This document shows, in pieces, positions 1 to 40,371 of a stretch of DNA of 40,371 nt. A program made the translations under genes and the position numbers. The stretch spans positions 1-40,371 of the forward strand of contig CBDCWP010000020.1 of NCBI GenBank assembly GCA_965223505.1, read 5' to 3'. Source of the DNA: Planctomycetota bacterium (GTDB lineage: Bacteria > Planctomycetota > PLA2 > JAEUHO01). Within the stretch, counting starts at the first letter, position 1. Each line of letters begins with the position of its first letter. The notes under the pieces are model-generated. The model was not told the origin of the DNA and searched no databases. It worked only from the letters and a program-made list of their open reading frames with translations.

Positions 1-1829
1 TTCTCGATGATGATGAACAGTAGATGTCCGCCGTCCAGCACCGGGATCGGCAGAATGTTGAGCACCGCGAGCATCACGCTGATGTAGGCGAGGAACCACA
101 ACAGCTCGGCGAACGTCGTCTCGGCGACGTCGCGGCTGACGGTCACGAGGGTGATGGGGCCAGCGATGTTCTTGTTGAAGTTGATCGTGCCGCTGAACAG
201 CGCGCCGATCGTCCGGAACACGGTCGAGATCTCGCGCCAGGTCTTCGCGCCCGCGAGCGCCAGCGCGTCGCCGAAGCCCTTCGTGTCGTGGGGCTCCTTG
301 TAGCGCATGAGCTCGATGACCGGCTTGCCGAGCGGCACCAGCGCGACGGGGGTGACCTCCACGACCCGCTCCGGCTTGCCTTCGCTCTGCACCGTAAACA
401 CAAGCGGCTCGTCTCCGGCGCCGGACAGCGCGGCGATCAAGTCCGTGAACTCCGAGATCTTCTTCTTGCCGATCTTCAAGACGGCGTCGCCGGTCTGGAT
501 GCCGGCGTCGGCGGCCGGTGACGACGGATACCGGAAGAGGCCGTCGGCCGTCTCCGTGAGCACGCCCTTGTCGAGCAGCGCCACGCGGTTGCCTTTCGGC
601 GCGTCGAACACGATGTCGGCCAGGACGGCGTGCATGGGGCGATCCAGCTCCCAGCGCTGCTCGAGGCCGTTGCCGCGGATGTAGATGAGCGCCTCGACGT
701 CCTTGCGGAAGTACGTGCGCTCGAGATCGTGCTGCGAGTGCACCGGCGTGCGGGCGCCGCCGGACTCGAGCGCGATGACCCGGTCACCGTGCTGCAGCGG
801 CGTGTCGCCGCGCGCGACCTTGACACTCGGATGCCCGAACGGGGCCAGCCCGACCTTGTAGGTGGGCTTCTCGTCGGTCGACGCGACCTCGCGGGAACCC
901 AACCGCAGGGTGAACGACGAGCCGTCGTCGCGCTGCAAGACGACGTCGGCAAGTCCGGCGTTGAGCGCGCGTGCGTAGAGCTGCGGGAACGACGCGCCGC
1001 CGCGAATCGGCACGCCCGCGGCCGTGAGGTGCTCGCGGTGACCGATGACGGTCTCGTCGCTGCCGTCGCTCAGCCGCACCTCGAACGCGTTGCCGATGCC
1101 CACCTTGAGGCGCCCTTCCGCCTCGTCGTAGTACGGCGTGACGTCCACCGCGCGTTTCGTGTCGTCGTCTTTCTGAAGCTGGAAGCGCGCCTTCTCGCCG
1201 CTCGGCAGGTGCACGATCTGGATGATCACGTCCTGATAGGAGCGGATCTCCTCGTCGTTGATCTGTGTGATCTCTTCGCCCGGCTCCAGTCCCGCCATCC
1301 AGGCGGGATCGCCCGGTTGGACGGCGCCGATGACCGGCGGCTCGAGCGGAATCTGCATCCCGTACGCGACGCCGTAGAACGCGAACGCCGTGATGACGTT
1401 CATGATGACGCCCGCGCTGACGATGAAGATGCGGGCCCAGGCGGACTTGTTCACGAACTCGCTCGGGTCGCTCGACCTCGTATCGCCGATGATCTCGCCG
1501 CCCGCCATCTTGACGTAGCCGCCGAGCGGGATGACCGCGACCCGGAAATCCATCGAGTGGTCGTCCGGGTCGAGCTGGCGAGCGCCGATCGTGAACCGCC
1601 GCTTGCCCTCCTTGGGGCGCTCCCAGCCGAAGAGGCGCGGACCGAACCCGATCGAGAACGTCTCCGTGCGGGTCCCGGTCATCCGGCAGGCCGTGTAGTG
1701 GCCCCATTCGTGGATGAAGATGAGGAAGCTGATGCCCAGGATGGCCGCGATCATCGAGCCGCCGGGAATGGCGGCGATGACGGGAATGCCCACGGCAAGG
1801 GCGGGGATCAGCGTGCGTGCTCTCAACAT
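1..1829 (-). CDS. rseP: RIP/site-2 zinc metalloprotease RseP (3' end runs off the window)
   Basis: Translated by hand from ATG 1829: MLRARTLIPALAVG...FIHEWGH (HExxH), FSIGFGP, PLGGYVKM, and NILPIPVLDGGH near position 30-60. Start overlaps the dxr stop; dxr-rseP is a conserved gene pair. Confidence 0.93.
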   Translation of the reverse strand, partial: MLRARTLIPALAVGIPVIAAIPGGSMIAAILGISFLIFIHEWGHYTACRMTGTRTETFSIGFGPRLFGWERPKEGKRRFTIGARQLDPDDHSMDFRVAVIPLGGYVKMAGGEIIGDTRSSDPSEFVNKSAWARIFIVSAGVIMNVITAFAFYGVAYGMQIPLEPPVIGAVQPGDPAWMAGLEPGEEITQINDEEIRSYQDVIIQIVHLPSGEKARFQLQKDDDTKRAVDVTPYYDEAEGRLKVGIGNAFEVRLSDGSDETVIGHREHLTAAGVPIRGGASFPQLYARALNAGLADVVLQRDDGSSFTLRLGSREVASTDEKPTYKVGLAPFGHPSVKVARGDTPLQHGDRVIALESGGARTPVHSQHDLERTYFRKDVEALIYIRGNGLEQRWELDRPMHAVLADIVFDAPKGNRVALLDKGVLTETADGLFRYPSSPAADAGIQTGDAVLKIGKKKISEFTDLIAALSGAGDEPLVFTVQSEGKPERVVEVTPVALVPLGKPVIELMRYKEPHDTKGFGDALALAGAKTWREISTVFRTIGALFSGTINFNKNIAGPITLVTVSRDVAETTFAELLWFLAYISVMLAVLNILPIPVLDGGHLLFIIIE

Positions 1830-2992
1830 GCGGCGGCCTCGTTCCGTGCCCACGCGTCCACGCGCAGGAGGTCCTCTAGGGACGGATCGGCAGTGTAGGG
1901 ATGGTTGCGCAGTGCGTCGGCGCAAACCGCCGTGATCTCCGGAAAACCCAGGGTCCCGTCCAGGAAGCGGGCGACCGCCAGCTCGTCGGCCGCGTTCAGT
2001 GCCGACCCGGCCGTGCCGCCGCGGCGGGCCGCCTCGAAGCCCAGCTCCAGCGCAGGGAACGTCACGGTGTCCGGCGCCTCGAACGTGAGCGATGCGTAGT
2101 CGCGAACGTCGAAGGTCGGCGCCGACGCCGGCAGCCGCTCGGGCCATCCCAGCGCGTACCGAATCGGCCCGCGCATGTCGGGCGGGTTCATCTGCGCGAT
2201 GACCGAGCCGTCCACGAACTCGACCATGCTGTGCACGATGCTCTGGGGATGGACCGCGACCTCGATGCGGTCGGCCTCGATGTCGAACAGCCAGCGTGCC
2301 TCGATCACCTCCAGCGCCTTGTTCATGAGCGTCGCGCTGTCGATCGTGATGCGCGGGCCCATGTCCCAGGTCGGATGGTCGAGCGCCTGTGCGGGCGTCA
2401 CGTCGCGGATCTCGTCGGCACTGCGCCCACGGAACGGCCCGCCCGACGCGGTGAGGATCAGCCGCCTGACCTCTTCGGCGCGGCCCGCCCTGAGGCACTG
2501 GTGCAGCGCGGCGTGCTCGCTGTCGACGGGCACGATCTCCGCGCCGGTTCGGTGCGCCTCCGCGTTCAGCAGCGGACCGGCGACGACCATGCTCTCCTTG
2601 TTGGCGAGCGCGAGACGCTTGCCCGCGCGAATCGTGGTGAGGCTGGCGTCGAGCCCGGCGGCGCCGGCGGTGCCCTGGACGACGACCTCGACACGCGGAT
2701 CTTCGACCAGCTCGCGCACGGCGTCCTGTCCAACGCGGAGCTCGGGATCGCCGGCGCGCAGCGAGGGGCGCAACGCCGCCGCGGCCTCCTCGTCGATGAG
2801 CGTGATGGAGCGCGCGCCGAGCGCGCGGCCGCGCTCGAGCAGCTTCGTTCCCTGTCGTCCCGCCACGAGCCCGACGACGTCGAAGCGGTCGCGGTGCTCG
2901 GTCAAGACGTCGGCCGCCGCGTCCCCGATGGAGCCGGTGGCGCCCAGCACGGCGACGCCGTGGAGGGGCGCGTCGGGGTCGTCGCTGCTCAT
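1823..2992 (-). CDS. dxr: 1-deoxy-D-xylulose-5-phosphate reductoisomerase
   Basis: LGATGSIG, LANKES, PVDSEH, TASGGPF, HPTWDMG, IDSATLMNK and HPQSIVHSMVEF motifs. Start placed at MSSDD (2992), exact start uncertain. Confidence 0.96.
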   Translation of the reverse strand: MSSDDPDAPLHGVAVLGATGSIGDAAADVLTEHRDRFDVVGLVAGRQGTKLLERGRALGARSITLIDEEAAAALRPSLRAGDPELRVGQDAVRELVEDPRVEVVVQGTAGAAGLDASLTTIRAGKRLALANKESMVVAGPLLNAEAHRTGAEIVPVDSEHAALHQCLRAGRAEEVRRLILTASGGPFRGRSADEIRDVTPAQALDHPTWDMGPRITIDSATLMNKALEVIEARWLFDIEADRIEVAVHPQSIVHSMVEFVDGSVIAQMNPPDMRGPIRYALGWPERLPASAPTFDVRDYASLTFEAPDTVTFPALELGFEAARRGGTAGSALNAADELAVARFLDGTLGFPEITAVCADALRNHPYTADPSLEDLLRVDAWARNEAAAC

Positions 2993-3137
2993 CCGCAGCA
3001 TCTCCGGCGCCGGGGGCTCGAATTCGCGGAGCGCATACGACCACCATACCCCCCGATTCACCGTCGCATCAGGGGATCTCATGGGTTGCCGTCAGGCGCG
3101 CACCTACCATGCGTTCGCCCATGCAGAGGAGACGCTG

Positions 3138-4160
3138 ATGAGCGGCATGACCTATCGCGACGCCGGGGTCGACATCGAGAAGAAGATGGCCTCGGTGGCG
3201 AGCATCTCGGACCTCGTGAAGAGCACGTTCCGTCCAGGCGTGCTGCACGAGCTGGGCTCGTTCGGCGGCATGTTCTCCGGCTCGTTTCCGAACATGGAGG
3301 ACCCGGTGCTCGTCGCGACCAACGACGGCGTCGGCACCAAGGTGCGCACCGGCGTGCGCGCCGGTCGCGTGCGCGGCCTGGGCCACGACATCGTCAACCA
3401 CTGCGTGAACGACATCCTCGTTCAGGGCGCGGAGCCGCTCTTCTTCCTCGACTACTTCGCGAGCGGAACGCTCGAGCCGAACGTCTTCGAAGAGGTGCTC
3501 GCCGGCGTCGCCGAGGCGTGCCGCGCGTGCGGCGCCGCGCTGCTCGGCGGCGAGACGGCGGAGATGCCGGGCGTGTACGCCGACAACGAGTTCGACATCG
3601 TCGGCTTCGTGGTCGGGATCGTCGAGAAGGCCAAGGTGTGGCCGCGCGGCATCCAAGCCGGCGACGCGATCGTGGGCGTGCGCTCCGACGGGTTGCACAC
3701 GAACGGCTTCTCGCTGGTGAACCGTCTGATCGATCGCGACGACCTCGATCTGGCCGACGATCCCGGCGGACTCGGCGAGTCGCTCGCCGACGCGCTGCTG
3801 CGTCCGCACCGCTCCTACCTGCCGCCGATCCTCACGCTGCGCGAAGCGGTGGAGATCCACGGTCTCGCGCACATCACCGGCGGCGGACTCCAGGACAACG
3901 TGCCGCGCGTCCTCCCGGAGGGGCTCGGCGCGCGCATCGACCGCTCGGCCTGGACTCCGAATCCGGTCTTCGAGTGGCTCTGCGAGGCCGCGCAGATGGA
4001 CCGCGACGAGGCGTACCACGTGTTCAACATGGGCTGCGGCCTCACGGTGATCGTCGACGCGGCCGACACGCAGAAGACGGTCGATACGTTGCATGCGGCC
4101 GGCGAGGAGGCGTGGGTGATCGGCGCCGTCGAGGCCGGCGAGGGCGTTCGGTTCGGCTGA
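3138..4160 (+). CDS. purM: Phosphoribosylformylglycinamidine cyclo-ligase (AIR synthetase)
   Basis: TYRDAGVD, DGVGTK, PLFFLDY, GGETAEMPG, GLHTNGFSL, AHITGGG and FNMG motifs. AGAGGAG RBS upstream. Confidence 0.96.
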   Translation: MSGMTYRDAGVDIEKKMASVASISDLVKSTFRPGVLHELGSFGGMFSGSFPNMEDPVLVATNDGVGTKVRTGVRAGRVRGLGHDIVNHCVNDILVQGAEPLFFLDYFASGTLEPNVFEEVLAGVAEACRACGAALLGGETAEMPGVYADNEFDIVGFVVGIVEKAKVWPRGIQAGDAIVGVRSDGLHTNGFSLVNRLIDRDDLDLADDPGGLGESLADALLRPHRSYLPPILTLREAVEIHGLAHITGGGLQDNVPRVLPEGLGARIDRSAWTPNPVFEWLCEAAQMDRDEAYHVFNMGCGLTVIVDAADTQKTVDTLHAAGEEAWVIGAVEAGEGVRFG

Positions 4161-4163
4161 TCG

Positions 4164-4775
4164 TCAGCGGTCGCGGGTCTCGAGGTAGTCGAGCGGGATC
4201 CACATCGTGCCGCCGGGATCGATCATCTGGCTGACGCCGAGGTGCACCGTCGGCAGCGGGTTGTACTTGCGAACCGTCTCGTCGGAGACGCTCTCGCTGA
4301 TGAGCTCCTTGCCCGACTCGTCGATGTAGTAGATGCGAAACGCCGTCGTGCCGACGTCCGTCGGCCGCGCGACGGCGACGAAGTGCCGCTCGACCAGACG
4401 CGGGTTCACGCGGTCCACGTTCGGCGGCCCCACGCGTACGTTGCCCTCCGCGGTCTTGCGCTTCGGCAGTAGCACGTCGATGCGGTAGCCCGGAGACGTG
4501 AGGACGGTCACGCCGTCGACGGTGGCCGTCTCGTCCGCGGCAAGCAGCCCGGCCTGCGTGAGGTCCTCCAACCAGCCGTACCGCCCGTTCGCCTCGCGGT
4601 AGGCGCGCTGCGCCTCCAGCACGGCGTGCAGCTTGGCCAGGGCAACGTCCTCGCGCGCCACCATGGCCCGCGCGCGATCGCTCTCGCGGAACGCGATCCA
4701 CAAGACGATCGCGATGCTGAGACCGATGACGATCCAGGACCAGGCGAGATGCTCGCGGGGGCGGGCGTTGACCAT
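4164..4775 (-). CDS. Hypothetical membrane-anchored protein, pseudopilin-like N-terminal helix
   Basis: One TM segment (WSWIVIGLSIAIVLWIAF) followed by ALAKLHAVLEAQRAY...GRYG. Start chosen at MVNARP. Confidence 0.6.
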   Translation of the reverse strand: MVNARPREHLAWSWIVIGLSIAIVLWIAFRESDRARAMVAREDVALAKLHAVLEAQRAYREANGRYGWLEDLTQAGLLAADETATVDGVTVLTSPGYRIDVLLPKRKTAEGNVRVGPPNVDRVNPRLVERHFVAVARPTDVGTTAFRIYYIDESGKELISESVSDETVRKYNPLPTVHLGVSQMIDPGGTMWIPLDYLETRDR

Positions 4776-4780
4776 GGCGG

Positions 4781-4825
4781 AAGATACCAGCGCCGGTGAA
4801 CGCCGGCGTCCGGCATCCGTATAAT
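4781..4825. promoter_or_regulatory. Back-to-back -10 elements for the divergent genes
   Basis: TATAAT at 4820-4825 (+) lies 6 nt before an in-frame GTG (4832). TATCTT on the - strand (4781-4786, preceded by TGG) lies 5 nt before ATG 4775. Confidence 0.5.
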
Positions 4826-4831
4826 CCATAC

Positions 4832-6061
4832 GTGAGTGGAGCCACAGCCGCGGAAACAATGCCGTCGTCCGGCGACGGAACGAAGGGCGACCGTGCCGCG
4901 GTCGAGGATCGCGCTTTCGATCGGCGTGCCGAGGGTGATCTGTCCGGGGTGTTCGCGAAGCTGACCGGCGAAGGCGCGATCGCGCTCTCGACGCTGGCCG
5001 TCTTCACCGTCATGGCGCTCGTGATGGGGGACAACCTCGTGTTCCTCATGGGGAGCTTGATCCTGGGCGGCGGCATCGTGTGCCGGCGGCTTACGCGCAC
5101 GAACCTGGTGGGTGCGCGCGTGCGCCGCGTCGTCCCGGCGCGCAGCCGGGTCGGACTTCCGACCACGCTCACGTACGAGCTCGAGGCGGCGGGCGACCGG
5201 CAGGCCGTGGGCGTCGAGGTCGCGGATCGGCCCACACGCGGCATCCGTCCCATCGCGATCTACGTGGAGTTCCCGGTTTCGCAGCGCGACGAACCGATCC
5301 AGGCCACGACGCACGTGCGCTTCACGCGACGCGGCCGGCACACGCTCGAAAACCTCTGGATTCGCAGCCGCTACCCGTTGGGGCTGTTCTCCGCGCGAAA
5401 GTTCTGCCGCGCGTCGTCGCGCATCCTCGTGCACCCGGCCGAGGGCCGCATCACGGGCCGGTTGCGGCAGCGACTGCGCGGCCGCAGCCGCCTGACCTCG
5501 CGACCGACGCGATTGCTGAGCGGCGACGACCTGTTGTACGGCGTGCGGGAATATCGCGACGGCGACGACCCGCGGCGCATCCACTGGCGCACGACCGCCC
5601 GCCGCGGCGCCCTCACGATCAGCGAGTGGCGTTCCGAGGTCGGCAACGAGGTGGTGCTCGTGCTCGGCCGCGGCCAGGGCGCGGGACCGCGTGCCGTCGC
5701 CAACTTCGAACGCGCGGTGTCCTGCGTCGCGACGATCTGGCGCGCCGTGCTGCGCGACCGGTTGCCGGGACGGCTCCTGTGGGACGACGCGGTCGACCCG
5801 ATCGCGAGCGATGACGGGCACGGCGTGACCCGCGGGCTCGACGTTCTCGCCGAGGTTCGTAGTCAAGGCCGACGGCGGCCGCGCGCGACGCTGGAGAAGC
5901 TCGCTCGCGCGCCGGGGCGCCGCACGATCGTCTATGTGGCGTCGGGGCCGGAGGCCGGCCTCGACAAGTTGCTTCCGGCGGCCGCGGGCCGGGGCGGCGA
6001 CTGGATCGTGATTCGTTCCGATCGCAAGCGGCTGCCGCGCTGGGTGCGGGGGCTTCGATGA
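4832..6061 (+). CDS. DUF58 domain-containing membrane protein
   Basis: Two N-terminal TM segments, YPLGLF, and GVREYRDGDDPRRIHWRTTARRG signature. Start is GTG 4832 or ATG 4859. Confidence 0.88.
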   Translation: MSGATAAETMPSSGDGTKGDRAAVEDRAFDRRAEGDLSGVFAKLTGEGAIALSTLAVFTVMALVMGDNLVFLMGSLILGGGIVCRRLTRTNLVGARVRRVVPARSRVGLPTTLTYELEAAGDRQAVGVEVADRPTRGIRPIAIYVEFPVSQRDEPIQATTHVRFTRRGRHTLENLWIRSRYPLGLFSARKFCRASSRILVHPAEGRITGRLRQRLRGRSRLTSRPTRLLSGDDLLYGVREYRDGDDPRRIHWRTTARRGALTISEWRSEVGNEVVLVLGRGQGAGPRAVANFERAVSCVATIWRAVLRDRLPGRLLWDDAVDPIASDDGHGVTRGLDVLAEVRSQGRRRPRATLEKLARAPGRRTIVYVASGPEAGLDKLLPAAAGRGGDWIVIRSDRKRLPRWVRGLR

Positions 6062-8382
6062 GCGGCGCGCGGCTCGACGTTCGCCGCGTGCCCCTGCCCG
6101 CGGTGCTGGTGTTGCTGGCCGGCATGGGCATGGTGGCCATCTACCCGCTGCCGGGCTTCCCGCGTCCGTTCCTGTGGTCGTTCGTCGTCGCCGCGGCGAT
6201 GCGGTTGGCCATGGGACGCGACGGCTCGCGGCTTGCGCCCCGCTGGGTCTTGCAGACCATCGCCTGGGTGCTGGCCGTCGTGTGCGTCGGCTGGCTCTTC
6301 AGCGGCGCGCAGAAGTACAGCGGCATCTGGCCGCTGGTCGGACTGCTCTCCGTGCTGGCCGCCTTCCAGTCGCTTTGCCTGCTCATGCGGCTGAAGCCGT
6401 TCGGCGCGTTCTTCGTCATCGTGTTGTCGTCGACGCACGCGGCGGGAGCGGCGTTCCTGCGCAAGGATGTGGGCGCGCTCTGGACGATCGTCGCCTACGT
6501 GGCGGTGCTCTTCTGGGCGCTGATCCTCTTCGAGCGCCAGGCGTCGCTCGAGCTCGACGATGACGAGGCGGAGAGCGCGACGCGGCGCGTGGTCGTACCG
6601 AACGCGCGTCCGCTGCCGGCGCGTATCTTGATGCGTACGCTCGCCGTCATGCTGTTGGCCGGGTTCCCGATCGGCATGGCGATCTACTACGTCGCGCCGC
6701 GCGTGGGACAGATCCGCCACGCGCTCGATTTCGAGATCGACGTCGCCGACGAGACGTACGAAGACGTCGAGGACCGGGGACCGTTCGGCTCACGAACCAT
6801 GCCGTCGTCGTTCGGGATGACCGGTCCGTCGATGACGCCGAGCACGGTGCCGTACGGCTCGGTCGCAGAGATCAAGAAGGACCAGACGGCGCTGTTCGAG
6901 GTCAAGGAGTTCGACCCGGGCACGCTCGCGGTGAAGGCGGCGACCGGCGACGTCTACTTCCGCGATCACGTGATCGACCTCTACCGGCGCGACACGCTCG
7001 ACTGGGTTCCGTCGGGCGCGCTCAAGACGAAGAAACGTCACAGCGAGCCGACGGCGATGGGCGCGCGCGGCTGGTTCCGACTCGAGGAACGCAACGCCCG
7101 CGAAGGATCGGTGCGGCTGTTCCGCGCGCGGATGTTGCTCGGCGGCCACAGTCGTCTCTATCTCATGCCCTTGGCGCTGCAGGTGCGCGTCTTGCGCGAG
7201 GACGCGAGCGGGAAGCTCGTGCCGTATCCGTTGCTGCACCTGCACGAGCACCACAACGCCATGCAGCAGGCGTACTTCCACACCGCGAGTGGAACGATCG
7301 AGACGTTTCGGCCCGACGACGTCGTCGAGCACATCAGCCTGCCGCAACCGCGCCGGGGACCGGACCTGGCGCTGCACCGCTCGGCGCTCGATCCCGAGAT
7401 GCCGGCGACCTACCTGCAGGTCCCGGATGCGTCGCGCGACGCCTTCCGCCGCCTCGCGCTGGGCGTCGTCGGCAACGAGACGAGTCCCTGGCTGCGCGCG
7501 GAGGCGCTGGAGCGCTGGCTCAAGGCGCCGCCGTTCGTCTACACGCTCAAGGTGCAGGAGGCGACCGGCGAGGACTACCTGCTCGAGTTCCTGCAGCGCA
7601 GTCGCAGCGGCCACTGCGAGGTCTACGCGGGCGCCATGGTGATGCTCTTGCGCGCGCTCGGCCATCCGGCGCGGTACGTCACGGGCTTCTGGGGCGGCGA
7701 CGTGCTCAACGACCGGAAGACGATCTTGATGCGCGCGTCGCACTACCACGCCTGGGCGGAGCTCTACCTCGGCGAGGACGTCGGTTGGGTCCCGCTCAAC
7801 CCGACGCCGCCCGACCGTACGCCCGCCGATGCGACCGCCACCGAGCACGAAGCGGCCGCTACCGAAGGCAAGGACACCGTCGATCCGCAGGGCCGCACGT
7901 CGTCCTTCCTCGAGTACGGCGCCGACGATCACGCGGCGCTCTGGGACGGCATCGGCCGTTTCCTGGACACCGTGCTCGTGCGTCCGCTGCGGTGGTTGTT
8001 CAGCGCCGACGGGTTCTTCGCCGGGCCCTTCCTGCTCGCGTTGGGCTTCTTCCTCCTGGTCGGCTGGAACCGCAACCGGCAGGTGCGGCGCGTGGCCACG
8101 TCGGCGGGCGCGAAGGTGCCCTCGGGTCCGTACGGCAAGGCGCTCCTCCTGCTCGCCAAGCGCGGCCTGCGACGCCGAGCCGCGCAGACCCCGCGCGAGT
8201 TCGGTCGCATCGCGATCAAGCTGCTGCCGAAGATCCGCGCGCCGTTGACGCAGCTCACGTTCCTGCACGAGCGGGAGCGCTTCGGTGCGACCGATCCGCA
8301 GGGCCTGCGCGCCGCGCAGCGCGAGGCGCTCGACGCGTTGCGCGACGGGCTGAAGGCCTCCGACACGAAGGCGTCCTCGTGA
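6058..8382 (+). CDS. TgpA-like membrane protein with transglutaminase-like domain
   Basis: Multi-TM N-terminus, GHCEVYAGAMVMLLRALGHPARYVTGF, HAWAELY, GWVPLNPTP, then a TM and a C-terminal TPREF domain. ATGA overlap with DUF58. Confidence 0.88.
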   Translation: MSGARLDVRRVPLPAVLVLLAGMGMVAIYPLPGFPRPFLWSFVVAAAMRLAMGRDGSRLAPRWVLQTIAWVLAVVCVGWLFSGAQKYSGIWPLVGLLSVLAAFQSLCLLMRLKPFGAFFVIVLSSTHAAGAAFLRKDVGALWTIVAYVAVLFWALILFERQASLELDDDEAESATRRVVVPNARPLPARILMRTLAVMLLAGFPIGMAIYYVAPRVGQIRHALDFEIDVADETYEDVEDRGPFGSRTMPSSFGMTGPSMTPSTVPYGSVAEIKKDQTALFEVKEFDPGTLAVKAATGDVYFRDHVIDLYRRDTLDWVPSGALKTKKRHSEPTAMGARGWFRLEERNAREGSVRLFRARMLLGGHSRLYLMPLALQVRVLREDASGKLVPYPLLHLHEHHNAMQQAYFHTASGTIETFRPDDVVEHISLPQPRRGPDLALHRSALDPEMPATYLQVPDASRDAFRRLALGVVGNETSPWLRAEALERWLKAPPFVYTLKVQEATGEDYLLEFLQRSRSGHCEVYAGAMVMLLRALGHPARYVTGFWGGDVLNDRKTILMRASHYHAWAELYLGEDVGWVPLNPTPPDRTPADATATEHEAAATEGKDTVDPQGRTSSFLEYGADDHAALWDGIGRFLDTVLVRPLRWLFSADGFFAGPFLLALGFFLLVGWNRNRQVRRVATSAGAKVPSGPYGKALLLLAKRGLRRRAAQTPREFGRIAIKLLPKIRAPLTQLTFLHERERFGATDPQGLRAAQREALDALRDGLKASDTKASS

Positions 8383-9773
8383 GCGGCGATCCGGCGCGCG
8401 ACGACGCCGTGGCGATCGCGAAGACGCTGCGGGACAATGGCTACGACGCGTTGCTGTGCGGCGGGTGCGTACGCGATCACCTCATGGGCCGCGTCCCGAA
8501 CGACTACGACATCGCGACCTCCGCACGTCCGGAGGAGACGGCGGCGCTCTTTCCGCACGCCGTGACGGTGGGCGCGCAGTTCGGCGTCGTCATCGTTCCG
8601 CGCGCGTCGGGGAAGATCGAGGTCGCGACCTTTCGATCGGACCAAGCGTACGTGGACGGCAGACGTCCCGAAGGCGTCGTATTCTCCGATCCCCCGACGG
8701 ACGCGCAGCGGCGCGACTTCACGGTCAACGCGTTGTTCGAAGACCCCGAGACGGGCGAGATCCACGACCACGTGAACGGGCTGCCGGACCTTCGTTCGCG
8801 GCTGCTGCGCGCCATCGGCGACGCGGAGGCGCGCTTCCGCGAAGACCACCTGCGCATCTTGCGCGCCGTCAGGCTCTCGGTGCAGCTCGACTTCGCGATC
8901 GAGCCGCAGACGATGGAGGCCGTGCGCGCGCTCGCGCCGCTGGTTGCCAAGGTCTCCGCCGAGCGCGTCCGCGACGAGCTCGTCAAGCTGCTGCGCTTCG
9001 GACGCGGCCGCGGACTTCGACTCCTGAGGGACGCGGGGTTGCTGCCCGTCATCCTGCCGGAGATCGACGCCATGCGCGGCGTCGAGCAGCCGCACCAGTG
9101 GCATCCGGAAGGCGACGTGTTCGTGCACACCTGTCTCGTGCTGGACGGCGTACCGCCGCTCGACGCGGACGCGGAGACGGACGTGCTCCTCTCGGCGCTC
9201 TTGCACGACGTGGCGAAGCCAACGACGCAGACCTTCGATCCCGACGGCCGCGTGCGATTCAACAGTCACGACCGGCTCGGGCGGGAGATGTCGCGCGAGC
9301 TCCTGGAACGCCTGCGCTTTCCCAAGCGCACGATCGAGCGCGTGGAGGAGCTGGTGGGATCGCACATGAAGTTCGGCGCGGTCGAGCAGATGCGACCGAA
9401 CAAGCTGCGCCGTTTCCTGGGGCAGGACGACGTGGAGCTGCACCTGGCGCTTCACGAAGCGGACTGCGGCGCGAGCCACGGCAACCTGAGCGCGTTGGCG
9501 TTCTGCCGCGACAAGCTGAAGGCGTACGGCGAAGAACCGGTCATTCCGCCGCCGCTGCTGACCGGCACCGATCTGCTCGCGATGGGGTACCCGGAGGGGC
9601 GGCGAATCGGTGAGATCCTGCGGCGGGTGCAGGATCTGCAGCTCGACGGGGAGCTTGCCACGCGCGAAGAAGCGGCACGGTGCGTGCGTCGGGAGTTTCC
9701 GCAACCCCCTGCCGGAGTCCTGAGTTGGCACAGCAACGTCTCGTCCGGAATACGAACGGTCGTGGATGGGTAA
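8379..9773 (+). CDS. CCA tRNA nucleotidyltransferase / poly(A) polymerase family protein with HD domain
   Basis: GGCVRD, DYDIAT, RRDFTVNA, EDHLRILRA, SAERVRDEL, HPEGDVFVH and LLHDVAK. GTGA overlap with the upstream stop. Confidence 0.92.
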   Translation: MSGDPARDDAVAIAKTLRDNGYDALLCGGCVRDHLMGRVPNDYDIATSARPEETAALFPHAVTVGAQFGVVIVPRASGKIEVATFRSDQAYVDGRRPEGVVFSDPPTDAQRRDFTVNALFEDPETGEIHDHVNGLPDLRSRLLRAIGDAEARFREDHLRILRAVRLSVQLDFAIEPQTMEAVRALAPLVAKVSAERVRDELVKLLRFGRGRGLRLLRDAGLLPVILPEIDAMRGVEQPHQWHPEGDVFVHTCLVLDGVPPLDADAETDVLLSALLHDVAKPTTQTFDPDGRVRFNSHDRLGREMSRELLERLRFPKRTIERVEELVGSHMKFGAVEQMRPNKLRRFLGQDDVELHLALHEADCGASHGNLSALAFCRDKLKAYGEEPVIPPPLLTGTDLLAMGYPEGRRIGEILRRVQDLQLDGELATREEAARCVRREFPQPPAGVLSWHSNVSSGIRTVVDG

Positions 9774-9815
9774 CACCGTTCCTGCGGACGGCGACGCTCG
9801 TTTGGGACGGTCTGC

Positions 9816-11706
9816 TTGCTCGCTGCGGTGTCGGCGGCCGAGGAGCCCGTCGACCAGGCGACGGTGCTGCGGCGGGCGGCGCGCACCGACTTGCCGCTCG
9901 AGCAGCGGCTCGCCGCGGTCGAGCAGGCGCTTGGCGCCGACCAGATCGACGCCGTCGAGACGGCGGTGCGCGCGGCCGGGTCGCTCATGAAGGACGCGCC
10001 CGAGCAGGCGGGCCGATTGCTGCTTCGCGCCGTCGCGTCCGGTTGGATCGACCGCGAGGCGCTCGCGACGGCCGGCGCGCAGATCCGGCACGCGTGCCCG
10101 TGCGTCGACCCGCCCAAGGAGAGCGACGCGCTCTACGTAGCAGCGCTACTGCTCGTCGGCGAGTACGTCCCCGACGGGCCCGTGCGGCTCACGCTCCAGT
10201 GGCCGCCGACGGACTTCGTACGGTCGGTGCTGGATCTGGAACTGGGAGGCGTGTGGCGGGATCTGACGGTCGACGAGGCGCAGGCCCACTTGCGGGCGGC
10301 CTGGCCCGTGCTCGCATGGATGAACCGCGCGGCGTCGGACGACCCCGCGCTCATGCGTGACGGCATGTCGAAGCTGCTGGAGAACAAAGAGCAAGCCGTC
10401 CCGTTCTTGATGGCCGAGGTGCGGCGCGGTGCCGGCACGGCGCAGGAAGGCCGGACCGAGCGGGCGACGCGCGCCGCGTTGGCGCTCGGCGCGATCAAGG
10501 ACCGGCGTGCGACGCCGGCGTTGATCGAGGGACTGCGCGGCAAGAACGGTTGGTTGCGAACCTACTGCGCGACCGCGTTGGGGGACCTGGGGGACCCGGC
10601 CGCCGTCTTCGCGCTGGCGCGGCAGATCACGTTGTTGGGGGATCCGCTGCGCGACCGCGATCAGTGGGACTACCCCGGCCCGACGAACACGAGCGTGCCC
10701 GCGGAAGCCTGGGACTCGATCCAGTACTACGTGATCGACACCGCCGCGGCCGACGCGCTGCTGCGCCTGGGCGTGCCCGGCGCTGCCGGTTGGTTGATCA
10801 ACTTCCGCCTCAATCCGCGCGCGGCGAACTATCGCATTCGCGTCTACCAGGACGCCGTCGATGCCATTCGGCGCTCGGTGCCTTCGGCGCCGATCGACGC
10901 GTTCAACGTCGACCAGGGTTTGCCGCTTCGCTCGGCCGGATTCGAGAAGCTCGCGCGCTGGTGGCACGTGCATCGTCACGACGACGGCTTGACCAAGACG
11001 CGGGTGGACACGACGGACGCGGGCTTCCAGGCCGCCGCCCGAGAGTTCGCCGAGACGTTCCGGCGCAACGACGTGCGCGAGATCATGTCCGCGCGCGCGG
11101 CGTGCACGGTGGTGGGACCGCTCGCCACCGACGCGCTGATCGAGGCGGCGAACACCACGGAGAACCCCCGGCACAAGATGGACCTCGCGCGCGCGCTCGG
11201 TCTCGTGGGCGACCCGAAGGCGGTGCCGGCACTGATCGAGCTGGCGCGCACGAAGTCCGCGATCGTTCGCGCCGCGGCGGCCGAAGGGTTGGGTGCGTAC
11301 GCCGGCACGTCCGAAGAAGCGCTCGATGTCCTGCTCAAGCTGCTGAGCGGACGCGCGGAGGCGCCGCGGGTGGCCGCGTTGCAAGCGCTCGTGCGCGCGC
11401 CTCGCTCGGAGCGTGTGCTGCAGGCGGTGAAGACGGCGGGCGCGAAGGGCACCCGCAGCAGCGACTTCGATCGCGCGGAGACCGTCGTCCTGTTCGTTCA
11501 GGAAGGCGAGGCGCACTGGTCGAAGATCGCGGAGGGGCTGCGCGCGCCTGAACGTGTGTTGCGTCGCACCTGGTGGGACCTGCTGCGGCACGCCGTCGAT
11601 CTGCCGGACTACTTCCACGAGCCGGTCGTCGAGCCGGGGACGCCGGGCGCCCGGCACGTGACGCGCGGAGCAAGCGCTGAAGGCGCTGGAAGCGAGGCTC
11701 AAGTGA
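9816..11706 (+). CDS. Exported HEAT-repeat protein (apparent 1-nt insertion at 11667-11668; true start uncertain)
   Basis: Repeats such as AALALGAIKDRRATPALI, ATALGDLGDPAAV and ARALGLVGDPKAVPALI. Removing one G at 11667 gives the C-terminus TREQALKALEARLK* ending at TGA 11704-11706. Confidence 0.7.
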
Positions 11707-12768
11707 CCTTGCTGCGATGTTTCGGCATCACGAAACGCTACGGCAACGCGACCGTGCTCGACGACGTGGGCCTCTCGGTGGACGCCGGGGCCTCGGTCGT
11801 CTTGCTCGGTTCGAGCGGCAGCGGCAAGACCACCTTGCTACGGGTCATCGCCGGACTCGACGAGGCCGACCGCGGGACGGTCGAGCTCGACGGAAGGGTG
11901 TTGAGCGACCCGAGCGTGCGCGTGCCGCCGGAGGCGCGTCGCATCGGCATGGTGTTCCAGGCGCTCGAGCTCTGGCCGCACATGACGGTGGCCGAGCACA
12001 TCACCTTCGGTATCGAAGGGCGCCCGCGCGGGCGTCAGGCCCGACAGCACGCCGTCGCGCAGGAGCTCATTGCGCGCGTAGGGCTGGACCCGTCCGTGCT
12101 CGCGCGCCGTCCGGACACGCTCCTCCGGGGGCGAGCGTCAGCGCGTCGCGATCGCGCGAACGCTGGCCGCCAAACCGCGCGTGATCCTGTACGACGAGCC
12201 GCTCGCCAATCTCGATCCCGACCGGCGGGACGCGCTGCGCGCGCTGATTCGCCGCTTGGCGAACGAGCAGGGCACGACCGTCGTCTACGTCACCCACGAT
12301 GCCGTCGAGGCCCAGGAGATGGGCGACGAGGTCGCCGTGCTCTCGCACGGACGTCTCGTCGAGCAACAGCCGCCGGACGCGCTGTATCGCAGCCCGAAGA
12401 CGCTCGTCGGCGCGCGCGCGCTCGGCGCGGTCTCCGCACTGCCGGCCACGTTCGATGGCGCGAAGGCCGCGACCGCGCTCGGTGCGGTCGACGTGACCGA
12501 CGTCGATCGCGCGACCGCCTTGGGAAGCGGTCTCGCGCTGCTGCGGCCGGAGGCCGTGCGCGTGGTCGAGCGCGGCGGCGTCGGCGCGGTCGTTCGCTCG
12601 GCTCGGCCGCGCGGCGCGCTGTACGGCGTCGAGGCGACGGTGGGGGAGACGGTCGTGCTCTGCCGGTCCGAGTGTCCGGTCGAAGCCGGCGTGTCGGTGC
12701 AGCTCGCCGTCGACGGACCCGCGGCTTTCGTGCCCGCGGAAGACGCACGATTCCGGGAGGCCTCATGA
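11703..12768 (+). CDS. ABC transporter ATP-binding protein, FbpC/PotA-like (apparent 1-nt insertion at 12122-12123)
   Basis: Walker A GSSGSGKTT and GMVFQ. Removing one C restores LSGGERQRVAIAR, then Walker B ILYDEPLANLD, YVTHD and a probable TOBE-like C-terminus. Confidence 0.85.
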
Positions 12769-13979
12769 CCTTCTTGCAGCGCATCGTGCCGGGACTGCTC
12801 GCCTGTGTCGTCGTCGCCGGTCTGTTGGTGATTGCCGGCTGCGGCGACGAGGTCGACCCGGTCAAGCCGCCCGTTGCGAACGGAGAGAGCGACGGAAATC
12901 AACCCCCCGCCAATGCCAACAGCGGGAACGGCGACGACGACTGGGACTTCGAGGAGGAAGCGCCGCCGTTTCGCACCGCGGCGGAGTGTGGCAAATGCCA
13001 TCGCGAGATCTACGAGGAGTGGAAGGCGTCGTATCACGGCCGCGCGATGTCCGATCCGCTGTTCCTGGAGTTCTCGGCGAACATCGACAAGGAAGAGTGC
13101 ATTCGCTGCCACGCGCCCGTCTCGCTGCGCGAGGCGGGGTTCGAGACTCCGATCGCGCGCGCCGAGCTGCGCGACGACGCCATCTCGTGCTTGACCTGCC
13201 ACCGGTCCGGCAAGCACGTCACCGGGCCGTTCAAGGGGTTGAAGGGCGCCTGCAACCCGATCTACGACCCGGATCAAACCGACGTCGTCAAGATGTGCTT
13301 CGCCTGTCACAACCAACACGACACCGGCAACGAGTGGCTGCGCGGGCCCTACGCGCCGGACGCGCCTGAGCCGCGCACGCACCCCGAGCAGAACTGTCTC
13401 GACTGCCACATGGAGAAGGTGTTCCGGCCGCTGGTGAAGGGCGGCGAGAAACGGTGGGGCCGCCGTCACACCTGGCCGGGCGGGCACGATCTGCGGCAGC
13501 TGAAGAAGGCCGCCACGCTCGACGTCGAGATCGAGCCGCTGAACGAGGGCGGCTACCGCTTCCGGGTGTTCGTCACGAACACCGGCGCCGGCCACAACAT
13601 CCCGACCGACGCGCGGCACCGTTCGTTCGACACCTACGTGGCGCTGTGGAACGAGGACGGCACGCCGTTGCTCGATCCGTTGAAACCGCTGGAGCAAGGT
13701 CGCAGCCAGGCCGCGAAGTACAAGAAGCAGTACCGCACGTCGGGACTGCGCGACACGCAGATCGCGCCCGGACAGCGCGTCTCGGCGGCAGGCGAATGGA
13801 ACGGCTACGTCGACGTGCCCGAGGCGGTCTCGGGCCGCGGGGAAGCCTGGCTGGTGTACCGGCTCACGCCGCGCCACGCGCTCAACAAGAAGAGCCTGAA
13901 TCCCGACAATCCCCACGACCTCGGCACGGCCGAGATCGCGCCGGTCGTGGTGAAGGTGGAGTTCACCTTCGGCAAATGA
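12765..13979 (+). CDS. Pentaheme c-type cytochrome lipoprotein (c554-like N-terminal heme domain)
   Basis: ATGA overlap with the ABC ATPase stop. Lipobox IAGC. Five CxxCH motifs (CGKCH, CIRCH, CLTCH, CFACH, CLDCH), plus HTWPGGH and NTGAGHNIPT. Confidence 0.88.
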   Translation: MTFLQRIVPGLLACVVVAGLLVIAGCGDEVDPVKPPVANGESDGNQPPANANSGNGDDDWDFEEEAPPFRTAAECGKCHREIYEEWKASYHGRAMSDPLFLEFSANIDKEECIRCHAPVSLREAGFETPIARAELRDDAISCLTCHRSGKHVTGPFKGLKGACNPIYDPDQTDVVKMCFACHNQHDTGNEWLRGPYAPDAPEPRTHPEQNCLDCHMEKVFRPLVKGGEKRWGRRHTWPGGHDLRQLKKAATLDVEIEPLNEGGYRFRVFVTNTGAGHNIPTDARHRSFDTYVALWNEDGTPLLDPLKPLEQGRSQAAKYKKQYRTSGLRDTQIAPGQRVSAAGEWNGYVDVPEAVSGRGEAWLVYRLTPRHALNKKSLNPDNPHDLGTAEIAPVVVKVEFTFGK

Positions 13980-14725
13980 ACCCCGTCGCTCGCCACCTTC
14001 TGTCGTCGGTCTGCGTGCTGCTCGCCTGCGCGTGCGGCTCGTCCGGATCGAGCGTGCCGGTGAACGTGCCGACCGCGCCGGTCGTGAAGGAGAACGTGCG
14101 GATCGCCGAGGCGGTCGGCCAGCTGCTGTCGCCGGACGAGCGTGAGAGCGAAGCGGCATTGAAGCGGCTGCTCCGTCTCGACGAGTCGCAGCGCGAAGAG
14201 CTGACGGCGTACGCCGCGCAGATCCCCGACGAGCGCGATCCGCGCTGGCTGAACGTCCTGGACGAGTACCACGCCCTGCCGGAGCTCGAGGCGAGGGACC
14301 GGCTGGCGTTCCTCATCTGGAAGGCGAATCGCGCCGAGCGCTTCTTCGTCATGAAGGCGCAGAGCCGTTTGCTCGACATGGCGCGCGAGCACCCGGAGGT
14401 CATGATCGAGCGTCTCGAGGCCGGCGGACCGGGCAGCGAGGTGTTGTCGGTGGCGCTCGCGTTGAGCGGAGAGCGCCGCGCCGTCCCGGCGTTGCTCGCG
14501 CGCTATCGGTATCCGCAACAGCCCGGCGAGCGCCGCGCGGCCGCGGAGGCGCTGGCGCGGCTCGTGGGGGAGGAGCGGCGCCCGCGGGTGCGCGCGACGC
14601 GTGACGAACTCGAGCGCGATGCGCTGGCCATCGAAGCCTGGTATCAGGAGCAACAGGCGCTCGCTTCGACGGCGGAGGACGACCAAGCCGCGGCGGGTGC
14701 GGAGAAGGAGCCGGTCGATGGATAG
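13976..14725 (+). CDS. Putative lipoprotein with HEAT-like repeats
   Basis: MNPVARHLLSSVCVLLACAC|GSSG signal with lipobox-like Cys; VALALSGERRAVPALL and RAAAEALARL. ATGA overlap. Confidence 0.7.
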   Translation: MNPVARHLLSSVCVLLACACGSSGSSVPVNVPTAPVVKENVRIAEAVGQLLSPDERESEAALKRLLRLDESQREELTAYAAQIPDERDPRWLNVLDEYHALPELEARDRLAFLIWKANRAERFFVMKAQSRLLDMAREHPEVMIERLEAGGPGSEVLSVALALSGERRAVPALLARYRYPQQPGERRAAAEALARLVGEERRPRVRATRDELERDALAIEAWYQEQQALASTAEDDQAAAGAEKEPVDG

Positions 14726-16307
14726 CGTACGGATCACGCTGTGGATCACGGCCTGTGTGCTCGCGCTGTCGATCGCCGGGGTCTCCCAAGCGGAGGACGC
14801 GTCGATCGAAGACAGCGTCGCGAAGGCGCTCGCTCAGGAACCGCAGGCCGCGCTCGCAACGCTCGAGTCGCTGCTCGCCAAGGCCGTCGCCGCGGGGCCG
14901 AAGGACTCGAAAGACATCCGCATCGTGCGCGAAGCGATCGCGACGCTGTTGGTGGAGCAAGGCAACGCCTACGGTTCGCTCGAACACTGGGAAGCGCTCG
15001 TTCGCGATCATCTGCACGCGCCGCACCGCGTGCAGTACGCCGAGGCGCTCATCGCGGTGGCGCGGGTGAACCAGGCGCGGGGCAGCACCGCGGCGGGGAG
15101 CCTGCCGTACCTGATGGACGCCGTGAAGGCGCTCGACAACATCGAGGGCTGGGCGTCGGTTCGGGACGACGCGCAGTGGTGGGGACGGGCCGTCAACGCC
15201 AAGGCGCAGGCGTACTACTTCCAGACCAAGTTCGACGACGTCGTTACGTACTTGACCGAGGAACGGCTTGCGAGCGTGTCGGACGCGTACCGCCGGGCGG
15301 CCTACGACGTGCTCGCGCTTTCGCACTACGCGCGCAAGGCCTACGAAGAGGCCGCGAAGGCCTACGAGGCGGTCGGCAACGTGCGCGGCGCGGCCGCGGC
15401 GTGGGCGGCGGCGAAAGACGGCGATCGCGCGATCCGGCTGTACGTGGATCTCTTGACGAGCGGTCCGCTCGACCTCGCGCTGCTTCGCGAAGCCGTCAAC
15501 GCGGCGCGCTATGCCGGCGGCCATGCCGTGCTCGAGCAGGCGTTGGCCGAGATCGAGGCACCGGAGGGTCTGCAAGGCGAGCTGCTGCTTGCGCGTTGCG
15601 ATCTTCTCGCCGAGCTCGGCCGCGGCGAAGACACGGTCCCCCTGCTCAAGGAAGCGGCGCTGAAGACGTTGGACCCGCGTCCGCTGACGCGGCTCGGTCG
15701 CTTGTACCTCGTGCGCTCCGGCGGCGACGAGCAGGGACGGGCCGACGCCACGGAGGTCTACCTGGAGGCGCTTCGCCGGGCGCCGGAAGACCCGCAGGCC
15801 GTCGCCGGGTTGTGGCACATCGCCGGACGGGACTATCGGGACCTTTGGCTGACGCGCGGGGAGGGCCCCGGCGCCGAGCGCACCGTGCGGATCCAGCGCG
15901 CGCTCGTCGAGGCCATGCCGGACGACGGCACGGCGCTGGCGAACCTGGGCAACACGCTGCGGGTCATCGGCCGCACCGAGGACGCGCTCGCGTCCTACGA
16001 GAAGGCGATGGAGGCGGAGCCCTACGACCCGACGATCGTGAGCGACTACGGGCTGGCGCTGGCGGCCGCCGGCCGGTTCGAGGAGGCCCTGGACGCCTAC
16101 GAACGGTCCGTCGCGCTGGACGCCGGACATCTCGCGGGACGCCAGAACGCGGCCCGAGCGCTGTGGTTGGCCGGCGACGACACGCGCGCCTCGGCGCACC
16201 TCGCGGCGGGCATCCGGACCGCGCGGGCGCTCGAGCGGGGCGCCATGACCTACCGATTCCTGCTGGATCGTGCCTGGCGCACTACGAAGGGCGTGACGCA
16301 GCGGTAA
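14718..16307 (+). CDS. Exported tetratricopeptide-repeat protein
   Basis: GGAGAAGGAG RBS and signal peptide. TPRs ALANLGNTLRVIGRTEDALASYEKAMEAEP and YGLALAAAGRFEEALDAYERSV. Confidence 0.82.
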   Translation: MDSVRITLWITACVLALSIAGVSQAEDASIEDSVAKALAQEPQAALATLESLLAKAVAAGPKDSKDIRIVREAIATLLVEQGNAYGSLEHWEALVRDHLHAPHRVQYAEALIAVARVNQARGSTAAGSLPYLMDAVKALDNIEGWASVRDDAQWWGRAVNAKAQAYYFQTKFDDVVTYLTEERLASVSDAYRRAAYDVLALSHYARKAYEEAAKAYEAVGNVRGAAAAWAAAKDGDRAIRLYVDLLTSGPLDLALLREAVNAARYAGGHAVLEQALAEIEAPEGLQGELLLARCDLLAELGRGEDTVPLLKEAALKTLDPRPLTRLGRLYLVRSGGDEQGRADATEVYLEALRRAPEDPQAVAGLWHIAGRDYRDLWLTRGEGPGAERTVRIQRALVEAMPDDGTALANLGNTLRVIGRTEDALASYEKAMEAEPYDPTIVSDYGLALAAAGRFEEALDAYERSVALDAGHLAGRQNAARALWLAGDDTRASAHLAAGIRTARALERGAMTYRFLLDRAWRTTKGVTQR

Positions 16308-16414
16308 CGATCGGCGTTTTCGGCGCCCATCCGGGGGCCGGGGACTCCCGCAGGGCGGTGCAAGGTCCGTGAAGCATCCGTAGTATAGAGCGGAGCCCTC
16401 CGCTGGAGATCCTC

Positions 16415-17989
16415 ATGACGCTTGCGCGACCCGGACTGCTATTGGTAACGCTCACCGGCCTGCTCTGCCTGCACGGCGCGGCCGTCGCGGCGCCCGAGGA
16501 CAACGGCGGGGGCGTCAAGAACGCGCCCGCGGCACCGGAGGGCAAGGACTTCGAGGAGCTCGTCGAGAAGGCGCGCAGCTACTTCGACCTCGACGAGGAT
16601 CTCTGGCGTCCGCGCATCGTGATGCAGGAGGCCCTCAAGACGCTCAAGGGCGAGGACGGCAAAGGCTACGACCTGCTCCGCGACATGGAGATGTTGCGCA
16701 AGGTGATCGCCCAGGGGCGGTTCTTCCGGCCGCAGATGAGCGACAAGAAGTGGCAGCGCAACAACGCGATCACCGAGTTCAAGCGTCAGGGCAATTGGAA
16801 CTTCGTCAAGTCGGAGGATCTGAACCTCGTCTACTCCTTCCCGAAGTCGTACCCGAAGAAGAACAAGGACTTCAACAAGGGCGAGCGTGACGGCCCGTGG
16901 CCGGCGCTCATCTCCCTGAACGAGAAAGAAGACTACACGGGCAAGAAGTATCCCGGTTTCGAGCTGCTGAAGCGCCGCTATCCGAAGGACGATTTCGGTG
17001 ACATCTTCGACGACTGGGTCGTCATGGTGCCGATCGCCCCGGCCGGGAACTACTTCGACGATCGCGGCAGCATCCGGCGTGAGCTCTTCACCTATCAGTA
17101 CGGCCAGTTCCTCAAGCACGCGCACGTCGATTTCGAGCGGCTCATCCTCGACGGCGCCGAGCCTGCGCTTGCAGCCGCGCCGGCGCAAGGCGTCGTGTTC
17201 GCCGGGTTCATCTTCCGCAAGGGCGCGGTGCTCGACGAGGAGTCGAAGGCGCTCGTGAAGAACTATGCGACGGTGCCGGTGTACACCGTCGACTGCCCCG
17301 AGCTGGCCAAGGGGCTCAAGGAAGCCGGACATCAGAACGTCACCGAGGGCAAGTCGTCCGACGGCGCCGCCCTGTTGGCGTGGATGAACGGCGTCAAGCG
17401 CCAGACCCCCAAGAAGTTCAGCTGGAACCTCCAGAAGCCCGAGCATCAGTTCGCATGGTGGGTGAATCTCGAGCAGGCGAATCCCAACGCGGCCATGCGC
17501 GAGATCGACGTGGAGGTCGTCGACACCGAGGAGGAGCCGAACACGATCAAGATCGAGGCGCGCGGCATCACCAAGATGTCGCTGTTCCTCAACGACGAGA
17601 TCGTGGATCTGGACCGCACGGTGCGCGTGGTCGTCAACGGCAACCTCGAGCGGGAGGAGCTGGTCGAGCGCGACCTCGACCTCCTGTTCAACAAGGACCC
17701 CTTCAAGCTGCGCGAGTCGATGTACTTCGGCTTCCTCTTCCCGAGCCGAATGCTCGGCATCAAGGTCCGCGCCCGCAAGAAGGTCGAGAAGCCGGTGAAG
17801 CCGGAGCCCGAGGCGCCGAAGGCGTCGCCGGAGGAGGAAGAGAAGGCCGAGAGCTACTTCAACGGCGCCGTGAAGCTCAAGGACGCGGGCAAGCTCGACG
17901 GCGCGCGCAAGCGCCTCGAGGCCATTCTCGCGATGCCGCTGAACAGCTACACGGAGCGGGCGAAGAAGCTGCTCGAGGAGCTGAAGTAG
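16415..17989 (+). CDS. Exported hypothetical protein, degenerate alpha/beta-hydrolase-like region and C-terminal TPR-like helix pair
   Basis: GGAG RBS, signal peptide and strongly GC3-biased codons. Contains PWPALISL, WVVMVP, HVDFERLILDG and LFLNDEIVDLDRTVRVVVNG. The fold call is inference. Confidence 0.65.
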   Translation: MTLARPGLLLVTLTGLLCLHGAAVAAPEDNGGGVKNAPAAPEGKDFEELVEKARSYFDLDEDLWRPRIVMQEALKTLKGEDGKGYDLLRDMEMLRKVIAQGRFFRPQMSDKKWQRNNAITEFKRQGNWNFVKSEDLNLVYSFPKSYPKKNKDFNKGERDGPWPALISLNEKEDYTGKKYPGFELLKRRYPKDDFGDIFDDWVVMVPIAPAGNYFDDRGSIRRELFTYQYGQFLKHAHVDFERLILDGAEPALAAAPAQGVVFAGFIFRKGAVLDEESKALVKNYATVPVYTVDCPELAKGLKEAGHQNVTEGKSSDGAALLAWMNGVKRQTPKKFSWNLQKPEHQFAWWVNLEQANPNAAMREIDVEVVDTEEEPNTIKIEARGITKMSLFLNDEIVDLDRTVRVVVNGNLEREELVERDLDLLFNKDPFKLRESMYFGFLFPSRMLGIKVRARKKVEKPVKPEPEAPKASPEEEEKAESYFNGAVKLKDAGKLDGARKRLEAILAMPLNSYTERAKKLLEELK

Positions 17990-18005
17990 CCCCGGATTGG
18001 GCTCG

Positions 18006-20306
18006 GTGAGCGACGCGCCTCGATCTCGATTCCCCACCCCTGCCGTCCTGGTGGCGGGTGCGTCCGGACTGATCATCCTCGTGATCGAGTTCGCGGCCGT
18101 GCGCATGCTGGCGCCGGCGTTCGGACAGTCGAATTACGTCTGGGCCAACGTGATCGGTTGGATCCTCGCCGCGCTGGCCGGCGGCTACTGGGTCGGCGGC
18201 CGCCTCGGCGACCGCAGTGAGCGTCCCACGCCGCTCTTCGTCGCGCACGGCATCGCGGCGCTGTACACGATCGGCGTCGCCTTCCTGGGGCCTTCGGTCT
18301 GCCGCGGTTTGATCCCCGAGGGCGTCGAGAGCGGCGGCGTCTTGCCGTTGGCCTTCGTCGGCAGCTCGATCGCGTCGATTGCCCTGTTCGTCGTGCCGGC
18401 GTTCCTGCTCGGCATGACGAGCCCGTTCTTGATCCGCATGTGGTCGCGCCCGGACGACGCCGGGCGAACGACGGGTTCGATCTACGCGTTCGGCACCCTG
18501 GGAAGTCTGGTCGCGTGCTACTACGCGCCGACGCTGTGGCTGCAGGTCTGGGGCACGCGGCTGACACTGCTCCTGTGTGCGGCGCTGTTGATCGTCATGG
18601 CCGCGGCCGGGGCGGTGTTGCTGCGCGGTCACCGCAAGCCGGACGGGGCGGCGGACGGGGCGGCCACCGTCAGCGGCCGGGTGCCCGTCGGGCTGGTGGG
18701 TGTCGCGCTTCTGGCCGGCGTGGCGATCACGATCGTCGAGTTCGCCGCCGTTCGGTTCATGTCGCCCTGGTTCGGGCAGTCGAACCACATCTGGGCCAAC
18801 GTGATCGGCGTGATCATGCTCGGCATCGCGCAGGGCGCCGCGCTCGGCGGGCGCTTCGCGGACCGCGCGAACAACGGCAACCTCATGTACTGGGGCTTCG
18901 GCGTGGCTGCGATGTGGCTGGCCGTCGTCGCCGTGTTCGGTCCCCGCATGTTCGAGCTGCTGGCGCCCCCGGATCTGCTCAGCACCCAGGTGCTGCCGGT
19001 GGCGCGGTACGGCAGCCTGTTCGCGGCGGCGCTTTGCTTCGGGGTGCCCGTGCTGCTGCTGGGGATGGCGACGCCGTTCCTGGTGCGGCTGGGACGCGAG
19101 CATGCGCCGGTCGGGCGCACCGCGGGCGCGATGCTCGCCTGGGGGACGGTGGGGGGGCTGCTCGGCTGCTTCCTGACGCCGGTCCTGCTCGTGCCCGCCT
19201 TCGGCTCACGCGGCACGCTCGTGCTCGTGGGTCTTGCGATCGCCGTCGTCTCGTTGCAGCAGCTCTTCCGGTCGCGCGCACGGCGTTTCGCGCCGGCTTT
19301 GGCGGGAGCGCTCTCGTGCGCCGGGGTGCTGATCTGGCAGATGACGGGCGCGCCGCCGTTGCGCGTCCACGACGGACAGCTGGCGGAACACGAGTCGCGT
19401 TATCAAACCCTGCGCGTCGTCGAGCGGGAGCTGCCGTTGCTGGTGCCGACGCCGGACCGGCCGCCGGCGATCGGCGGCATGGCGGGCAAGACCCGGACAC
19501 GCTTCCTTCGGCACGACGAGGACGCCGAGACGTACCAGAGCCTCTACCTGCCGCGCCCGCCGAACGAGGCGGTGCTGACGGGGTCGCGCTACTTCGAGCA
19601 CATGGCCGTGGGCGCCCACTTCGTCCCCCGTCGGGAGAGCGGCGAGCTGCGCGTGCTGATCATCGGCTACGCGGGCGGGACGGTGCATCGAACGCTGCGC
19701 GAGATCGTCCCCGACGACGTAGCGCTGTCGGTGCTCGGCGTGGAGATCGATCCGGGCGTGATCACGATCGCGCGTGAGTTCCTAGCGCACCAGGAGCTCG
19801 AGGACGACGGGCTCGAGCTGATCACGGGCGAGGACGCGCGCACGGTGGTGAACGCGCTGCCGGCGTCGCGCACGTTCGACCTGGTGCTCGTGGACGCGTA
19901 CGCGCGCACGAACTACCTGCCGTTCCAGCTCGCATCGAAGGAGTTCTTCGAAAAGGTGCGGTCGCATCTCGCGCCGGACGGGTGGCTGGGGGTGAACGTG
20001 CTCGGCAAGGGCATGGACGGCCTCGTCTCGAAGTCGGTGGCGACGACGATGACCGAGGCGGTGGGGGACACGTTCGTCACGCCGAATCGTTTCTACCCCG
20101 GCAACGTGATCTTGTGGACCTCGCCGGGCAGCGCCGTTGCGCCGCGCGTTCGTCTCGTCGCGCCGATTCACAAGGGCTTGCGCGGCGCCGTGTACGAGGT
20201 CGAGCGACTGACGGTGAGGCACGATCCGAAGAAGGACGGCGGGATCGTGCTCACGGATGATCTGAGCCCGTCGGACCGGATGGCCGACGAGGAGCTGGGG
20301 CTCTGA
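18006..20306 (+). CDS. Fused membrane-domain / spermidine-synthase-like SAM-fold protein
   Basis: Two copies of the module EFAAVR...FGQSN..WANVIG. C-terminal VLIIGYAGG, VEIDP, DAR and FDLVLVDAY. Confidence 0.85.
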   Translation: MSDAPRSRFPTPAVLVAGASGLIILVIEFAAVRMLAPAFGQSNYVWANVIGWILAALAGGYWVGGRLGDRSERPTPLFVAHGIAALYTIGVAFLGPSVCRGLIPEGVESGGVLPLAFVGSSIASIALFVVPAFLLGMTSPFLIRMWSRPDDAGRTTGSIYAFGTLGSLVACYYAPTLWLQVWGTRLTLLLCAALLIVMAAAGAVLLRGHRKPDGAADGAATVSGRVPVGLVGVALLAGVAITIVEFAAVRFMSPWFGQSNHIWANVIGVIMLGIAQGAALGGRFADRANNGNLMYWGFGVAAMWLAVVAVFGPRMFELLAPPDLLSTQVLPVARYGSLFAAALCFGVPVLLLGMATPFLVRLGREHAPVGRTAGAMLAWGTVGGLLGCFLTPVLLVPAFGSRGTLVLVGLAIAVVSLQQLFRSRARRFAPALAGALSCAGVLIWQMTGAPPLRVHDGQLAEHESRYQTLRVVERELPLLVPTPDRPPAIGGMAGKTRTRFLRHDEDAETYQSLYLPRPPNEAVLTGSRYFEHMAVGAHFVPRRESGELRVLIIGYAGGTVHRTLREIVPDDVALSVLGVEIDPGVITIAREFLAHQELEDDGLELITGEDARTVVNALPASRTFDLVLVDAYARTNYLPFQLASKEFFEKVRSHLAPDGWLGVNVLGKGMDGLVSKSVATTMTEAVGDTFVTPNRFYPGNVILWTSPGSAVAPRVRLVAPIHKGLRGAVYEVERLTVRHDPKKDGGIVLTDDLSPSDRMADEELGL

Positions 20307-20965
20307 TGCGGACACTCGTGATCATCGGCGTGTTGCTCGTCTCGGTCGCAGGCGCCGAACGTGCCTGGGCGCGCGAACCCAGTCCGGCGGTACGCACTTC
20401 GATGGAGCTGGCGGTGCTCGAGGGGCGTGCACGCGACGTTGCGACGATTCGCAAGGCCGCGAAGGCGGACGGCCCGCTCGGCTTGTGGCCGCAGGCGGTC
20501 TTGGACCTGTGGTGGCGCCCGGATCCGTCCGTTCAGAAGACATACGAGGCGCTGGTGGGGGGGGACGTGAACGGCTTGATGGGGGAGCGATATCGCTGGT
20601 TGTTCGCCGCCCCACCGCGCGGCGACTACCCGATGCCCACTGACGGCGCGACGGATCCGTATCCTGTGTTGTCGGCGTTGATCCTCGATCGCGTCCATCG
20701 GGACCGCATCGGGTTGGCCGGGTTGCCCGAGAGGAGTCCCCTCAACGAGCACCGGGAACATCCCAACGAGCGGGTTGCGTGGTTCGCCAACGCGGCCGAG
20801 AACGACATGGCGCGGACGTACTACGGCGGGTTGCCGCCGCGGACCGAGGACGTCCAGCTGCAGGAGAAGGCGGACGAGCTCGAGTTCCGCAACGGCCTGC
20901 TGGCGCTTGCGATGGTGCTCTTGCTGGTGCTCGTACCCATTTGGATCGGGCGGAAGTTCGAGTAA
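20306..20965 (+). CDS. Hypothetical exported protein with C-terminal membrane anchor
   Basis: TGATG overlap, signal peptide (..ERAWA) and C-terminal LLALAMVLLLVLVPIWIGRK. Confidence 0.7.
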   Translation: MRTLVIIGVLLVSVAGAERAWAREPSPAVRTSMELAVLEGRARDVATIRKAAKADGPLGLWPQAVLDLWWRPDPSVQKTYEALVGGDVNGLMGERYRWLFAAPPRGDYPMPTDGATDPYPVLSALILDRVHRDRIGLAGLPERSPLNEHREHPNERVAWFANAAENDMARTYYGGLPPRTEDVQLQEKADELEFRNGLLALAMVLLLVLVPIWIGRKFE

Positions 20966-20978
20966 CGGGTGATTGGAC

Positions 20979-20986
20979 GTAAGAAA
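20979..20986. repeat. Target-site duplication, left copy (GTAAGAAA)
   Basis: Identical 8-mer at 23313-23320; each copy abuts a terminal inverted repeat. Confidence 0.9.
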
Positions 20987-21096
20987 GGTGCTGGGTTACT
21001 TTGAATTGGGCCGTTCGACCGACCTGCGCGGCCCGTTTGAAGGGCCGCGATGAGCAAGACTACGCATCTCCGTGGTCGCCATGGTTCAATGGCGGC

Positions 21097-21354
21097 ATGC
21101 CTAAACGGTCAAGCAAGAAACAGGCCGCCCGCAAGCGCGAGGATACCAACCAAGCCGCTGCGCGGATCGTCCGCCAGACCACTGGCCAGCAGAAGCCCGC
21201 AGACGAGGGGAAGAACCCCGCTGCGGTCGCGCTTGGCCGTCTGGGCGGGCAGAAGGGCGGACCAGCCCGCGCCAAGAGCCTGTCTGCGGCTCGCCGTAAG
21301 GCCATTGCTAAGAAGGCTGCGCAGGCTCGATGGGGGAAGCGCAAGTCAAAGTGA
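21097..21354 (+). CDS. Small highly basic protein (85 aa) with KGG-like motif, likely nucleic-acid binding
   Basis: MPKRSSKK...DTNQAAARIV...KNPAAVALGRLGGQKGGPARAKSLS...IAKKAAQARW. From recall, it resembles small proteins found beside this transposase type. Confidence 0.8.
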   Translation: MPKRSSKKQAARKREDTNQAAARIVRQTTGQQKPADEGKNPAAVALGRLGGQKGGPARAKSLSAARRKAIAKKAAQARWGKRKSK

Positions 21355-21417
21355 TCCCACGGGCCACGATTTGCCGACAGGGTGGATATACTTCCGGGCC
21401 CACCTTGGAGATAGAGC

Positions 21418-21732
21418 GTGCCTGACGAACAGAAGGCAGAGAAGCAAGTCCCGATTAAGTGGGACATCCCCGATGACGAGGGGCCGGTCCACATCTCAAA
21501 CATGCTTGTGCAGCATACGGACCACGAATTCCTCGTCCGCTTTTTCCAGGTTTACCCACCTCTCTTACTCGGAACCGACGAGGAGAAAGAGGAGCAGGCC
21601 AAAGAGATCAAGCATGTCGAGGCTCGCTGCGTTGGGCAGTACGTTCTGGCGCCTGAGCGCATTCAGAAGTTCATTGACGCGCTCACCACGAATCTTGGCC
21701 GCTGGAACGCAAAGCAAAAGCAGGGGGACTAG
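21418..21732 (+). CDS. DUF3467-like small protein
   Basis: GGAG RBS and GTG start. The pattern PVHISNMLVQHTDHEFLVRFFQ...VGQYVLAPERIQKFIDAL resembles DUF3467 (recognised by eye). Confidence 0.65.
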   Translation: MPDEQKAEKQVPIKWDIPDDEGPVHISNMLVQHTDHEFLVRFFQVYPPLLLGTDEEKEEQAKEIKHVEARCVGQYVLAPERIQKFIDALTTNLGRWNAKQKQGD

Positions 21733-21734
21733 AA

Positions 21735-22004
21735 GTGAACATTGTCGCAGATCCGAAGTCCATCATAGAGGCCGACTCGTCCCTAAGGATCGACCTCGCG
21801 CCGATTGCAGCTTCCACCTTCTTGATCTCAACCGGGGCGGGCGACGTGGATAGTGCGGACAACCAAGGGCCGACACACGAAGAGCTGATTGAGATGGCCC
21901 GCGAGTATCCGGCGCTCTCGGATACGGAGATTGACGAACTCTGGGAACTGACGTCGAGGTTCGACGAAACCCGCGCCCGTGCTGAGGCTGACCCGGATTT
22001 TTAA
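21735..22004 (+). CDS. Small acidic protein, candidate antitoxin
   Basis: 89 aa with an Asp/Glu-rich helical C-terminal half. Starts 2 nt after the upstream stop and ends 9 nt before the toxin-like gene. Confidence 0.55.
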   Translation: MNIVADPKSIIEADSSLRIDLAPIAASTFLISTGAGDVDSADNQGPTHEELIEMAREYPALSDTEIDELWELTSRFDETRARAEADPDF

Positions 22005-22013
22005 GCGGCCACT

Positions 22014-22379
22014 ATGCTTGAAGAGGCTCCGTTCTTCCCCATGCGAGCCTTCTGGGCGTTAGCAGGTGCCAAGAAGCGCTTGGTGATCGTTCTTGCGCCC
22101 AAGAAGCCGGGCGGCGCGCATCCAGTCATTTACGGAACTGGTGCTCCGCCTTGGGCGGGCCGACAGTGGGCCGAGAAGTGGCACCTGCTTTTGCATCTTC
22201 GCAAAAACGATATCCCCCAGTTCAGGTTGTCGAAGGACACGTTTCTCTATCTTGAGACAATTCCAACCGGGGGAATCCCAGACGACCCAAGACGGAAGTT
22301 CCGTGGACTTGTGCCAATGGACTTCTGGGTTGATCTACGCAAGATGATTCGCCAGCACATGAACCACAAGCCCCCGTAG
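22014..22379 (+). CDS. Divergent MazF/PemK-like protein (putative endoribonuclease toxin)
   Basis: Order and spacing of RAFWA, KKRLVIVL, VIYGT, LSKDTFLYL and KFRGLVPMDFWVDLRKMI parallel the MazF pattern GDIxWV / KxRPxLVL / VVPIT / GLxKDS / IGxLxxxxMxxV. Confidence 0.55.
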   Translation: MLEEAPFFPMRAFWALAGAKKRLVIVLAPKKPGGAHPVIYGTGAPPWAGRQWAEKWHLLLHLRKNDIPQFRLSKDTFLYLETIPTGGIPDDPRRKFRGLVPMDFWVDLRKMIRQHMNHKPP

Positions 22380-22383
22380 CCGC

Positions 22384-22416
22384 TTGACATTGCTTGATCG
22401 CTCAAGCATAATGTCA
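22384..22416 (+). promoter_or_regulatory. Sigma70-type transposase promoter overlapped by a palindromic operator
   Basis: TTGACA (22384-22389), 17-nt spacer, CATAAT (22407-22412), 6 nt, then ATG. TGCTTGA-tcgc-TCAAGCA palindrome (22391-22408). Confidence 0.8.
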
Positions 22417-22418
22417 TT

Positions 22419-23303
22419 ATGAATCGACTAAGCGATAGGCGACGCGCGCAGATTCTGTCGTGTCTCGTGGAAGGCATGAGCATTCGTGCCACGTCGCGGA
22501 TTGCGGGCGCAGCCAAGAACACGATTCAGAAGCTGAGCCGGGACGTGGGGATCGCCTGCGGCCTCTTTCAGCATGAGCGGCTGCGCAATCTGCCTTGCAC
22601 ACACATTCAAGCCGACGAGGCGTGGGCGTTCTGCGGCATGAAGGAGCGCAACGTGCCTCGGGACAAGCAGGGCGTGTTCGGCTATGGCAACGTGTGGGTC
22701 TGGACGGCCCTGTGCATGGACACGAAGATCGTCCCGTCCTGGGTGCTCGGCAACCGCGACCAAGAGGCAGCCATGGCGCTGCTGTGCGACCTACAAAAGC
22801 GGCTGGCCCACCGCATCACATTGAACACGGACGGGCTAAGGGCGTACCACACAGGCGTCGTCGTGGCCTTCGGTGGGGACGTGGACTACGCCCGCGTCGT
22901 CAAGAACTTCAGCACGCCCAACAGACGTTGGAGTGGTGTCGACAACCGTTACTCGCCGCCGATCGTCACCAACGTCAAGCGCGAGCGCGTCTGCGGCAAT
23001 CCCAAGGTGGCCGAGGCCAGCACGTCCTACGTCGAGCGCTTCAACCTGGGGCTCAGGATGGGCATGCGCCGCATGACTCGCCTCACCAACGGCCACAGCC
23101 GCAAGGTCGAGAACTTCGGCTACGCCCTCAACCTGCACTACACGCACTACAACTGGTGCCGCAAGCACGAGAGTCTGAACGGCGCGACACCCGCGATGGC
23201 CAACGGGCTTACCAGTCGCGTCTGGACCACAAAGGACCTGATCGGCCTCCTACCCGCATGGAATAGGGACAAAGAGCCCAAGAAACAGGCGATTTCAAAC
23301 TGA
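22419..23303 (+). CDS. IS1-family DDE transposase (single ORF, N-terminal HTH)
   Basis: HTH LVEGMSIRATSRIAG..KNTI; catalytic IQADE, LNTDG and TSYVERFN..LR..MRR..R. Stop codon lies inside the right inverted repeat. Confidence 0.9.
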   Translation: MNRLSDRRRAQILSCLVEGMSIRATSRIAGAAKNTIQKLSRDVGIACGLFQHERLRNLPCTHIQADEAWAFCGMKERNVPRDKQGVFGYGNVWVWTALCMDTKIVPSWVLGNRDQEAAMALLCDLQKRLAHRITLNTDGLRAYHTGVVVAFGGDVDYARVVKNFSTPNRRWSGVDNRYSPPIVTNVKRERVCGNPKVAEASTSYVERFNLGLRMGMRRMTRLTNGHSRKVENFGYALNLHYTHYNWCRKHESLNGATPAMANGLTSRVWTTKDLIGLLPAWNRDKEPKKQAISN

Positions 23304-23312
23304 CCCAGCACC

Positions 23313-23320
23313 GTAAGAAA
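23313..23320. repeat. Target-site duplication, right copy (GTAAGAAA)
   Basis: Identical to 20979-20986. Confidence 0.9.
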
Positions 23321-23357
23321 CACCATAAGAAACATTATCAGACGTTCTCAGGGGGCT

Positions 23358-23884
23358 GAATCACGGGCGACGCTGGGCGACCATGGGCCCACTCCGACCC
23401 CCGGAAGCCGGTCCGACGGCTTCGCCACCAGCCCCCTGAGTACGTCTGATGAATGTTCTGACGGAGGCACCCGTCGCGATCCGTGCGCCGAATCACGGGC
23501 GACGCTGGGCGACCATGGGCCCACTCCGACCCCCGGAAGCCGGTCCGACGGCTTCGCCACCAGCCCCCTGAGTACGTCTGATGAATGTTCTGACGGAGGC
23601 ACCCGTCGCGATCCGTGCGCCGAGTCACGGGCGACGCTGGGCGACCATGAGCCCACTTCGGCCCCCGCAAAGCGCTCCGACGGCTCCGCCACCAGCCCCC
23701 TGAGTACGTCTGATGAATGTTCTGACGGAGGCACCCGTCGCGATCCGTGCGCCGAATCACGGGTGACGCTGGGCGACCATGGGCCCACTCCGACCCCCGG
23801 AAGCCGGTCCGACGGCTTCGCCACCAGCCCCTGAGTACGTCTGATGAATGTTCTGACGGAGGCACCCGTCGCGATCCGTGTCGC
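23358..23884. repeat. Tandem array, 4 copies of a 132-bp structured unit
   Basis: Copies start at 23358, 23490, 23622 and 23754. Copies 1 and 2 appear identical. Copy 3 has about 9 substitutions in its first half. Copy 4 has one substitution, a 1-nt deletion and a diverged end. Confidence 0.95.
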
Positions 23885-23975
23885 CTCGGGCAGTCTCCGC
23901 TGTCGGCTCCGTACGGGCCGAATCCCGTACATAGCGGGCTACCTATGGGCGGGCGGGAATGCCGATAGCGACTCC

Positions 23976-24422
23976 ATGCCTCGCCGCCGACGCCCGCATC
24001 GAGCCCGCTCCAACCACGACGCCATGGCCATCGGCTGCGTCGTGGCCCTGGTCGTCCTGCTCGCCGTGATGGGCGTCAGCCGCATGCAGGCCGGGACTGA
24101 CAGGCTCCCGGAGGTGACCCTGGCGCCCAGACCGGCCGCGCCCGCCGTCGAGCCGCCGAAACCGGTCGTTCGCAAGCCGGCCGAGCACAGCCGCCTCAAG
24201 GAGCTCCGCAAGGTCATGATCGACGTGCAGCGCACCGCCGAGAGCCTTCGCGTCATGGCCAGAGGGCCCGCCTTCGAGAACACCCGCGTCGACGCGCTCG
24301 CCAAGCTGTCGGAAGCGCGACGGTCACTCGGCGCCTACCTCGACGAGCACCCTGACGACGACCGCGGTCATCGCCTCTGGGACCGCCTGCAAGGGATGTA
24401 CATCACCCTCAAGAAATTCTGA
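23976..24422 (+). CDS. Hypothetical single-pass membrane protein
   Basis: Basic N-terminus, TM (AIGCVVALVVLLAVMGV), Pro-rich linker and helical domain. Confidence 0.65.
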   Translation: MPRRRRPHRARSNHDAMAIGCVVALVVLLAVMGVSRMQAGTDRLPEVTLAPRPAAPAVEPPKPVVRKPAEHSRLKELRKVMIDVQRTAESLRVMARGPAFENTRVDALAKLSEARRSLGAYLDEHPDDDRGHRLWDRLQGMYITLKKF

Positions 24423-24944
24423 CTACGCGCTCGCCTCCTGCAGGAAGTCCGGCATCTCGTCCGCAGACGGGCCGTAGACCGACGGCACGCTGACGTCCAA
24501 CAGACGCAGATACACGCTCAGCTGGCCCCGATGGTGATAGCCGTGGTTGAGCAGGATCCCGCGCAGCAATCCCGCGCGCGGCAACGTCATCATGGGGGTG
24601 TCCCCCATCTTCGCCGTCCACGGCTCCCCCATCTGCTCGTCGCTAAATCCCGAGATGATCTGCTGCGCGGATTCGTTCGCCGCGTCCAACGCACCCAGGA
24701 TCTCGTCCGTGCTCGCCGGCGAAGGCGGCCCGTCGCTGAAGTCCGGCATCTCGACCTCGCTCTGGGTCGCCATCTCGGAGACCACCCGCGCGTTGTTCGC
24801 GATGTGCAGCCCCAGCTGACCCAGGGTCATCGATTTCTCGTGCGGCTTCCAATCCAGCTTGTCCGACGGAATGCGCTCCAGGATGCGACGCGTCGCCGCG
24901 TTCTCCTGCTCCATCTCGTCCAGGAACATCTGTGCCATGCTCAT
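24423..24944 (-). CDS. DinB/YfiT-family protein
   Basis: WKPHEKSMTLGQLGLHIA and NHGYHHRGQLSVYLR His motifs. GGAGAG RBS. Confidence 0.9.
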   Translation of the reverse strand: MSMAQMFLDEMEQENAATRRILERIPSDKLDWKPHEKSMTLGQLGLHIANNARVVSEMATQSEVEMPDFSDGPPSPASTDEILGALDAANESAQQIISGFSDEQMGEPWTAKMGDTPMMTLPRAGLLRGILLNHGYHHRGQLSVYLRLLDVSVPSVYGPSADEMPDFLQEASA

Positions 24945-24991
24945 CGTGTCTCTCCGTACATGGGGTGTAGAGAACCGCTGCGTGCCTCACG

Positions 24992-25592
24992 TCAACGAGC
25001 CTCGAACTGGGTCTGCAAATAGGTCTTGAAGTGCTCGAGGTTCCGGACGATCAACGCGCCGTCCCCCGACGCCTTGCACGCGATCAACGATCCCTGCACC
25101 GTGGCCGTGCAAAGCGCCGACAACGACGCTGTGTCGAGCTCGAGCTCCCGGCTCTCGCACGCGTCGTCGAGAAGCCTCTGGAAGCGCGCCTCCGAATTGA
25201 CGAAGCACGTGTTGGCAGCGGCGCGCAAGGGCAGGTTCGTGCTCGAGACCTCCTGCACCGTGGTCCCCGCAAGACACGACTTCAGCATCTTCGGGTCGCC
25301 CCAGCACCCCCATCAGGAAGTCCACGTAGCCGTACACCTTGGCCAACGGATCGTCGAGCGCGTGATACGGCGCCTGTTCGAACATGTCCCGCGCCATGTC
25401 GTCCCAAGCGCGCAGGCACGCCTCCGCCAACGCCTCCTTGCTCGGGAAGTGATGGAAGAACGCGCCCTTCGTCACGCCCGCCTGATCGCAGATGGCGTCA
25501 ACCGTCGTCGAGGCGTAGCCCGTTCGGCGGAACAGCTCCGTTCCCGCTAGCAGCAGCTTCTGCCTGCCTCGACTCGCTCTTCCCGGCGCCAT
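24992..25592 (-). CDS. TetR/AcrR-family regulator, NemR-like (apparent 1-nt insertion near 25299-25302)
   Basis: HTH GYASTTVDAICDQAGVTKGAFFHHFPSKEAL. Removing one base joins it to DPKMLKSCLAGTTVQE...VQGSLIACK. Confidence 0.85.
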
Positions 25593-25599
25593 GCCCCGT

Positions 25600-25627
25600 A
25601 CAATACCGACCAGTCGGTATGTTTCAA
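25600..25627 (-). promoter_or_regulatory. tetR promoter with palindromic operator
   Basis: ATACCGAC-ca-GTCGGTAT (25603-25620) fills the spacer between TTGAAA (-35) and TATTGT (-10; 16-nt spacer). The -10 ends 7 nt before the ATG. Confidence 0.8.
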
Positions 25628-25701
25628 GCCCCGGGATGACGGCGGAGCGGACTTGGGTCCTTGCTCCTGCCGCGCGACCGCGCGGCGTCAGGGCGCTAGC
25701 C

Positions 25702-25911
25702 TCACGACCCCTCGGCGCCGCCGCACGACGCTGCGCCGCCGTCGTCTTCCGGCGCGGGCGCCGGCTCTTCGTCGGGACTCGCGTCACCGCCGCCGTCCGT
25801 CGGCGTGGCGCCGCCCGAGGGCTCCGTGGGCTCTTCGTCCGAGCACGCCGTGCCCGCAACGCAGATCGCCAAGATCGCGAACGAGCAGGCCAGGTATCGA
25901 ATCGTCTTCAT
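25702..25911 (-). CDS. Small acidic lipoprotein (69 aa)
   Basis: GGGGAG RBS; MKTIRYLACSFAILAICVAGTA|C lipoprotein signal; low-complexity acidic tail. Confidence 0.65.
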   Translation of the reverse strand: MKTIRYLACSFAILAICVAGTACSDEEPTEPSGGATPTDGGGDASPDEEPAPAPEDDGGAASCGGAEGS

Positions 25912-25921
25912 GGGGTCTCCC

Positions 25922-27524
25922 CTAGCGCTTGACGAACTTGCCGTCACCGATCTTCGCGAACTCCTGCAGGAACGCGACATCCGTGTCCTCGCCGATCCCG
26001 ATCACATGGATCCGCAAGTTGGCTGTCTCGTTCCATTCTCGCACGATCTCGAGGATCTTCCGCCCGTCTTGCACCTTCCCGAAGGTCGGCTTGCCGTCCG
26101 TCAAGAAGAAGATGGTGTCCAGCTCCACCGCGCCGGTGACGCGGGTCGCGGCACGGAAGCCGCGCTCGAGCGCGTCGTGGATGTTCGTCAACCCCACCGG
26201 CTGCATGTCGGTGACCCAGCGCTTCAGCTGGTTCTGCGTCGTCGCGCTCACCTTGACGACGTCCTTCTGCCACGGGATGACCTCGTGGTTGAACAGGATC
26301 ACGTTGAAGTGGTCGCCCGCGTTGAGGTTGAACACGGCGCCCAGGAGCTCCTTGCGCACCGCCACCATCTTGCTGCTACCTGCCTGCGATCTGTCCGCGC
26401 GGCCCCTCGAGCGCCCAGCGCATCGACGCCGAGATGTCGACGATGAACAGCACCCGATCACTGAAGGTGTGAATGCCGTAGAACGTGACGCCCTCGCGCT
26501 CGTCCAGAGGGATGCCGGGGGGCATCGGACTCTTGGGCATCTGAAACGCGGGCCCCGCTTCTCGAAACCACTCGTTCCAGGGCTCGTAGTACGGCCCGAT
26601 CCGCTCCTGGCCGGTCAAGGACAGCAGGGCGACGTGCGCGTCCTCGCGCAGACGCCTCAAGTCATGGCGCTTCAAGAAGTCGATCAAGGGCCTGATGCCG
26701 CGCTTGTCGTGCATCTGCCGGATCGCGTAGATGGCGGCTGTGATCAGCGGCGCCTCCGCCATGTCGAGATCGAGCATCTCGATCGCCTTGCGGAGCATCT
26801 CGCCGTCGTCGCGTTCTGCCAACGCGCCGATGACGGCCACGCGGGTCGCCATGGGTGCTTGCGCGTCGTCCACCACGATGTGCAACGCGTCCGTGATCGG
26901 CCGGCGATTCACCTCACGCACCGCGTCGAGCCAGTACTGCGCGCCGTTGGGCTTCCTCTTCGGATCGGCGTGCAGCCACAGCGTGTCCAGGTCGATCAAG
27001 GCGGTCTCGAGGACGTCGTCGGGCAGCTTCCGGAGGACCCGCGCCATCACGTTGCAGCCGCGTTGGATCAATCCGCGCGTCCGCGTCCACTCGTTCTCGA
27101 GTGCTTCGATGCCGGACCTGGCTTCGTCCTGAGCCTTCGCGATCTTGCGCGCCTTCTTGTTGTAGGACGCCATCGCCTCGCTGCCCTTGTCACTCTTGTC
27201 GAAGTCGGTCTGCAAGCGCGCGAGCTTGTTTTGCAGCGCCACCATCTCCGCGTGGCTCGCCTCCTGCGTCTCGCCGATCCTCTCCAGCTCCCCGTAGGTC
27301 AGATCGACGCCGTAGATGATCTCTGCGACGACGTGCGGGTTCCGACTGTCCTTCAACAGGTCGAACGCGCCGCTTCGGACCTTCGGGTCCTTGCTCTTGA
27401 GCGCCTTGCGAAACGCCTTCTTCAGCGCCGTGAACGGCTGGGGCGTGTCGGCGTGCGCGCCCGCGACCGGCAGGAGCGCTAGGCAGATCGCCGCACCGAC
27501 GGCAACGAGACGGGGAGCGCGCAT
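25922..27524 (-). CDS. Exported HEAT/coiled-coil plus VWA domain protein (apparent 1-nt insertion near 26403-26406)
   Basis: Signal peptide, TFYGI and MIDAS DISAS. After the frame change: FNVILFN, GLTNIHDAL, FFLTDGKPT and IHVIGIG. Confidence 0.82.
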
Positions 27525-27529
27525 GAAGA

Positions 27530-28627
27530 CTACTCCTGGATCTCGTCTTCGCTCGTCTTGGCGTCGGGAGGCACCGTCAGCGGGCGTGTGAGGCTCTTCT
27601 TCGCGCCCACGGCCCTCAAGAACCGGTCGCGCAAGGCCTCGTAGAACTCGTCCGGCCTCTCCGCCATGTCCCCCATCGGAAGCTGCGCCGCGGCGAAGGT
27701 GTCGTGACCGCCACCGTGTCCGTCGCTGATCTCGTGCGCGATGCTGCCGGCCTTCACGTCCTTGCCCTTCATCGCGCGCAAGGAACAGTTCATCACGGGC
27801 CCCGTCTGGCCGGCGACCATCACCCACTTGATGCCTTCCAAACGGAAGAGCAGGTCGGCGATCTCCGCCACCATGTCGCTGTGATCGACCTCGCCGAGGT
27901 GCGTGCACACCGTGTCGTCCGTGATGCGCGCGCGCCGCAAGCCGCGCTCCAGCACGACGAAGTAGTCTTGCCGGACGCGCGCGCGTTCGATCCGCGACAG
28001 CACGCGCTTGTCCGCCGCTGCGTACATCTCGCGGTAGATCGTCTCGTCGAGCGGGTTGTCCGTTCGGGCCAGGTCCATCGTGTCGGTGCGAATGCCGTAC
28101 GTCAGCGCGGTCGCGACGTCCGACGGCGCGAGGATGCCGTTCTCCACGAACAACGCTCCCACCATCGTGCTCGTGCTGCCGAAGGCCGGGTCGTAGTACG
28201 GGAACTCCACGCCTTCGAGCTCCTGCATCGACGGGTGGTGGTCCACGACGACGTGCGGCACGACGCCGTCCGGCAAGCGGCACGTTCCGGCGCCCGGATG
28301 GGTGTCGACGACCATCACGAGGTCGTGCTCGCCGTAGTCGATCTTGAAGCTCGGAATGATGCCGATCTTCAGATGGCGCAGCATGGCGCGGTTCTCGACG
28401 CGTCCGACGCGGCCCGTGTACGCCAGGATCGAGTCGACGCCGAGCAGACGCCGCAGCAGGTACCGCAGGCCGCAGCCGCTTGCCAGCGCATCCGGATCCG
28501 GATTGTGCTGAAGATGGATCAGCGGCTTCTTGCGGCCGCGCGCGACCGCGATCAGACGGCGCAGGTGCACCACGCCGAGCGTCGACGGCGGGGCGCCGTT
28601 GGATCCGGTCTGCAGGCGCGTCAGCAT
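27530..28627 (-). CDS. DHH/DHHA1-family phosphoesterase
   Basis: HNPDPDA, VVDT, VDHH, GIRTDT and GGGH motifs. Confidence 0.9.
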   Translation of the reverse strand: MLTRLQTGSNGAPPSTLGVVHLRRLIAVARGRKKPLIHLQHNPDPDALASGCGLRYLLRRLLGVDSILAYTGRVGRVENRAMLRHLKIGIIPSFKIDYGEHDLVMVVDTHPGAGTCRLPDGVVPHVVVDHHPSMQELEGVEFPYYDPAFGSTSTMVGALFVENGILAPSDVATALTYGIRTDTMDLARTDNPLDETIYREMYAAADKRVLSRIERARVRQDYFVVLERGLRRARITDDTVCTHLGEVDHSDMVAEIADLLFRLEGIKWVMVAGQTGPVMNCSLRAMKGKDVKAGSIAHEISDGHGGGHDTFAAAQLPMGDMAERPDEFYEALRDRFLRAVGAKKSLTRPLTVPPDAKTSEDEIQE

Positions 28628-28668
28628 CGGGACAGTCTACGCCGCCGGGACTGGTTCGGGGGCCGCCG

Positions 28669-30174
28669 CTACGACCCCTTCCAGGACTGAAGGAACCGGG
28701 CCAGGACGCGGACGCCGAAGCCCGTGGCGCCCTTCGTGAAGCGGCCGTCGTTGCGGTCCGTCCACGCCATGCCGGCGATGTCCAGGTGCGCCCAGGGTCG
28801 GTCCCCCGTGAACTTCTGCAGGAACGCGGCGGCCGTGAGCGTGCCGGCGCCGGGCGTGCCCAGATTGCTCACGTCGGCGTAGGGGCTGTCGAGCTGTCGC
28901 GTGTGCCCCTCGCCCAGCGGCATGCGCCAGAGCGCGTCCCCCGAGGTTGCGGAAGCCGACCGCAGTTCCTCCACCACGTGCTCGTGATTCGAGATCACCG
29001 CCGCGTGGTGGTTGCCGAGCGCTACGACGCAGGCGCCCGTCAACGTCGCCAGGTCGACGACGGCCTTCGGCTTGGGGCGCAGCTTCGACGACACGTAGGC
29101 AAGCGCATCGGCGAGGATCAGACGGCCCTCCGCGTCCGTGTTGCGCACCTCGATCGTCGTTCCGTTCATCGCGCGCAGGATGTCGCCCGGCTTGTACGCA
29201 GCGCCGTCCGGCATGTTCTCGACCGCGGGCACGACCCCCACCACGCGCGTCGAGATCTTCAGCGCCGCGATCGTCTGCATGGCGCCGATCACCGCGGCGC
29301 CGCCGCACATGTCGAACTTCATGTCCTCGAGCTTCGCAGCCGGCTTGATCGAGATGCCGCCGGTGTCGAACGTGATGCCCTTGCCGACGATCGCGACCGT
29401 CGGGGCGCGCTTGCCGCCGCGTCGCCTCGGCTCGTACGTCATGAGGATGAGCTTCGACGGCTCCGCGCTGCCCTTCCCGACGCCCAGCAGCGAGCCCATG
29501 CCCAGCGCTTCCATCTCGTCCTCTTCGAGGATCTTCAATGAGAGCGACGCATCGGCGTCGCAGACCCGCTTGGCGGTCTCCGCCAGAAACGTCGGCGTGC
29601 CCGTGTTGCCGGGCTCGTTGCCGAGGTCCCTGGCGAGGCATACGCCCTCACCGAGGATGCGTCCTTCTTCCGCGCCCTTCCGGCACGCGGCGTCGGCCGA
29701 ACCGTTGGTCAGCAGCGTCAGCGACGACACATTCTGCTTCGAGGGCTTCGACTTGAACGTCTCGTACCGGTACAGCCCGACCACGGCGCCTTCGACGAGC
29801 GCTTCCGCCATCTGAGAAGCCGCGCGGCCCGTCAGCTTCGCGGGCATCACGAGCGAGATGGAACCGGCCCCGGCGTCGCGCGCCGCACGCGCAGCGCTTG
29901 CCGACGCGCTGCGCACCTTCTCGAGGTCCTTGCCGTCCCCGATGCCGGCCAGGACGAGCCGCGGCAGGCGCGTGTCACGTCCGGCCAACAGGACCCGCGT
30001 CTGCTCGGCGCTTCCGTCGAACGCGTCGCCTTCGCGCAGGCTCGCGTACCCGCCGGAGAACGCGCTCCCGCACGAGCGCACGAAGCGCGCCGCGTTCTCC
30101 TTGGCGCGAACGAACAGGACGGCGGCATCGTCGCGCGCGCGCCCGAGCGGAGTCGTCTTCACGGCAGTCTGCAT
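28669..30174 (-). CDS. pepA: Leucyl aminopeptidase (M17)
   Basis: GKGITFDTGGISIK, KFDMCG, NTDAEGRL, ATLTGA and HLDIAG motifs. Confidence 0.95.
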   Translation of the reverse strand: MQTAVKTTPLGRARDDAAVLFVRAKENAARFVRSCGSAFSGGYASLREGDAFDGSAEQTRVLLAGRDTRLPRLVLAGIGDGKDLEKVRSASASAARAARDAGAGSISLVMPAKLTGRAASQMAEALVEGAVVGLYRYETFKSKPSKQNVSSLTLLTNGSADAACRKGAEEGRILGEGVCLARDLGNEPGNTGTPTFLAETAKRVCDADASLSLKILEEDEMEALGMGSLLGVGKGSAEPSKLILMTYEPRRRGGKRAPTVAIVGKGITFDTGGISIKPAAKLEDMKFDMCGGAAVIGAMQTIAALKISTRVVGVVPAVENMPDGAAYKPGDILRAMNGTTIEVRNTDAEGRLILADALAYVSSKLRPKPKAVVDLATLTGACVVALGNHHAAVISNHEHVVEELRSASATSGDALWRMPLGEGHTRQLDSPYADVSNLGTPGAGTLTAAAFLQKFTGDRPWAHLDIAGMAWTDRNDGRFTKGATGFGVRVLARFLQSWKGS

Positions 30175-30204
30175 GGCTCTCCCTCTCGCCGGCCGAGCAG
30201 AGGG

Positions 30205-30522
30205 CTAGCCCTGCTTCTCGTATCCGAGCTCCTTCAAGATCCCGAGGACCTCGCTCCACGTGGGGAATGCGCGACCACTGCTCTCCTTGAAGCGGTTGAT
30301 CGCGTTGATGAACTCGAGCTCGTCCTGTTCGAGCTCATACTGATTCGGGCCGCGCCGCGTGCGACGTTGACCCGCGCGGCGGTCTGCCCCGGAGCGCCGC
30401 TCGACCGCGACGGGCTTCTCCTCCGTACGCCGCTGACCCTTGCGACGCTCCACGGAACGGCGGTCCATCTCCGGCTTGCTCTGCGCCGGCTCCGCGCTCT
30501 GGTCGTCGAGGTCGTCGTTCAT
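30205..30522 (-). CDS. Small hypothetical protein with (D/E)RR repeats
   Basis: DRR/ERR/QRR repeats followed by EFINAINRFK..GRAFPTWSEVLGILKELGY. Confidence 0.75.
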   Translation of the reverse strand: MNDDLDDQSAEPAQSKPEMDRRSVERRKGQRRTEEKPVAVERRSGADRRAGQRRTRRGPNQYELEQDELEFINAINRFKESSGRAFPTWSEVLGILKELGYEKQG

Positions 30523-30580
30523 GAGGGGCGCAGCCTACGCCTGGGCCGCGCCGGGGCCAACCTCTGAGGCCATCGTCCGG

Positions 30581-32581
30581 CTACTGGAGTACGACTTCCA
30601 GGTCCCACACCGCGCCGCTCTCGATCTCGTGGGCCTTCTCGAACTTGAGCCCCTTGTCGGTCTTCCCACGCACCGTGACGGGGCCGGGAGTGACGGGAAC
30701 GAGCTGTCCGGTCAGGTAGAGCGGGATCCACTTGCCGTCGCCCGCTCGCATCTCCAACGTGATTTGTCCCTCGGGGGTGCGGCGACGATCGTCGAGGATC
30801 GAGAGGATCCGGATGTAAGCGTGCGACGCCATCTCGACCCGATCCAGCTTGACGGTCTCGCCCTCACCGACGTCGAACGGCTTCGTCGTCACCTTGACGA
30901 GTCCTTGGCCCTCGAACTCGGCGGTATAGCGCCCGGGCTTCACGGCAAAGGCCTCGATGGCGCCGCCGCGCGACGTGAACGTGCCCATGCGCCGACTGCG
31001 GTCGCCTGTGAGCTGAACGAGGCGCATGGTCACGGGATCGACGATGCGACCGCGCGTGTCGGTCACGTCGACCTGAATGGCGCCCGTGCCGCCGAGCGCA
31101 AGCGTCACGTCCGTCTTCTCGAGCGGTCTCACGACGACGGTTCGCGTCTCCGAAACGCGATCGCCGTACTCGACCCAGAGCTCGTACTCGCCCGGCCGAA
31201 TCTTCGGGAGGTTCATCACGCCGCCGTCGGTTCCGAGCTGCTTCCGCTCGCGCTTCATGCGGCTCAACGTGCGCGACCCCTCGTTGTTCTTCGTGGGCTC
31301 GAGGTTCACGTAGATGCGCCCCCCCGGAGGGCGGGCGTCCATGCCCGTGAACACGGCGGCGATGCTGCCCAGCCGCGGGATGTGGAACTCCAGCTCCTTC
31401 TCGCCGGGCATCGCCCCGTCAGGCACGAACTCGCGGCCGAACGACGGGTGGCTCAGCTCGATTGCCTGGCGTCCGAGGGAGAGTCCCGCAATGCGAAATG
31501 CGCCGTTCGCGTCGGTCTTCACGGAGCGCGTCTTGAAGTCGTACCACCAGTGCCGCTTGTACTTCACGATGTTGGAGGCGGACACCACGACCTCCGGTAC
31601 GCCTTCGCCGGTGGTCTCGTCGACGACGCGCCCCGCGATCTCGCCGCCGCGTAGCAGCTTGAACGTGCGGTGGACGGTTTCGCCCGGATGCACGACCGTG
31701 CGCTTTGCGCGCTGGGTCCCGTCGAGCGTGTCGTGGTCGGACCACTTGTAGTCGTCGTGCGTGATGACGAACTCGAGCTGCACCGAATCCCCCAGGGGGC
31801 CGATCTCGAAATGGCCGTTGGCGTCGGACATGAACCGCAGCGCCTCGGTGCCCCGATAGGGAATGCCCCAGATCGCTTCGCCGAGATGCTTCGCGAGCAG
31901 ATGGCCGAGGACGGCGATCTCGCTGCGGTCGACCTTCTTGCCCTTGCGACCGCGGTTCATGCCGCCGCCGCCCGGGTCGTACTCCGGTGCGAGCGCGGTG
32001 ATCTGTTGCAGGTACAGGTCCACGCGGGCGTGCGGGACGGGACGGTCGGTCTCGGCGTCGACGATGCGGCCGATCACCTTGCCCGCGGGCTTGAGCACGA
32101 TGCGCTTGTCCTCGCCGGGACCCTTGACCGGCACGACATTGAGGAAGTAGTTCGCATGCCAGGCGAGTACGTGGGTGACGAGGTCGCGCGGCGAAGCGGC
32201 GATCTTGAACCAGCCGGCGGCGTCGGTGCGCGCCTCGCCGGCGATGCGGAAGTCCCCGATGACCGGGATCGGCGCAGCGGGATCGAACTGCTGCAGGTTC
32301 TTCTGCGCCCTCGCGAACATCTCCTTCGTTCCCGCGTTGTACGACACCAGCCGCACCGGCGCGTCGGCGACGGGGGTGCCCTGCTCGTTCACGACGAAGC
32401 CGGCGTAGACGCCGCCCTTGGGTGTGTCCGGGCTGGTGAGCGCATCGGCGCGGCGCGCGTTGGTGTCGAGCACGTCCGGGACGAAGTCCTCGACCTCGGG
32501 CGGCGCCGGATCCACCAGCAGCGCTACGATGCCGATGCTGATGGCGATGAGCGCGATCGCGGGTACGGCGTAGCGGCGCAT
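30581..32581 (-). CDS. Exported protein with repeated carboxypeptidase-regulatory-like beta-sandwich domains
   Basis: GGAGAG RBS and N-terminal anchor. Repeats G.VV...G.PV..A.V and TDA.G.F.I (TDAAGWFKI, SDANGHFEI, TDANGAFRI). Confidence 0.8.
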   Translation of the reverse strand: MRRYAVPAIALIAISIGIVALLVDPAPPEVEDFVPDVLDTNARRADALTSPDTPKGGVYAGFVVNEQGTPVADAPVRLVSYNAGTKEMFARAQKNLQQFDPAAPIPVIGDFRIAGEARTDAAGWFKIAASPRDLVTHVLAWHANYFLNVVPVKGPGEDKRIVLKPAGKVIGRIVDAETDRPVPHARVDLYLQQITALAPEYDPGGGGMNRGRKGKKVDRSEIAVLGHLLAKHLGEAIWGIPYRGTEALRFMSDANGHFEIGPLGDSVQLEFVITHDDYKWSDHDTLDGTQRAKRTVVHPGETVHRTFKLLRGGEIAGRVVDETTGEGVPEVVVSASNIVKYKRHWWYDFKTRSVKTDANGAFRIAGLSLGRQAIELSHPSFGREFVPDGAMPGEKELEFHIPRLGSIAAVFTGMDARPPGGRIYVNLEPTKNNEGSRTLSRMKRERKQLGTDGGVMNLPKIRPGEYELWVEYGDRVSETRTVVVRPLEKTDVTLALGGTGAIQVDVTDTRGRIVDPVTMRLVQLTGDRSRRMGTFTSRGGAIEAFAVKPGRYTAEFEGQGLVKVTTKPFDVGEGETVKLDRVEMASHAYIRILSILDDRRRTPEGQITLEMRAGDGKWIPLYLTGQLVPVTPGPVTVRGKTDKGLKFEKAHEIESGAVWDLEVVLQ

Positions 32582-32663
32582 CCTAGCTCTCCAATTGTGC
32601 GCCCGTAGCGTGACCCCACTCACCATACGAACGCCGTGGCCGGATGTTGGAATTCGCCAATCG

Positions 32664-33074
32664 CTAGATCCTGCCCGCGAGCTCCGAAACGTCGAACGCG
32701 GAGGACTCCTGGCCGTCGATGCGCTTCGAGTCTTCGTCCTCGTGGTGGGTGGAGAACTCGATGATCTCGGAGTCTTCGAGGCCCCAGAACCGGTGCTCGA
32801 CGCCGGGCGGCACGTGCTGGTGGTCGCCGGGCTCCATGACACAGGACTTGTCGCCCACCTCGAGGAACACCCGTCCGGAGATCAGGTAGAAGACCTCGTC
32901 CTTGACGGGATGGAAGTGCAGCGAGCAGCGGTAGCCCTTGCGCAGGACCAGCTTCTTGCCGCAGTAGTCGCGATTGACGATCCAGTGCTCCTCGCCCCAC
33001 ACCTTGGGCACCTTGTGCGTGGGAGTTTGGACGAGCGATTCCGACGAGGTCGATTCGGGGGTCATGGCGGTCAT
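32664..33074 (-). CDS. Cupin-domain protein (mannose-6-phosphate-isomerase-like)
   Basis: VPKVWGEE, SLHFHPVKDEVFY and HVPPGVEHRF. Start is 33074 or 33065. Confidence 0.85.
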   Translation of the reverse strand: MTAMTPESTSSESLVQTPTHKVPKVWGEEHWIVNRDYCGKKLVLRKGYRCSLHFHPVKDEVFYLISGRVFLEVGDKSCVMEPGDHQHVPPGVEHRFWGLEDSEIIEFSTHHEDEDSKRIDGQESSAFDVSELAGRI

Positions 33075-33125
33075 TGTCCCGGGCGAGACGGGTGGGGCAA
33101 GGAACAGGCCCTCCGCGGGTTGCAT

Positions 33126-33150
33126 GTAGGGGCAGCCCTCGTGGTTGCCC
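33126..33150 (+). repeat. GTAG-type REP-like palindrome
   Basis: GTAG followed by GGGCAGCC-ctcgt-GGTTGCCC (8-bp stem with one G-T pair). Confidence 0.55.
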
Positions 33151-33193
33151 AACGCCTGATCGGGCGGCCACGCGGGCCTGCGGCCACTTGGCC

Positions 33194-33399
33194 GGCCGCG
33201 GTTTCGCGCCAGCGGACCTAGGCCGAGCGGGCCGTCCGCACGAGGCCTGGAAGTGGGGGGTAGGGCGAGAGCTTGGAGCATCCAAGTCGAGCCCGAAAGG
33301 GGGCATCTGCCCCCTTTCAAACAAGAGATGGCGAGAGCGGCGACGGTGAGGCCGCGGTTCGCGCCAGCGGACCTAGGCCGAGCGCGCCGTCCGCACGAG
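33194..33399. repeat. 50-bp direct repeat duplicating the ddl 3' end, enclosing two hairpins
   Basis: 33194-33244 and 33350-33399 differ by one indel and one substitution. Perfect 11-bp inverted repeat GAAAGGGGGCA-tc-TGCCCCCTTTC at 33295-33318. Confidence 0.9.
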
Positions 33400-34509
33400 T
33401 CCATCGATCAGTGTCGAGAAGTCGATCCCCTCGGCTCTTGCGGCCTGCGGCACCAGGCCGCGATCCGTCATGCCGGGCATCGTGTTGACCTCGAGCACGT
33501 ACAGGGTGCCGTCCGCGGCCATGCGGATGTCGGTGCGCGACACGCCTCGCAGACCCAGCAGCTCGTGCACGCGCAAGCCGAGTGCGCGCGCGGCCGATTC
33601 GACCTCCGGATCGATCGGCGCCGGCACCAGCTCCGTCGCGCCGTCGGCGTTGTACTTCTCGAAGTAGTCGAAGAACGCGGCGCTCTTCATCCGGATCTCG
33701 ACGATCGGCAGCGCGTGCGCCTCCCCCTCGCGATCCTCGAGCACGCCGGCGGTCAGCTCTCGTCCCGGGACGAACGCCTCGACGAGAATGCGCTCCGCCG
33801 GCGGCGCGAGCTCGTCGAGCATCACCGTGATCTCGCCTGCGTCCTTCGCGATGCGCACGTCGACGCTGGAGCCGCCGCACGGGTTCTTGAGCACCAGCGG
33901 CAAGCCGAATTCGTCGATCCACTCGTCGATCAACATGGCGCGGCGCCGCGTGAGGTCCTTGGCTCGAACGACGCGAAACGCCGGCGTCGGGATGCCGTGG
34001 AACCCGAGAATCTCCTTGGTGCGCACTTTGTCGAAGGCGATGGCACTCGCACGATGCCCGCTGCCGACGTACGGGATACCGGCCGCGTTCAAGCACGCCT
34101 GCAGCACCCCGTCCTCGCCGAAGGCGCCGTGCAGGATCGGCAGCACGACGTCCGTGCCGCGGTTGCGCAGCTTGAGCAGGGCCTCGCACGGATCCGGTAG
34201 CTCCGTCCAGGCGTCCGAGTCGTGCGGGTCGAAGCCCTTGGGCGCGATCGTCGCCTCCGGGTCGTCCGGGCGGTCCGCCGACCGCGACACGGCGCTGACG
34301 GCCGCGGTCAGCTTGCGGCCTTCGGGAATGCGCCAGTGCCCTTCGCGCGTGATGACGACCGGGCGCACCTCGTAGACGTTGGCGTCGAGCGCGTCGACCA
34401 CCCGCCGGCCGCCCTCGAGCGAGACCTCGTGCTCGTTGCTCGGCCCCCCCATCAGCACGGCGACCCGCAGCCGCTCGCCGGAAAGCCGCTTTTGCCCCCG
34501 TCCGACCAT
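33373..34509 (-). CDS. ddl: D-alanine--D-alanine ligase
   Basis: VLMGGPSNEHEVSL, LHGAFGEDG, GSS, GRELT, FFDYFEKY, RTDIR and EVNTMPGMT motifs. Confidence 0.95.
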   Translation of the reverse strand: MVGRGQKRLSGERLRVAVLMGGPSNEHEVSLEGGRRVVDALDANVYEVRPVVITREGHWRIPEGRKLTAAVSAVSRSADRPDDPEATIAPKGFDPHDSDAWTELPDPCEALLKLRNRGTDVVLPILHGAFGEDGVLQACLNAAGIPYVGSGHRASAIAFDKVRTKEILGFHGIPTPAFRVVRAKDLTRRRAMLIDEWIDEFGLPLVLKNPCGGSSVDVRIAKDAGEITVMLDELAPPAERILVEAFVPGRELTAGVLEDREGEAHALPIVEIRMKSAAFFDYFEKYNADGATELVPAPIDPEVESAARALGLRVHELLGLRGVSRTDIRMAADGTLYVLEVNTMPGMTDRGLVPQAARAEGIDFSTLIDGLVRTARSA

Positions 34510-34622
34510 CCCAAGCTCCCGTCCTACCTACCGACGACACCCATCATATGGCGTTCGTACGAGAATACGACAACGAGATGTGGTAGGCAGCCGTGAAGCC
34601 GGCGCCGTCGCGAGACGGGTGC

Positions 34623-35918
34623 CTAGTAGAGCGCCCCTTCACCGTCGAACACGAGCGGCATGAGGGAGATCTCGTCCGGCTCCGGCCGGCCGGTCTCTCG
34701 GTGCCAGCGGCGCACCTCGGCGTCGACGAGCACCCGCGACGTGTGCGGGCTGTCGACCCCTTCGGCGTTCTTGACGGGCGCGAACTCCCACGCGCGCTGC
34801 ACCTCGTGCACCTCGAGCCGCGGCGCCTCCGGGAACACGTCGAAGATGAAGCGCTCGAACTTCGTGGCGTTCGGCGCGTCGGGCTCCACCCGCCCGGTCT
34901 CGGCGGCCCAGAACGGGACCTTCTTTCGCGCGCGGTGAAGCGGCAGGTCGTAGTCGCCCGCCATGAGGTCGTGCAGCCAGCGGACCGAAAACGCATGGAT
35001 CGCAATCGATCCGAGCGTGAGGTCTTCCGCGCCCCCGTCGGGCAGCTCGCTGTACTCGACGATGCGGTGCCGGCCCTGCAGGTCGCGCGCGAAGACCCCC
35101 ACGGCCTCGTCGGGGCTCGACTTCGCGACCGCCTTGCTCACGACGTGCGCCTTGCGGTCCACCATCCAGCCGAGCATCACGGGGTCAAGGGGCCGGCCGA
35201 GCGGATTGTCCACTTGGAACGTCGTCAACACGTCGACGTCCGCCGCGAGGAGGTCCGCCAGCGCGCCCGAGTCCCACAGGGCCTGCGCGCCGCCGCCGTG
35301 GCCGTCGGGCGCCATGGCAAGCTCACCCTCCTCCGCCAGGATCGCGCGGCCGTCGTCGTCCAGGCACGGCAGCTCCCCCTGCACGATGAAGTGGACCTGC
35401 GCCGGATCGAGACCCCAGTCCGCGGCGTCCTCGAACGCCTCGCGGGTCGCGGCCTCGGTCTGGCGGCTGACGAGCACGTAGTACGAGACCGGCGTTCCGC
35501 AGCGCCTGCCTACGGCGGCGACCCGCTCTCCCAGGATGCGATAGAGCGTGCGATCCGGCTGCGGGCCGAAGACGAAGGTGCCCTTCGGGCCGGGATGGCC
35601 GAGCCGTGTTCCCTGCCCGCCCGCCAACAAGAGCGTCGCGACGCGACCGCCGGCGAGCAGGCCTTCACCCAGCTTCGCCAGTCGGCGGCGCAGGCCGCCC
35701 TGGGCCTGCTGGCGCTTCCACTTGAGCGCGATGGGCGGTCGCAGCGGCGGCGGACCCTGCTCGGGTGTGTCGAGCGCCGCGCGCAGCAACGTCCACGGAT
35801 GCGCGGCCGCGGCGGTGAGGAACGCCGACGACGCGGCATCGTCCAGCGTCGCGGCATGCGCGACCAGATGCGTCTGGCCCGCGTCTTCGAGGATCTCGCG
35901 CGCCTCGCCGGGAGTCAC
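34623..35918 (-). CDS. UDPGP-family UDP-sugar pyrophosphorylase (UAP1-like, probably UDP-GlcNAc)
   Basis: LLAGGQGTRLG..GPKG, PDGHGG, VDNPL, VEYSE, KFERFIFD and EFAPVKN motifs. Confidence 0.88.
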   Translation of the reverse strand: MTPGEAREILEDAGQTHLVAHAATLDDAASSAFLTAAAAHPWTLLRAALDTPEQGPPPLRPPIALKWKRQQAQGGLRRRLAKLGEGLLAGGRVATLLLAGGQGTRLGHPGPKGTFVFGPQPDRTLYRILGERVAAVGRRCGTPVSYYVLVSRQTEAATREAFEDAADWGLDPAQVHFIVQGELPCLDDDGRAILAEEGELAMAPDGHGGGAQALWDSGALADLLAADVDVLTTFQVDNPLGRPLDPVMLGWMVDRKAHVVSKAVAKSSPDEAVGVFARDLQGRHRIVEYSELPDGGAEDLTLGSIAIHAFSVRWLHDLMAGDYDLPLHRARKKVPFWAAETGRVEPDAPNATKFERFIFDVFPEAPRLEVHEVQRAWEFAPVKNAEGVDSPHTSRVLVDAEVRRWHRETGRPEPDEISLMPLVFDGEGALY

Positions 35919-35927
35919 GCCGACCGC

Positions 35928-37187
35928 CTACGCGTACTTCTTGAAGGCGACCGTCACGTTGTGGCCCCCGAAGCCCAGGCTGTTGGACAGCGCCGCACGG
36001 ACCGGCATGTCCCGCGCCTCGTTGGGGACGTAGTCGAGATCGCACTCGGGGTCCGACTCCTCCTGGTTGATGGTCGGATGGACCCGATCCTCGGCGATCG
36101 AGAGCGTCGTGAAGACGGCTTCCACGCCGCCCGAGCCTCCCAGCACGTGCCCCACCATCGACTTGGACGACGAGATCGCCAGCTTCGAGGCGTGGTCGCC
36201 GAAGACGGCCTTCAGCGCGGCGGTCTCCGCCGCGTCGTTGAGGGCCGTCGAGGTGCCGTGGGCGTTGATGTAGTCGACGTCCTCGGGGTTCAGACCGGCG
36301 TCCTGCAGGGCGAGCTTCATCGCGCGCTGCGGGCCGATGCCGCCGGGTGCCGGCGCCGTCATGTGATGCGCGTCGGCCGACATGCCCGCGCCGACGACCT
36401 CGCAGTAGATGCGCGCGCCACGGGCCTTGGCCCGTTCCAGCTCCTCGAAGATGAGGATGCCGGCCCCCTCGCCCATCACGAACCCGTCGCGGTTCTTGTC
36501 GAACGGACGGCTGGCCGCCTTCGGATCGTCGTTGCGGCGCGACATCGCGCGCATCGCGTTGAATCCGGCCATGCCCATCGACGTGATCGTCGCCTCGGCG
36601 CCGCCCGTCAGACAGACGTCCTGCTCGCCGTCACGGATGCTGCGTAGCGCCAAGGCCATGGCGTGATTGCTCGACGCGCAGGCGGACGCGGTGATGTACG
36701 ACGGACCCTGGAGGTTGTAGCGAATGCTGAAGTTGCCGGCGATGGCGTTCGCCATCATCCGGGGCACGAAGAAGGCGCTCACCCGTCGCGGGCCCTTCTC
36801 CATGATCGTGGTGTGCGTGTTCTCGATCGAGTCGAGGCCGCCGATCCCGGTGCCGATGATCGTGCCGGCCATCTCGGGATCGAGCGAGTTGTCCGCCGGA
36901 TCACCGTTGCTCAAGCCGGCGTCCTTCATCGCCGCGTCGGCGGCGGCGATGCCGTAGATCGTCATCAGATCGAGCTTCTTGATGTCCCGGCGCTCGACGT
37001 AGTCCGTCGGCTCGAAGTTCTTGAGCTCGCCCGCGATGAGGCAGGGCATGTCCAGACCTTCGGCATCGAACCTCGTAATGAGATCCACACCGCTGCGGCC
37101 TTCGAGGAGCGCCTTCCAAGACGTCTCGACGTCGTTGCCGCAGGCGTTGACGGTACCAAGCCCCGTTATGACAACGCGGCGCGTCAT
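35928..37187 (-). CDS. fabF: 3-oxoacyl-ACP synthase II
   Basis: RRVVITGLG, SACAS, GFVMGEG, NAHGTST, KSMVGH and SNSLGFGG motifs. Confidence 0.96.
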   Translation of the reverse strand: MTRRVVITGLGTVNACGNDVETSWKALLEGRSGVDLITRFDAEGLDMPCLIAGELKNFEPTDYVERRDIKKLDLMTIYGIAAADAAMKDAGLSNGDPADNSLDPEMAGTIIGTGIGGLDSIENTHTTIMEKGPRRVSAFFVPRMMANAIAGNFSIRYNLQGPSYITASACASSNHAMALALRSIRDGEQDVCLTGGAEATITSMGMAGFNAMRAMSRRNDDPKAASRPFDKNRDGFVMGEGAGILIFEELERAKARGARIYCEVVGAGMSADAHHMTAPAPGGIGPQRAMKLALQDAGLNPEDVDYINAHGTSTALNDAAETAALKAVFGDHASKLAISSSKSMVGHVLGGSGGVEAVFTTLSIAEDRVHPTINQEESDPECDLDYVPNEARDMPVRAALSNSLGFGGHNVTVAFKKYA

Positions 37188-37192
37188 GGAGG

Positions 37193-37441
37193 CTAGTCCT
37201 TCTTCTTGGCGTTCGCCTCGATGTACCCGATGGCGTCACCGACGGTCTTGATCTTCTCGGCTTCCTCGTCCGGAATGCTGAGGTCGAACTCGTCCTCGAG
37301 CTCCATCACGAGCTCGACGGTGTCCAGGCTGTCGGCGCCGAGGTCGTTGATGAACGACGTCTCCTCGCTCACCTTGTCCTTGGGCTGCCCCATCTGCTCG
37401 CAAACGATCTCGATGACGCGGTCTTTCGTGCTACTGCCCAC
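37193..37441 (-). CDS. acpP: Acyl carrier protein
   Basis: [23 protein letters not shown] before GTG 37441. Confidence 0.96.
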
Positions 37442-37526
37442 GTACTCACTCCTTTGTGTCGAATCCGGGGTGCCTCGCTCGGGGCGCTGCCCGATGGTGA
37501 CACCCCCCAAGTTGCGGAACGTTGTC

Positions 37527-38267
37527 CTACATGACCATGCCGCCGTCCACAGGAATCACCTGTCCGGTGATGTATCCGGCTTCGGCGGAGGCAAGGAATA
37601 CCACCACTTCGGCGACGTCTTGAACGGTGCCCAGCCGTCCCAGCGGAATCCGGCCCTGAAGCTCGTCCGCCACCCCGCCCTCCAGGGCCGCGGTCATGTC
37701 GGTCTGGATGAACCCCGGGGCCACCGCGTTCACCGTCACGCCGCGGCCGGCCAGCTCCTTCGCCACGGCCTTGGTGAAGGCGATGATGCCGCCCTTGCTC
37801 GCGGCGTAGTTGGCCTGGCCCGCATTTCCGGTCATGCCGACGACCGAGGTGATGTTGATCAGGCGCCCGCGCCGGCTCTTCATGAGCCGCCGTGTGGCCG
37901 CCCGGGTCAGGTAGAAGGCGCCCGAGAGGTTGACACTGAGCACGTCGGCCCAGTCTTCGTCCTTCATCCGCATCAGTAGGCCGTCGCGGGTGATGCCGGC
38001 GTTGTTGACCAGCACGTCCAGCCCGCCGCCGTGCTCGGCCGCGGCCTCCACCGCCGCCTTGGCGCTCTCGGGGTCGGAGACGTCGGCCTGGACGAAGTGG
38101 CAGGCGTCCGGCGCGCCGGACTCGGCGATCGCCTCGGCTGCGGCCGCCTCGTTGGTGCCGGTGAGCGTGACGGTGGCGCCGCGGCTCGCGAATGCCTTGA
38201 CGAGCCCCCGGCCGATGCCGCGGGTGCCGCCCGTGACGAGCACGGATACGCCTTCGAAGTCGTTCAT
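37527..38267 (-). CDS. fabG: 3-oxoacyl-ACP reductase
   Basis: [21 protein letters not shown] and [13 protein letters not shown] overlap with fabD. Confidence 0.96.
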
Positions 38268-39232
38268 GCGGGGTCTCCGGACGCTTCGGAAGCGGGCAGG
38301 AGCGCGTCCACGCTCTCCGCATCGTTCGCCGGCAGCGTCTCGATGTCTGTGTCGATGCGCCGGATCAGACCGGCGAGTACCCGTCCGGGCGCGGGCTCGA
38401 TGATGCGCTCGACGCCGAGGGAACGCGCGCTCTTCACGCACCGTACGAACTGCACGGGGCTCGTCACCTGCGCGATCAGGTTCGTCCGGATCTGATCGAC
38501 GTCGGTCGTCGGCTCCGCGGTCACGTTGGAGATGACCGGGACGCGCGGCGCCGCGAGGGTCACGTTCTCGAGAGCCTGCGCGAGGCGATCGGCGCCGGGT
38601 TGCATCAGCGTGCTGTGGAACGCGCCGGCGACCGGCAGCCGCGTCGGACGGCGAACGCCCTGCTCTTTGGCAATGCGCTCCGCGGCGTCGAGCGACGGGA
38701 CGTCACCGCTGATGACGACCTGGCCCGGCGCGTTGAGGTTCGCGACGCTGCAGACGCCTCCCGTCTCTTCCCGCGCCGCCGTGCAAACGGCTTCCGCCTC
38801 GTCCGTCTCGCAGCGCAGCGCGATCATGCCCGAGGCCACCGCCTCGCTGGCCACCTGCATGCCGAGGCCGCGCTCGCGCACGAGCATCAGGGCGTCCTCG
38901 AGCGAAAGTGCGCCCGCCGCGTACAGCGCCGTGAACTCGCCGAGCGAGAGGCCGAAGCAGGCGCCGAGCTTCGATTCGTCGAGCGCGCCGGCGGCGCGCA
39001 GCGCCTCGGTGACCGCGGCGCCCACGGCCAGGATGGCGGGCTGCTGCAGGTCGGTCCGGACCAGCTCGCTGTCGGGGCCGTCGCGGCAGACCGCCAACAG
39101 GTCGAGACCGAGCGCCTGCGACGCGCGGTCGAAGACCTCGCGTGCGGCGGGATGTGCGTCGGCGACGTCGGCGCCCATGCCGACGTGCTGCGCTCCCTGT
39201 CCGGGAAACGCCAAGGCCCAGCATGCGCTCAT
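38264..39232 (-). CDS. fabD: Malonyl-CoA:ACP transacylase
   Basis: FPGQGAQ, QPAI, GLSLGE, NAPGQVVISG and AFHS motifs. Confidence 0.95.
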   Translation of the reverse strand: MSACWALAFPGQGAQHVGMGADVADAHPAAREVFDRASQALGLDLLAVCRDGPDSELVRTDLQQPAILAVGAAVTEALRAAGALDESKLGACFGLSLGEFTALYAAGALSLEDALMLVRERGLGMQVASEAVASGMIALRCETDEAEAVCTAAREETGGVCSVANLNAPGQVVISGDVPSLDAAERIAKEQGVRRPTRLPVAGAFHSTLMQPGADRLAQALENVTLAAPRVPVISNVTAEPTTDVDQIRTNLIAQVTSPVQFVRCVKSARSLGVERIIEPAPGRVLAGLIRRIDTDIETLPANDAESVDALLPASEASGDPA

Positions 39233-40221
39233 GCGCCCTCCGCGGTTGCTGTCGGCGACAAGGCGTCGACGATGCGGCCGCCCACGTCGTTGACGATGTA
39301 GCCGTGGATGGCGCGCACGCCGCTACGGAACGCGTGCGGACCCGAGCGGCCGTGACCGATGATGTACCCGCCGTCGAGTCCGAGCAGCGGCGCACCGCCG
39401 TACTCCGAATAGTCCGCGCGGGCCGCGACGGCACCGAGGATCTTCCCGGCGAGCTCGGGCTGACTCGCAAGCTCCGTCTTGAGCGTGCGCAAGATGAACT
39501 CGCCCATGCCCTCGGCGGCCTTCAACGCGATGTTGCCCGTGAAGCCGTCGGTGACGACGACGTCGGCGCGGTCCTCGAAGCACTCGCGCGGCTCGACGTT
39601 GCCCACGAAACCCGGGACGGGATTGTCGCGAAACACCTCCCAGGTCTCCGCGACGAGCCGGTTGCCCTTGTGCTCTTCTTCGCCGATGGACAGGATGCCT
39701 ACGCGCGGCGACGTGACGCCCAGCGCGTGCTTGACGTAGTGCGACGCCATGATCGCGTACTGATGCATGTGCACCGGCTTGGCTTCGGGATTGGCGCCGC
39801 CGTCGATCACGATCGTGACGCCGTTCGGGCGCGGAAACGGAACGGCGATCCCGAGCCGCTTCACCCCCTCGAGCCGCCGGCACCAGAGCGTGGCCGCCGC
39901 GACCGCGGCGCCCGTCGAGCCCATGGTGACGACGCCGCTGACCTCTCCGTGGCGCAGCAGCTCGGCGCAAACGCGCGGGCTGTTGTCTTTGGTCGAACGC
40001 ACCGCGCGCACCGGATCCTCGCTGGACCCGAGCGGCTTCGCATCGCGGACGACGATGCGGTCCGCGTCCGACTCGTGGCGCGCCAGCTCACCCTCGATCT
40101 GCGCGCGATCGCCGACGAGCACGATCTCGACGTCGTCGAAGTCGCCCAGGGCGCGTAGCGCGCCCTCCACCTGGGGCGCCGGCGCCGCATCGCCGCCCAT
40201 GGCGTCAATGGCGATGCGCAT
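39229..40221 (-). CDS. plsX: Phosphate acyltransferase PlsX
   Basis: IAIDAMGGD, IGEEEHKG, DGFTGNIALK, GGAPLLG and HGRS motifs. Confidence 0.95.
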   Translation of the reverse strand: MRIAIDAMGGDAAPAPQVEGALRALGDFDDVEIVLVGDRAQIEGELARHESDADRIVVRDAKPLGSSEDPVRAVRSTKDNSPRVCAELLRHGEVSGVVTMGSTGAAVAAATLWCRRLEGVKRLGIAVPFPRPNGVTIVIDGGANPEAKPVHMHQYAIMASHYVKHALGVTSPRVGILSIGEEEHKGNRLVAETWEVFRDNPVPGFVGNVEPRECFEDRADVVVTDGFTGNIALKAAEGMGEFILRTLKTELASQPELAGKILGAVAARADYSEYGGAPLLGLDGGYIIGHGRSGPHAFRSGVRAIHGYIVNDVGGRIVDALSPTATAEGA

Positions 40222-40227
40222 GGCGCG

Positions 40228-40371
40228 TTAGTCTTCTTTGTCGATGACGGCGCGGCCTGCGTAGTACCCGCAGTTCTTGCAGACGCGATGGCCGGGGCCC
40301 ATGTAGCCGCAGCGGTCGCAGGCGCGCAGGTTCTTCGGGGTCAACGCGTGGTGCGAGGCGCGCATGCGCGT
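40228..40371 (-). CDS. rpmF: 50S ribosomal protein L32, zinc-ribbon form (5' end outside window)
   Basis: Translated by hand: TRMRASHHALTPKNLRACDRCGYMGPGHRVCKNCGYYAGRAVIDKED*. Directly upstream of plsX. Confidence 0.93.
   Translation of the reverse strand, partial: TRMRASHHALTPKNLRACDRCGYMGPGHRVCKNCGYYAGRAVIDKED

What the first reader, a model, noticed from the sequence alone, without database searches (positions are those of the whole stretch)
20979..23320. Complete IS1-family cargo transposon with intact ends and four passenger genes
Seen: 21-bp GGT-starting inverted repeats (18/21 match), a perfect 8-bp GTAAGAAA duplication, and one uninterrupted HTH+DDE transposase at the right end. About 1.4 kb of passenger DNA lies between the left end and the transposase promoter. 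Known: classical IS1 is about 0.8 kb with insA/insB only, GGT-starting ends and 8-9 bp duplications. Inference: this is a recently inserted transporter IS with a fixed scaffold (small basic gene on the left, transposase on the right) and an exchangeable cargo slot in the middle.
Basis: partly seen in the sequence, partly recalled or inferred. Interest (0 to 1): 0.8.

Follow-up and report, generated by a model that had tools for sequence, protein, structure and literature searches.

The report
IS1-like cargo-carrying transposon, intact
This 2.3-kb stretch is an intact jumping gene of a distant branch of the IS1 family that moves as one block with three passenger genes of unknown function, a real but already recognised kind of element.

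Summary
Window 20987-23312 (2326 bp) is bounded by GGTGCTG... inverted repeats (18/21; 23/29 by tool) and a perfect 8-bp duplication, GTAAGAAA. A second copy elsewhere in the same genome ends at the same bases and has a different 8-bp duplication, GGGTTTCG. So the whole block, passengers included, transposes.

The 294-aa transposase is a single-ORF HTH+DDE protein distantly homologous to E. coli IS1 InsA-HTH plus InsB. It has no zinc finger or frameshift.

Among 80 relatives' loci, 69 have the same kind of ends and 56 have perfect 8-bp duplications (1.8-5.4 kb). The small basic gene (orfA) matched in 67 of these 69, usually beside the left end, so it is core equipment, not cargo. DNA between orfA and the transposase promoter differs even between elements whose transposases are 95-98% identical. 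The "fixed scaffold plus exchangeable slot" reading is therefore supported.

In relatives the slot is enriched for anti-phage or toxin-antitoxin-type genes: PADLOC hits in 28 of 63 elements. The window's three passengers (a DUF3467 protein and two orphans) remain unexplained.

This scan has met the family repeatedly. I rate it a new member of a known kind, of moderate interest.

The parts
20979..20986 (.). left copy of the 8-bp target-site duplication GTAAGAAA
   Evidence: copy 2 has a different duplication
20987..21015 (+). left terminal inverted repeat (IRL), starts GGTGCTG
   Evidence: pair I1 (29 nt, 79%); (2 matches against 0.03 expected); the left boundary of identity with copy 2 is this base
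21097..21354 (+). orfA, an 85-aa basic protein (MPKRSS...ARWGKRKSK). Conserved core gene of the element family; probable DNA-binding accessory factor or regulator.
   Evidence: blastp cluster 0 in 45 of 48 elements; HMM hit in 68 of 70; alignment A3; no Pfam or PDB relative
21418..21732 (+). orfB, passenger, 104 aa, DUF3467 family
   Evidence: 888 representative clusters at E<=1e-3; 57 of 75 aligned homologues hit PF11950; AF2 model pLDDT 93.6; best fold matches are COMM domains at Z 5.9, which is weak
21735..22004 (+). orfC, passenger, 89 aa, acidic, no family; starts 2 nt after the orfB stop
   Evidence: no hits
22014..22379 (+). orfD, passenger, 121 aa, orphan
   Evidence: no homologue by word search or in 300 genomes of the phylum; weak Atlas lead to PemK-like clusters; single-sequence model unusable, pLDDT 39
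22384..22412 (+). transposase promoter TTGACA-17-CATAAT, embedded in the palindrome GCTTGA..TCAAGC; the ATG lies 6 nt after the -10 box, so the mRNA is likely leaderless or nearly so
   Evidence: the only promoter-like site in 20900-23400; conserved ATGCTTGAC ... AAGCATAAT arrangement in relatives
22419..23303 (+). transposase, 294 aa: HTH (about residues 9-45) plus DDE domain (D66, D138, E206, R213)
23284..23312 (-). right terminal inverted repeat (IRR); overlaps the last codons of the transposase gene
23313..23320 (.). right copy of the 8-bp target-site duplication GTAAGAAA

Best explanation
Window 20987-23312 is an autonomous 2326-bp transporter insertion sequence (tIS) of a distant, single-ORF branch of the IS1 family.

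Shown: the unit IRL - orfA - orfB/C/D - promoter - transposase - IRR has transposed as one piece at least twice in this genome, each time making an 8-bp target duplication. The transposase carries an InsA-like HTH fused to an InsB-like DDE domain.

Inferred: the HTH recognises the inner part of the ends (GGGTnAnTTTGAA). The DDE triad D66/D138/E206 cleaves and joins the ends with an 8-bp stagger.

Shown at family level: orfA, a small basic protein, and the transposase with its promoter are the constant parts. The DNA between the orfA stop and the transposase -35 box is the variable slot. In relatives this slot is replaced wholesale and is enriched for defence and toxin-antitoxin-type genes.

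Inferred: orfA is a DNA-binding regulator or accessory factor, playing the role that InsA plays in IS1. The transposase promoter, which sits inside a palindrome and in relatives next to copies of the end motif, is auto-regulated.

The three passengers here form one tightly spaced operon of unknown function. My working guess, at about 35%, is a small addiction or defence-type module.
For: Ends and duplication. Second copy with the same ends and another duplication. The first 1605 bp (ends, orfA, cargo, promoter) are identical between the copies.

Transposase: NF033558 transpos_IS1 E 4.3e-15. hhalign against E. coli InsB gives probability 90%, E 1.5e-6 over 121 columns spanning D, D and E. HTH against InsA gives E 1.4e-4. 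D66, D138 and E206 are conserved in 166/166, 166/166 and 165/166 aligned sequences. Homologues are named 'IS1 family transposase' by JGI and NCBI.

Family anatomy: 69 of 80 relatives' loci have an end pair, 56 of them with an 8/8 duplication, sizes 1781-5383 bp. orfA is in 45 of 48 elements by blastp clustering and in 68 of 70 by HMM.

Cargo turnover: in L067/L075 the transposases are 95% identical, the cargo is 1044 against 2333 bp, and only part of orfA is shared. In L007/L009 the transposases are 98% identical and homology stops at the orfA stop and resumes 43 bp before the transposase start.

Cargo content: PADLOC hits at E<=1e-5 in 30 of 148 cargo ORFs, in 28 of 63 elements, against 8 of 148 flank ORFs chosen the same way. 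Fisher p = 1.9e-4.

Foreign origin: element GC is 60.1% against 68.3% for the window, and cargo GC3 is 0.66-0.72 against 0.85-0.91 in neighbouring genes. Nothing from the element, cargo included, was found in the 30 relatives' genomes beyond two short low-scoring matches, one in orfA and one in the transposase gene.

Promoter.
Against: The transposase scores below the curated cut-offs of both IS1 models (56.2 against 100 bits for NF033558; 21.5 against 24.1 bits for PF03400). It lacks the InsA zinc finger and the frameshift, so 'IS1 family' holds only in the wide sense.

No empty site was seen in relatives or in contigs of four public runs, so recency rests only on the perfect duplications and the near-identity of the two copies.

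Copy 2 carries 5 single-base insertions and 1 substitution, all inside the transposase gene. I cannot tell real decay from assembly error.

The role of orfA is inferred from conservation and position only. It has no Pfam or PDB relative. A shared operator before orfA and the transposase is evident in some relatives but not in this element.

The cargo enrichment counts related elements: 17 of the 28 carry the same PD-Lambda-2_B-like gene. The p-value therefore overstates independence. The orfA HMM was built from the same set it was then searched against.

The window's own cargo has no PADLOC, Pfam or PHROGs hit, apart from the weak DUF3467 match.
Confidence: 0.9

Rival explanations
1. The three passengers (orfB-orfC-orfD) are a toxin-antitoxin-like or anti-phage module. 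DUF3467 (orfB) would be a third, adaptor or chaperone-like component, orfC an acidic antitoxin-like protein and orfD a toxin or effector. The module would stabilise the element or defend its host. This is a sub-hypothesis about the cargo, compatible with the main explanation.
For: The same slot in relatives holds PADLOC-recognised defence or TA-type genes in 28 of 63 elements: PD-Lambda-2_B-like in 17; RosmerTA components RmrT and/or RmrA in L007, L043, L078 and L080; restriction-modification in L013, L023 and L027; HEC-04 and HEC-09. Flank ORFs score 8 of 148. The three genes are packed like an operon, with gaps of 2 and 9 nt. In 3 of the 4 other DUF3467 loci found in 300 genomes of the phylum (L106, L108, L109), the DUF3467 gene heads a similar tightly spaced three-gene row. 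In two of these (L106, L108) the last gene has a sub-threshold HicA_toxin match (E 0.025 and 2e-4), and in L106 the middle gene has a sub-threshold antitoxin match (PHD_like, E 3.9e-4). The Atlas places orfD near clusters of which one has 16% PemK_toxin members.
Against: orfB, orfC and orfD have no PADLOC, PHROGs or NCBIfam hit, and their only Pfam hit is the sub-threshold DUF3467 match of orfB. orfC and orfD have no detectable homologues, so nothing can be tested by conservation. The HicA and antitoxin matches in other loci are all below the Pfam thresholds. The orfB fold matches only weakly (COMM domain, Z 5.9). Guilt by association within one element family is weak evidence.
Confidence: 0.35
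2. orfA is just another passenger that happens to be common, or a histone-like host-mimic as some annotations say ('histone H1'). On this view it is not a functional part of the transposition machinery.
For: It has no similarity to InsA or to any Pfam or PDB family. It is annotated 'histone H1' on a Mesorhizobium loti plasmid. In some elements it lies in the interior or is inverted (L027, L032, L063; L025 at 3.3 kb). Its C-terminal motif also occurs at the N-terminus of P63C-domain cargo proteins.
Against: It is present in 68 of 70 elements whose other cargo is unrelated, usually 30-100 bp inside the left end and on the transposase strand. It is retained when the neighbouring cargo is swapped. 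In a subset of relatives the same ATGCTT..AAGCAT palindrome precedes both orfA and the transposase gene.
Confidence: 0.1
3. The element belongs to the IS1595 family, the sister family of IS1 that is known (recalled) to include cargo-carrying members with 8-bp duplications, rather than to IS1.
For: 8-bp duplications and passenger genes are typical of IS1595-family tIS (recalled, Siguier et al. 2009, not seen here). There is a weak NF033547 transpos_IS1595 match, E 3.5e-4.
Against: The IS1 model scores far better (56.2 against 20.5 bits). Direct profile alignment to E. coli InsB and InsA is colinear. The ends begin GGTGCTG like IS1A's GGTGATG. There is no N-terminal zinc finger. All named homologues are called IS1 family.
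Confidence: 0.05
4. The unit is not mobile as a whole: an ordinary roughly 1-kb IS sits next to unrelated genes, and the left 'end' is a chance match.
For: None after testing. This was only the prior, given that classical IS1 is 0.77 kb (one search shows IS1A at 768 bp).
Against: The second copy shares the whole 2.3 kb, ends at the same two bases and has its own 8-bp duplication. 56 relatives show the same architecture with perfect duplications. The end motif is 60-fold above chance in the window.
Confidence: 0.01

Closest known systems
IS1 (IS1A of E. coli K-12), prototype of the IS1 family
   Same: DDE catalytic core colinear with InsB (D..D..E, then R at +7). The HTH is like that of InsA. 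The ends start GGTnnTG (IS1A: GGTGATG / GGTAATG; here GGTGCTG). The target duplication is short and fixed (8 bp here; 8-9 bp for IS1, recalled). The promoter lies close to transposase-binding-like sequences, suggesting autoregulation (IS1 InsA repression: passage seen in PMC8944449).
   Different: IS1A is 768 bp with insA and insB' joined by a -1 frameshift (PMC8944449 passage). Here there is one uninterrupted 294-aa ORF, no InsA zinc finger, an insertion of about 40 residues between the second D and E, and a C-terminal extension of about 50 residues. A separate, unrelated small basic gene sits at the far left, and 1 kb of passenger genes lies in between. Scores fall below the curated IS1 model cut-offs.
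Transporter IS (tIS): insertion sequences that carry passenger genes
   Same: A single transposase, terminal inverted repeats, a target duplication, and genes unrelated to transposition carried inside. The concept is stated in PMC3129680 and PMC7986276 (passages read).
   Different: Those passages name no IS1-family example. ISfinder's IS1 subgroup with sizes up to about 4.6 kb (ISMhu11 group) is recalled from memory only; my search for 'ISMhu11' found 0 papers. This clade adds a conserved second core gene (orfA) and a defined slot.
The same IS1-like cargo family as noted earlier in this scan on other genomes (e1-2087543, e1-3220973, e1-4213790, e1-5169863 and others)
   Same: GGTAGTG-type ends, 8-bp duplications, a small basic protein gene, swappable cargo that is often defence-type, and a preference for sites a fixed distance from TTGAC boxes. 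I re-derived each of these independently.
   Different: The window's element is a divergent lineage: its best transposase identity is 56% and its ends are GGTGCTG rather than GGTAGTG. Its two insertions are not beside TTGAC boxes at the preferred spacing. No shared operator is evident. Its cargo (DUF3467 plus two orphans) is not seen in any of the 69 relatives.
Mobile insertion cassettes and MITEs derived from IS ends
   Same: The same genome holds 208-221-bp elements with family-type ends and 8-bp duplications. They could be moved in trans.
   Different: The window's element encodes its own intact transposase.

Membership tests
IS1 family (ISfinder sense; criteria recalled) | DDE transposase homologous to InsAB' (HTH followed by the InsB catalytic core) | tested here: met
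   hhalign of the family profile against E. coli InsB: probability 90%, E 1.5e-6, 121 columns through D, D and E. Against the InsA HTH: probability 53%, E 1.4e-4. NF033558: E 4.3e-15, but 56.2 bits is below the cut-off of 100. PF03400: 21.5 bits, below 24.1. The protein is homologous but distant.
IS1 family (ISfinder sense; criteria recalled) | Terminal inverted repeats beginning GGT (GGnnnTG) | tested here: met
   GGTGCTG at both ends. IS1A reads GGTGATG and GGTAATG in L105. Relatives read GGTAGTG.
IS1 family (ISfinder sense; criteria recalled) | 8-9-bp target-site duplication | tested here: met
   8 bp in both genomic copies and in 56 of 69 relatives.
Classical IS1 subgroup | insA and insB' reading frames joined by a programmed -1 frameshift; InsA N-terminal zinc finger; length about 0.77 kb | tested here: not met
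   A single 294-aa ORF. The alignment to InsA covers only its HTH, residues 53-89. NF033558 matches from model position 43 onwards. The element is 2326 bp.
Transporter IS (tIS) | An IS-like unit (one transposase, IRs, target duplication) that carries genes not needed for transposition and moves with them | tested here: met
   Two copies with identical cargo and different duplications. The cargo is unrelated to that of 69 relatives.
IS1595 family | Transposase matching the IS1595 model, with an N-terminal zinc finger | tested here: not met
   NF033547: 20.5 bits against a cut-off of 75. The N-terminus is an HTH with no zinc finger.
Known anti-phage defence systems (PADLOC-DB 2.0) for the window's own cargo | A match of orfB, orfC or orfD to a PADLOC model | tested here: not met
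   0 families at E<=0.01 for orfB, orfC and orfD. This says nothing about unknown systems.
Type II toxin-antitoxin module for orfC/orfD | A recognisable toxin and antitoxin family; toxicity neutralised by the partner | tested here: inconclusive
   No Pfam hit at E<=1. The only lead is a weak Atlas match to a PemK-containing cluster. Toxicity is not testable with these tools.

The most novel reading that the evidence does not exclude
The element is one lineage of a very large clade of IS1-like transposons: over 7,500 transposase clusters were scored. I found no description of the clade in print. Its constant parts are a small basic DNA-binding protein (OrfA) and a self-regulated transposase. 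Between them lies a hot-swappable slot that preferentially ferries small anti-phage or toxin-antitoxin modules between phyla. On that reading the window's orfB-orfC-orfD is a new three-gene defence or addiction system built around a DUF3467 protein. That would give DUF3467 its first functional context and make the slots of this clade a discovery tool for new defence genes.
Probability: 0.25. Interest if true: 0.7.

Novelty: new member of a known kind. Interest (0 to 1): 0.4.

Why it matters
For this window, the result explains a 2.3-kb low-GC island as one mobile unit. It shows that four 'hypothetical' genes are one core gene plus a three-gene passenger operon of foreign origin.

More broadly, the family is abundant, reaches many phyla (Acidobacteriota, Alpha-, Beta- and Gammaproteobacteria, Planctomycetota, Verrucomicrobiota, Nitrospirota, Actinomycetota and Bacteroidota by record titles) and is poorly annotated. 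The core gene is even labelled 'histone H1'.

Its slot carries recognised defence genes about four times as often as flanking DNA does. It is therefore a plausible small-scale vehicle for defence and addiction modules, and a place to look for new ones.

None of this is a new principle. Cargo-carrying ISs and defence genes on transposons are established ideas, and this scan has already met the family several times.

Tried and rejected
Empty site. A DNA search of 30 relatives' genomes with window 20300-24000 found only two short, low-scoring matches, one in orfA and one in the transposase gene, and no syntenic flank. The genus has no other genome. Contigs of four public runs from one study cover both junctions in the occupied form, and no joint skips 20987-23312. 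One contig of run X3 enters the element from other DNA, consistent with copy 2. This does not show that an empty site never existed.

Binding of orfB to orfC. Complex prediction gave no verdict, score 0.00. That is evidence neither for nor against binding.

orfD. The single-sequence model had pLDDT 39 and was not searched. No homologues were found by word search or in 300 genomes (the 4 weak hits contain stops or are marginal).

orfB fold. Foldseek against the PDB found nothing at E<=0.001. VIA wide search gave a best match of COMM domains at Z 5.9, then Pur-alpha and PC4 at Z 4-4.8, all below the level that means more than a common arrangement.

Wider context for DUF3467. The single-protein scan found no relative.

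orfA. A profile search against PDB sequences found 0 hits at E<=1. Pfam gave only scattered hits above E 0.003.

A slip. Searches used window:21098-21354, one base out of frame, for orfA. Those orfA rows are void. The frame was corrected; PADLOC and PHROGs were not re-run on the correct orfA.

Literature. 'ISMhu11' is in 0 papers. Searches combining IS1 family, passenger genes, transporter IS, defence systems, PD-lambda-2 and RosmerTA returned no paper describing this clade. Two reviews I tried by PMC id are not held. ISfinder and TnPedia could not be consulted.

A shared operator before orfA and the transposase in this element: the longest common word is 6 nt, so it is not evident. In that run the orfA upstream window for this element ended 14 nt short of the ATG.

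Target preference for TTGAC boxes: real in relatives but not seen at either insertion of this element.
Full report
**1. The observation**

Reading the window shows ...GGAC GTAAGAAA | GGTGCTGGGTTACTTTGAATTGG ... CGATTTCAAACTGACCCAGCACC | GTAAGAAA CACC.... The two ends match at 18 of 21 positions. The repeat finder extends them to 29 nt at 79% complementarity (20987-21015 and 23284-23312), the longest of 65 inverted pairs in 20900-23400. The end motif occurs exactly twice in the 40-kb window against 0.03 expected, and 0 of 100 shuffles reach two matches.

The 8-bp direct repeat lies at 20979-20986 and 23313-23320. The element proper is therefore 20987-23312, 2326 bp.

The transposase ORF (22419-23303, 294 aa) is open. 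The only promoter-like site in the region, TTGACA-17-CATAAT (11 of 12), ends 6 nt before its ATG.

**2. Does the whole block move?**

Yes. The assembly in which the window lies holds a second copy on another contig (G000:C32:26587-28918, minus strand). It matches from the first base of the left end to one base beyond the right end. It is flanked by its own 8-bp duplication, GGGTTTCG. Different flanks, identical ends and different duplications are the signature of transposition of the entire unit, passengers included.

The two copies are identical over the first 1605 bp (ends, orfA, cargo, promoter). They differ by five single-base insertions and one substitution in copy 2, all inside the transposase gene, at window-equivalent positions 22592-23283. 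The chance that six random differences all fall there is about 0.003. I cannot tell whether copy 2 is a decaying, non-autonomous copy or an assembly artefact. The genome has no other transposase of this kind.

**3. The transposase**

- Pfam and NCBIfam give IS1 as the best family, but below the curated cut-offs: NF033558 E 4.3e-15 with 56.2 against 100 bits, and PF03400 with 21.5 against 24.1 bits. IS1595 scores only 20.5 bits.
- I took IS1A from E. coli K-12 and compared directly. BLASTP gives colinear matches over the first D, second D and E.
- A 30-sequence family profile aligns to InsB with hhalign probability 90%, E 1.5e-6. Residues 9-45 align to the InsA helix-turn-helix at E 1.4e-4.
- Relative to InsAB' the protein lacks the zinc finger and the frameshift. 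It has an insertion of about 40 residues between the second D and E, and a longer C-terminus.
- D66, D138 and E206 are conserved in 166/166, 166/166 and 165/166 aligned sequences, and R213 at E+7 in 166/166.
- IS1A's ends read GGTGATG and GGTAATG against GGTGCTG here.

This is a distant, single-ORF member of the IS1 family. Public sources name its homologues the same way.

**4. The family**

The word-indexed search scored 7522 proteins at E<=0.001 among the 8000 candidates kept. The best non-self identity was 56%. In species-representative genomes, 351 of 480 candidate stretches encode a relative, and the best 80 loci were fetched.

I delimited elements by script.

- A first pass, requiring inverted ends found de novo plus a duplication, resolved 48 of 81 loci, counting the window's own.
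- A second pass used the consensus end GGTAGTGGGTCAGTTTGAA. It found an end pair in 69 of the 80 relatives: 56 with a perfect 8/8 duplication, 3 with 7/8, 9 with fewer, and 1 at a contig end.
- The other 11 loci lacked one or both ends in the DNA held, in several because the contig or locus ends too close to the gene.
- Sizes run from 1781 to 5383 bp. The single 923-bp case (L048) has a degenerate left end and no duplication.
- No 'bare' IS of about 1 kb was seen among these 80.
- Thirteen elements also carry more than 300 bp between the transposase stop and the right end.
- An annotated example sits on a Mesorhizobium loti plasmid (CP050295.1), with perfect ends and the duplication CGCTGGTG.

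**5. Scaffold and slot**

All-against-all blastp of ORFs upstream of the transposase gave one dominant cluster. It contains the window's small basic gene and is present in 45 of 48 elements.

Its members share two motifs, KRPRDxNQLAKxIVDxATGE and GGxKGGKARAxxLTPEERSEIAxxAAxARW. An HMM built from them hits 68 of 70 delimited elements, mostly 30-100 bp inside the left end and on the transposase strand. It is inverted in three elements, missing in L048 and L058, partial in L037 and frameshifted in L071. That HMM count is partly circular, since the model came from this set; the blastp clustering is not. The correct reading frame in the window is 21097-21354 (85 aa).

The family has no Pfam or PDB relative. 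On the M. loti plasmid it is annotated 'histone H1'.

Everything else upstream of the transposase varies.

- L067 and L075 have 95% identical transposases but 1044 against 2333 bp of cargo, sharing only part of orfA.
- L007 and L009 have 98% identical transposases. Homology stops at the orfA stop and resumes 43 bp before the transposase start.

The variable slot is thus bounded by the orfA stop codon and the transposase promoter.

**6. Control region**

Upstream of the transposase most relatives have ATGCTTGAC (the -35 box), often paired with GTCAAGCAT/AAGCATAAT (the -10 box) as a palindrome. Many have AAACTGACC, the inner part of the end motif, a few bases further upstream. Some have GGTCAGTTTGAAA between -35 and -10.

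The window has the nested palindrome GCTTGACATTGCTTGA..TCAAGCATAATGTCA. This arrangement suggests auto-regulation by a protein that also binds the ends; that step is inferred.

In five relatives (L005, L018, L072, L074, L081) the same ATGCTT..AAGCAT motif precedes orfA at a similar distance. In the window it does not (for the window's element that run ended 14 nt short of the orfA ATG).

**7. Cargo in relatives**

Pfam on 32 representative ORFs found HTH plus M78 peptidase, HigB-like toxin, P63C, ParA-like ATPase, SDH/ClpP-like protease, nSTAND1 NTPase, SNase, HARE-HTH and trypsin-like peptidase.

For PADLOC I took non-overlapping ORFs of at least 90 aa. I left out orfA, the transposase, four duplicate elements (L006, L012, L014, L053), the window's own element, the truncated L048, and L037, which had no such ORF.

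| Set | ORFs with a hit at E<=1e-5 | Elements or loci with a hit |
|---|---|---|
| Cargo | 30 of 148 | 28 of 63 elements |
| Flanks of the same loci: 148 sampled at random from 337 ORFs chosen the same way | 8 of 148 | 8 of 63 loci |

The cargo hits were:
- PD-Lambda-2_B-like in 17 elements. Only the B component matches, and 8 of these also have the HigB-like gene.
- RosmerTA RmrT and/or RmrA in L007, L043, L078 and L080.
- An M78 (capP-like) protein in L025.
- Restriction-modification genes in L013, L023 and L027.
- HEC-04 in L069, HEC-09 in L081, and PDC-M34A in L041.

Fisher p is 1.9e-4 by ORF and 1.4e-4 by element. Related elements are not independent, so these p-values overstate the case. 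The direction is clear.

**8. Target choice**

In 56 insertion sites with perfect duplications, TTGAC starts 7 nt beyond the duplication in 6. The mirrored GTCAA ends 7 nt before it in another 6. The chance of 6 or more at one fixed position is 3e-11. Neither copy of the window's element sits at such a site.

**9. The window's passengers**

orfB (21418-21732), orfC (21735-22004) and orfD (22014-22379) are separated by 2 and 9 nt.

- Their GC3 (0.66-0.72) and the element's GC (60.1%) are well below the host's (GC3 0.85-0.91; window GC 68.3%). This supports a foreign origin.
- orfB is a DUF3467 protein: 888 representative clusters at E<=1e-3, and 57 of 75 aligned homologues hit PF11950. Its AF2 model is confident (pLDDT 93.6): three strands, a short helix and a long C-terminal helix. 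Fold matches are weak: COMM domains at Z 5.9, Pur-alpha and PC4 at Z 4-4.8.
- DUF3467 is rare in the phylum, in 4 of 300 other genomes.
- In three of those four loci (L106, L108, L109) it heads a tight three-gene row. In L106 and L108 the last gene has a sub-threshold HicA_toxin match, and in L106 the middle gene has a sub-threshold antitoxin match.
- orfC and orfD have no family and no homologues. orfD has only a weak Atlas lead to a cluster with 16% PemK members.

A toxin-antitoxin-like or defence-type trio is my best guess, at about 35%. It is not shown.

**10. Comparison with what is known, and verdict**

Cargo-carrying insertion sequences ('transporter IS') are an established category (passages read in PMC3129680 and PMC7986276). 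ISfinder lists, as I recall, IS1 subgroups of up to about 4.6 kb. I could not reach ISfinder, and my six literature searches found no description of this clade.

Earlier notes of this scan describe the same family on other genomes several times: a small basic gene, swappable and often defence-type cargo, a TTGAC-linked target, and a shared operator. I saw those notes after reaching the same conclusions. I re-tested their claims here.

The finding is real and well read by the first stage. It is a new member of a known kind: a new, divergent IS with novel cargo. Interest is moderate.

Noticed in passing
own genome outside the window: G000:C44:145642-145849 (L102 1501-1708), G000:C14 (L101 1299-1519), G000:C43 (L104 1301-1519), G000:C25 (L103 1501-1618): A MITE family of 208-221 bp with the family-type ends (GGTAGTGGGTCAGTTTG...). 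Two copies have perfect 8-bp duplications (AAATCCTA, GTCCGTTG), a third repeats 7-8 bp (TTCGTCG[T]), and the 118-bp C25 copy is degenerate. The genome holds 7 full-length copies at 77-100% identity and 14 partial matches. The end pattern gives 8 hits against 0 for the reversed control. The genome encodes no transposase with these exact ends, only the window's GGTGCTG-type element.
   Followed up: partly
window 23358-23885: Four tandem copies of a 132-bp unit (94% matches) start 38 bp to the right of the element. Long ORFs on both strands across it are probably spurious.
   Followed up: no
G000:C32:26587-28918 (L002): Copy 2 of the element differs from the window's copy only inside the transposase gene: five single-base insertions, four of them lengthening a short run of one base, and one substitution. 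This is either a decaying non-autonomous copy or an assembly error. A Logan contig of run X3 stops at 22594, next to the first difference.
   Followed up: partly
relatives' loci L005, L019, L023, L028, L039, L044, L058, L060, L072, L074, L078, L080, L081: These elements carry 300-1800 bp between the transposase stop and the right end, a second cargo position. In L023 it holds a complete type II methyltransferase and restriction enzyme pair.
   Followed up: partly
relatives' loci L006, L012, L013, L014, L027, L044, L069, L078: These elements have good end pairs but non-matching flanks (fewer than 7 of 8). L006, L012 and L014 carry near-identical elements, and L012 and L014 lie in the same Thalassobaculaceae genome, which also holds L010. 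This pattern is expected if copies have recombined with one another and scrambled the flanks.
   Followed up: no
56 insertion sites of relatives: There is a target preference. TTGAC begins 7 nt beyond the duplication in 6 sites, and the mirrored GTCAA ends 7 nt before it in 6 more. TTG at that position is commoner still. The element's own transposase promoter carries the same ATGCTTGAC box.
   Followed up: partly
L022 2603-3967, L040 2799-3899, L077 2807-3880: P63C-domain cargo proteins begin with the same KGGKARAxxLTxxERxxIAxxAAxARW motif that forms the C-terminal half of orfA. The motif therefore looks like a portable, probably DNA-binding, module.
   Followed up: no
L086 (Mesorhizobium loti plasmid CP050295.1) 2575-2784: The orfA homologue of a complete element (ends at 2296 and 5665, duplication CGCTGGTG) is annotated 'histone H1' in GenBank. 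This is a likely mis-annotation that probably recurs.
   Followed up: yes

Follow-up and report, generated by a model that had tools for sequence, protein, structure and literature searches.

A candidate three-gene toxin-antitoxin-type module with a divergent DUF3467 protein, carried as cargo of an IS1-family insertion sequence in a planctomycete

Several described arrangements stand close to the locus treated here. Three-component toxin-antitoxin operons in which a separate regulator comes first include omega-epsilon-zeta and PaaR-PaaA-ParE; in toxin-antitoxin-chaperone (TAC) systems the chaperone gene comes last. Insertion sequences that carry passenger genes correspond to the ISfinder concept of the transporter IS, and the IS1 family is marked, again following ISfinder, by terminal inverted repeats starting GGnnnTG and by target duplications of 8–9 bp. 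The present study analyzes three small plus-strand genes in a window of 40,371 nucleotides, the whole stretch of planctomycete DNA under analysis: ORF1 (21418–21732, 104 aa, start GTG), the first gene; ORF2 (21735–22004, 89 aa, start GTG), in the antitoxin position; and ORF3 (22014–22379, 121 aa, start ATG), an orphan in the toxin position. They lie 2 and 9 nt apart, and the tight, co-oriented packing claimed in a preliminary description of this DNA is borne out, as are, by computed values, the acidity of ORF2 (pI 4.05, with 21 D+E vs 6 K+R) and the basicity of ORF3 (pI 10.4). An acidic gene 9 nt upstream of a basic one, both small, is the layout of type II toxin-antitoxin pairs, and ORF2-ORF3 have it. 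With a probability of about 0.58, ORF1–ORF3 form a three-gene toxin-antitoxin-type module, for addiction or against phage, that is cargo of the variable slot of an IS1-family element. The preliminary description had proposed a three-gene toxin-antitoxin system with a DUF3467 third component and a MazF-like RNase as ORF3; gene neighborhoods uphold the core of that idea, and sequence tests go against the MazF part.

ORF1–ORF3 are passenger cargo inside a 2,326-bp insertion sequence of the IS1 family at 20987–23312, which is organized as left inverted repeat (IRL), ORF0, cargo, transposase and right inverted repeat (IRR). The IRL (20987–21015, plus strand) is a 29-nt arm, 79% complementary to the 29-nt IRR with which it pairs (23284–23312, minus strand); the repeats begin GGTGCTG, and the 8-bp target-site duplication GTAAGAAA lies at 20979–20986, directly abutting the element end, and again at 23313–23320, so that both ends and duplication are of the IS1 type. 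ORF0 (21097–21354, plus strand) encodes a very basic protein of 85 aa (pI 12.0) that is conserved in the IS family, and its longest frame starts with TTG at 21001, within the IRL. The DDE transposase (22419–23303, plus strand, 294 aa) matched the IS1-family model NCBIfam NF033558 with E 4.3e-15 and 56.2 bits, under the cut-off of 100, and gave weak Pfam matches to DDE_Tnp_IS1 and rve_3; of 12 plasmid records with relatives at 24–48% identity, 7 carry the annotation IS1 family transposase. A sigma-70-like promoter (TTGACA-17-CATAAT, 11/12) is predicted on the plus strand at 22384–22412, directly upstream of the transposase ATG, as a consensus match only, one such site being found against 0.6 expected in shuffles. 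The same genome holds a second copy of the element, identical from 22594 back to exactly 20987 and flanked by its own, different 8-bp duplication, GGGTTTCG. It is unlikely that the two copies are an assembly duplication, because contigs from two independent public runs cross both element junctions with no differences. The GC content of the element is 55–59% vs 65–72% in the flanks, and its DNA was not found in the genomes of 40 relatives, where the transposase and the ORF0 motif gave only short weak matches. The insertion-sequence context of the three genes was absent from the preliminary description.

Related elements keep the basic ORF0 and the transposase, with a variable cargo slot between them. 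By tblastn (E ≤ 1e-3), 55 of 80 related loci have ORF0 in the orientation of the transposase and 288–3499 bp upstream of it; the ORF0 counterpart in a Mesorhizobium loti plasmid is annotated as histone H1. The related elements have in common the terminal inverted-repeat consensus GGTAGTGGGTCAGTTTGAAAT, and in 16 of 54 loci examined repeats of this type and a perfect 8-bp duplication bound the whole unit. PADLOC, applied to 72 of 194 ORFs that are candidate cargo, recognized defense genes in the slot of 17 of the 55 relatives; these were PD-Lambda-2_B in 11 loci (E 1e-39 to 6e-51), RmrA in two, and RmrT, HEC-04, a type II MTase with HNH, and PDC-S23 (Fic) in one locus each. With Pfam, applied to 125 of the same 194 ORFs, HigB-like toxins came to light in three loci, as well as PIN_10, SNase, SDH protease, P63C and nSTAND1. 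No paper linking IS1-family transposases with PD-Lambda-2 or RosmerTA was found in the full-text literature searched, a body that leaves subscription journals and ISfinder/TnPedia outside, and the name ISMhu11 had no match in the full-text literature searched.

Judged by homology, ORF1 is a divergent member of the DUF3467 family. Its own match to Pfam DUF3467 (PF11950; 19.6 bits, E 9.3e-4, profile positions 10–85 of 92) misses the cut-off of 25 bits and is its sole Pfam match at E ≤ 1, yet ORF1 is 36–46% identical to proteins that pass the cut-off, and it is because of this clear homology that we place it in the family, in agreement with the preliminary label. The closest comparison by BLASTP is with a protein of locus L176 (40% identity over 92 aa, E 1e-31), which scores 37.1 bits against DUF3467; homologues with 36–46% identity occur in 12 metagenome loci, and all five of the ORF1-like metagenome proteins tested pass the cut-off at 36.8–38.9 bits. 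By hhalign, ORF1 aligned weakly with six canonical DUF3467 proteins (E 0.027), a word-indexed protein search returned ORF1 itself only, plasmids and viral contigs gave no match, and PADLOC gave only a chance-level match to Cas10b (E 0.031) for ORF1 and no match for ORF2 and ORF3. No paper linking DUF3467 or PF11950 with toxin-antitoxin systems was found in the full-text literature searched, outside of which subscription journals fall.

Neighborhoods of DUF3467 genes were surveyed for toxins, as suggested in the preliminary description: genes of the ORF1 type open tight three-gene modules that end in HicA-like, PIN or PemK proteins, and they recur ahead of toxin genes. The 12 metagenome loci and L176 make up eight distinct modules. 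All seven modules with visible downstream DNA have a second gene a few bases after the ORF1 homologue, and the third gene, visible in six, encodes a member of a family of 92–100 aa in five and a PIN-domain protein (27.6 bits, over its cut-off) in one. The 92–100-aa family is probably HicA-like, a call of moderate strength, for it aligned with 28 HicA proteins over 62 columns (hhalign, probability 51%, E 1.5e-4); Pfam HicA_toxin reached only 15 bits in two of the five members and did not match the other three, and a PDB profile search with the family gave no match. L126 and L127, from two genomes of the family to which the window belongs, each have a more distant DUF3467 gene with a small ORF and then a PemK_toxin protein behind it, at 30.2 and 27.1 bits against a cut-off of 23.1. 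A profile of this DUF3467-linked PemK variant picked out 5 of 401 genomes of the phylum, the source genome among them. The second proteins of all related modules have a long S/T/A-rich N-terminal part; a PDB profile search with this second-gene family gave nothing useful, and second and third genes together had only chance-level matches in NCBIfam. At two loci, L212 and L216, the module adjoins a transposase of the element's family (39–42% identical), and close ORF1 homologues are also found before PIN or HicA-like genes at a distance from any transposase. The inverted-repeat consensus of the family, allowing up to 5 mismatches, was not found in ten loci, namely seven ORF1-like metagenome loci (L205, L207, L208 and L210–L213), L216, and two contigs with DUF3467-PemK triads (L203 and L204). 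Most genes of the DUF3467 family have no toxin beside them: in the window's phylum, a toxin-antitoxin-like pair lies downstream at only 3 of 75 loci, and other DUF3467 genes adjoin GAF-HlyD or OEP export genes.

It was claimed in the preliminary description that ORF3 keeps the motif order of MazF, and the alternative that follows is that ORF3 is a divergent endoribonuclease of the MazF/PemK fold, with the Arg of KKRLVIVL and the Thr of VIYGT as catalytic residues, and ORF2 a non-canonical antitoxin. Several observations lean toward it. A feature search in the ESM Atlas gave 0.93 for the top three clusters, with PemK_toxin on 16% of the 61 members of the third, and all ten best family-bearing matches fell in one family or clan; the AF2 model has seven strands and then a C-terminal helix, and PemK toxins hold the position of ORF3 after the DUF3467 genes of L126 and L127. 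However, the Atlas score is reached by 4–10 in 100 shuffled proteins and the single-family outcome by a third of them, and the strand pattern is unreliable in a model with pLDDT 45.7 built from an alignment of two sequences, at which confidence the lack of any Foldseek match at E ≤ 1e-3 is not meaningful either. Direct comparisons went the other way. ORF3 had no match to Pfam PF02452 at E ≤ 1, short of the gathering score of 23.1 bits; with its homologue it aligned to 24 PemK proteins of relatives at a probability of 0.2–0.4% (hhalign, E 0.16–0.24), and a profile of the same 24 scored it at -2.0 bits (hmmsearch --max); hhalign with the two DUF3467-linked PemK proteins gave E 0.3, and PDB profiles gave 0 matches at E ≤ 10. 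A six-frame search of the genome with PF02452 was likewise without a match at E ≤ 0.01, whereas control genomes did match. No alignment method places ORF3 on the PemK/MazF profile, and the cryptic RNase finds support in no sequence test, whether Pfam, hhalign or hmmsearch; MazF identity is unproven and, in our judgment, unlikely.

ORF3 matches no known family. Its one homologue in a library of 1.84 billion representatives, P0003, is 50% identical over residues 4–66 (E 3.4e-10), and the protein search returned no homologue of near its length. ORF3 is itself missing from the predicted proteins of a 5.8-billion collection in which ORF1 and ORF2 are present. A metagenome scan with ORF3 and P0003 yielded 238 pattern matches and 0 confirmed, and tblastn found none in plasmids, nor did viral contigs hold any. 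Another candidate homologue, P0002 (1821 aa), matched in 24 weak stretches, an artefact of tandem repeats, and was set aside.

A less probable alternative again is that ORF1–ORF3 belong to another class of accessory or passenger genes and encode, for instance, regulators or nucleic-acid-binding proteins with an influence on transposition or on processes of the host. The predicted fold of ORF1 is one point in its favor. An AF2 model computed with 76 DUF3467 sequences (77 in the alignment; pLDDT 89, pTM 0.65) has the topology beta-beta-(alpha insert)-beta-long alpha, a three-stranded sheet with a long C-terminal helix, and the nearest folds in a wide VIA-align search were COMM (Z 5.5), PUR-alpha (Z 5.2) and PC4 (Z 4.0), all below the noise mark of about 8; PUR-alpha and PC4 bind single-stranded nucleic acids. 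Foldseek found no match to this model in the PDB at E ≤ 1e-3. SecB was not among the best 50 rows of the VIA-align search, every one of them below the same mark, and the analogy with toxin-antitoxin-chaperone systems raised in the preliminary description gains no support, as regards SecB-type chaperones, from fold comparison: the closest neighbors are COMM/PUR/PC4-like with a Z of about 5, within noise. It also suits an accessory set that no toxin or antitoxin family was recognized in either ORF2 or ORF3 (Pfam, PADLOC, NCBIfam and PHROGs) and that canonical DUF3467 genes sit in export loci and not in toxin-antitoxin loci. Against this, ORF1–ORF3 were not found in any of the 80 related IS loci (best E 0.36) and are therefore not part of the transposition machinery, close homologues of ORF1 stand apart from transposases ahead of PIN or HicA-like genes, and the slot of related elements holds defense and toxin-antitoxin systems.

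ORF2 has no recognizable MazE/AbrB or RHH domain, as had been said of it, and Pfam gave no antitoxin family; a homologue search returned ORF2 itself only and the Atlas no usable match. Compared by hhalign with the second-gene family of related modules it gave E 0.43, and neither ORF2 nor ORF3 showed profile similarity to the second or third genes of those modules (E 0.09–0.43). Co-folding of ORF2 with ORF3 gave a median ipSAE of 0.35 vs 0.01 for the best of three controls, which falls in the weak-support class: of 157 solved complexes 116 attained the support mark, as against 2 of 215 mismatched pairs, and of those 157 only 18, along with both passing mismatches, did so with a score of 0.60 or under. 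Contacts agreed between runs to at least 38%, with partner pLDDT of at least 42, which are low-confidence folds. All three ORFs are more than chance frames because of a coding GC pattern and because ORF1 has homologues at 36–46% identity and ORF3 has one; GC1/GC2/GC3 in the called frames are.67/.29/.72 for ORF1,.61/.44/.70 for ORF2 and.60/.43/.66 for ORF3, and in the alternative frames overlapping them GC2 is highest. The case for ORF2 as a real gene consists of its codon pattern and its position. It is very improbable that, behind a genuine ORF1, the frames of ORF2, ORF3 or both are non-functional and arose by chance or through decay: ORF2 without homologues, ORF3 absent from the 5.8-billion collection and no clear Shine-Dalgarno sequence before ORF3 when the sequence is read directly would agree with it, but the coding pattern lies in the called and not the overlapping frames, the first 66 residues of ORF3 are conserved in P0003, the 2- and 9-nt packing mirrors related modules, and the co-folding score exceeds its controls.

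If the three genes do form a toxin-antitoxin-type module, we infer that the basic ORF3 would be a growth-inhibiting effector and that the acidic ORF2 would neutralize it by direct binding, while ORF1 would be a conserved third component able to pair with unrelated toxin-antitoxin couples. ORF1 may act as adaptor or stabilizer of an antitoxin with a long S/T/A-rich N-terminal part, or it may regulate the operon. A wider reading is possible, if doubtful when all its parts are taken together: that this DUF3467 subfamily is an unrecognized, promiscuous third component of toxin-antitoxin and defense modules, the equivalent, independent of SecB, of the "addiction chaperone" in TAC systems; that it was, like SecB, recruited from a protein-export machine, as might be supposed because canonical DUF3467 genes adjoin GAF-HlyD/SecA-like exporter genes; that it has at least four unrelated toxin partners (HicA-like, PIN, PemK and the orphan ORF3); that ORF3 is the founder of a new toxin family; and that IS1-family ORF0-cargo-transposase elements are dedicated shuttles for defense cargo. 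Should the toxin-antitoxin-type module be real, the uncharacterized DUF3467 family would acquire a function open to testing, that of an exchangeable companion to toxin-antitoxin pairs, and its partners would include a candidate toxin with almost no relatives in public data. There would also be a widespread IS1-family element with a single exchangeable slot for anti-phage systems (PD-Lambda-2, RosmerTA, HEC-04, restriction-modification), which would serve as a simple marker for finding new defense genes and offer a route for their movement within and between genomes.

Set beside known systems, the locus shares features with each and coincides with none. It differs from TAC systems in that ORF1 belongs to DUF3467 and not to SecB, has no SecB Pfam match and has COMM/PUR/PC4-like nearest folds, in that ORF1 is the first gene whereas the chaperone is last, and in that the extra segment of the second proteins is N-terminal and not a C-terminal ChAD element. 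With TAC systems that have SecB-like chaperones (PMC5105189, PMC6377645, bioRxiv 10.1101/2024.02.24.581848), the likeness lies in three small co-oriented genes, in a conserved third protein beside unrelated toxin-antitoxin pairs, and in proteins at the antitoxin position with an extra, probably disordered segment. With omega-epsilon-zeta and PaaR-PaaA-ParE the locus has in common the order third component, antitoxin, toxin and an antitoxin without a recognizable DNA-binding domain, but no RHH or HTH motif was found in ORF1 and the candidate toxin is unrelated to zeta or ParE. Type II MazEF/PemIK systems (PF02452) are alike in a small acidic gene followed by a basic gene of about 120 aa, and in L126 and L127 genuine PemK toxins do come after DUF3467 genes; unlike them, ORF3 fails every PemK sequence test and ORF2 is without a MazE/AbrB or RHH domain. 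PD-Lambda-2 and RosmerTA (bioRxiv 10.1101/2022.05.12.491691, 10.1101/2022.05.11.491447), present at the cargo position of related IS elements, resemble the locus in being multi-gene and toxin-antitoxin-like, but ORF1–ORF3 match none of their PADLOC models. Tn3-family transposons with toxin-antitoxin passengers (PMC7157771) likewise hold toxin-antitoxin or defense genes within the transposable unit, beside the transposition genes; the vehicle in the present case differs in belonging to the IS1 family, with an ORF0 that is basic and conserved and with one variable slot.

The three small co-oriented genes ORF1, ORF2 and ORF3 (21418..22379) lie inside a 2,326-bp insertion sequence (IS) at 20987-23312, an active-looking element of the IS1 family with a cargo slot. 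The preliminary description, right as to the three ORFs, lacked this setting as passengers of a transposon. When the genome of the window was searched in six frames, ORF3 turned up a second time, unchanged, on a different contig, and a DNA search gave 20987-23312 as the repeated unit. Its ends are 29-nt inverted repeats (GGTGCTGGGT..., 79% complementary); the window copy has an 8-bp direct duplication, GTAAGAAA, on both flanks, and the second copy (contig C32 of the same genome, about 26588-28918; loci L004 and L011) its own, different 8-bp duplication, GGGTTTCG. No base differs between the copies over 20987-22594, a stretch that takes in all four small ORFs. The transposase part of the second copy shows five single-base insertions and one substitution relative to the window copy; four of the five insertions extend short homopolymers and the frame is broken in the assembly, which could reflect either real decay or assembly error. 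Both junctions of the window copy are spanned, with zero differences, by contigs of two public runs, and GC content is 55–59% in the interior of the element versus 65–72% in its flanks. Contigs of run X5, from a different study, match 23076-23330, which comprises the IS right end plus 18 nt of flank, with zero differences; this second data set contains the same insertion and probably the same strain. Beginning 46 bp from the right end is a 132-bp tandem repeat (23358-23885, 4.0 units, 94% matches), both strands of which show numerous overlapping ORFs that look spurious. The DDE transposase itself (22419-23303, 294 aa) is probably of IS1-family type; it has an NCBIfam NF033558 match at E 4.3e-15 that falls below the cut-off, and among 12 plasmid records of its relatives 7 use the annotation "IS1 family transposase". 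A candidate sigma-70-type promoter (22384-22412, TTGACA-17-CATAAT, 11/12 consensus positions) stops 6 nt short of the transposase ATG, so that transcripts of this gene may have little or no leader.

Scanning a single genome for each species produced 351 transposase relatives, the best 80 of which were kept with their flanks (L013-L092); these 80 have at most 52% identity and come from many phyla. The fourth small gene of the element, ORF0 at the IS left end (21097-21354, + strand, 85 aa from the ATG at 21097), has a very basic predicted product (pI 12) and is kept in 55 of the 80 related loci, upstream of the transposase and co-oriented with it (tblastn, E<=1e-3), at distances of 288–3499 bp and with a family C-terminal motif, "...GG.KGG.ARA..LS...R..IA.KAA..RW". 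Terminal repeats were sought in 54 of these 55 loci, and 23 had a pair matching at 16/22 positions or more (consensus GGTAGTGGGTCAGTTTGAAAT), 16 of those 23 with a perfect 8-bp target duplication as well; lengths of the related elements range from 1,949 to 3,963 bp. Because ORF0 and the terminal repeats recur across related loci, the layout of the IS is left inverted repeat, ORF0, variable cargo, transposase, right inverted repeat, and the same layout occurs on a Mesorhizobium loti plasmid, where the ORF0 counterpart is annotated as "histone H1". IS1 subgroups with passenger genes are described in ISfinder and TnPedia, possibly with the ORF0-cargo layout already among them. At locus L212 (511-979, - strand) a more distant transposase relative is followed on its own strand by ORFs of 99 aa and 62 aa, an order different from ORF0, cargo, transposase.

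Counterparts of ORF1, ORF2 and ORF3 were absent from all 80 related loci (tblastn, best E 0.36). The slots of the 55 loci hold 194 candidate ORFs, 125 of them scanned with Pfam and 72 with PADLOC, and PADLOC recognised genes in 17 of the 55 loci from those 72 ORFs. PD-Lambda-2_B occurred in 11 (L013, L014, L027, L041, L048, L055, L060, L066, L071, L080 and L084; E 1e-39 to 6e-51), its homologue there being of the HTH plus M78-peptidase type and accompanied by a gene of about 160–180 aa, with HigB-like toxins alongside in three loci by Pfam. PADLOC also found RmrA in two loci and RmrT, HEC-04, a type II methyltransferase-HNH fusion and PDC-S23 (Fic) in one each, and other Pfam families were PIN_10 with DUF433/HTH_66, SNase, SDH-type proteases, P63C, nSTAND1 and a ParA-like ATPase; the remaining slots contained unannotated ORFs. 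Complete known defence systems are thus present inside 3-kb insertion sequences. The PADLOC and Pfam contents therefore mark the slot as rich in toxin-antitoxin-type and anti-phage genes, and position, by analogy, supports a similar role for ORF1, ORF2 and ORF3.

Within the element, ORF1 (21418-21732, 104 aa, GTG start), ORF2 (21735-22004, 89 aa, GTG start, pI 4.05) and ORF3 (22014-22379, 121 aa, ATG start, pI 10.4) all read along the + strand and are spaced by 2 and 9 nt, exactly the tight packing, acidic middle product and basic last product originally described. In the frames as called, GC at codon positions 1/2/3 has the pattern of coding DNA (.67/.29/.72 for ORF1,.61/.44/.70 for ORF2,.60/.43/.66 for ORF3), while in the alternative overlapping frames position 2 is the GC maximum. 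A word-indexed protein search with ORF1 returned itself alone, and its own match to Pfam DUF3467 (PF11950) is sub-threshold at 19.6 bits, with a cut-off of 25. A 104-aa protein at locus L176 shares 40% identity with ORF1 (E 1e-31) and scores above that cut-off (37.1 bits); a metagenome scan with the alignment of the two found 12 further loci at 36–46% identity, and all five ORF1-like proteins tested were above the cut-off (36.8–38.9 bits). Sequence similarity through these homologues places ORF1 in DUF3467, as had been suggested.

Several of the ORF1-like loci are identical, leaving eight distinct modules. A second gene (115–167 aa) lies within a few bases of the ORF1-like gene in all seven modules with visible downstream DNA, and a third follows it tightly in all six where this can be seen. 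In five of the six the third gene belongs to a family of 92–100 aa with weak matches to Pfam HicA_toxin in two of five members (15 bits), and its profile aligned with 28 HicA proteins of relatives at 51% hhalign probability (E 1.5e-4, 62 columns; controls E 0.056 and 0.49); in the sixth it encodes a PIN-domain protein (27.6 bits, above cut-off). Two of six second genes have weak PHD_like antitoxin matches. In two genomes of the window's taxonomic family (L126, L127) a more distant DUF3467 gene precedes a small ORF and then a gene for a PemK_toxin protein (PF02452; 30.2 and 27.1 bits, above cut-off). ORF1-type genes thus recur in front of antitoxin-like genes and of toxin genes from no fewer than three known families. 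Next to the module at both L212 and L216 is a transposase of the window element's family (39–42% identical), and a search for IS ends there defined none. In one genome of the window's family (L203, contig C122, 5350-6850) the DUF3467/small ORF/PemK triad occupies a low-GC patch (58–62% versus 65–80%) beside a short opposite-strand frame that we take to resemble the C-terminus of an IS1595-type transposase, which suggests another mobile context.

In the window's phylum, DUF3467 gave 6 matches spread over 5 of the 60 relatives searched and a match in 85 of 401 sampled genomes; 75 loci from the phylum were examined with their flanks. The survey of these neighbourhoods proposed earlier bore out the link to toxins for ORF1-type genes, but not for the family at large: the toxin-antitoxin link is a trait of a DUF3467 subfamily, because only three of the 75 loci (L126, L127 and L176) had a toxin-antitoxin-like pair downstream and several others lay directly before GAF-HlyD or OEP export genes. 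Canonical DUF3467 genes at L191, L192, L193, L195, L125 and L128 either immediately precede GAF-HlyD membrane-fusion genes or have an OEP gene on one side and an HlyD gene on the other.

ORF2 and ORF3 had zero matches in Pfam, PADLOC, NCBIfam and PHROGs. ORF3, run by HMMER exhaustively against 1.84 billion representatives, had two matches, one rejected as a repeat artefact and the other, P0003 (106 aa), a true homologue with 50% identity over ORF3 residues 4–66 (E 3.4e-10). The proposal that ORF3 is a cryptic MazF/PemK RNase drew no support from sequence comparison. Its sole pointer is a protein-language-model search (score 0.93, a level reached, on that program's own figures, by 4–10 of 100 shuffled sequences) in which the third-ranked cluster carried PemK_toxin on 16% of its members. 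On the other side, Pfam found no PemK/MazF match in ORF3, unfiltered hmmsearch gave -2.0 bits, hhalign of ORF3 plus P0003 with 24 PemK proteins of relatives gave probabilities of 0.2–0.4% and of ORF3 with the two DUF3467-linked PemK proteins E 0.3, a PDB profile search returned nothing, and a six-frame search of the window's genome for the PemK family found no match where positive controls did. An AlphaFold2 model on the two-sequence alignment had seven strands and a terminal helix, unreliable at its pLDDT of 45.7. A PemK-type fold is unlikely, at about one chance in five. Since the PemK sequence tests were negative and ORF3 likewise shows no relation to the HicA-like third-gene family (E 0.09; E 0.056), we treat it, from sequence comparison, as an orphan that occupies the toxin position.

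Complex prediction for ORF2 with ORF3 is compatible with binding of the two (median ipSAE 0.35, runs 0.23, 0.44 and 0.35; best of three controls 0.01), with contact agreement of at least 38% and partner pLDDT of at least 42 across runs. This was graded as weak support; of 157 solved complexes 116 attain the mark, as do 2 of 215 mismatched pairs, and scores of 0.60 or under include only 18 of the 157 solved complexes, yet both passing mismatches. The ORF1 model, built by AlphaFold2 with 76 DUF3467 sequences as alignment, is confident (pLDDT 89, pTM 0.65) and has strands at residues 28–33, 38–46 and 68–77, an inserted helix at 54–63 and a long C-terminal helix at 79–103. Foldseek gave zero matches at E<=1e-3; in an exhaustive VIA-align search COMM domains came out on top (Z 5.5, rmsd 3.3 A, 59 aligned residues), with PUR-alpha repeats at Z 5.2 and PC4 at Z 4.0, all below that program's level for common arrangements, and SecB was absent among the 50 matches listed. 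What is predicted is a small unit of sheet plus helix, of a kind that usually pairs up, to which no firm function is assigned.

On the most likely reading, ORF3 would be the toxin, ORF2 its antitoxin and ORF1 a third component kept while the toxin-antitoxin pair is swapped. ORF1 could be an adaptor or stabiliser binding the long S/T/A-rich N-terminal part found in ORF2 and all second-gene products, or a regulator like the first-gene product of omega-epsilon-zeta or PaaR-PaaA-ParE operons, in which the first gene supplies the DNA binding missing from the antitoxin; we rate the two about equally. For the element, to judge from the cargo of its relatives, the module may help the IS to persist stably in its host, may shield that host against phages, or may do both. 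No paper in a full-text search tied DUF3467/PF11950 to toxin-antitoxin systems, though supplementary tables of large toxin-antitoxin surveys may list DUF3467, and none at full text treated "ISMhu11" or joined an IS1 family transposase with PD-Lambda-2, RosmerTA or defence islands. As a probable tripartite toxin-antitoxin module that rides in a transposon the finding is of a known kind, with an orphan toxin candidate and a putative third-component family without earlier report in these searches. Toxin-antitoxin genes are reported as passengers of Tn3 transposons. In tripartite toxin-antitoxin-chaperone systems SecB has a role to which the possible adaptor role of ORF1 would be analogous, but the predicted ORF1 fold seems to differ from that of SecB and the ORF1 gene comes first.
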